Assembly (NCBI GenBank): GCA_001430755.1
Contig: CP013062.1
Span: 750,001-782,000, forward strand
Reading direction: 5' to 3'
DNA from: Candidatus Peribacter riflensis
GTDB taxonomy: Bacteria > Patescibacteriota > Gracilibacteria > Peribacterales > Peribacteraceae
Length of the DNA: 32,000 nt
The notes under the pieces: model-generated
What the model was told of the DNA's origin: nothing
Database searches by the model: none
Seen by the model: only the letters and a program-made list of their open reading frames with translations
Position numbers and translations under genes: made by a program
Part shown: one piece after another, positions 1-32,000 of the stretch
How the letters are laid out: every line of letters starts with the position of its first letter
How positions within the stretch are numbered: position 1 is the stretch's first letter

Positions 1-1286
1 TCATCCCGGTAATTGAGATCCATGGATGTCTGACGCGCAATCACCATGACGGATACGCCCGGCTGCCCACACCGGACGGTGTCGCTGAGCGAAACAGGAA
101 TAGAAAATATGCGTAATCCGCGGGATTCGAGATCCCCGATGCGGCAGGTGATGGAACGCCCCGATGTCACGCATCCCTCGACGGCGCCAAAGGTGATTTC
201 GCTCGCCGTGGAGCCATAAGACATCGAAAACATCACGTCTTTCGCCGTGCCGGGACCGGAGTTCCTGATCCACATTCGCAAAACGGCAGAGCCCTCTCTC
301 GGAGTACGGTAATAATTACTCGAGGGAACACTGAGATCCGCTTCCACGTGGCAACGATCACTGCAACCATCTTTTGGAGTGGTATTGGCATCATCACACT
401 GTTCTCCAAGCTGCAGAATGCCATCCCCGCAACGTGGGAGCGCACACGTATTCGAACAGGAGTCTTCGTTCACCTCGTTTCCGTCATCGCACTGTTCCGC
501 AGCCTGCCGAATGCCATCCCCGCAACGGGCGGCGATGCAAACATTGGAACAGGTATCGGTATCGATCTGATTGCCATCATCGCACTGTTCCCCTGCCTGC
601 AGAATGCTGTCCCCGCAACGGGGGGCGGCACAGGCGTTGGTACATGCATCATCATCGACCTGATTCCCATCGTCGCACTGTTCCGTCAATTGCACCAGAC
701 TGTCGCCGCAACGCGCACGAAGGCAGGTGTTGGAACAAGCGTCATTGTTCACCTGATTGCCGTCATCGCACTGCTCCGTCAGTTGTGTGATGCCATCTCC
801 ACAGCGCGTGCACACGAGCGGATCTGTCTGTGTCGTGGCGCCCGCTCCCGAAACAGTCACCTGAAAGCTCACAGACGGCTGAGCACAGGAGAATGTTGCA
901 GGAATCCGATAACTCGCAATGACGGTTTTTTCTTTTCCGGCATCAATGCGAAGCGCGCTGCAGTACAACATGCCGTTCGCCCAGGACCAGCACGTACTGC
1001 CCCAACCCGTCGCACCCTGATACACAAAAGAGTTTGGTACACGCGCCACAACAGTCGCCGAACCTAAGCGGTTCGTGATATTTTTCACCTTCACTTCGTA
1101 ACGGACCAGCGCGCCGGGGGCAATCGTGACCGGCTCCAATTTGGTGACCGTCACCCGAAAGATCACTCCCTGAATCGTCGCTGCCCTCAGCGCCGCATCC
1201 GAATGCACCCTCGTTGCGAGCCACGAGCAGAGTGCAAAGACCACGAGCAGCGAAATGGTGCGCCACGATAGTGATGTGTGCTTCAT
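1..1286 (-). CDS. Secreted cysteine-rich repeat protein, N-terminal ~428 codons only. The C-terminus lies beyond the window start, and the gene is absent from the ORF track because it has no in-window stop.
   Basis: I translated the minus strand by hand. The frame is open from ATG at 1286..1284 to the window edge, with no tta/cta/tca triplets in that frame in the stretches I checked. The N-terminus MKHTSLSWRTISLLVVFALCSWLATRVHS looks like a signal peptide. It is followed by five tandem 31-aa units of the form CGD[GS]x5EQCDD[GA]Nx5DxC[ST]xxC, which resemble the myxococcal-type cysteine-rich repeat (DUF4215-like) family. These units are flanked by beta-rich DUF11-like segments. Confidence 0.8.
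   Translation of the reverse strand, partial: MKHTSLSWRTISLLVVFALCSWLATRVHSDAALRAATIQGVIFRVTVTKLEPVTIAPGALVRYEVKVKNITNRLGSATVVARVPNSFVYQGATGWGSTCWSWANGMLYCSALRIDAGKEKTVIASYRIPATFSCAQPSVSFQVTVSGAGATTQTDPLVCTRCGDGITQLTEQCDDGNQVNNDACSNTCLRARCGDSLVQLTEQCDDGNQVDDDACTNACAAPRCGDSILQAGEQCDDGNQIDTDTCSNVCIAARCGDGIRQAAEQCDDGNEVNEDSCSNTCALPRCGDGILQLGEQCDDANTTPKDGCSDRCHVEADLSVPSSNYYRTPREGSAVLRMWIRNSGPGTAKDVMFSMSYGSTASEITFGAVEGCVTSGRSITCRIGDLESRGLRIFSIPVSLSDTVRCGQPGVSVMVIARQTSMDLNYRD
344..811 (-). repeat. Five tandem 93-nt coding repeats (31-aa Cys-rich modules) inside the edge gene
   Basis: The repeated peptide units are CGDGITQLTEQCDDGNQVNNDACSNTC, CGDSLVQLTEQCDDGNQVDDDACTNAC, CGDSILQAGEQCDDGNQIDTDTCSNVC, CGDGIRQAAEQCDDGNEVNEDSCSNTC and CGDGILQLGEQCDDANTTPKDGCSDRC. 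On the + strand the repeat shows as recurring gcactgttc...ccccgcaacg blocks. Confidence 0.8.
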
Positions 1287-1381
1287 GTTGGTGTGTGGAG
1301 GTTCTGTCTATTATTATACAAAAAAATGTCACACATATCAAGTAACCCCGTGTTGCCAATGACTACACAAAAAACCAACTG

Positions 1382-1390
1382 TGCTACAGT
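1382..1390 (+). promoter_or_regulatory. Extended -10 promoter TGcTACAGT, 8 nt upstream of ATG 1399
   Basis: The sequence is tgctacagt-gcccccgc-ATG. The same TGCTAYAMT-N6-8-ATG layout recurs at hrcA, ruvA, the purP-like gene and the zinc-ribbon gene. Confidence 0.5.
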
Positions 1391-1398
1391 GCCCCCGC

Positions 1399-2787
1399 AT
1401 GTTCTGTCAGCTCCTCCGTTCCTGGCCCCGCACCATTCTGTTGTGCACGTTACTCCTTGCGAGTGTGCCAGCCGTCGCCCAGAGCGACATTCAGAGAGAC
1501 GTTTCGCGACTGCAGTGGCGTTTCGACAGCCTGCTCAAGGCAAAAACTCCCCAGGCCGTCGATCCCATTCAACAGAACATCGAAGCGGAGCGCGCCGCGA
1601 TTCGGTCAGAATTTGAAAAAGAATTTCAAAAGACCATTAAAGACCTGGAGCAGAACCGGACAGAACCCGCAGATCTCGTGCAGGCTCTCGACCGGCAGCG
1701 CACGATCGTTGATGCCATCAGTCAGCGCATCGACGAGGCAAAGGCGGATCTCGCGCTGCTGGAGAATGAAGAATCTTACTACAAAGATATCCAGAAGAGC
1801 GGCACCGGCTCACTGCCATCGGATCAGATCCTGCTGACCAAATCCTACCCGGAACTCCTGGCCAAGAAGGCCATTATGGAGGAACGCCTCGCTGTACTGC
1901 ACGCATTCCAGAAAACCCAGAACGACCGGCTGAATACCCTGAAGCAGGAAGAGCAGGTCCGGGATATCGGCGTGCTCTTCAATATCCTCACGTACCTTGC
2001 CATATTCTTCGTGGTCTTCTGGGTAGAGCGCCTCGTCAGAAACCTCCTGCTGAATCATATCCGCTACCGACGCCTGCGCTACGCCACCACAAAGGTCTTC
2101 ACTTTCGTCGTGTACATCACGCTCAGCTTCTGGTTCGTCCAACGCATCTTCTCTGAGCATCCGGGCCTCTCGACCATCATCGCCCTTGTAGGCGCCGCCA
2201 TGATCATTGTCATGCAGGACGTCATCAAAGGCGCCGTCGGGTGGTTCAGCCTGAAGAATTCCGTCTCCATCGGTCAGCGCGTGGCCATCGGAGATATGGT
2301 GGGTGATGTGATCGACGTGGGCATGTTGTACACCACCCTCATCGTTTCCCGCTCGGGCAATGACGATCCCATGGGCCAGGTGGGCAACATCGTCCGCGTC
2401 CCCAACCAGAAGATCCTCACGGATCCGTTCGTGAACTTCCACTCCACTTCGGACTTCGAGAACGTTGAGATCCCTATTCGCCTGCGCCAACTGGAGCAGA
2501 GCGAGAAGGCGAAGAGCATTCTGGAGGACATTCTGGAAAAGGAGACGGGTGACTTCGCCACCCAGGCCCAGCGCCAGATGGATCGCCGCATGCGCGGGTA
2601 CTACGTCTCGCAGATCTCCCCTGCCGCGCGCGTCTACATGGAAGTCACCGCAGAAGGAGGAGTCGAATTCCGCCTGTGTTTCCCCGCCCCCATCGGCAGG
2701 CGCCGCGCAGTGATCACACAGATCACGCAGGAGATCCTCAGACAATTCGGGGAGGCGCACATCGAACTCCCGGCACCGAAGGCCTGA
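1399..2787 (+). CDS. MscS-family mechanosensitive ion channel with a long N-terminal extracytoplasmic coiled-coil region
   Basis: This is the tracked ORF 1381..2787. The tracked start is GTG, and I prefer ATG 1399 because of the promoter just upstream. Hydrophobic helices (LTYLAIFFVVFWVE, FTFVVYITLSFWFV, IIALVGAAMIIVMQDVIKG) are followed by an MscS beta-domain-like sequence: SIGQRVAIGDMVGDVIDVGMLYTTLIV...IVRVPNQKILTDPFVNF. Confidence 0.85.
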   Translation: MFCQLLRSWPRTILLCTLLLASVPAVAQSDIQRDVSRLQWRFDSLLKAKTPQAVDPIQQNIEAERAAIRSEFEKEFQKTIKDLEQNRTEPADLVQALDRQRTIVDAISQRIDEAKADLALLENEESYYKDIQKSGTGSLPSDQILLTKSYPELLAKKAIMEERLAVLHAFQKTQNDRLNTLKQEEQVRDIGVLFNILTYLAIFFVVFWVERLVRNLLLNHIRYRRLRYATTKVFTFVVYITLSFWFVQRIFSEHPGLSTIIALVGAAMIIVMQDVIKGAVGWFSLKNSVSIGQRVAIGDMVGDVIDVGMLYTTLIVSRSGNDDPMGQVGNIVRVPNQKILTDPFVNFHSTSDFENVEIPIRLRQLEQSEKAKSILEDILEKETGDFATQAQRQMDRRMRGYYVSQISPAARVYMEVTAEGGVEFRLCFPAPIGRRRAVITQITQEILRQFGEAHIELPAPKA

Positions 2788-2850
2788 AATGTCAGTCATA
2801 GTTGTCTCATAGAAAGTGAAGTGAAGTTCACTGAGGAGTGATGCCAGTTC

Positions 2851-2890
2851 ATTGGCTTACAGAAGCCAATTCTTAACTCTTTTTCTTGTT
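2851..2890 (+). terminator. Probable intrinsic terminator of the MscS-family gene
   Basis: A 7-bp stem attggct/agccaat with loop tacaga is followed by the T-rich tail tcttaactctttttcttgtt. Confidence 0.5.
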
Positions 2891-2941
2891 CAATAAATGT
2901 GATCAATACTATGAAATAAAGGATACGACCAGTGGAAGAGT

Positions 2942-2969
2942 TTGCCCAGAGAACTTTGCGCGGTACAAT
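2942..2969 (+). promoter_or_regulatory. Orphan sigma70-like promoter TTGCCC-N16-TACAAT firing rightward into a region with no ORF
   Basis: The sequence is ttgccc agagaactttgcgcgg tacaat. It lies in a low-GC patch, and the only nearby ATG (2968) overlaps the -10 hexamer. Confidence 0.4.
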
Positions 2970-2975
2970 GGCCAG

Positions 2976-3545
2976 ATTTGCCAATCAAGCAAATCAAGGC
3001 CTGCGGCCTCGTCCCTTCCAAGACAAACACACACAGCTCCACCCCGTCCCGCACCTTGCGGGGCGGGGCAGGAGCCCCCCGCCCCTTCACATCACGGAAG
3101 AAACGCAGAGAGAATGGTGGTCACGCACGAGCGCACCGCGCCCCTCCCATTCACCCATCCCCATTGGAACACATGGGCATAGGAGCGCCCTCCCCCGCTC
3201 ACTGTTGACCACTTCGCTTCGTTCCTGGAATCGCTCCGGATCAGAGGCACCGTGACTACCATCCTCTCTGCTGTGCAATGTCGCCCACCGGTCTTCAGGA
3301 ACCGGGTGGACGCGCCCCCCTCCACTCCCCATGGATCCCTCCGCATTTGCGAGGTCTAAAGATCCTGTTCCGGGGACCTCGACTGGTCACGAGGAGAAAC
3401 AAGGACCACAGCACGGCAGAAAGATGAAGGTCTCCTCCCTTCGCTTTTCTCCCTCTTTACGCTCGTGAAGCAGATTCCTTGCCTCCGATAGCGGAAGAGG
3501 GAAACACCCACACAAAAAGGCCGGACTTCGTTCCGGTCTTTTTTT
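2976..3545 (+). ncRNA. Candidate long non-coding transcript, class unknown, bounded by a promoter and a terminator
   Basis: No ORF here has protein-like composition; the tracked 80-107 aa ORFs are P/R/H/S-rich and overlap in several frames. The region is C-rich with poly-C tracts. It contains an 11-bp hairpin at 3042..3068 (ccccgtcccgc/gcggggcgggg) and a further gaggtc/gacctc stem at 3351..3380. It ends at a hairpin plus T7. Confidence 0.3.
3514..3545. terminator. Bidirectional intrinsic terminator (A5-hairpin-T7)
   Basis: The sequence is aaaaa-ggccgga-cttcgt-tccggtc-ttttttt. It sits 12 nt downstream of the stop of the minus-strand ATPase gene and at the end of the + strand ORF-less region. 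Confidence 0.75.
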
Positions 3546-3556
3546 GAACGTCCTCC

Positions 3557-6241
3557 TCATGCAGCATTCTTCTTCCGCTCCTGAAGTTCCTGTAGTGCCT
3601 TGCTCAGGGCGGGCACTCCCCCGCTCGCTTCGAGTTTTTTTGCGAGATCTTTGTAGGTCTTCTCTTCGTCCGCCGTGAAGGCCTCGCCCAGAATCTGCTT
3701 CTTGCGGAGCGCATTGAACTCATTGCTCCACATTTCCCGGTCGCGCCATGCGCGGTACTCTTTAAGGCTCATTCCCTTCTTCTTGGCCTTCTTGATCTCT
3801 TCTTCCTCTTTCTCTTTGGCCTTCTCGCCCACCTTGGCCTGTGTGGCAGCCTCGAAAGAACCGGCCGCCCACTTGGAAATTTTCTCTTCGACCACCGATC
3901 TCTTCTCGGTATAGCGCTCACGCGAGAGCTTGAAGAGAATCTCCATGCGCTTCGCGTCGTGCTCCACGTGCGGGTCCGGGAGTGTAGTGACGGAGAAAGG
4001 CTTACTGGGCACGCCATCGATCATGAGCCGGACATACGCATGATACTTGGGCAAGCTGAGAATATCCTTGGGCATGGCCAGTTCCTCGAACTGCAAACTC
4101 AAATCCTCCGCATCATCCGATCCCACCTGAAAACAGAAGATGGAGCCCACGTTGCCGAAGACCGCATCCTTGAGCGTCGTTTTTCCTTCGCCAACGAGCA
4201 GCTGCGCCACGTACTGGTTGGCCATGGTCAGGTTCAGACGGTACTTGCGCGCTTCAGAGAGGATGGTAGCGAAAGACTCTGTGGCGAAATTCTGGAACTC
4301 ATCCACGTAGAGGTAGAAATCTTTGCGCTCTGCCTCGGGAACGTCGGCACGGCTCATGGCATCGATCTGGAACTTGGTGACGAGCATGGAACCGAGGAAG
4401 GCGGATGTATCTTCGCCCAACTTTCCCTTACTCAGGTTCACAATGACGATCTTGCCCGTATCCATCGCATGGCGGATGTCGAGGCCATTCTTCACCTGCC
4501 CCACGATGTTGCGGATGAGCGGAGTCGAGAGCAGCTGGCCCACCTTGTTCTGGATCGCTGCCGTAGCTTCGGTGCGGTACTTTTCGTTCCATGTGGCGTA
4601 CTCCTGCTCCCAGAAGCTCTTCACCATGGGATCCGTGACGCGCGCGACGACCTTCTTGCGGTACACATCATCGGCAAACATGCGCATGATGCCGAGCATC
4701 GAAGACCCTTGGAATTCCAGCAGCGCGAGGAGTGTGTTGCGTAGAATGTGCTCCATGCGGCCGCTGAACATCCCCGGCCACAACTTGGTGAAGACGCTCA
4801 TGAGGCCCGATGCCACGAGCACGCGGTGATCGGGATTGGGACAATCCAACACGTTGAAGGAAATTGGATAGTCACGATCGGACGGATCGAAAATCACCAC
4901 ATCATTGCTCCGGTGCTTGGGCACGAACTCCAGGATCGCCTCGGCCAAATCGCCGTGCGGATCGATGACACCCACTCCCTTCCCCGCCTGGATGTCGGAG
5001 AAAATCATGTTCTCGAGAAGGGTGGATTTTCCCATGCCCGTTTTTCCCAGGATGTACATGTGCCGGCGTCGATCATCCAGACGGATGCCGAATTTCGAAC
5101 GCTGTCCGCGGTACACCGCTTCTCCGAGCACAGTGAGGACATCTTGGGTCTCCGCAATGCCGGGGAGGGGCAGATTCACCGGCGGCTCGAGTTTTTTGCT
5201 GAGCACCCAATCGATATTCGGCGTCTGCACGAGCAGGGTCGGCATGTGCCAGATCGTCGCCACCTCTTCAACGGAAAGAACGAAGGGGCGCGCGACGAAT
5301 CCGAAAGGAAGCACTGCGCCGCTGCGTTCGGGGAGGCCGGCAAATTCATTGCTGTGCGGCAGCGAGAACTGGCGGAAGCTGCTCACAATCTCGCGGACTT
5401 TGCGCCCGGCTTCTACGGATTTTCCCTTCGGAGCGATCACCCCCACGCGGATATTGCAGGTGAAGAGCAGACGATTGACCTTGTCGACGGCGCCCGAGAC
5501 CGCGTCTTCGCGATCATGCGTGCGTCCGGCGATACGCTCGCCCTCGCGCTCCTCGTCCTCCTGTGAACGCTCCATAAGATCGGTGGAGGCGGCACGGACT
5601 TTCCGCAGGAGCGGCGATGCCCTCCATCCGCCAAGCAGCAGAGAAAGGGGCCAGTAGGCAAGCCTCCGCCATCCGCGTGCGAGGACGATCCTCGTGTAGA
5701 AATTCGCGTAGCGGCGCGAGAGCGCGGGTAACCCTTTCTGTAGCAGGGGCAGGAAACAGAGCGCCCGCGTGCGGAAGCGCCCGCCCAGAGGCTGCAGGAC
5801 AATCTGAATGTGGCCACGCATGCCCGCGAAGGGATAGCGTGCCAGCGCGGAGGTGACGCCGGCAATCGGATCGATGTTCACCCGGGCGAGCATGTCATCG
5901 AATTGCGGGTGGCGTTTGATGGGGAAAATCTCGGGCGCCTGGAGTGCCAGATCGGCCGAAACAACCTCTTCATCCGCAGAGGCGCTGAAAGGATCTTCGG
6001 TGAGCTCTTCGATGTCGATATCCGGAAACTGGGCATAGAGCTGGCTCTCGACAAGCCCCACGGTCTCTTCGTCGGCACGGACGAACAGGGCGATCTTGCG
6101 GTCGCGGCCGAGACCGATTTCCAGCCCTACGCGCGCCTCGCGACCTTTGAGGGAGTGGAGAGCGGCGAGCATCGATTCCACGTAGAGCGGACCCCGTTCA
6201 TTCTCGAGTGCCGGCCGGACCTTGAGGAAAACAGTCGACAT
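3557..6241 (-). CDS. TrwB/TraD/VirD4-like (type IV coupling protein family) P-loop ATPase with an uncharacterised N-terminal region and a K/E-rich C-terminal tail
   Basis: The 894-aa ORF has Walker A in YILGKTGMGKSTLLENMI followed by GVGVIDPHGDL, and a Walker B region FYLYVDEFQNF followed by SEARKYRLNLTMANQYVAQL. This is the pattern of T4CP-type ATPases. The first ~390 aa carry no motif I recognise. The last ~130 aa are Lys/Glu-rich (KAKEKEEEEIKKAKKK). Confidence 0.8.
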   Translation of the reverse strand: MSTVFLKVRPALENERGPLYVESMLAALHSLKGREARVGLEIGLGRDRKIALFVRADEETVGLVESQLYAQFPDIDIEELTEDPFSASADEEVVSADLALQAPEIFPIKRHPQFDDMLARVNIDPIAGVTSALARYPFAGMRGHIQIVLQPLGGRFRTRALCFLPLLQKGLPALSRRYANFYTRIVLARGWRRLAYWPLSLLLGGWRASPLLRKVRAASTDLMERSQEDEEREGERIAGRTHDREDAVSGAVDKVNRLLFTCNIRVGVIAPKGKSVEAGRKVREIVSSFRQFSLPHSNEFAGLPERSGAVLPFGFVARPFVLSVEEVATIWHMPTLLVQTPNIDWVLSKKLEPPVNLPLPGIAETQDVLTVLGEAVYRGQRSKFGIRLDDRRRHMYILGKTGMGKSTLLENMIFSDIQAGKGVGVIDPHGDLAEAILEFVPKHRSNDVVIFDPSDRDYPISFNVLDCPNPDHRVLVASGLMSVFTKLWPGMFSGRMEHILRNTLLALLEFQGSSMLGIMRMFADDVYRKKVVARVTDPMVKSFWEQEYATWNEKYRTEATAAIQNKVGQLLSTPLIRNIVGQVKNGLDIRHAMDTGKIVIVNLSKGKLGEDTSAFLGSMLVTKFQIDAMSRADVPEAERKDFYLYVDEFQNFATESFATILSEARKYRLNLTMANQYVAQLLVGEGKTTLKDAVFGNVGSIFCFQVGSDDAEDLSLQFEELAMPKDILSLPKYHAYVRLMIDGVPSKPFSVTTLPDPHVEHDAKRMEILFKLSRERYTEKRSVVEEKISKWAAGSFEAATQAKVGEKAKEKEEEEIKKAKKKGMSLKEYRAWRDREMWSNEFNALRKKQILGEAFTADEEKTYKDLAKKLEASGGVPALSKALQELQERKKNAA

Positions 6242-6248
6242 AAAAGAT

Positions 6249-6959
6249 TTAGTGTGAGCGGAGCAAATCGGCGATGAGATCGAGGGCGACGGCGTTGTAG
6301 GCGTAGTCCATGCGCATGGGTCCGAGAATCCCGATGATCCCGCCCTCGCCGCGCACCATGTACTTCGTGACCATCAGACTGCAACTCGGAATCTGGGGGA
6401 GGAGGTGTTCGTCACCGATGTAGTAGCGCACCCGCTCATCCACCTCGATGGTGGAAAGCAGCCGGTGCAAATGCTCCTCGAGTACCTCGGCGATGCCGCT
6501 GCCCAGCCGCGGATCCCCCTGAAACTCCGGCTGCTTGAGCACGTTGCTCAGACCCAAATAGTAGACCTGTGGTTTATGCGGCACTTTCGCGAAAGCGACA
6601 TTGGGAATCATATGGGCGAGGAGCGCCACCGCCTCGTACACCCGCTCCTGGTCCTTGCGCTGAAAGTACTGCTCTTTGAGACTCTGAAACCGGCGCCGGA
6701 CGGTGATTTCATGGCGCGTCGGCTCCAGCAGCTCCTGTACGTACATACGGTACCCCTTGGCAGTGGGGATGCGCCCGGCCGACACGTGTGGCTGCTCGAG
6801 GAATCCTTCCTCGGTGAGCCGTGCCATTTCGTTCCGGAGCGTGGCCGAAGAACAGCAGAAATCTCCGCTCTCCAACAGCCGCTTGCTGCCCACCGGAAGC
6901 GCAGATTCGATGAATTGATCGATGATCGCTACCAGGAGCTTGCTCTGTCGCACATCCAT
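6249..6959 (-). CDS. hrcA: Heat-inducible transcription repressor HrcA, short form of 237 aa
   Basis: The N-terminus MDVRQSKLLVAIIDQFIESALPVGSKRLLE...SSATLRNEMARLTEEGFLEQPHVSAGRIPTAKGYRMYV is a typical HrcA winged-helix region. The tracked ORF (to 7124) extends upstream across rpmE. I chose ATG 6959 because it follows the CIRCE element and promoter and gives a canonical N-terminus. Confidence 0.9.
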   Translation of the reverse strand: MDVRQSKLLVAIIDQFIESALPVGSKRLLESGDFCCSSATLRNEMARLTEEGFLEQPHVSAGRIPTAKGYRMYVQELLEPTRHEITVRRRFQSLKEQYFQRKDQERVYEAVALLAHMIPNVAFAKVPHKPQVYYLGLSNVLKQPEFQGDPRLGSGIAEVLEEHLHRLLSTIEVDERVRYYIGDEHLLPQIPSCSLMVTKYMVRGEGGIIGILGPMRMDYAYNAVALDLIADLLRSH

Positions 6960-6965
6960 GCTGAA

Positions 6966-6974
6966 AGTATAGCA
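6966..6974 (-). promoter_or_regulatory. Extended -10 promoter TGcTATACT, 6 nt upstream of the hrcA ATG and overlapping the CIRCE arm
   Basis: The minus strand reads gagTGCTATACTttcagcATG. The TGCTA of the CIRCE right arm doubles as the TGn plus start of the -10. Confidence 0.5.
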
Positions 6975-6995
6975 CTCGCTATGGAGGAGTGCTAC
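6969..6995. promoter_or_regulatory. CIRCE operator (HrcA binding site)
   Basis: The sequence aTAGCACTC-gctatggag-GAGTGCTAc matches the established consensus TTAGCACTC-N9-GAGTGCTAA at 8 of 9 positions per arm with an exact 9-nt spacer. It lies between the rpmE stop (7003) and the hrcA start (6959). Confidence 0.85.
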
Positions 6996-7002
6996 CAGTC
7001 TC

Positions 7003-7227
7003 TCATTTGTCCCCTTTGGTCTTTCCGGCCGCCATGCGCTTGCGGAAGCGCTCAATGCGGCCGCCGCGCGCCTCGCCCTGCTTCTTGCCCGTGTAGACCG
7101 GGTGGCACATTCTGCAGATTTCAACTGTCACCTCTTTCGTGGTGGACGGGATCATAAACACCGCGCCGCAAGCCGTGCAAGTGGCCTTGGCGTCCTGAAA
7201 CATCTGCGGGTGAATGGCCTTCTTCAT
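7003..7227 (-). CDS. rpmE: 50S ribosomal protein L31 (Zn-ribbon type)
   Basis: The sequence is MKKAIHPQMFQDAKATCTACGAVFMIPSTTKEVTVEICRMCHPVYTGKKQ, with the canonical L31 N-terminus and CxxC...CxxC. Confidence 0.95.
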   Translation of the reverse strand: MKKAIHPQMFQDAKATCTACGAVFMIPSTTKEVTVEICRMCHPVYTGKKQGEARGGRIERFRKRMAAGKTKGDK

Positions 7228-7328
7228 AACGCGGGGAGTCTACAGAAGAGCCCGGTGAGAGCAAGAAAAAAGGGCTCCTGATTGCCAGGGGCACCATCTG
7301 GCCATAGGGGATGAAAGTAAACCCCTCC

Positions 7329-10004
7329 TCATTTTTCGCTCTGCGCCGCTTTCGCCGCACGCTTCACCCGTCTCTCCTCCTTCTCGATCGCTTCCACCTC
7401 TTCGGTACGCTGCTCCTCGGCAGCCTCGAGCACCGCCTCCTCCGCCTCCTTGTCGTACATCACCACGCTCACCGTCGCGACTTTGTCCTTCCCGTTTAAG
7501 CGCATGATGATCACACCCTGCGTGGCGCGTCCGAGCGATGGGATATCCGAGAGCTGCATGCGAATGGCCTGCCCCTGCTTGCTGAGACACAACAGATCCC
7601 CTTCCGCACCCTCCTCGAGCACGCACCCGCCCACGATATCGCCTGTCTTGGCCGTGAGCTGCGCGGCCTTCACCCCCGTTCCTCCGCGACCCTGGAAGCG
7701 GTACTGCTCCACCGGGGTCATCTTGCCGAGTCCGTTCTCCATCACTACGAGGAGCTTTGATTTCTTCGGATCCAGAATCGCCGCAGCCTCCACCACCTTG
7801 TCACCGGTACTGAGCTTGATGCCACGCACGCCGGCCGCCGCACGGCCCATGGGACGCACGTCATCCTCTTTGAAGCGGATGGCCTTGCCCTTCTGCGTGA
7901 GCAGGATGATCTCGTTCTTGCCGTCGGTCTCGACCACCCATCGCAATTCATCACCCGCAGGCATCTTCTGCGCGATCAGGCCGGAACGCCGGATGTTCTC
8001 GAATTCTGTGAGCTCCGTGCGCTTCACGGTGCCGCCGCGTGTGACCATGAAGAGGAACTTCTTGCCCTGCATGTCGGCACGCAGGATCGCCGTCACGCGC
8101 TCCTCCGGCTGCAACTGAAGCAGGTTCACGATCGCCTGCCCCTTGGCCACTCTGCTCCCCTGCGGGAGCTCGTACGTCGGCAGCTTGAACACGCGTCCCG
8201 TGTTCGTGAAGAAGAGCAGATCGTCGTGGTTCATCACATGGAGGAGCGAGAGCACCTCGTCTTCCTCCTTGGTCGTCATGCCCTTCACGCCCTTGCCTCC
8301 GCGCTGCTGGGCACGGAACTGCATGGGGCTGAGCCTCTTCACGTAGCCCGTCTGTGTGAGCGTAACGATCATCGGCGCATTCGGAATCGTGTCTTTGGCC
8401 GAGAACTCGCCCACGTCATGCTTCACGATCGTCGTGCGGCGCGGGTCACCATAGGTCTCTTTGATCTCGACGAGTTCTGTCTTGATGATTTTGTCGATCT
8501 TCTTGGGATCCTTGAGAATCGCCTCGCATTCGGCGATGAACTTTCTCTTCTCGGCGAGCTCTTCTTCGATCTTCTTCCTTTCCAATCCCGCCAGCGTCTG
8601 AAGGCGCATCTGCAGAATGGCGTCGGCCTGGATCTCGGAGAGCTTGAATTTCTTCACCAGATTCTCTTTGGCGATCTCCTTGGTTTCGCTCTTCTTGATG
8701 AGCGCGATGACCTTGTCGATGTCGTTCAGGGCCAGACTCAACCCTTCGAGGATGTGTGCACGATCCCTGGCCCGGTCACGGTCGAACGTCACGCGCCGTC
8801 GCACCACCTCGCGGCGATGCGCGAGGAAGAGCGTGAGCGCCTCTTCCAAATTGAGCAGCCGCGGCTGCAATCCCCCATCGAGGGCGATCATGTTGTAGCC
8901 GAAGCTCGTCTGCAGATCGGTGTGCTTGAAGAGCTGATTCAGAACCTTCTGGGGATAACTGTCTTTCTTGAGCTCCACGATGATGCGGATGCCCGTACGG
9001 TCCGATTCGTCGCGGATATCGGAGATGCCGTCGATGGCTTTGTCCTGCACCAGATGTGCCATCTTCTCGATCATCGTGGACTTGTTCACCTGGTAGGGAA
9101 TTTCGGAGACGCGGATGACGTAGCGCCCCTTTATTTCTTCAATCTGGGCCTTGGCGCGCACGATGATGGAGCCGCGCCCCGTCAGGTACGCCTGCTTGAT
9201 CGCCTCGCGGTTGTAGACAATGCCGCCCGTCGGAAAATCGGGACCCTGCACGAACTCCAGAAGTTCCTCCACCGTGGCATCCGGATGATCCATCAGGTGC
9301 AGCGTGGCATCGATGATCTCGCCCATGTTGTGGGGCGGGATATTCGTGGCCATGCCCACAGCGATGCCCACGGTACCGTTGAGAAGCAGATGCGGAATCT
9401 TGGCAGGCATGACCCTGGGCTCCTTGCGCGTGGAATCGTAGTTGCCCATGAACTCCACGGTCTGCTTGTCGATATCCTGCAGGAGCTCGTCGGCGATCTT
9501 GGCCATCTTCGCCTCGGTGTAGCGCATGGCTGCGGCACCGTCACCGTCGATCGAGCCGAAGTTCCCCTGCCCGTGGATGATGGGATACCGCATCGAGAAA
9601 TCCTGCGCCATGCGCACGAGCGCCTCGTACACGGCGCTGTCGCCGTGCGGGTGGTACTTACCAAGAACATCTCCGACGACGAGTGCGCACTTGCGGAACT
9701 TGGCCGTCGACTTGAGCCCAAGTTCGTTCATCGCATAGAGAATACGGCGGTGCACCGGCTTCAAGCCGTCCCGCACATCAGGAAGCGCGCGTGAGACAAT
9801 GACACTCATCGCGTAATCGAGGTAGCTCGTCTCCATTTCCTGCACGATGGGACGCGGAACGATCTTTCCGATATTGGAAAGACTGGTCTGTACAGGAAGC
9901 CCGTTCGCCGGAGCGGCCGAAGGTGTTTCGGGTGTCGGTTGTTCGCCCTTGTCCTTCTTCTCATTCTTCTCGGGCTCTGCGGGTTTGTCGGATTTCTTAG
10001 GCAT
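7329..10004 (-). CDS. gyrA: DNA gyrase subunit A
   Basis: The motifs [33 protein letters not shown]...[37 protein letters not shown] are followed by C-terminal beta-pinwheel repeats. The protein also has a Lys/Pro-rich ~50-aa N-terminal extension and an acidic tail. Confidence 0.97.
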
Positions 10005-10126
10005 GGAAAATCAAGGTGCTGGAAGTGTGGAGTGATGATACAGATTTTTCCGCCGGAAAAAAGTCCCAAGGGGATTGAAATATGCCCGGTTCGGAACAAG
10101 CGACTATTTTCGAGATTATGCAACGA

Positions 10127-11416
10127 TCACTGTGTCTGCCGTCCGTCGGACACTCCCTCCGGAAACCACTCCTCCGCCCTGCGTACCTGGGGGTCATTGG
10201 GGGATTTGCGGAGCATCACCGGCTCAAGGCCGGGGACTTCCAGCGTCATACGATTGCCCAGCCTCACGTGCGCAAGCGATCGCTGAAAATCCGGATTGCC
10301 CGTAAAGCGGTCCAGAATGGTTTGGTAGCTCATGGGCTCTTTCCGGCCCAGGGTACCATCCACGTGGATCCCCGGAATCCGGTTATTCGCGCGGTCGTGG
10401 AAGAACAATTGATAGGGAATGCGATTGTGGAGCCCACCGAAGGTGCAGTGATGCTCGTGGAACACGCCCTGCGCATCCAAACCAAAAGTGGGGTCCGGCG
10501 TCACCTGCATCGGAACCGTGATGGCACAACTGTCGTCTTGGGCGGAGAGGGCAAACACGTGCGTCCCCATCTGCACCGGCTGGAAACATGGATTCTGCAG
10601 CACCCTCTCCCCGTCTTCCTGCAGCACATCCAGAATCGCCGAGCGGATCTCCGCACTGCACGGGTAATTCCCTGATACTTCCACATCCGTGAGGAGCACC
10701 TGCCAGATTTTCCACACCTGCTCGACCGCGATACCCCTGAGAGCGAGTGGGGCTGAAAGGTAGAGCGCATCGACCGGACCGGGCACCCGAAACGTCGCAC
10801 GGGCCAGATCGGGCTCGGCGAACCCTCCCGAGAACTGAAGTTTCGAGGCATCCCAACCGTATTTATCCGGATTCGCCAGCGTGCCTTCGACGGACGATCC
10901 GACCCCGTACAAACCCTGCATCAGCGGCTCGGCGAGTGCCTCATTCCTGCTGCGCATCCACGGGTTGATGCCCCTGTTCGTCACGACATGCAGAATTTCA
11001 TGACGGACCACGTGCCGGAGAGCATCTCTCTTTGTGGCATCCGCCATCGTCGATGCATCGCACCGTATCCCCATTCCATACACTTCCGCGTTGCACGGCA
11101 CCGAACCGAACGCGCGACCGCCTTCACGACGGGCGATGCGCACCGAGGGCAGCGCATGCGAAATCGATCCCGGAGCAGCCGTAATGCAATCGCGATGCAT
11201 CGAGAATGTTTGCAGCGTTTCGGGGACATGTGCGACATACATCACCCCCTGCGGAACACGGGCGATGAGTTGATCGCACTCCTCCTGGATGAACTCCATG
11301 AGCCCTTCGATGCCTGCAGGCGTCAATCCGGCATCGCGAAAGCCGGAAGGATCGGACGGAGTCGTTTGGCGCAGATCCACATTCGTGCCGGGCACAATGC
11401 GCATGTGATGGGTCAT
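10127..11416 (-). CDS. Hypothetical protein with a gluzincin-type HExxH...NEALAE motif (possible MA-clan metallopeptidase)
   Basis: The tracked ORF 10127..11500 is trimmed to ATG 11416, which has a TTGACA-N17-TATTTT promoter 6 nt upstream. The motif is RHVVRHEILHVVTNRGINPWMRSRNEALAE. I see no signal peptide, and I do not recognise the rest of the protein. Confidence 0.65.
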   Translation of the reverse strand: MTHHMRIVPGTNVDLRQTTPSDPSGFRDAGLTPAGIEGLMEFIQEECDQLIARVPQGVMYVAHVPETLQTFSMHRDCITAAPGSISHALPSVRIARREGGRAFGSVPCNAEVYGMGIRCDASTMADATKRDALRHVVRHEILHVVTNRGINPWMRSRNEALAEPLMQGLYGVGSSVEGTLANPDKYGWDASKLQFSGGFAEPDLARATFRVPGPVDALYLSAPLALRGIAVEQVWKIWQVLLTDVEVSGNYPCSAEIRSAILDVLQEDGERVLQNPCFQPVQMGTHVFALSAQDDSCAITVPMQVTPDPTFGLDAQGVFHEHHCTFGGLHNRIPYQLFFHDRANNRIPGIHVDGTLGRKEPMSYQTILDRFTGNPDFQRSLAHVRLGNRMTLEVPGLEPVMLRKSPNDPQVRRAEEWFPEGVSDGRQTQ

Positions 11417-11422
11417 AATGCT

Positions 11423-11451
11423 AAAATAGCTCTTTTTTATGTTTTTGTCAA
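11423..11451 (-). promoter_or_regulatory. Sigma70-like promoter TTGACA-N17-TATTTT, 6 nt upstream of ATG 11416
   Basis: The minus strand reads ttgaca aaaacataaaaaagagc tatttt agcatt ATG. Confidence 0.55.
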
Positions 11452-11510
11452 AATTCCAGGACACAATGACAATTCCGCACCAGAGAGGACCGGGTATCAT
11501 GACTCACCAT

Positions 11511-12182
11511 ATGCTCTCCATTGTTTCAACACCCATCGGGAACCTCGGCGACATCACCCTGCGCGCCCTCGCAACGCTGAAGAAATGTGATGCGATTGTC
11601 TGCGAAGACACGCGGGTGACGGGGCAACTGCTGCAATTGCTGGAACTGCCCAAGAAAGAATTGATCAGCTGCCACGGCTACAGCAATCCAAAGAAAGTGG
11701 ATGACATCATACGAATGCTCACGGAAGGTCGGCACCTCGTCCTCGTGAGCGATGCCGGAACCCCCGGCATCTCGGACCCCGGTTACGCCCTCGTTTCACG
11801 CGCCCGCTGCGGGAGGATCCCGATCGAGGTGATTCCCGGACCGGCTGCGTTCCTCGCGGCCTTAAGCGCAAGCGGGCTCCCGGTGAACCGCTTCGTCTAC
11901 CTGGGCTTTCTGCCGCTCAAAAAAGGACGCCAGACCCTGCTCAAGTCATTGAAGGAGGAAGAACGGACCATCGTCTTCTACGAATCCGTGCACCGCATCG
12001 AAAAGACCCTGCGCGAGCTCGCCGAGGCACTGCAAGATCAGCCCGACCGCCCTGTGGTGATCGCACGGGAGCTCACAAAGATGCACGAGGAAATCGTCAC
12101 AACGACCGTTGCCGGGCTTCCTGCAATCGCCCAGTCGATTGTGAAGAAAGGAGAGTTCGCGGTGATCATCGGAGCACAGTAA
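11511..12182 (+). CDS. rsmI: 16S rRNA (cytidine1402-2'-O)-methyltransferase RsmI
   Basis: The sequence is MLSIVSTPIGNLGDITLRALATLKKCDAIVCEDTRVTGQLL...VLVSDAGTPGISDPG. The start is uncertain. ATG 11499 and the tracked 11439 are in frame, and I chose 11511 because a TATCAT box at 11495..11500 precedes it. Confidence 0.88.
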   Translation: MLSIVSTPIGNLGDITLRALATLKKCDAIVCEDTRVTGQLLQLLELPKKELISCHGYSNPKKVDDIIRMLTEGRHLVLVSDAGTPGISDPGYALVSRARCGRIPIEVIPGPAAFLAALSASGLPVNRFVYLGFLPLKKGRQTLLKSLKEEERTIVFYESVHRIEKTLRELAEALQDQPDRPVVIARELTKMHEEIVTTTVAGLPAIAQSIVKKGEFAVIIGAQ

Positions 12183-12230
12183 CCGCAGATATCCCTCATC
12201 AATCATGGACGAATCCCGCAAAAATTCATC

Positions 12231-12385
12231 GTGGCGAAGCGTGGGTCTCGCGGGCCCCGCGCTGCCCGCCCGAACGTACCGTTCGGTACGGGCGGGGAGC
12301 CACTCCTCTAAGGGAAAAAAGAGCCCGTGAGAGAAAAACCGCCCGCCAGAACGACCTTGTCGGGCTGGTAGGTTTGTCTCTCACG
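12231..12385 (+). repeat. Structured intergenic repeat, copy 1 (155 nt)
   Basis: The elements are P1 gtggc/gccac, P2 gcgtggg/cccgcgc, the linker aagggaaaaaagagc and P3 cgtgagagaaaaacc/ggtttgtctctcacg. A 32-nt self-complementary insertion lies at 12265..12296. This copy sits between the convergent gene ends of rsmI and a small membrane gene. Confidence 0.7.
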
Positions 12386-12426
12386 AAATAAAAAATAGGA
12401 GGAAGACACGATGCCTTCCTCCCCGA

Positions 12427-12708
12427 TCAAGAAGATCTGTTTTTCCAGCGTTCCACGAGACACTCGCAGGACCAGAGCAGAAAGAACGTGCCGTAGAAAC
12501 TCGCGAACAGTACGGCAGCATGGCTCCAGTACTGCAGCTGCAGAGCAATGACAACGGTAAAGGTCACCGCAGCCACGAGAGTGCCAAGGGCAATCAGGCA
12601 GCCGTTGAAACAACCTTCTTCCGTGTTGTCCCAAATAGATTTTCGCTGAAACCATTCATAACCGATTCCTGCGAGGAACCCTGCGAAAAACATCGAGAAG
12701 TAACCCAT
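12427..12708 (-). CDS. Small hydrophobic membrane protein (93 aa), function unknown
   Basis: A strong Shine-Dalgarno sequence, aaaggaaGGAGGTGacccATG, precedes the start. There are three hydrophobic segments (FSMFFAGFLAGIG, CLIALGTLVAAVTFTVVIAL, AAVLFASFYGTFFLLW). Confidence 0.6.
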   Translation of the reverse strand: MGYFSMFFAGFLAGIGYEWFQRKSIWDNTEEGCFNGCLIALGTLVAAVTFTVVIALQLQYWSHAAVLFASFYGTFFLLWSCECLVERWKNRSS

Positions 12709-12733
12709 GGGTCACCTCCTTCCTTTTAGCGAC

Positions 12734-12768
12734 AAAAAAATGATCGATATCCTGATCGGATGAATCAT
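12734..12768 (-). terminator. Intrinsic terminator downstream of the M23 peptidase gene
   Basis: The minus strand carries an imperfect hairpin atgattcatcc-gatca-ggatatcgatcat followed by T7. Confidence 0.55.
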
Positions 12769-12818
12769 GATCCCGTTCTCTCTGCAGTACGTCAAAGCAT
12801 TCCCCCACCAATTCCCGC

Positions 12819-14033
12819 TTAGGGGAGCACGAAGAGCGGATCAATATTCGTCCCGTCTTTGATCACCTCGAAGTGGAGGTGGGGACCGGTAGTGGTGGGA
12901 CCCGAGCCGTACGCTCCCACCGCGCCGCCGCTCAACCCCACTGCCTCCCCCTGCTTCAGATCCTGACCACTCGTGACCGTGATCTTCGAGAGGTGGCCGT
13001 AGAGCGTGGCATAGCCCCCGCGATGGCCAACCAGCACGTACGAGTAGCCGCGCGCTCCCCCGTCGCGGGCGAGGAACACGATGCCATCCGCCGCACTGAA
13101 GACCGGCGATCCCTGCCCCACAACGATATCCACTCCGTAGTGCGAAATACCAAAGAGCTCCTGGTAGCCCGCATCGAGGAACCCCGCCGACCGCGTGCCG
13201 TACGCGGGCCAGGCGAACTGCGGCGTGACCGGCATGGCCGATCGGTCGATCGCCCCGGGAGTGAGCAGGCCTTTTTCGAGAAGTTCACGCTCGACGCGGC
13301 TGCGGAGCTTGGCGTCGATGCGCGCGAGCGCCCCCTGCATCTTCAGCACCTGAGCGTGCACCTCTTCCATGTTGGCCTGAATGTCTTTGAGTTGAGATTC
13401 AGTCACGGCAAGCCCGCGCGCGGACCGCTCCAGCTGTGCGACCATGCGCAGTGCTTCGATGCGGAGAGCGTCATGCTGGACCTGCAACACAAGCAACCGG
13501 CCCCGCTGCGCTTCTGCTTCGGCCGTGGCGCGCAGAACGCTCTCGAGCATGCCCCACTGCAGATCTTCCTCCTGCAGAACGCCGAACGAGGCGACCAGCG
13601 CGCGCCGGAAGAACGACCGCCCCCCGACTGCGGATCCCAGAATCGGCTGAGAGCGACGCACGTAGGCGAATGCCTCCACGATGTCTTCAGGACGCATGTC
13701 TGCAGAAGCGTCTTTCTGCGCCAACCATCCGAATCGCTGTTCAAGTACGGCGATGGCACGCTGCACCCCCGCGATCTTCAGCCGCAATGCGCGCTTCTCG
13801 CGCATGAGCGAGGGAACACGCGCTTGCGCCTCACGCAGTTCCGCCTCGTGCAGACGCTTGAGGGCCGGCAGGCTGCGCGTGCGCTGATACTCCGCCGAAG
13901 CCTTGTCGAGCGCGGAACGGAACGCGCGTTCGGCATCGATGCGCTCCTCCGACGTGATGAGCGCAAATGTGAGAAGCGGGACGAGCCCCGCAAGCAGGAC
14001 AGCCACCGTGGCAGCGCGATTCATAATGTGCAT
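12819..14033 (-). CDS. M23-family peptidoglycan metalloendopeptidase with an N-terminal TM/signal segment and coiled coil (EnvC-like architecture)
   Basis: The C-terminal motifs are HYGVDIVVGQGSPVFSAADGIV...GHLSKITVTSGQDLKQGEAVGLSG...TTGPHLHFEV. The tracked start at 14063 is GTG. ATG 14033 lies 10 nt after a TATAAT box (14049..14044). Confidence 0.88.
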   Translation of the reverse strand: MHIMNRAATVAVLLAGLVPLLTFALITSEERIDAERAFRSALDKASAEYQRTRSLPALKRLHEAELREAQARVPSLMREKRALRLKIAGVQRAIAVLEQRFGWLAQKDASADMRPEDIVEAFAYVRRSQPILGSAVGGRSFFRRALVASFGVLQEEDLQWGMLESVLRATAEAEAQRGRLLVLQVQHDALRIEALRMVAQLERSARGLAVTESQLKDIQANMEEVHAQVLKMQGALARIDAKLRSRVERELLEKGLLTPGAIDRSAMPVTPQFAWPAYGTRSAGFLDAGYQELFGISHYGVDIVVGQGSPVFSAADGIVFLARDGGARGYSYVLVGHRGGYATLYGHLSKITVTSGQDLKQGEAVGLSGGAVGAYGSGPTTTGPHLHFEVIKDGTNIDPLFVLP

Positions 14034-14148
14034 TTTCCCTCTTATTATAGCGGAAAAACTCACGTAATGAAATGGACTGTAACCGATCAGTCATCTCGAG
14101 AATATTCATAAAACCATGCCACATATTCGCAGACACAGTAGAAAAACC

Positions 14149-14309
14149 GCGGCGAAGCGCGGGTCTCGCGGGCTCCCGCGCTGGAGCCGCACCTTTGAAG
14201 GGAAAAGAGAGCTCGTGAGAGAAAAACCGGCTTGTCGGCCGTAGCCCGACTCGTCCACCATAGCTTTAGCGACGGTGGATGGGCGAAGGCTGAAGGTTTG
14301 TCTCTCACG
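14149..14309 (+). repeat. Structured intergenic repeat, copy 2 (161 nt)
   Basis: The elements are P1 gcggc/gccgc, P2 gcgcggg/cccgcgc, the linker aagggaaaagagagc, and a P3 identical to copy 1 but with a 66-nt apical insertion. This copy lies between the divergent M23 and ruvA promoters. Confidence 0.7.
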
Positions 14310-14315
14310 AAATTC

Positions 14316-14324
14316 TGCTACACT
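14316..14324 (+). promoter_or_regulatory. Extended -10 promoter TGcTACACT, 8 nt upstream of the ruvA ATG
   Basis: The sequence is tgctacact-tcacccct-ATG. Confidence 0.5.
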
Positions 14325-14332
14325 TCACCCCT

Positions 14333-14911
14333 ATGATTGCCCACCTCCGCGGCATCATCGCACGGACAACTCCCGGAGAAGTGACCGTGGACGTGGATGG
14401 CGTGGGCTACCGCGTGATGGTTCCGCTCGATGTGTGGGAACAGGTGGAGGAAGGCACGATCGCGAAGCTCTGGATTTCCACATTCATCCGGGAAGACCGC
14501 TTCGACCTCTTCGGGTTCCTCTCAACACAGAGCCGCACGCTGTTTGAGGAATTCCTCTCCATCCCGGGCATCGGGCCCAAGACGGCACTGGAAATCTGCA
14601 GCGTGCCGCGCGGGCTCCTGAGCATGGCTATCCGCGAGCAGGATGCAGCGCCACTCACAGGGATCAAGGGCATCGGCAAGAAGACTGCCGAAAAACTGCT
14701 CTTGGAATTGAAATCACTCGCCGAAAAGCTCCCCGAGCTCTTCGCAGGATCAGAACAAGGCCCCGCCCGCTCTGTCGTAGACCCCGATGCCGTCTCTGCA
14801 CTTGAGGCTCTGGGGTACGACGCCCCGACGATCATGCATGCCCTGAAGTCCCTGCCCCCGGATCTCGCGACGACTGAGGACCGCGTGTCTGCGGCACTCC
14901 GTTCCCTTTAG
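14333..14911 (+). CDS. ruvA: Holliday junction branch-migration complex subunit RuvA
   Basis: The sequence is MIAHLRGIIARTTPGEVTVDVDGVGYRVMVP...RFDLFGF...LFEEFLSIPGIGPKTALEI...GIKGIGKKTAEKLLLEL, with the HhH motifs present. Confidence 0.92.
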   Translation: MIAHLRGIIARTTPGEVTVDVDGVGYRVMVPLDVWEQVEEGTIAKLWISTFIREDRFDLFGFLSTQSRTLFEEFLSIPGIGPKTALEICSVPRGLLSMAIREQDAAPLTGIKGIGKKTAEKLLLELKSLAEKLPELFAGSEQGPARSVVDPDAVSALEALGYDAPTIMHALKSLPPDLATTEDRVSAALRSL

Positions 14912-14916
14912 ATCCT

Positions 14917-16203
14917 ATGCTCGACCTCTCCGTCTCACAGGCACTCGCAAAGGCCATCACGCCCTCGTTCGGCGTGCCGGATCAGGAGCTCAGCGCTCTG
15001 CGAACCGGCCTGCGGCGCTACGTGCAGGAATGGCTGAAGGAACGCGAGAAGGGACAGCACACGTGGTCCATGTCTCCCTACGACAAAGACGCGGTGGAAG
15101 CCGTAAAAGAAGTTGCTATCCGTACCAAAGCGGAACGGATCCGCACCGTCGTGTGGATCGGCATCGGCGGATCGGGGCTGGGACCCAAAGTGATTCAGGA
15201 GGCGTTTGAAACTCCCGAGACGGTGGAGTTCATCCTGCTCGATTCCATCGATCCTTCCTTCGTAGAAACAGTGCTGAAGATCGTGGACTGGCGCTACACG
15301 CTACTCGTGGTCGCGAGCAAATCCGGCGGGACCCTGGAGCCCATGAGCCTCTTCTTCACCTGCTACGAAAAGATGAAGGCTGCACGCGGCGCGCAGGCCG
15401 CGCACTACACCATCGCCCTCACCGATCCATTCGGCGGGCCGTTGAGGAGCTTCTGCCTGGAAGAGGATATTCGTATGCTCACGATTCCCTCAGAGATCGG
15501 CGGGCGCTTCTCCATCTTCACTCCTGTGGGACTATTGCCGCTCGCGCTGCTCGACGGCAACATCGACAGCTTCGTGCGCGGGGCGAAAGAGATGGATACG
15601 CTCTGCCAGAACACTGCGCTGGACGAAAACCCCGCCACTCTCCTCGCTGCCGTGCAGTACCTACTCGACTTCAAGCGCGGCTACAGCGTGCGCGTGATCA
15701 TGCCCTACAGCGCACGCCTCACCTCCATCGCACGCTGGGATCAGCAACTCATCGCCGAGAGTCTGGGGAAAACCGAGACGAAGAATCCCATTCCTTTGGC
15801 TGCCATCGGCACGCAGGATCAGCACTCCCTGCTGCAACAGTGGATGGCCGGCCCGCGTCTGCCATGGCATCTGTTCATCCGCGAGGAGGAAAAACCGCGA
15901 GTCCATCTGCCGGAGCACCTGCCCGAACCCTTCGCGCACCTGCAGGGCAAGACCTTCGGCCAGTTGCTCGACGCGTGTTACACAGGGACCGCCGCAGCCC
16001 TCACATCGGTCAAGCGTCCCTCGGTAACGATCACGCTCCCACGCCTGGATGAGCGGCACTTGGGGCAACTCTTCTTCCTCCTGCTCGCCGAAGTCATCTT
16101 TTTGGGTAAGCTCTACCGCATCGATCCCTACGGCCAGCCTGCCGTGGAGATCGGCAAAAAGATTACGAAAGACATTCTGTCGAAGGGAAGAACTGAGGAA
16201 TAA
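14917..16203 (+). CDS. pgi: Glucose-6-phosphate isomerase
   Basis: The matching motifs are VVWIGIGGSGLGPKV, LLVVASKSGGTLEPMSLF, GGRFSIFTPVGLLPLAL and GTQDQHSLLQQWMAGP. Confidence 0.9.
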   Translation: MLDLSVSQALAKAITPSFGVPDQELSALRTGLRRYVQEWLKEREKGQHTWSMSPYDKDAVEAVKEVAIRTKAERIRTVVWIGIGGSGLGPKVIQEAFETPETVEFILLDSIDPSFVETVLKIVDWRYTLLVVASKSGGTLEPMSLFFTCYEKMKAARGAQAAHYTIALTDPFGGPLRSFCLEEDIRMLTIPSEIGGRFSIFTPVGLLPLALLDGNIDSFVRGAKEMDTLCQNTALDENPATLLAAVQYLLDFKRGYSVRVIMPYSARLTSIARWDQQLIAESLGKTETKNPIPLAAIGTQDQHSLLQQWMAGPRLPWHLFIREEEKPRVHLPEHLPEPFAHLQGKTFGQLLDACYTGTAAALTSVKRPSVTITLPRLDERHLGQLFFLLLAEVIFLGKLYRIDPYGQPAVEIGKKITKDILSKGRTEE

Positions 16204-16213
16204 TGAAAAATGA

Positions 16214-16262
16214 TGAAATGAGAAATGAATAATTTCGCATTTTGCATTTCAAATTTCTTTCC
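16214..16262 (+). terminator. AT-rich hairpin terminator after pgi
   Basis: The arms tgaaatgagaaatg and cattttgcatttca match at 12 of 14 positions, with a 10-nt loop. They are followed by aatttctttcc. Confidence 0.5.
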
Positions 16263-16276
16263 TCCTCGCTATCCTT

Positions 16277-16304
16277 CCCTACGCCCTATTCCTAACCCTA
16301 ACCC
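16277..16304 (-). repeat. C-tract motif (four CCC runs; G4-type on the minus strand) immediately upstream of trxA
   Basis: The sequence is ccc-tacg-ccc-tattcctaa-ccc-taa-ccc. Its first 13 nt are the exact reverse complement of 31607..31619. Confidence 0.5.
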
Positions 16305-16309
16305 TTACC

Positions 16310-16630
16310 ATGGCCGCTTCCGTCACTGATGCCACCTTCCAGACCGAAGTTCTGCAGTCGTCCCTTCCCGTGCTCGTGGATTTCTGGGCCCCGTGGTGCG
16401 GACCCTGCAAGATGATGGGCCCGATTGTGGATGAGCTGGCCCAGGAGTACGAAGGCAAAGTGAAGATCGTGAAGGTGAATGTGGATGAGAATCCTGAAAC
16501 GCCCGGGCAGTTCAATGTCATGAGCATTCCCACGTTCATCCTCTTCAAAGGAGGAAAGCCCTTCTCCTCTTTCATCGGCGCCAAGCCCAAAGAGAGTGTG
16601 AAGCAGGAAATTGACCGCGCTCTTGCTTAA
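16310..16630 (+). CDS. trxA: Thioredoxin
   Basis: The sequence is VLVDFWAPWCGPCKMMGPIVDELA...IPTFILFKGGK, with the canonical WCGPC active site. Confidence 0.95.
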   Translation: MAASVTDATFQTEVLQSSLPVLVDFWAPWCGPCKMMGPIVDELAQEYEGKVKIVKVNVDENPETPGQFNVMSIPTFILFKGGKPFSSFIGAKPKESVKQEIDRALA

Positions 16631-16636
16631 GACTCG

Positions 16637-16894
16637 ATGTCTATCTTCCTCGGCCTCGTCGGCATTGTCTTCTCGGTCTCCCTCGTGATCTACCGTGAGC
16701 GCGTTGCGGAAATGATCGGCGCGGGCGAATGGATGGAGTACGTCGGCGGTGTCTACAACTTCGTCATTCTCGTCGCGGTGTTCGTCTTCTTCTTCTCGGT
16801 AGCCTCCCTCACGGGGACGCTCGATATTTTCCTCACCCCGATCCGCTACCTGCTCCCCACCCCCTCACCGGATACGACACTGGATATGCCCTGA
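16637..16894 (+). CDS. Small membrane protein (85 aa, two hydrophobic helices), function unknown
   Basis: The helices are MSIFLGLVGIVFSVSLVIY and VYNFVILVAVFVFFFSVASL. The start is 6 nt after the trxA stop. Confidence 0.55.
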   Translation: MSIFLGLVGIVFSVSLVIYRERVAEMIGAGEWMEYVGGVYNFVILVAVFVFFFSVASLTGTLDIFLTPIRYLLPTPSPDTTLDMP

Positions 16895-16898
16895 AATT

Positions 16899-16918
16899 GG
16901 GAGAGGGTAGGGTGAGGG
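16899..16918 (+). repeat. Canonical G-quadruplex-type motif
   Basis: The sequence is GGG-aga-GGG-ta-GGG-tga-GGG, located 5 nt after a gene stop. Confidence 0.5.
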
Positions 16919-16995
16919 AATCAAGTGGACCCTCTTTGAAAATGAGGGAGAGAACCTGTCACATATTGCGCTCATCCGCTACGATGGCATGCGTT

Positions 16996-17071
16996 GGGGC
17001 TGTAGCTCAGTTGGTAGAGCACCTGCTTTGCAAGCAGGGGGTCAGGAGTTCGAATCTCCTCAGCTCCACCA
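16996..17071 (+). tRNA. tRNA-Ala (anticodon UGC), with CCA encoded
   Basis: The manual cloverleaf is ggggctg ta gctc agttggta gagc a cctgc ttTGCaa gcagg gggtc aggag ttcgaat ctcct cagctcc a cca. The G3:U70 identity pair is present. Confidence 0.93.
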
Positions 17072-17122
17072 AACAACAGAACCACCACTCCCCTCCTTTG
17101 CCTCTTGTTTCTCCGGAAGATC

Positions 17123-17335
17123 CTAGAATATCCGCCCCGTTGAATGATCATCCGAAGTCCGCTGCAAGCGGAGAAGCAGCTGTGCAGCTTGATCATAGAC
17201 ATGCCGTGCCATGCGATCGACACGCTTCTGTGCTCGTTGTCCCTCGTTGAAAGAAAGTTGCACGCACCCCTCCAAACATGCGAGAACTTCTTCGTCGCTC
17301 AGCCGATCCAGATCTGGCAACTTCTTGTTCGCCAT
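17123..17335 (-). CDS. Possible small protein (70 aa), function unknown
   Basis: The sequence begins MANKKLPDLDRLSDEEVLACLEGCVQLSFNEGQRAQKRVDRMARHVYDQAAQLLLRL and has helical-looking composition. A TTGACG-N17-TAGTTT promoter lies upstream. I found no homology I can name. Confidence 0.4.
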   Translation of the reverse strand: MANKKLPDLDRLSDEEVLACLEGCVQLSFNEGQRAQKRVDRMARHVYDQAAQLLLRLQRTSDDHSTGRIF

Positions 17336-17348
17336 AAAGAAGGAAGAC

Positions 17349-17377
17349 AAACTAGGTGCAGTCCTCCCGCTCGTCAA
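17349..17377 (-). promoter_or_regulatory. Sigma70-like promoter TTGACG-N17-TAGTTT
   Basis: The minus strand reads ttgacg agcgggaggactgcacc tagttt, 13 nt before ATG 17335. Confidence 0.4.
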
Positions 17378-17389
17378 CGAAAAACCCCA

Positions 17390-18538
17390 TCACGTCACCA
17401 CCTGCTCCACTGCCTGTTCAGTGACGGCCTTCCGGATCTCCATCCCCACCCGCTCCCCCACACTCATGGCCTCACCGTAGAGGTAGCGACTGTACGGAGT
17501 CGCAAACGTTCCCGGTGAGCCGGGAATGCGGAGCGAAACGTCGAAGATCACGATATCCTCTTTGCCGTCTTCGGCAGTCACCGCTCCCTGCAGCGCGAAA
17601 GGCCCGATGATGCCCTTGCCACTTGGATCCAGGGTTTTTGGAAGCTTCTGAGTGGCTGTCACAAATTTCTCACCGAGATCGAAAGCTTTTTCGAGGATGG
17701 ATTCTTTCACGGTGCACGCGATGTGGCCGGTCTCGATCATTTTTAAGGGAATGCCGGACGCAAGCGCCTTCGTCTGCTCCGGAGCAGTCATGCGCAGGAA
17801 GCCATCGAGGTTCGTCTGGCGCCGCGTGTCGGTACCAAGCAGCTCCAACTCTTTCGTGAGCGGCGACCAGAAGAAGTTAAAGTTCACCGGTGCGCCGACG
17901 ATGAACTCTTCGATGGGCGCCTGCCGCCACTTTGCCGATACCTTTCCCTCTTGTTCTAAGCGGGACCCTTCGGCCTCCCACGAAGACTGGTTTCCGACAA
18001 CGAAGAACGCCCGTTCGTAGCCGCGCTGGGCCTCGGCCGCCTTCACCAGCACCGGCCGGTCGATGTCTTCGGGCTTCGCAAAGATTTTCGGCGTGCGGAT
18101 GCCAGCATCATGGAGCAGATGATACTGGTTGTAGGGCTGGTCGCGTTCCTCGAGCTTCACGAACGTGCGCGAGCCGAAGATGGGGATTTGAAAATCATTC
18201 TCGATCGCAGCGTAATCAGAGAAATACACCCAGAAGTATCGATTATGTACAAAGATTGTGTTCATACTTCTCAGCTTCTCCTGCACGTCTTTCCTAAGAA
18301 CGTCCTCAAACTTATCCACAAGGATCACCTCATCAATGCACCCTTTCGTCCCTCGTCCTTTTCCCTTAGTCCTAAAATACCGGTCATACGTCTTCTCTCG
18401 TCCCTTGCGCGCGACGCACACCGTTTTGAATCCGTGCTTCTTCGCCCCGTGGCAGACATCGAGCGCGCTGTGGCCTCCGAGCACACCGATGGTGATGTTC
18501 TTTGTGTCGTAGCCTTTGAGGAGATCAGGAACGTTCAT
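17390..18538 (-). CDS. Divergent PurP-like ATP-grasp protein (paralog of FAICAR synthetase)
   Basis: The sequence ITIGVLGGHSALDVCHGAKKHGFKTVCVARKG...PEDIDRPVLVKA...FFWSPLTKELELLGTDTRRQTN...GPFALQG aligns by eye with the neighbouring PurP along its whole length but is clearly more divergent. Confidence 0.75.
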   Translation of the reverse strand: MNVPDLLKGYDTKNITIGVLGGHSALDVCHGAKKHGFKTVCVARKGREKTYDRYFRTKGKGRGTKGCIDEVILVDKFEDVLRKDVQEKLRSMNTIFVHNRYFWVYFSDYAAIENDFQIPIFGSRTFVKLEERDQPYNQYHLLHDAGIRTPKIFAKPEDIDRPVLVKAAEAQRGYERAFFVVGNQSSWEAEGSRLEQEGKVSAKWRQAPIEEFIVGAPVNFNFFWSPLTKELELLGTDTRRQTNLDGFLRMTAPEQTKALASGIPLKMIETGHIACTVKESILEKAFDLGEKFVTATQKLPKTLDPSGKGIIGPFALQGAVTAEDGKEDIVIFDVSLRIPGSPGTFATPYSRYLYGEAMSVGERVGMEIRKAVTEQAVEQVVT

Positions 18539-18546
18539 TGAAGAGA

Positions 18547-18555
18547 AGTGTAGCA
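18547..18555 (-). promoter_or_regulatory. Extended -10 promoter TGcTACACT, 8 nt upstream of ATG 18538
   Basis: The minus strand reads ctcTGCTACACTtctcttcaATG, and the 9-mer is identical to the one at ruvA. Confidence 0.5.
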
Positions 18556-18573
18556 GAGAAGAGTAATGAATTA

Positions 18574-18651
18574 AGAATTATGAATGAAGAACGAAATACG
18601 GAGTGGCCTGTTCCATTGATGCCTAATTCCTAATTCTTGATTCATAATTCT
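18574..18651 (-). terminator. Long inverted repeat between the two PurP genes (probable terminator of the upstream paralog)
   Basis: The arms agaattatgaatgaagaa and ttcttgattcataattct are complementary at 17 of 18 positions and are 42 nt apart. Confidence 0.45.
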
Positions 18652-18674
18652 CCCAAACAGCTCATCAGCAATAT

Positions 18675-19730
18675 TCACCCCAACACTTCATCCAGTCTCC
18701 CCTGCTCGATCGCCTGCTTGATATCGCGTGCGATGCGGCGCCCGGTGCTCATCGGCTCTTTGTAGCGCAGTTGCGTGTAGGGCGATCCCTCGACGAAGGG
18801 ATTCGTGCCGGCCACGATGCGTGCCGAAATCTCGAAGACGAAGACCTGGAGCTTGCGCGTGACGATGCATTCCAGACAGAAGGGACCGAAGAGCCCCTTG
18901 CCGGCGCCGAGCGTGCGGCTCTGTTCCACCACCCGCTCGCCCATCGCAAAGAACTGCGGCAGCATCGACTCGCGGACGACGACGGGAATGTTGCCGACAA
19001 TCGTGTAGCTCGTGTGGATGTTCGCGGACAATTGGTCCTCGGCACGGATGCGGCCGATGGAGTCGGCATTCGATTCGTACCGCTTGTCGAAGCTCATGAT
19101 CTCCAATTCCTTCGTGAGTGGGGAGTAGAAGTAGTGCACGTAGAGCGGAACGCCGACGATGTACTCCTGAAGCGCATATTCGTTCTGTTCCGGGTATTTG
19201 CGGTTTTTGACTTCGTAGAATTGCTCGGCTGATTTGGCAATGAAGTAGCCGAAGCCGCCCGAGGCGCCGTGGAACTTCACGATGGCCGGGCGGTCAATAT
19301 CTTCGGGCTTCGCAAAGAGGTGCGGCAGCTCCAGACCGGATTTCTCGAGCCATTTCCGCTCTAAGCTCCGGTCGCTCTCCCACTTCAGAATCTCTTTCGT
19401 GCCGTAGTACATGGCCTGCATCTTCATGACGCGATCGGTGCCGAGGTAGGCGATGAAAGACCCATGTGGAATGACGACGGCGTTCCGGCGAATCAACTCC
19501 TCTTCGAGTTTGTCATTCCACTCCGACCAATCTTTCACTGTGATGATTTCATCCGCCACGCCGTAGCTGATGTACGGACGCTCTGTTCCCTTCTTGCAGA
19601 TCACCAGATTGCGCATGCCTTCGTCGCGCGCCCCTTTCAGAATCTGCAGAGCCGAATGACTCCCCATGGTGGCGATGCAGTAGTCGCTGCTCTTGGTGGA
19701 TGCCAGAAGGATGGGCTTCGGTTTTGCCAT
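18675..19730 (-). CDS. purP: Archaeal-type 5-formaminoimidazole-4-carboxamide ribonucleotide (FAICAR) synthetase PurP
   Basis: The sequence is IATMGSHSALQILKGARDEG...VIPHGSFIAY...PEDIDRPAIVKFHGASGGFGYFIA...HYFYSPLTKELEIMSFDKRYESN...GNIPVVVRESMLPQ...GPFCLE...FEISARIVAGTN. It matches the PurP family as I remember it from methanogens. Confidence 0.85.
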   Translation of the reverse strand: MAKPKPILLASTKSSDYCIATMGSHSALQILKGARDEGMRNLVICKKGTERPYISYGVADEIITVKDWSEWNDKLEEELIRRNAVVIPHGSFIAYLGTDRVMKMQAMYYGTKEILKWESDRSLERKWLEKSGLELPHLFAKPEDIDRPAIVKFHGASGGFGYFIAKSAEQFYEVKNRKYPEQNEYALQEYIVGVPLYVHYFYSPLTKELEIMSFDKRYESNADSIGRIRAEDQLSANIHTSYTIVGNIPVVVRESMLPQFFAMGERVVEQSRTLGAGKGLFGPFCLECIVTRKLQVFVFEISARIVAGTNPFVEGSPYTQLRYKEPMSTGRRIARDIKQAIEQGRLDEVLG

Positions 19731-19819
19731 GGTATTTTTGGTAGCTTATCAGTTTTTCGGCGTAAATCAAGTTGGCGTAACTGTAAAATTCTCCATTCCA
19801 CCCGGAATAGAACGATATA

Positions 19820-19847
19820 TTGACAATATACTTAAAATGATTACAGT
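19820..19847 (+). promoter_or_regulatory. Near-consensus promoter TTGACA-N16-TACAGT, 6 nt upstream of ATG 19854
   Basis: The sequence is ttgaca atatacttaaaatgat tacagt aatcat ATG, in a low-GC island. Confidence 0.55.
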
Positions 19848-19853
19848 AATCAT

Positions 19854-20171
19854 ATGCCGCAACTGCAGGAACACGTGCGCATCGCACTGCAAAGAACGGA
19901 TATCTCTGCCGAGGCATTTCTTGAAATGCGTTCACCCATCCGGCATGCAATCGGGCTGATGATTGCAGCCTACAACCACGAAGACCAGGTAGAGGGCACG
20001 AGAATATTCGAAGTGTGCAAGAATCGTCTCACCGGCGACTGCTCTGAAAGACCGTCCAATATCGAGAACACGTATGCGCTCGGCGTCCTGTACTCCATAT
20101 GGAGTACATGTGAATGTCTGTTGAATAATCAACGCCAATACCGCCAACAGATGAATGCACCATTGAATTGA
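19854..20171 (+). CDS. Hypothetical 105-aa protein in a low-GC island
   Basis: The ORF sits directly behind the best promoter in the window. Its composition is not obviously spurious (MPQLQEHVRIALQRTDISAEAFLEMRSPIRHAIGLMIAAYNHEDQ...). I recognise no family. Confidence 0.45.
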   Translation: MPQLQEHVRIALQRTDISAEAFLEMRSPIRHAIGLMIAAYNHEDQVEGTRIFEVCKNRLTGDCSERPSNIENTYALGVLYSIWSTCECLLNNQRQYRQQMNAPLN

Positions 20172-20232
20172 GCAGAAAAGAAGAACCAATGATATTCCCC
20201 AGAGGGGTGAATCCCCCTATACTGCCGCAACG

Positions 20233-21483
20233 ATGAACAGACGTCTGCTGCTCTTCTTCACCGGCGCTTTCCTGCCCGTGATACTCCTCGCACTGCTCTT
20301 TCCGGAGCGCGCGTTCAAAGGGCCGTCCGTGACCCCTCCCCCGCCGCCCGCGGCGGCGAGCGCAGACATCGTGGCCTTCGTGAGTAAAGATTGCCCGCAC
20401 TGCACCGCGTTCAAGGCCTTCGCCGCACAGCAGGAATGGACTGTGGAGGAGCATGATATTGCGGATGCCACGAGCCAGGCACTTTTTCGAAGCGTGCAGG
20501 ATCGCGTACCGAATCTGCGCCAGGGCGTGCCGACCATCATCCTCAACGGACACGTCATCCAGGGGTACAAGGACGATGCGACAACGGGCAAGAGAATCGC
20601 AACACTCCTGCAGGACTATCGGGCGAACCGGGCGGCAGGCGTGGATTTTGAGGCATTCCTTCAGGGCTCTGAGCCTGCGACGCTCGAAACGGCTGAAGGA
20701 ACCTGCGACGGAGGATGCCCCGTGGATTTGGGTTCGTACCTGCTCGATGTCCCCCTGCTGGGCGAAGTGGATCTCGCACTGATGTCGCTGCCTGCGCTCT
20801 CGATTCTGCTCGGATTTTTGGACGGCTTCAATCCGTGCGCCATGTGGGTGCTGGTCACGCTCCTGACCCTGCTCGTCGCCACGCGCGACCCGAAGAAGGT
20901 GTGGATGATCGGCGGAACATTTCTGCTCGTGAGCGGCGCGATGTACTACCTCTTCATTGCCGCCTGGCTCAACGCCTTCCTCGTCATCGGATTCAACGCA
21001 TGGGTGCAGAAAATCATCGGAATCGTCGCTGTGGGCGGCGGCGCCTTCTACTTCTACGAAGCCTTTGGCAAAGACCCGAACACCTGCGCTGTGACGGACT
21101 TTCAGCAGAAGAAACGCATCGTTGACCGGATGAAAAGTATTCTCGAAGTATCCGCATGGCCGGCCATGCTGCTGGGCGTTGTGGTACTCGCTGTCTCGGT
21201 GAATGCCATCGAACTCGTCTGCACGGCGGGGCTGCCCGCCGTCTTCACCCAGATCCTCGCCTTCAACGAAGTGAGTGCCCTCGCGCGTTACGGCTACATC
21301 GCTCTCTACATCCTGCTCTACATGATTGATGACGTCGTGATCTTCGCTATCGCGGTCTACACGCTGCACGCCACAGGCCTGACCAAGAAGTACGCCCGCT
21401 TCACGCTGGTCTTCGGCGGGTTCCTCATGTACGCACTCGGGGCACTGCTGCTCTTCGCGCCGGAAGTGCTGACCTTCGCATAG
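20233..21483 (+). CDS. Membrane thiol-disulfide oxidoreductase fusion: an N-terminal glutaredoxin/thioredoxin-fold domain (CPHC) joined to a CcdA/DsbD-like polytopic domain
   Basis: A signal-anchor MNRRLLLFFTGAFLPVILLALL is followed by IVAFVSKDCPHCTAFKAF...GVPTIILNG. The membrane domain then carries LGFLDGFNPCAMWVLV and a second Cys in IELVCTAGLPAVF. A TATACT box lies 9 nt before the ATG. Confidence 0.75.
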   Translation: MNRRLLLFFTGAFLPVILLALLFPERAFKGPSVTPPPPPAAASADIVAFVSKDCPHCTAFKAFAAQQEWTVEEHDIADATSQALFRSVQDRVPNLRQGVPTIILNGHVIQGYKDDATTGKRIATLLQDYRANRAAGVDFEAFLQGSEPATLETAEGTCDGGCPVDLGSYLLDVPLLGEVDLALMSLPALSILLGFLDGFNPCAMWVLVTLLTLLVATRDPKKVWMIGGTFLLVSGAMYYLFIAAWLNAFLVIGFNAWVQKIIGIVAVGGGAFYFYEAFGKDPNTCAVTDFQQKKRIVDRMKSILEVSAWPAMLLGVVVLAVSVNAIELVCTAGLPAVFTQILAFNEVSALARYGYIALYILLYMIDDVVIFAIAVYTLHATGLTKKYARFTLVFGGFLMYALGALLLFAPEVLTFA

Positions 21484-21579
21484 TCCACCGGAATCTTCGG
21501 CTGATCCGCCGAAAAACTTCAGGATCGGCAGAGCATCGAATGCCCTTCTTTTCCTGCTATCCTGCAGTAGAATCCCCTT

Positions 21580-22578
21580 GTGGCCTCTGTTTCCATTGTC
21601 ATTCCTGCCCACAACGAAGCCCCCATCCTTCGACAGTGTTGCGAACAGATCACGCAGGTGATGGAGCAACTCAGAACACCGTACGAGATTATCATTGTCG
21701 ATGATGGAAGCACCGATGGCACCGCGCAGTGCATTCAGGAATTGCACCGCCGTGTACCGCAGATCAGAGGGCTCGTCTTCTCCCGAAATTTCGGCCAGCA
21801 ACCTGCCCTCATTGCCGGCATGCGCCATGCGCGCGGCGATGCGGTCATCACGATGGATGCCGACCTTCAGCACCCGCCCTCCCTGCTCCCCGAGATGATC
21901 CGATGCTGGAAAGAGGGTCACAATATCGTCTACACCATTCGGGAACACACTGACGATGTCTCGTGGTTGAAAAAATCGAGCTCGAAATTCTTCTATCGCA
22001 TTTTCAATCTCATGTGCGAACGGTCGATTCCCGCCAATGCCGCGGATTTTCGGCTGTTGGACCGGAGAGTCGTCGATACGATGGCTCTCTTTCCGGAAAG
22101 GTCATTCTTTCTGCGCGAGCTCGCCGAGTGGATCGGCTTTTCGCAAGTGGGCATCCCCTATCGGGCAGGGAAGAGGGGCGGGGGCACGACCAAATACACC
22201 CTCAAAAAAATGGGTTCGATGGCCATCCATCACCTCTTTCTCTCTTCCACCGTTCCCCTCCGGTTGATCCTGACCATGGGAATCCTCTGTATGGCTCTCT
22301 CGATGGTCTATGGCTTCGTCATCCTTGGCCGGTGGGCCAGTGGTTCGGCCATCCCCGGATGGACCTCGGTCATTCTCTCGGTCAATGTCTTCGGCAGCCT
22401 GATGCTCATCAGCATCGGCATCGTCGGAAAGTATCTTGCCATCATATTCCACGAGATGAAACGCCGTCCCCTCTACATCATTGCGGAACAGATCGGATCA
22501 GCTCTGCCCGACCACGATGAAGCTGCTTGTGACAGCAAAATATTCGCCATGGCCGGGAGCGCCGTGAGCACACGCTGA
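21580..22578 (+). CDS. GT2 polyprenyl-phosphate glycosyltransferase (GtrB/DPM1-like) with two C-terminal TM helices
   Basis: The motifs are VSIVIPAHNEAP...YEIIIVDDGSTDGT...SRNFGQQPALIAGMRHARGDAVITMDADLQHPP. The start is GTG 21580, 6 nt after a TAGAAT box. Confidence 0.88.
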   Translation: MASVSIVIPAHNEAPILRQCCEQITQVMEQLRTPYEIIIVDDGSTDGTAQCIQELHRRVPQIRGLVFSRNFGQQPALIAGMRHARGDAVITMDADLQHPPSLLPEMIRCWKEGHNIVYTIREHTDDVSWLKKSSSKFFYRIFNLMCERSIPANAADFRLLDRRVVDTMALFPERSFFLRELAEWIGFSQVGIPYRAGKRGGGTTKYTLKKMGSMAIHHLFLSSTVPLRLILTMGILCMALSMVYGFVILGRWASGSAIPGWTSVILSVNVFGSLMLISIGIVGKYLAIIFHEMKRRPLYIIAEQIGSALPDHDEAACDSKIFAMAGSAVSTR

Positions 22579-22769
22579 GGAAAATAGAATATCCCGGCGC
22601 AGTTCACAGATGGAATTTCCTTCGACTCGCGCTTCGTGGTTCGCACTGAAATCAGTATCCGCCCGCCTCCGCACTCGATGGCTTGCCAGCCGTAGCAACG
22701 CGGATCTGCGGAAGAAGCACCTGCATGAAACTCGAGTGCTACGGTGGGCAGCCTACGCGTTGCGTAGGC

Positions 22770-22844
22770 TGGAGGTGCCGGCGAGAATTGCACTCGCGTA
22801 TGGGGGTTTTGCAGACCCCTGCCTTACTACTTGGCTACGGCACC
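22770..22844 (-). tRNA. tRNA-Cys (anticodon GCA), with CCA encoded and atypical T- and D-loops
   Basis: The manual cloverleaf on the minus strand is ggtgccg ta gcc aagtagtaa ggc a ggggt ctGCAaa acccc catac gcgag tgcaatt ctcgc cggcacc t cca. The 7-bp acceptor stem is perfect, and the U73 discriminator expected for Cys is present. Confidence 0.85.
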
Positions 22845-22891
22845 AGGCAGCAACAAGCCTAACAGAAAGAAAGGATTTCGACAGCCCCGGG

Positions 22892-22929
22892 CAAATCGGA
22901 ATATCGCAAATCGCCAATCGACAAATCTG
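22892..22929 (-). repeat. Degenerate direct 7-8 nt repeats (CGATTTG-like, about 5 units) between the lipoprotein gene stop and tRNA-Cys
   Basis: The + strand reads caaatcgg aatatcg caaatcg ccaatcg acaaatctg. There is no complementary arm, so this is not a hairpin. Confidence 0.5.
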
Positions 22930-22936
22930 CACATCA

Positions 22937-23509
22937 TCAATTCGCCGCAGGCGTCTCCGGCGCCTTAAATGTGATGCTCTCCAGAATCGTGAAAATTTCG
23001 CTCTCGAGTGAGCTCTGTACCGTGATCGGCGTGAGCGCGGTGACCGTGTAACCGGACTGGCCCTGAACAGTGCTCACCTGCAGGAAGCGGCGCTGCGGCT
23101 CGCCACTGAGGGGCTGCGCAAAGAAGACATGCACCGGCAGGGAGACGCCGTCGATGTCGACCTTCTTCTGATCGATGAGCTTGTAGCCGGGCAGAACCGC
23201 AACGGAACGTATAGTGGCATCGCTGTATGCCTGCGGATCCACGACGGTGGTGAGGGGCTCGCGGGTGACGCTGACTGTGGGGAACTGGCCAGACACCGAC
23301 TCCTCATTCTGGAAAGCAACCGCCACATCCTCGGGCACACCACGCGCCGTGAGCTCGGCCCGGTCGAGGAGTTTCCAATTCGACGGCAGGCAGGCTCCGA
23401 CCACATCGAACCAGTAGGTCTGACACTGCACCACCTCATCGCTCCCCCCGCTTCCACAGCCCGCGAGAAAGCCACACAGGAGGACGCCAACGAAGAAACG
23501 CACTCTCAC
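22937..23509 (-). CDS. Lipoprotein, function unknown
   Basis: MRVRFFVGVLLCGFLAGCGSGG has a lipobox L-A-G-C. The start is GTG, 8 nt after a TATCAT box. Confidence 0.75.
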   Translation of the reverse strand: MRVRFFVGVLLCGFLAGCGSGGSDEVVQCQTYWFDVVGACLPSNWKLLDRAELTARGVPEDVAVAFQNEESVSGQFPTVSVTREPLTTVVDPQAYSDATIRSVAVLPGYKLIDQKKVDIDGVSLPVHVFFAQPLSGEPQRRFLQVSTVQGQSGYTVTALTPITVQSSLESEIFTILESITFKAPETPAAN

Positions 23510-23730
23510 AGTGCGCCATGATACTGAAAGAGTCGTGAGAAGACAAAAACGGAGGTCTCCGGCGCGGAGGGTCCTGTGGCCTGCCCGTGCGGCGCCCGCC
23601 CGCCTCTGCGTGACAGAAGCGGAGCAAAAACTATGCGATCGAACGAACAGCTACACAGATATCGCTTCACGAAGCGATCAACAGTATCTGGACAAACTGC
23701 AAGAATTTACTTCTTGTAACTACCCGTGCA

Positions 23731-23759
23731 TTGAGTCAAAACGGCAAAACTGGTACAAT
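23731..23759 (+). promoter_or_regulatory. Promoter TTGAGT-N17-(TGg)TACAAT
   Basis: The sequence is ttgagt caaaacggcaaaactgg tacaat, and the -10 ends 10 nt before ATG 23770. Confidence 0.55.
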
Positions 23760-23769
23760 GGTTGGATTT

Positions 23770-31340: not shown

Positions 31341-31597
31341 TTTCGCTCCCCGGGCTATCGGTCACGCCTATGGGTGACTGAGCCGAATGACATGGGAAGG
31401 CGATGCGATGAGGCGCTCGCGGTTCTCTGCCTTGCTTGGGTGTCTTGTTTATTCTCGCAACCGGACGAGTTCCTCTGGTCTGTTCGCAACAACCGACAAG
31501 CGGAAGGGAACAGGGAGGAGTGGGGGGTAATGTATGTCGCGGATTCACCTCGATTTCCGCGACACAACGTTGCAGAGCAGAGAGGAGGATGAACATA

Positions 31598-31619
31598 GGG
31601 TGAGGGATAGGGCGTAGGG
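31598..31619 (+). repeat. Canonical G-quadruplex-type motif
   Basis: The sequence is GGG-tga-GGG-ata-GGG-cgta-GGG. It contains the exact reverse complement of 16277..16289. Confidence 0.5.
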
Positions 31620-31670
31620 CGAAAAAAGGTTCAAGGTTCCCGTGGGTCCCCGCATGGAGGACTCTCGGGT

Positions 31671-31712
31671 GGAGGATTTACCCTGAGCGAAGTCGAAGGG
31701 TGTGCATCCTCC
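31671..31712 (+). repeat. Second hairpin of the CCTGAGCG...CGAAGG type
   Basis: The outer stem is ggaggat/atcctcc, and the inner part is ccctgagcgaagtcgaaggg. Confidence 0.5.
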
Positions 31713-31838
31713 TCTCTACGGAACCGGTGATGTGAAGGAGCTTTTTTGTGTCTGCCCCGGGGCAGGTAGCGTGTGTGTCTCTGTGTTTCTTTTGAAGGGA
31801 CGAGCCCAGCACCTTTGCCATGCAAGGGTGCGGGGCAT

Positions 31839-31857
31839 GATTTGTTCGAAACAAATC
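31839..31857. promoter_or_regulatory. 19-bp palindrome (possible operator or small hairpin)
   Basis: The sequence gatttgtt-cga-aacaaatc has perfect 8-bp arms. It lies in a low-GC non-coding stretch about 130 bp before a possible gene start at the window edge. Confidence 0.3.
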
Positions 31858-32000
31858 TGGTCATCTTATGACTTATCAAAGTGGTCTTCAAGAAAGTGCA
31901 CTGGCGCGAGGTGGAGTATTGTTTTATGAATACATTTTTTGATCATATACGATGTTGAATCGCCAATTGTGCGGTGGTGCCTCTACAATGGCCACGCCCT

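What the first reader, a model, noticed from the sequence alone, without database searches (positions are those of the whole stretch)
3557..6995. CIRCE operator controlling a short hrcA that is tightly coupled to a T4CP-like ATPase instead of chaperone genes
A near-perfect CIRCE (TAGCACTC-N9-GAGTGCTA) sits 9 nt upstream of hrcA and overlaps its predicted TGCTATACT -10 box, so HrcA binding should occlude the promoter. In the classical arrangement hrcA heads grpE-dnaK-dnaJ. Here the next gene begins only 7 nt after the hrcA stop (TAAatcttttATG) and is an 894-aa TrwB/TraD/VirD4-like ATPase, followed by a terminator. This implies that a coupling-protein-type ATPase is part of the HrcA/heat-shock regulon. 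The HrcA is also only 237 aa, against roughly 340 aa for typical HrcA proteins, which suggests loss of part of the C-terminal domains.
Basis: partly seen in the sequence, partly recalled or inferred. Interest (0 to 1): 0.65.

Follow-up and report, generated by a model that had tools for sequence, protein, structure and literature searches.

The report
Self-regulated hrcA fused to orphan ATPase
In this ultra-small groundwater bacterium (Peribacteria) the heat-shock repressor gene hrcA carries its own operator on top of its promoter and is followed, 7 bases later, by a conjugation-type ATPase of unknown role; the pairing is real but looks like a family-specific accident of gene order, not a new heat-shock function.

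Summary
A perfect CIRCE (6970-6994) shares GCTA with a -10 box, GCTATACT. That motif marks leaderless gene starts across the window (7 of 8 copies lie 6-11 nt before a long ORF's ATG). hrcA (6959-6249, 236 aa) is followed after 7 nt by an 894-aa TrwB-fold P-loop ATPase (6241-3557) and a hairpin plus T-run.

- **Short HrcA:** it lacks one internal ~100-aa block, not the C-terminus. This form is normal in Patescibacteria. In four other lineages it still heads hrcA-grpE-hsp20-dnaK-dnaJ.
- **ATPase:** it belongs to a huge pan-Patescibacteria family (22,769 representative clusters). Elsewhere that family usually sits after secA-secDF and a Sigma70_r4/HARE-HTH gene. It is often split in two genes and usually has an N-terminal hydrophobic segment, which is missing here.
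- **Synteny:** hrcA-ATPase adjacency occurs in 13 of 13 Peribacteria loci but in none of about 75 other loci.
- **Junction:** eight loci have gaps of 8 nt or less. Five have 44-120 nt spacers with hairpins, three of them with a clear -10-like box, and no second CIRCE.

Co-transcription is likely here, but selected heat-shock control of the ATPase is unsupported. Interest is low to moderate.

The parts
7003..7227 (-). rpmE (ribosomal protein L31), the upstream neighbour. Its stop codon lies 8 nt before CIRCE and no terminator was found in between.
   Evidence: Pfam Ribosomal_L31 3.9e-23 and NCBIfam PRK00019 above cut-off. The terminator scan shows none between 7003 and 6959.
6970..6994 (.). CIRCE operator, TAGCACTC-N9-GAGTGCTA, a perfect 8+8 inverted repeat.
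   Evidence: 0 mismatches, the only site in 32 kb, 0.09 expected by chance. A CIRCE-like site is kept at the same place in every related hrcA locus, with conserved arms and a variable spacer.
6966..6973 (-). Predicted extended -10 element GCTATACT of a leaderless promoter. It shares GCTA with the right arm of CIRCE. The ATG follows after 6 nt.
   Evidence: 7 of the 8 GCTAnAnT motifs in the window lie 6-11 nt upstream of the ATG of a long ORF. No Shine-Dalgarno sequence is seen upstream of any gene. The same geometry is found in relatives. Peribacter riflensis is listed as SD-scarce (PMC10783764). The transcription start itself is inferred.
6249..6959 (-). hrcA, short form (236 aa): an N-terminal winged helix plus a GAF-like domain, without the internal ~100-aa inserted domain.
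   Evidence: Pfam HrcA 4.7e-20 and TIGR00331 3e-51. 1stz is the best sequence hit (2.3e-18) and the best fold hit (E 1e-8). The alignment with full-length Paenibacillus and Listeria HrcA shows a single internal gap at their residues ~130-230.
6242..6248 (-). 7-nt hrcA-ATPase junction (ATCTTTT). It has no Shine-Dalgarno sequence, no terminator and no GCTAnAnT box. Translation of the ATPase is probably coupled by termination-reinitiation.
   Evidence: A degenerate CACACT lies 9 nt upstream of the ATG, inside the end of hrcA, and cannot be excluded as a weak promoter.
5162..6241 (-). ATPase residues 1-360: the DUF8128 domain (PF26449), without an N-terminal membrane segment.
   Evidence: PF26449 appears in the precomputed Pfam hits for this gene and its homologues. 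It is 27% identical to a separate 436-aa DUF8128 protein in L016. The Kyte-Doolittle 19-residue maximum is 1.35. Relatives in other Patescibacteria mostly do carry an N-terminal hydrophobic segment.
3557..5161 (-). ATPase residues 361-894: a TrwB/HerA-like P-loop domain with an all-alpha insert and a charged helical C-terminal tail. Walker A GKTGMGKS is at 5024-5047 and Walker B YLYVDE at 4298-4315.
   Evidence: Pfam DUF87 8.5e-12 and TrwB_AAD_bind 6.7e-7. Foldseek matches TrwB at E 6e-12, and also Cag-beta, DotL, HerA and VirB4. It is 57% identical over 430 aa to a separate ATPase gene in L016.
3512..3545 (-). Hairpin (CCGGA-N6-TCCGG, flanked by an A-run and a T-run) 20 nt after the ATPase stop. 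It is the likely intrinsic terminator of the unit.
   Evidence: Terminator scan. The fold is -15.3 kcal/mol with z -1.2, which is modest.

Best explanation
This is the chromosomal, self-repressed hrcA gene of a Peribacteria (Patescibacteria/CPR) bacterium.

**How the unit works**
- The promoter is of the leaderless type usual in this genome: an extended -10 box, GCTAnAnT, with the ATG 6-11 nt downstream and no Shine-Dalgarno sequence.
- The CIRCE operator shares its last four bases with that -10 box, so bound HrcA should block RNA polymerase.
- HrcA here is the short form typical of Patescibacteria: a winged helix plus a GAF-like domain, without the ~100-aa inserted domain.
- The next cistron starts 7 nt after the hrcA stop. 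It encodes a soluble fusion of a DUF8128 domain with a TrwB/HerA-fold P-loop ATPase.
- This ATPase belongs to a very large family found across Patescibacteria (the 'orphan T4CP homologues'), of unknown function.
- In this genome it is most likely co-transcribed with hrcA and translated by termination-reinitiation. The transcript probably ends at the hairpin at 3536-3512.

**Why the two genes are neighbours**
- The juxtaposition is a derived gene order of the Peribacteraceae. hrcA has lost its grpE-dnaK partners there, and the ATPase has lost its usual upstream partners and its N-terminal hydrophobic segment.
- This happened in a compact genome that packs unrelated genes together.
- HrcA control of the ATPase is therefore probably real in this strain, but it is a by-product and not a conserved, selected regulon membership.

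**Shown versus inferred**
- Shown: sequence features, homology, fold, synteny and junction variation.
- Inferred: the transcription start, co-transcription, translational coupling and repression.
For: - **CIRCE:** perfect and unique in the window.
- **Conservation of CIRCE:** one CIRCE-like site per Peribacteria locus, always at hrcA, in about 190 kb.
- **Promoter motif:** statistics, absence of Shine-Dalgarno sequences, SD-scarce Peribacter in PMC10783764.
- **Junction in the window:** no terminator-like site and no promoter motif.
- **Synteny:** 13 of 13 Peribacteria loci have hrcA directly upstream of the ATPase, even where genes were inserted between rpmE and hrcA. Eight of these have gaps of -1 to 8 nt.
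- **Absence elsewhere:** hrcA is not adjacent to the ATPase in about 75 other Patescibacteria loci. The usual context there is secA-secD-secF-[Sigma70_r4/HARE-HTH]-[DUF8128]-[ATPase].
- **Short HrcA elsewhere:** it heads grpE-hsp20-dnaK-dnaJ in four other lineages.
- **Missing domain:** internal deletion mapped.
- **ATPase fold:** TrwB-like.
- **Literature:** 5,713 VirD4-like homologues in 2,918 Patescibacteria genomes, only 148 of them near virB4 (PMC12102498).
- **Control for tight packing:** ruvA and pgi are 5 nt apart.
Against: - No transcript data exist for this organism, so co-transcription and the leaderless start are inferred.
- hrcA-ATPase is the one junction never broken in 13 loci, while the flanks vary. 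This could reflect selection for the pair.
- Read-through from rpmE is possible, because no terminator lies between rpmE and CIRCE. That would complicate the simple promoter-occlusion picture.
- The terminator hairpin after the ATPase is no more stable than many shuffled sequences (z -1.2).
- The locations of grpE, dnaK and groESL in Peribacteria, and whether they carry CIRCE, could not be determined.
Confidence: 0.6

Rival explanations
1. The T4CP-like ATPase is a genuine, selected member of the HrcA heat-shock regulon in Peribacteria. In this view hrcA and the ATPase form a functional unit, and the ATPase acts in a stress response, for example handling damaged macromolecules or stress-induced DNA or protein transfer.
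For: - The adjacency is unbroken in 13 of 13 Peribacteria loci, while genes were inserted upstream of hrcA and the downstream genes vary.
- Eight of 13 junctions are 8 nt or shorter, including a TAATG overlap.
- There is no promoter motif or terminator in the window's junction.
- The Peribacteria ATPase is a derived form, fused and lacking the N-terminal hydrophobic segment, which could go with a new role.
Against: - Five of 13 relatives carry hairpins, three of them with a clear -10-like box, between the genes, and none has a CIRCE of its own in front of the ATPase.
- The pairing is absent from all other Patescibacteria examined.
- Heat-shock genes are not enriched near the ATPase elsewhere. 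clpB appears in 3, hrcA in 2 and dnaK in 1 of about 75 loci, close to the 1-2 that I estimate for any single-copy gene in about 20 kb of a roughly 1-Mb genome.
- Unrelated genes are equally tightly packed here (ruvA-pgi).
- Nothing in the protein itself points to proteostasis.
Confidence: 0.2
2. hrcA is monocistronic here as well. The ATPase would be transcribed from a weak promoter buried in the last codons of hrcA (CACACT, 9 nt before the ATG), as a leaderless mRNA like most genes of this genome. HrcA would then regulate only itself at this locus.
For: - Leaderless starts 6-11 nt after a -10 box are the rule in this genome.
- Relatives with longer spacers show a -10-like box at the same distance before the ATPase ATG: TATAAT+7 in L002, TACACT+6 in L005, TGTATGCT+11 in L213.
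- CACACT keeps the A at position 2 and the T at position 6.
- An internal cistron without a Shine-Dalgarno sequence otherwise needs reinitiation.
Against: - CACACT does not match the GCTAnAnT motif, and no such motif lies in the 3' end of hrcA.
- Other tight-junction relatives (L006, L012, L198, L212) show no -10-like hexamer at all.
- No terminator would stop hrcA transcripts from running on into the ATPase gene, so some co-transcription would remain.
Confidence: 0.15
3. The ATPase is the coupling protein of a conjugative or integrative element that happened to insert next to hrcA.
For: TrwB is the best structural match, and the Pfam families T4SS-DNA_transf and TraG-D_C give weak hits.
Against: - The context is housekeeping genes (gyrA, rpmE, ruvA, pgi).
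- No relaxase or VirB4 was recognised among the ORFs of the window that were scanned.
- The same locus is kept in 13 genomes.
- The family is 57% identical across Patescibacteria classes and has a conserved chromosomal context.
- All NCBIfam T4CP models score far below their cut-offs, for example 46.9 against 366.
- The protein has no membrane segment.
Confidence: 0.03

Closest known systems
HrcA/CIRCE class I heat-shock repression (Bacillus subtilis hrcA-grpE-dnaK-dnaJ and groESL; Thermotoga maritima HrcA structure 1STZ)
   Same: - The operator has the same consensus: a 9-nt inverted repeat with a 9-nt spacer.
- The repressor has the same family signature: the N-terminal winged helix is about 40% identical to Paenibacillus HrcA, and the C-terminal GPxRMxY motif is kept.
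- hrcA is the first gene of its unit and carries its own operator.
   Different: - The operator is fused to the -10 box of a leaderless promoter. In B. subtilis, as I recall it, CIRCE lies between the promoter and the start codon.
- The repressor lacks the ~100-aa inserted domain. From my memory of the 1STZ paper, that domain forms the dimer interface.
- The downstream gene is not a chaperone.
Short HrcA of other Patescibacteria (L027, L214, L215, P0394)
   Same: The proteins have the same domain-deleted architecture (220-245 aa). CIRCE lies directly upstream in the three loci for which DNA was held (L027, L214, L215).
   Different: Those genes still head grpE-hsp20-dnaK-dnaJ. Only the Peribacteria version is followed by the ATPase.
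Type IV coupling proteins (TrwB of R388, VirD4, TraD, Cag-beta, DotL)
   Same: The fold is the same: a P-loop domain with an all-alpha insert (Foldseek E 6e-12, TM 0.62-0.66 on TrwB). Walker A and Walker B motifs are present.
   Different: - There is no N-terminal transmembrane domain.
- There is an extra 360-aa DUF8128 domain.
- No T4SS, relaxase or mobile-element context is present.
- Sequence scores are far below the curated family cut-offs.
Orphan VirD4-like 'T4CP homologues' of Patescibacteria (PMC12102498)
   Same: This is very probably the same protein family. It is abundant in Patescibacteria, encoded away from virB4, and of unknown function. The paper suggests it may have been exapted.
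   Different: - The paper does not describe the DUF8128 partner or fusion, the secA-secDF-HARE-HTH neighbourhood, or the hrcA linkage in Peribacteria.
- I did not verify family identity against the paper's protein list.
HerA/FtsK-type hexameric translocases (DUF87)
   Same: DUF87 is the best Pfam hit (46 bits, above cut-off). HerA is among the structural matches.
   Different: There is no NurA-like or other known partner gene. TrwB matches better by fold.

Membership tests
CIRCE operator | A 9-nt inverted repeat, TTAGCACTC-N9-GAGTGCTAA, with a 9-nt spacer. | tested here: met
   16 of 18 consensus positions match and the 8+8 inverted repeat is perfect. It is the only site in 32 kb, against 0.09 expected.
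CIRCE operator | Located at the promoter or 5' end of a heat-shock gene or of hrcA, and conserved at orthologous loci. | tested here: met
   It overlaps the -10 box of hrcA. A CIRCE-like site is present at the same position in all 13 Peribacteria loci and in 4 other Patescibacteria hrcA loci, with conserved arms and a variable spacer.
CIRCE operator | Bound by HrcA. | not testable with these tools
   This needs a gel-shift or footprint experiment with the short HrcA.
HrcA repressor | An N-terminal winged-helix DNA-binding domain with the HrcA signature. | tested here: met
   TIGR00331 positions 2-127 match residues 3-128. Residues 3-117 align to 1stz residues 17-130 at E 1e-17. Conserved columns are shown.
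HrcA repressor | A GAF-like C-terminal domain (Pfam PF01628) that includes the C-terminal GPxRMxY motif. | tested here: met
   PF01628 scores 72.9 bits against a cut-off of 22.2. The motif GPMRMDY is retained. The model matches 1stz, IclR-type and GAF folds (the model itself is only moderate, pLDDT 70).
HrcA repressor | An inserted (dimerising) domain of about 100 aa between the first and later elements of the GAF-like domain. | tested here: not met
   There is a single internal gap opposite residues ~130-230 of Paenibacillus and Listeria HrcA. The TIGR00331 score of 175 falls below its cut-off of 197.2. The function assigned to this domain is from my memory of the 1STZ paper and was not checked here.
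HrcA repressor | Activity modulated by GroEL or by temperature. | not testable with these tools
   This is a biochemical property.
Classical hrcA-grpE-dnaK-dnaJ operon | grpE, dnaK and dnaJ lie downstream of hrcA. | tested here: not met
   The downstream gene is the ATPase in all 13 Peribacteria loci. No Hsp70, GrpE or DnaJ family was found in the long ORFs of the window that were scanned. The feature is met in the other Patescibacteria loci.
Type IV coupling protein (VirD4/TraD/TrwB) | A P-loop nucleotide-binding domain with Walker A and B motifs and a TrwB-like fold including an all-alpha domain. | tested here: met
   GKTGMGKS at residue 399 and YLYVDE at residue 643. TrwB_AAD_bind scores 29 bits against a cut-off of 20.5. 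Foldseek matches TrwB at E 6e-12 with TM 0.62-0.66.
Type IV coupling protein (VirD4/TraD/TrwB) | An N-terminal transmembrane anchor. | tested here: not met
   The maximum 19-residue Kyte-Doolittle mean is 1.35, and the reading frame is closed by the hrcA stop 7 nt upstream. Most relatives in other Patescibacteria do have an N-terminal hydrophobic segment.
Type IV coupling protein (VirD4/TraD/TrwB) | Encoded with a T4SS (VirB4 and others) and/or a relaxase, or on a mobile element. | tested here: not met
   No such gene was recognised among the ORFs scanned in the 32-kb window or among the annotated neighbours in related loci. The literature reports only 148 of 5,713 Patescibacteria homologues near virB4.
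Type IV coupling protein (VirD4/TraD/TrwB) | Reaches the curated score of an NCBIfam T4CP model. | tested here: not met
   The best hit is TIGR03743 at 46.9 bits against a cut-off of 366.
Pan-Patescibacteria DUF8128 plus TrwB-like ATPase family | A DUF8128 domain followed by, or encoded next to, the conserved ATPase. | tested here: met
   PF26449 is recorded for this gene. Homology to the separate DUF8128 and ATPase genes of L016 is 27% and 57%. There are 22,769 representative clusters at E up to 1e-3.
Pan-Patescibacteria DUF8128 plus TrwB-like ATPase family | The usual neighbourhood: secA-secDF and a Sigma70_r4/HARE-HTH gene immediately upstream. | tested here: not met
   In Peribacteria, hrcA occupies the upstream position. 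The HARE-HTH gene is upstream in 41 other loci.

The most novel reading that the evidence does not exclude
In Peribacteraceae a soluble, fused derivative of the ATPase has been recruited under HrcA/CIRCE control. In other Patescibacteria this T4CP-like ATPase mostly carries an N-terminal hydrophobic segment. If the recruitment is real, it would be the first non-chaperone, translocase-type member of a class I heat-shock regulon. It would also give a regulatory handle on the function of a protein family of more than 20,000 clusters with no known role, for example stress-linked handling of DNA or protein substrates. Separately, the Patescibacteria HrcA without its inserted domain would have to dimerise and sense stress in a way that differs from the T. 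maritima paradigm.
Probability: 0.15. Interest if true: 0.6.

Novelty: new variant of a known kind. Interest (0 to 1): 0.3.

Why it matters
- **Direct value.** The locus gives a clean, testable example of operator-promoter fusion in a genome that uses leaderless mRNAs and almost no Shine-Dalgarno sequences.
- **HrcA biology.** Patescibacteria carry a minimal HrcA that lacks the ~100-aa inserted domain yet keeps CIRCE and, in most lineages, the dnaK operon. That is useful for understanding how HrcA dimerises and senses stress.
- **The ATPase family.** The work adds context for the abundant 'orphan T4CP' family of Patescibacteria. It has a DUF8128 partner that is either split or fused. It sits next to secA-secDF and a HARE-HTH gene. 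In Peribacteria it has lost the N-terminal hydrophobic segment.
- **What it does not show.** There is no evidence of a new heat-shock function, so the biological impact is modest unless expression data show real co-regulation.

Tried and rejected
- **Metagenome scan for more CIRCE targets.** I scanned metagenome contigs for CIRCE fused to a -10 box and an ATG, hoping to find other CIRCE-controlled Peribacteria genes such as groES, dnaK or clpB. The 120 hits were dominated by ordinary CIRCE sites of other phyla: full-length hrcA, groEL, dnaJ, clpP-like and rpoH-like genes. Only two were Peribacteria, and both were hrcA. The Peribacteria CIRCE regulon therefore remains undefined.
- **Chaperone genes in Peribacteria loci.** None of the fetched loci contained dnaK, groEL or clpB.
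- **Heat-shock genes clustering with the ATPase across Patescibacteria.** L027 has hrcA-grpE-hsp20-dnaK-dnaJ just upstream, L035 has a divergent clpB with a CIRCE-like site between, and L010 and L081 have clpB within 10 kb. The counts (3 clpB, 2 hrcA, 1 dnaK in about 75 loci) are near my rough chance estimate of 1-2, so I rejected this as evidence.
- **Ancestral deletion scenario.** The Peribacteria order could have arisen by deletion from an L027-like arrangement. This rests on a single locus and stays speculation.
- **Conjugative-element origin.** Rejected; see the rival explanations.
- **Local Pfam library.** The local scan did not report PF26449, so I took it from the precomputed annotations.
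- **Literature.** No paper in the held library mentions DUF8128, or HrcA together with Peregrinibacteria; a looser search pairing HrcA with Patescibacteria, Saccharibacteria or CPR listed none among its top results. No text describing the HrcA inserted domain was found, so that point rests on my memory of the 1STZ paper.
- **Sigma-70 promoter scan.** The generic -35/-10 scan found nothing in 3200-7400. The genome-specific GCTAnAnT motif was more informative.

Full report
**What is in the sequence.** All features of the finding lie on the minus strand.
- The only CIRCE in the 32-kb window is TAGCACTC-N9-GAGTGCTA at 6970-6994. It is a perfect inverted repeat, and no other site has up to 3 mismatches, against 0.09 expected by chance.
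- The hrcA ATG is at 6959, 10 nt after the 25-nt core.
- hrcA (6959-6249) encodes 236 aa. It matches Pfam HrcA above its cut-off. It matches TIGR00331 at 3e-51, but with 175 bits it falls below that model's cut-off of 197.
- Seven nucleotides after its TAA starts an 894-aa ORF (6241-3557). This ORF has DUF87/HerA and TrwB_AAD_bind matches above the Pfam cut-offs.
- A hairpin with a T-run follows at 3536-3512.
- Upstream lie rpmE and gyrA. The rest of the window is housekeeping: ruvA, pgi, two purP-like genes, an M23 peptidase and others.
- Homologue names place the window in Candidatus Peribacteria/Peregrinibacteria. An identical hrcA lies on contig DNSX01000008.1 of GCA_003500185.1.

**The promoter.**
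- The motif GCTAnAnT occurs eight times in the window. Seven copies lie 6-11 nt upstream of the ATG of an ORF of at least 190 aa. These ORFs are hrcA, ruvA, a purP-like gene, the TP-methylase gene, the M23 peptidase gene, the mscS-like gene and a 558-aa zinc-finger protein gene.
- No gene start in the window has a Shine-Dalgarno sequence.
- A published survey lists Candidatus Peribacter riflensis among SD-scarce organisms that lack the CCUCC anti-SD (PMC10783764).
- The likely picture is therefore leaderless mRNAs made from extended -10 promoters.
- At hrcA the right arm of CIRCE and the -10 box share GCTA, so bound HrcA should occlude the promoter.
- The same geometry (CIRCE arm, a TAnnnT hexamer, 6-7 nt, ATG) recurs in most related Peribacteria loci; L211 has 12 nt.
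- The transcription start itself is inferred.

**The short HrcA.**
- I aligned it with full-length HrcA proteins fetched from annotated records: Paenibacillus (342 aa) and Listeria (345 aa). The Peribacteria protein lacks one internal block of about 100 residues, corresponding to their residues ~130-230.
- The winged-helix N-terminus is kept (about 40% identity to Paenibacillus), and so is the C-terminus with GPMRMDY.
- The AlphaFold2 model is moderate (pLDDT 70). Its best PDB match is T. maritima HrcA 1stz (E 1e-8), followed by IclR-type regulators, which combine a winged helix with a GAF-like domain.
- From my memory of the 1STZ paper, the missing block corresponds to the 'inserted dimerizing domain'. 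I could not find text to check this.
- The short form is not a local truncation. More than 100 Peribacteria clusters are 233-240 aa long, and a divergent set of 220-245-aa HrcAs exists in other Patescibacteria.
- In four such lineages the short hrcA heads grpE-hsp20-dnaK-(...)-dnaJ, and CIRCE precedes it in the three for which DNA was held.
- The short HrcA is therefore the ordinary heat-shock repressor of this radiation.

**The ATPase.**
- The model is confident (pLDDT 87.6). Its best structural matches are the coupling protein TrwB (E 6e-12, TM about 0.62-0.66 on the target), then Cag-beta, DotL, HerA and VirB4.
- Walker A (GKTGMGKS, residue 399) and Walker B (YLYVDE, residue 643) are intact, and there is no transmembrane segment.
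- All curated NCBIfam T4CP models score far below their cut-offs.
- The N-terminal 360 residues are DUF8128 (PF26449, from the precomputed annotations).
- The family is enormous. There are 22,769 representative clusters at E up to 1e-3 and 6,289 at up to 1e-30.
- A scan of species-representative genomes found it throughout Patescibacteria.
- Neighbour clustering of 80 loci shows a recurrent context: secA-secD-secF, then a Sigma70_r4/HARE-HTH gene (41 loci), then a DUF8128 gene of about 450 aa, then an ATPase gene of about 550 aa that ends in a treble-clef zinc finger in the one example scanned (L016).
- In many lineages the window's single protein is thus two genes. Its halves are 27% and 57% identical to the separate proteins of L016.
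- Most relatives start with a hydrophobic segment: 29 of 37 separate DUF8128 proteins and 15 of 29 fused proteins. All hrcA-linked Peribacteria proteins lack it.
- A recent paper counted 5,713 VirD4-like T4CP homologues in 2,918 Patescibacteria genomes, only 148 of them near virB4. It noted that the homologue is non-essential in Southlakia epibionticum and may have been exapted (PMC12102498). This is very probably the same family.

**Is the hrcA-ATPase link meaningful?**

Evidence in favour:
- hrcA is directly upstream of the ATPase in 13 of 13 distinct Peribacteria loci, with ATPase identity of 60-90%.
- This holds even where one or two genes were inserted between rpmE and hrcA and where the downstream genes differ.
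- Eight junctions are tight: -1, 1, 4, 5, 6, 7, 7 and 8 nt.
- In the window there is no terminator-like site and no GCTAnAnT box between the genes.

Evidence against:
- None of about 75 loci from other Patescibacteria has hrcA next to the ATPase.
- Five Peribacteria loci have spacers of 44-120 nt. Each spacer folds into a stable hairpin, two of them with U-rich tails. Three spacers then show a clear -10-like box at the leaderless distance from the ATPase ATG: TATAAT+7 nt in L002, TACACT+6 in L005 and TGTATGCT+11 in L213.
- None of these loci has a second CIRCE. There is exactly one CIRCE-like site per locus, always at hrcA, in about 190 kb.
- gyrA-rpmE is syntenic as well, so part of the conservation is simply inherited gene order.
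- ruvA and pgi, two unrelated genes, are only 5 nt apart in this same window.

My reading is that the two genes are probably co-transcribed in this strain. The ATPase is then probably translated by reinitiation after the hrcA stop, and so sits under HrcA control. This looks like a by-product of a family-specific rearrangement and not a conserved regulon membership.

**Limits.**
- I could not locate groESL, dnaK or clpB in Peribacteria, so I could not test whether they carry CIRCE. The one metagenome scan I spent on this was swamped by CIRCE sites from other phyla.
- Read-through from rpmE cannot be excluded, because no terminator lies between rpmE and CIRCE.
- There are no expression data.

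**Verdict.**
- The locus is a new variant of a known system: HrcA/CIRCE autoregulation with a minimal HrcA, an operator-promoter fusion on a leaderless gene, and an unusual second cistron.
- Interest is low to moderate (0.3).
- The most novel reading not excluded is genuine stress control of an orphan T4CP-like ATPase. I give it about 15%.

Noticed in passing
window, e.g. 1383-1390(+), 11420-11427(+), 14317-14324(+), 29437-29444(+), 18547-18554(-), 14044-14051(-), 6966-6973(-): The motif GCTAnAnT lies 6-11 nt upstream of the ATG of long ORFs in 7 of its 8 occurrences, and no gene start has a Shine-Dalgarno sequence. This suggests genome-wide leaderless transcription from extended -10 promoters in this Peribacteria genome.
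   Followed up: partly
L016 3434-12571; also L017, L027, L051 and about 40 other loci: A conserved Patescibacteria gene string: secA-secD-secF, a Sigma70_r4/HARE-HTH protein, a DUF8128 protein that usually starts with a hydrophobic segment, and a TrwB-like ATPase that carries a C-terminal treble-clef zinc finger in L016. DUF8128 and the ATPase are separate genes in many lineages. They are fused in Peribacteria, Saccharibacteria and Gracilibacteria.
   Followed up: partly
L035 7081-7107; L010 21858-21884: CIRCE-like sites (2 and 3 mismatches) lie directly upstream of clpB in a Falkowbacteria MAG and a Gracilibacteria MAG. In L035 the site sits in the divergent region between clpB and the HARE-HTH/DUF8128/ATPase genes.
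   Followed up: partly
window 17390-18538(-) and 18675-19730(-): Two tandem genes carry DUF1246 plus DUF1297. As I recall, this is the archaeal-type PurP-like ATP-grasp family, which would be unusual in a bacterium.
   Followed up: no
window 29452-31128(+): A 558-aa protein has no Pfam match except a C-terminal treble-clef zinc finger (PF23477). The same finger ends the split ATPase of another Patescibacteria genome (L016). It has a leaderless-type GCTATACT promoter.
   Followed up: no
L126 1555-, L129 7483-, L091, L106, L163, L178 (metagenome contigs, 56-71% G+C): CIRCE lies immediately upstream of ORFs of about 290 aa that carry the RpoH box (QRKLFFNLR). In these unidentified high-GC bacteria the sigma-32 gene therefore sits behind a CIRCE site. 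I recognised the box from memory and did not run a family search.
   Followed up: partly
window 14333-14911(+) and 14917-16203(+): ruvA and pgi, two functionally unrelated genes, are separated by only 5 nt with no Shine-Dalgarno sequence. I used this pair as an internal control for how little tight spacing means in this genome.
   Followed up: yes
L027 3061-12850: One Patescibacteria MAG, labelled Gammaproteobacteria in the record, has CIRCE-hrcA-grpE-hsp20-dnaK-dnaJ immediately followed by the HARE-HTH, DUF8128 and ATPase genes. Deleting the middle genes would give the Peribacteria order. This is a single locus, so it is only a hint.
   Followed up: partly

What the first reader, a model, noticed from the sequence alone, without database searches (positions are those of the whole stretch)
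12231..14309. Structured intergenic repeat family with compensatory base-pair changes and hairpin insertions at fixed sites (third copy at 31206..31294)
Three same-orientation copies share a common architecture. P1 is a 5-bp helix (gYggc...gccRc). It encloses a GAAG bulge, the hairpin P2 and CUGGA. A purine-rich linker (AGGGAAARRAGAGCYCG) follows, and then a 15-bp helix P3 (cgYgagagRRaaacc...ggtttSYctYtcacg). Two fully compensatory changes are visible. P1 position 2 is U-A in copies 1 and 3 but C-G in copy 2. P3 position 9 is A-U in copies 1 and 2 but G-C in copy 3. P2 is rebuilt from different sequence in copy 3 (gtcgggc/gcccgac against gcgYggg/cccgcgc). Length differences (89, 155 and 161 nt) come entirely from extra self-complementary hairpins. 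One is inserted after P2 in copy 1 (32 nt), and the others sit in the P3 apical loop (3, 30 and 66 nt). That pattern is typical of a selected RNA or ssDNA fold rather than neutral repeat decay. The genomic contexts are unrelated: convergent gene ends, a divergent promoter region, and a position downstream of the zinc-ribbon gene. This argues against a gene-specific riboswitch and for a dispersed element that is MITE/REP-like or an sRNA family. A possible degenerate fragment (agagcccggtgagagcaagaaaaaa) lies at 7249..7273. I do not recognise this as any named RNA class.
Basis: seen in the sequence. Interest (0 to 1): 0.72.

Follow-up and report, generated by a model that had tools for sequence, protein, structure and literature searches.

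The report
Triplex-forming structured repeat of Peribacteria
The three repeats are real members of a previously undescribed ~90-base structured element, found only in Peribacteria (candidate-phyla bacteria), whose sequence variation shows two hairpins plus a long three-stranded helix of a type not known in natural RNA.

Summary
The three + strand copies (12231-12385, 14149-14309, 31206-31294) have the described P1/P2/linker/P3 architecture and hairpin insertions. No Rfam family matches. Pattern scans and a covariance model recovered 145 copies, all from Peribacteria/Peregrinibacteria genomes or from unlabelled metagenome contigs, and none from viral contigs.

Covariation is strong: 95-97% of cells pair, and 20 of 27 pairs change on both sides.

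New finding: the purine linker is a mirror image of the purine arm of P3, and it covaries with it and with its Watson-Crick partner. G lies opposite G-C, and A or U lies opposite A-U, over 9 levels. This is the code of an antiparallel purine-motif triple helix. G.U wobbles and U*A-U triples place the fold on the + strand.

The contexts are not unrelated. The P3 end abuts the 3' end of a convergent transcription unit: a stop codon within 5 nt in about 30% of copies, otherwise a terminator, tRNA or 5S gene. Copies also sit in sense orientation inside a 23S rRNA group I intron.

It behaves like a REP-type gene-end element. Whether the triplex forms in RNA or in single-stranded DNA is unresolved, and its function is inferred.

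The parts
12231..12385 (+). Copy 1, whole element (155 nt)
   Evidence: 55-58 bits. It lies 48 nt downstream of the stop of the + strand TP_methylase-family gene 11439-12182. Its P3 end abuts the U-tract of the terminator of the convergent 93-aa gene.
12231..12303 (+). Copy 1 P1-P2 domain. P1 is 12231-12235 with 12299-12303. The GAA loop is 12236-12238. P2 is 12239-12245 with 12256-12262. The inserted 32-nt hairpin is 12264-12295. GGA is 12296-12298.
   Evidence: Sequence read; fold. The same insertion site is used in L031, L011 and L017.
12315..12323 (+). Copy 1 third strand (purine linker AAAAAAGAG of AGGGAAAAAAGAG, 12311-12323)
   Evidence: It mirrors the purine arm 12329-12337. 8 of 9 levels obey the triplex code (read using the rule).
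12326..12385 (+). Copy 1 P3. The 5' arm is 12326-12340, the 30-nt apical insert is 12341-12370, and the 3' arm is 12371-12385.
14149..14309 (+). Copy 2, whole element (161 nt)
   Evidence: 63 bits. It lies between the divergent M23 peptidase gene (- strand) and ruvA, whose start at 14333 is 23 nt after P3.
14149..14190 (+). Copy 2 P1-P2 domain. P1 is 14149-14153 with 14186-14190. GAA is 14154-14156. P2 is 14157-14163 with 14175-14181. UGGA is 14182-14185.
14203..14211 (+). Copy 2 third strand (within linker 14199-14211, AGGGAAAAGAGAG)
   Evidence: It mirrors the purine arm 14217-14225, which pairs with 14298-14306. 9 of 9 levels obey the code (rule).
14214..14309 (+). Copy 2 P3. The 5' arm is 14214-14228, the 66-nt apical insert is 14229-14294, and the 3' arm is 14295-14309.
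   Evidence: The insert shares the module GUCGGCCGUAGCCC...GGGCGAAGGCUGAAGG with L044 and L017.
31206..31294 (+). Copy 3, minimal element (89 nt)
   Evidence: 101-108 bits. It lies 77 nt after the stop of the + strand 558-aa zinc-finger gene. A bidirectional terminator at 31300-31334 follows 5 nt later.
31206..31239 (+). Copy 3 P1-P2 domain. P1 is 31206-31210 with 31235-31239. GAA is 31211-31213. P2 is 31214-31220 with 31224-31230. UGGA is 31231-31234.
31251..31259 (+). Copy 3 third strand (within linker 31247-31259, AGGGAAAGGAGAG)
   Evidence: It mirrors the purine arm 31265-31273, which pairs with 31283-31291. 8 of 9 levels obey the code (rule).
31262..31294 (+). Copy 3 P3. The 5' arm is 31262-31276, the GCA triloop is 31277-31279, and the 3' arm is 31280-31294.
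12218..12230 (+). A-rich leader of copy 1 (gcaaaaattcatc). The equivalents are 14138-14148 for copy 2 and 31191-31205 for copy 3.
   Evidence: Position-specific A enrichment at -9..-3 (A at -7 in 48 of 55 copies). At least 5 A in 8 nt occurs in 80% of intergenic copies but in only 31% of intron copies.
7249..7273 (+). Probable decayed relic (agagcccggtgagagcaagaaaaaa)
   Evidence: Not significant by the models. It is syntenic with the full copy L008:5310-5412, in the same orientation and next to the orthologous 890-aa convergent gene.
12397..12423 (-). Intrinsic terminator of the convergent 93-aa gene. Its U-tract (12386-12396) ends exactly at the P3 end of copy 1.
31300..31334 (.). Bidirectional terminator hairpin directly after copy 3
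   Evidence: It is conserved in the orthologous loci L017, L060 and L137.

Best explanation
What it is. The element is a Peribacteria-specific family of about 90-nt dispersed structured elements. Their genomic behaviour resembles REP elements. The strand written as + in the window is the one that folds.

Domain 1 is P1 (5 bp), then a conserved 5'-GAA/3'-UGGA internal loop (tandem G.A type with one bulged G), then P2, a variable hairpin.

Domain 2 is P3, a 15-bp hairpin with an all-purine 5' arm and an all-pyrimidine 3' arm, capped by a C(GNA)G triloop. The preceding purine 'linker' lies in the major groove of P3, antiparallel to the purine arm. It forms about 9 consecutive reverse-Hoogsteen triples (G*G-C, A*A-U, U*A-U). 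This is a class I intrastrand purine-motif triple helix.

How I think it works (inferred). The element is a gene-end module set head-on against the 3' end of a neighbouring convergent transcription unit. Transcription running in the + direction produces the triplex-clamped P3 hairpin right at the border of the neighbour. The hairpin could form in the nascent RNA (my slight preference) or in the displaced non-template DNA strand. It would act as a polar barrier and as an exonuclease-resistant 3' end, keeping antisense transcripts out of the neighbour. Read from the other strand, the same DNA gives the neighbour a hairpin directly after its stop codon and a second GC-rich hairpin followed by a U-tract. 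That would serve as a terminator and 3'-UTR stabiliser, as REP elements do.

Copies inside the 23S group I intron are spliced out, so they are tolerated or co-opted as peripheral domains.

Shown: the fold, the triplex code, the strand, the placement and the taxonomic range. Inferred: whether the fold is RNA or DNA, and every functional step.
For: Family and secondary structure:
- 45 genome loci, all Peribacteria/Peregrinibacteria-type MAGs.
- At least 112 metagenome stretches; 145 copies in total.
- Helices supported by 95-97% pairing and 12-20 pairs with double-sided changes; 0 of 500 shuffles reach this.

Triple helix:
- The mutual-information matrix between linker and purine arm has a clean anti-diagonal (0.81, 0.89, 0.53, 0.48). 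All other cells are at most 0.33.
- 95.4% of cells obey the G*G/A*A/U*A code over 9 levels, against 78.5 +/- 0.9% after column shuffling (maximum 81.4% in 2000 shuffles).
- 41 haplotypes obey it, including GGGAUU/AAAGGG, GGGGUG/GAGGGG and GGGUGG/GGAGGG.
- The mirror register beats every other full-length register.

Strand:
- G.U against A.C is 100:16 in P3 and 15:2 in P2.
- U*A-U triples are legal only in the + strand motif.

In-situ selection:
- Orthologous copies at the 3' end of the 23S intron carry at least 5 different code-obeying triplex haplotypes.
- Copies within one genome stay distinct from each other.
- The orthologs L022/L024 show compensatory P2 changes and an identical linker plus P3, while their flanks are 82% identical.

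Placement:
- The gene on the P3 side is convergent in 73 of 120 copies with a called gene.
- Its stop codon lies -5 to +10 nt from the P3 end in 45 of 145 copies.
- A canonical terminator of the convergent unit abuts P3 in 16 of 139 copies, against 7 with a + strand terminator.
- tRNA and 5S 3' ends abut P3 in L013, L036, L037, L005, L025 and L044.
- An A-rich tract precedes P1, which is a U-tract after the P1'/P2' hairpin on the other strand.

REP precedent: about half of E. coli REPs lie close enough to stop codons to stall ribosomes (PMC12306157).
Against: - About half of the copies have no co-directional gene on the P1 side, and no conserved -35/-10 pair lies upstream. So + strand transcription is not assured at every locus.
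- Purine-motif triplexes are reported not to form when strands are RNA (Semerad and Maher 1994, as cited in PMC4666352, and PMC7583470).
- The C(GNA)G and pyrimidine triloops resemble stable DNA mini-hairpins (my own knowledge).
- In four or five intron copies the linker is instead Watson-Crick paired to the 5' flank over 8-11 bp. This suggests that in RNA the linker may not always sit in a triplex.
- A + direction barrier is hard to reconcile with sense copies inside a 23S rRNA gene, and with copy 2 in the ruvA leader.
- P3 is not followed by a U-tract on the + strand.
- No expression data were available.
Confidence: 0.4

Rival explanations
1. Single-stranded-DNA element. The fold, including the purine-motif triplex, forms in + strand ssDNA. 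It is either the recognition structure of a trans-acting HUH-type or other transposase/recombinase (a REP/PATE-like non-autonomous mobile element), or a 'potential intrastrand triplex' repeat like E. coli BoxC/TM_ECO. Placement next to gene ends would then reflect insertion preference plus purifying selection, not a host function.
For: - The triplex code is exactly that of DNA class I intrastrand triplexes, and dispersed triplex repeats are known in bacteria (PMC4666352).
- RNA is reported to be excluded from this motif.
- GNA triloops close P3 in 97 of 105 three-nt loops.
- Recurring P1 and triplex subfamilies occur across unrelated loci.
- There is a truncated half-copy (L017), an internally deleted copy (L031 after 5S) and a relic (window 7249).
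- Presence/absence polymorphism is seen in the intron P8 loop and between the close relatives L040 and L043.
- Hairpin modules are nested at fixed sites.
- The folding strand lies on the C-rich strand in 77 of 108 loci (p about 1e-5).
Against: - No transposase-like ORF recurs within 2.5 kb of the 145 copies. Whole genomes could not be scanned.
- No copies occur in viral contigs.
- No terminal inverted repeats or target-site duplications are seen at the filled and empty P8 sites.
- Orthologous copies persist across species and change by code-obeying triple substitutions, while copies in one genome stay different. That pattern is not expected for decaying selfish insertions.
- Opposite orientations occur within 2 kb in one rRNA operon (L044), against a simple replication-strand rule.
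Confidence: 0.3
2. The functional molecule is the minus-strand RNA only. The element is the intrinsic terminator and 3'-UTR hairpin cassette of the convergent gene. Its order would be: stop codon, P3' hairpin, CU-rich tract, P2'/P1' hairpin, U-tract. The CU-rich tract might form a parallel pyrimidine-motif triplex.
For: - Stop codons, tRNA 3' ends and 5S 3' ends abut P3.
- U-rich tract after P1' in 80% of intergenic copies against 31% of intron copies.
- Stop-adjacent genes have no other terminator-like site.
Against: - On the minus strand the commonest state of one P3 pair is an A.C mismatch. G.U pairs far outnumber A.C pairs on the + strand.
- The 39 unique U*A-U triples become illegal A interruptions in a pyrimidine motif.
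- 16 copies lie beyond a canonical terminator, where the minus-strand version would hardly be transcribed.
- Copy 2 has no gene upstream on the minus strand.
- Intron copies are transcribed only in + sense.
Confidence: 0.12
3. A family of independently transcribed trans-acting small RNAs. Each paralog would have its own promoter in the A-rich box, and some would have their own terminator, as copy 3 does.
For: - Copy 3 sits between two terminators and could be a stand-alone unit of about 130 nt.
- The fold is on the + strand.
- The unpaired nucleotides are highly conserved.
Against: - No conserved -35 element exists, and the A-rich box ends only 2-3 nt before P1, too close for a -10 element.
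- Only 7 of 139 copies are followed by a + strand terminator, and 6 of these are bidirectional.
- Copies lie inside an intron and in 5' and 3' UTRs.
Confidence: 0.08
4. A gene-specific cis-regulator, such as a riboswitch or protein-binding leader.
For: Copy 2 lies 23 nt upstream of ruvA. Several copies lie upstream of a MetRS-like gene with a duplicated 5' end.
Against: The neighbouring genes are functionally unrelated. Most copies are antisense to and downstream of their neighbours.
Confidence: 0.02

Closest known systems
REP/BIME elements (repetitive extragenic palindromes) of Enterobacteria and Pseudomonas
   Same: Both are multi-copy, intergenic, hairpin-forming and located at gene ends. 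Both often lie within a few nucleotides of stop codons (PMC12306157). Both are retained at orthologous sites, and both are plausibly domesticated as 3'-end or terminator modules.
   Different: REPs are 20-40-nt single imperfect palindromes with a GTAG/CGTC head, and they are linked to RAYT transposases. This element is a composite of about 90 nt or more. It has two different domains, a conserved GA internal loop and a triple-helix strand. It has no such head, no RAYT was seen nearby, and it has a strong orientation rule.
BoxC / TM_ECO / 'potential intrastrand triplex' (PIT) repeats (Hoyne et al. 2000; Holder et al. 2015, PMC4666352)
   Same: Both are dispersed bacterial repeats whose single strand carries three consecutive blocks able to fold into a purine-motif intrastrand triplex. 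Both are intergenic and have no associated mobile genes.
   Different: TM_ECO is class II (Y-R-RH), G/C-rich and nearly invariant in sequence. It shows no orientation or distance bias relative to genes. This element is class I (RH-R-Y), mixed G/A/U, and embedded in a larger fold. Its triplex is supported by three-way covariation rather than by sequence identity, and it has a fixed position relative to convergent gene ends. There is no sequence similarity.
MITEs and other structured bacterial repeats (Correia/NEMIS, ERIC, RUP, Rickettsia palindromic elements)
   Same: Both are short, non-coding, multi-copy and fold as RNA. Both insert into permissive sites, including other genetic elements, and both form subfamilies.
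   Different: No terminal inverted repeats and no target-site duplication are seen. The two ends are unrelated in sequence.
RNA triple-helix stability elements (ENE of PAN/MALAT1 and relatives)
   Same: In both, a hairpin-associated major-groove triple helix lies at the 3' end of a transcript and could block 3'-to-5' decay. This is the working analogy for the + strand RNA model.
   Different: ENEs use parallel U*A-U (plus C+*G-C) triples between a U-rich internal loop and an A-rich tail (PMC7583470). Here the third strand is purine-rich and antiparallel, and it lies 5' of the hairpin. To my knowledge no natural RNA has a long helix of this type.
Bidirectional intrinsic terminators
   Same: Both lie between convergent genes. 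On the minus strand this element has a GC-rich hairpin followed by a U-rich tract.
   Different: There is no U-tract after P3 on the + strand. The conserved loops and third strand are unnecessary for a terminator. Sequence is conserved across loci and species.

Membership tests
Any Rfam 15 family | Covariance-model score at or above the family's gathering threshold | tested here: not met
   Only two tRNAs reach threshold in the window. In E-value mode over all three copies, only noise hits appear, far below gathering scores.
REP/BIME | Single 20-40-nt imperfect palindrome with a conserved GTAG/CGTC-type head | tested here: not met
   The element is 75-161 nt with three helices and no such head.
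REP/BIME | Associated RAYT (TnpA-REP) gene, typically flanked by REPs | tested here: inconclusive
   No recurrent transposase-like ORF lies within 2.5 kb of the 145 copies. Whole genomes could not be scanned.
REP/BIME | Intergenic, at gene ends, often close to stop codons | tested here: met
   45 of 145 copies lie within -5 to +10 nt of a convergent stop codon.
MITE | Terminal inverted repeats and target-site duplication | tested here: not met
   The ends (GYSSC... and ...YCACG) are not inverted repeats. No duplication is seen at the filled and empty P8 sites. The roughly 60-nt duplication in L040, L016 and L045 is a gene-start duplication seen at one locus only.
Intrastrand triplex motif (PIT/ITxF class I) | Three consecutive blocks on one strand, ordered 5' reverse-Hoogsteen, then purine, then pyrimidine 3', with triads G*G-C, A*A-T and T*A-T and a stem of 6-15 | tested here: met
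   9 levels, with 95.4% of cells obeying the code. The class definition is from PMC4666352.
Intrastrand triplex motif (PIT/ITxF class I) | Loops of 1-6 nt between the blocks (ITxF search definition) | tested here: not met
   The first connector is 5 nt, but 3 of these nucleotides are base-paired. The second 'loop' is 10 nt or more (3 extra base pairs plus a triloop, or inserts up to 76 nt).
TM_ECO/BoxC | Consensus CCCTCNCCC-N3-6-GGGNGAGGG-N3-GGGNGAGGG (class II) | tested here: not met
   The block order and the sequence are both different.
Physical triple helix (any) | Third-strand binding shown by melting, CD, NMR or N7 protection | not testable with these tools
   Only comparative evidence is available.
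ENE-type RNA triple helix | U-rich internal loop clamping an A-rich 3' tract through parallel U*A-U triples | tested here: not met
   The third strand is purine-rich, lies 5' of the hairpin and is antiparallel.
Intrinsic terminator (minus strand reading) | GC-rich hairpin directly followed by a U-tract at the end of a transcription unit | tested here: inconclusive
   80% of intergenic copies have at least 5 A in 8 nt before P1, which is a U-tract after P1'. However, the stem has a 3x4 internal loop, and the + strand carries the selected fold.
Integron attC | R''/L''-L'/R' boxes, cassette arrays and a neighbouring intI | tested here: not met
   The neighbours are housekeeping genes, rRNA and tRNA in conserved synteny. 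There are no arrays.
Kink-turn | Three-nt bulge followed by tandem G.A/A.G pairs, with an A at position 2b | tested here: not met
   The loop is 5'-GAA/3'-UGGA. Tandem G.A is possible, but there is only a one-nt bulge (read). The resemblance is noted only as a lead.

The most novel reading that the evidence does not exclude
The + strand RNA itself forms a 9-level antiparallel purine-motif (R*R-Y) triple helix, maintained by three-way covariation. It would be present in hundreds of transcripts, including a self-splicing 23S rRNA intron. That would be the first natural long RNA triple helix of this motif, which oligonucleotide studies say RNA cannot form. It would define a new class of structured RNA that marks gene ends in candidate-phyla-radiation bacteria.
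Probability: 0.4. Interest if true: 0.92.

Novelty: new variant of a known kind. Interest (0 to 1): 0.78.

Why it matters
Comparative sequence analysis almost never gives direct evidence for a long major-groove triple helix. Here four variable levels switch among G*G-C, A*A-U and U*A-U in concert, across more than 100 distinct sequences.

If the helix forms in RNA, it overturns the view that purine-motif triplexes exclude RNA. It would also add a new building block for RNA architecture and design.

If it forms in single-stranded DNA, it is the first evolutionary (covariation) evidence that an intrastrand DNA triplex is under selection. The function of the BoxC/PIT repeats has been an open question for 25 years.

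Either way, the element is a conserved and abundant feature of the streamlined genomes of Peribacteria. It is tied precisely to the ends of genes and to the rRNA intron. It offers a concrete handle on how these poorly understood bacteria delimit transcription units.

Tried and rejected
- **Rfam.** Gathering and permissive E-value searches found no family.
- **Viral contigs.** Three patterns gave 0 hits.
- **Associated protein gene.** Clustering all ORFs within 2.5 kb of the 145 copies gave only housekeeping families such as aaRS, plus spurious ORFs in rRNA. No transposase appeared.
- **Linker pairs with the P3 3' arm as an alternative hairpin (direct-repeat register).** Rejected. Mutual information lies on the anti-diagonal (mirror), not the diagonal.
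- **Parallel pyrimidine-motif triplex on the minus strand.** Rejected. T*A-T triads and G.T wobbles become illegal on that strand.
- **Pseudoknot between the linker (AGAGCYC) and P2 (GGGCUCU).** This is visible in the three window copies. I dropped it because family members with other linkers (GGAUGG and others) have no matching P2 (read; not tested formally).
- **Mini-ORF GUG-AGA-GGA-AAA-CCG-UAG with an AAGGAG Shine-Dalgarno sequence in the linker.** Dropped. The stop codon depends on the GUA loop and is lost in GCA-loop copies.
- **Canonical kink-turn or tRNA-like minihelix (P1 followed by ACC).** These are resemblances only, and the defining features are not met.
- **5' flank pairs with the linker in general.** True only for 4-5 intron copies.
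- **Simple replication-strand rule.** There is a GC-skew bias. However, opposite orientations occur within one rRNA operon, and the bias is confounded with gene orientation.
- **Clean empty and filled site pairs to define a target sequence.** Only the intron P8 sites qualified, and they showed no duplication.
- **More copies in the window.** Two models with filters off found only the three copies.

Full report
**1. The observation.**

A 23-nt core pattern with up to three mismatches hits exactly these three places, against 0.01 expected from shuffles.

RNAfold recovers the described helices (z = -4.2 to -5.3 on the + strand). The 32-nt hairpin after P2 in copy 1, the P3 apical inserts of 30 and 66 nt, the rebuilt P2 of copy 3 and the two compensatory changes are all as described.

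Two covariance models run with filters off find no further copy in the window. The fragment at 7249-7273 is not significant on its own (E about 2). It does sit at the site orthologous to a full copy in a related genome, in the same orientation and next to the same convergent gene (L008). It is therefore probably a decayed relic.

**2. The family.**

No Rfam 15 family matches at gathering or permissive thresholds.

- A scan of one genome per species with AGGGAAANNAGAGCNCGNGAGAG returned 45 loci. All come from Candidatus Peribacteria, Peribacteraceae, Peregrinibacteria or unclassified Patescibacteria MAGs, with up to five per genome (taxonomy).
- A metagenome scan used a pattern that leaves the linker and P3 core free.
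- Model R1 then recovered 55 + 90 = 145 sense copies.
- Viral contigs gave nothing with three patterns.

Element length is 75-161 nt, with a median of 91.

**3. Secondary structure.**

| Set | Cells paired | Pairs changed on both sides | Control |
|---|---|---|---|
| 20 clean copies | 96.8% | 12 | 0 of 500 shuffles as high; about 45% paired when partners are slid |
| 90 metagenome copies | 95.3% | 20 of 27 | covariation score 0.511 against 0.177 |

- The G of 'GAAG' pairs with the C of 'CUGGA', and this pair flips to C-G in a few copies. That leaves a nearly invariant 5'-GAA/3'-UGGA internal loop.
- P3 is closed by a G-N-A triloop in 97 of 105 three-nt loops, and by G-N-N-A in 26 of 28 four-nt loops.
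- Extra hairpins occur at three fixed sites: the P2 apex, after P2, and the P3 apex. Some insert modules recur in different copies.

**4. The linker is a third strand.**

The P3 5' arm is all purine and the 3' arm is all pyrimidine. The 'linker' read backwards equals the purine arm. The variants keep this mirror relation:

- GGAGAG with GAGAGG
- GGAUGG with GGAAGG
- GGGAUU with AAAGGG
- GGGGUG with GAGGGG
- GGGUGG with GGAGGG
- GUGGG with GGGAG

These are listed.

- Among 101 distinct linker/P3 combinations, the mutual-information matrix between linker and purine arm shows a clean anti-diagonal (0.81, 0.89, 0.53, 0.48). Every other cell is at most 0.33.
- Each variable level switches among G*G-C, A*A-U and U*A-U (with G*G.U). 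For example, level 20 has 43 G*G.U, 28 U*A-U and 26 G*G-C.
- Over nine levels, 95.4% of cells obey the rule 'G opposite G, A or U opposite A'. Column shuffling gives 78.5 +/- 0.9% (maximum 81.4% of 2000). 41 haplotypes are seen.
- The mirror register is the best full-length register, and direct-repeat registers are not supported by covariation.

This is exactly the code of the antiparallel, reverse-Hoogsteen 'purine motif'. The block order (reverse-Hoogsteen, purine, pyrimidine) is class I of the intrastrand triplex classification (PMC4666352; PMC7583470). Mirror symmetry is not produced by known mutational mechanisms, so I read it as selection for a triple helix of about nine triples. Copies 1, 2 and 3 obey the code at 8, 9 and 8 of 9 levels respectively.

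**5. Which strand folds.**

- On the + strand, G.U pairs outnumber A.C pairs 100:16 in P3. The ratio is 37:15 without the one pair that is G.U in most copies. In P2 it is 15:2.
- U*A-U triads are legal only in the purine motif. On the complementary strand they would be A interruptions in a pyrimidine-motif helix.

The + strand is therefore the selected fold.

**6. Context.**

They are not.

- *Convergent genes.* In 73 of the 120 copies with a called gene on the P3 side, that gene is convergent. In 45 of all 145 copies its stop codon lies -5 to +10 nt from the last base of P3. Fifteen are at +2, and eleven use the TGA inside CGTGA. No other side or orientation shows such a peak.
- *Terminators.* In 16 of 139 copies a canonical terminator of the convergent unit abuts P3. 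Only 7 have a + strand terminator, and 6 of those are bidirectional.
- *Stable RNA genes.* tRNA 3' ends (L013, L036, L037, L045) and the 5S end of the rRNA operon (L005, L025, L044) are met head-on in the same way.
- *Window copies.* Copy 1 ends exactly at the U-tract of the terminator of the convergent 93-aa/M23-peptidase operon. Copy 3 is followed after 5 nt by a bidirectional terminator and a conserved non-coding region. Copy 2 is the exception, lying between the divergent M23 peptidase gene and ruvA.
- *A-rich tract.* An A-rich tract immediately precedes P1 (A at -7 in 48 of 55 copies). It is strong in intergenic copies (80%) and weak in intron copies (31%). On the other strand it is a U-tract after the P1'/P2' hairpin.
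- *GC skew.* The flanks have negative GC skew on the element's strand in 77 of 108 loci (p about 1e-5). This holds throughout the window.

**7. Copies inside an rRNA intron.**

In at least a dozen loci the 23S rRNA gene carries a group I intron between GUCGGGU and AAGUUCCGACC (about E. coli position 1951 by my count). The element lies in sense orientation 6-10 nt before the 3' splice site.

Some introns (L044, L058/L098) carry a second copy in the P8 loop. Relatives have a plain P8 hairpin there.

Only in intron copies does the 5' flank form an 8-11-bp Watson-Crick helix with the linker. The sequence of this helix differs in each lineage.

**8. Mobility or function?**

*For mobility:*
- Recurring P1 and triplex subfamilies.
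- A truncated half-copy (L017), an internally deleted copy (L031) and a relic (window 7249).
- Presence/absence polymorphisms: the P8 site, and L040 against L043, where the element is flanked by a roughly 60-nt duplication of a MetRS-like gene start.

*Against a purely selfish element:*
- No transposase nearby.
- No terminal inverted repeats or target duplications.
- Long retention at orthologous sites.
- Copies within one genome remain distinct from each other.
- Orthologous copies differ by compensatory and code-obeying triple changes. At least five triplex haplotypes occur at the intron 3' site. Three levels change in concert between the after-5S orthologs L044:7130 and L025:2906. P2 shows compensations with an identical linker plus P3 in L022/L024, where the flanks are 82% identical.

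**9. RNA or DNA?**

*For DNA:*
- The literature states that purine-motif triplexes exclude RNA strands.
- Dispersed intrastrand-triplex DNA repeats (BoxC/TM_ECO) exist.
- GNA triloops resemble stable DNA mini-hairpins (my own knowledge).
- The GC-skew bias.

*For RNA:*
- In-situ triple covariation inside an intron, whose only known life is as RNA.
- The conserved GA loop.
- All three window copies lie where + sense transcription is expected: two 3' UTRs and the ruvA leader.
- tRNA shows that isolated reverse-Hoogsteen purine triples are possible in RNA (my own knowledge).

I cannot decide with these tools, and I lean slightly to RNA.

**10. Most likely mechanism (inferred).**

The element is a REP-like gene-end module. 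In the + direction, the triplex-clamped P3 forms at the very border of the convergent neighbour. It forms either in nascent RNA or in the displaced non-template strand. It acts as a polar barrier or an exonuclease-resistant end. In the opposite direction, the same DNA gives the neighbour a stop-proximal hairpin and a hairpin plus U-tract.

*Weak points:*
- Sense copies inside the 23S gene.
- Copy 2 in the ruvA leader.
- No U-tract after P3.
- No promoter at many loci.

My confidence is about 0.4. The ssDNA/mobile reading gets about 0.3, and a minus-strand terminator alone about 0.12.

**11. Novelty.**

I found no description of this element, in Rfam or in the searchable literature. As a kind, it is a new variant combining features of REP-like repeats and intrastrand triplex repeats. 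The covariation-supported triple helix is the unusual part. If it forms in RNA, it would be without natural precedent.

Noticed in passing
window 31340-31960: About 620 nt have no convincing ORF. The first roughly 260 nt are highly conserved with the orthologous loci L137, L060 and L017, more so than typical flanks. No Rfam hit reaches E<=1. The region may encode an undescribed ncRNA on the minus strand, ending at the bidirectional terminator 31300-31334 that abuts copy 3.
   Followed up: partly
window 31676-31700 (ccctgagcgaagtcgaaggg); also L016:3181-3292 P2 insert and L039 P3 insert: A small hairpin module, CCCUGAGC..GUCGAAGGG, recurs in the non-coding region of the window and as an insert inside elements of other genomes. 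L137 carries an extra tandem copy. It looks like a second, smaller family of insertable hairpins.
   Followed up: no
L044:5142-5870; also L021, L025, L031, L039, L058/L098, L073, L076, L079, L095, L112, L119: Peribacteria 23S rRNA genes carry an ORF-less group I intron (Rfam RF00028) between GUCGGGU and AAGUUCCGACC, about E. coli position 1951. It hosts one or two copies of the element. L005 has an intron at that site without the 3'-terminal copy.
   Followed up: partly
L040:2700-2990, L016:3100-3400, L045:2700-2960, compared with L043: The element is flanked on both sides by a roughly 60-nt duplication of the start of a MetRS-like gene (M..QYITTAIDYPNA.PH.GH) on the opposite strand. This creates an upstream ORF that reads through the antisense element. 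The close relative L043 has neither the duplication nor the element.
   Followed up: partly
window 12264-12295 and L031:586-710: The GC-rich hairpin inserted after P2 in copy 1 (GCCCGCCCGAACGUACCGUUCGGUACGGGCGG) has a relative at the same site in the intron copy of L031. L011 and L017 share a different insert there (GCCGMAGGUCCCCGGAGG).
   Followed up: no
L031:1945-1990 (after the 5S gene): At the site where L044 and L025 have a full antisense copy, L031 keeps only the P1 and P2 5' part. This is an internal deletion derivative.
   Followed up: partly
window 1-32000: GC skew is negative on the + strand across almost the whole window (-0.03 to -0.10), and all three copies are on that strand. The window also holds a lone tRNA-Ala (16996-17071, +) and a tRNA-Cys (22770-22844, -).
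   Followed up: partly
L041:2019-2093 (Gracilibacteria-labelled MAG): This variant copy keeps the linker, P3 and a P2-like hairpin with the GGGUCUCGCGGGUUCCC loop. It lacks P1 and the GAA/UGGA loop. Domain 1 may therefore be dispensable in some lineages.
   Followed up: no
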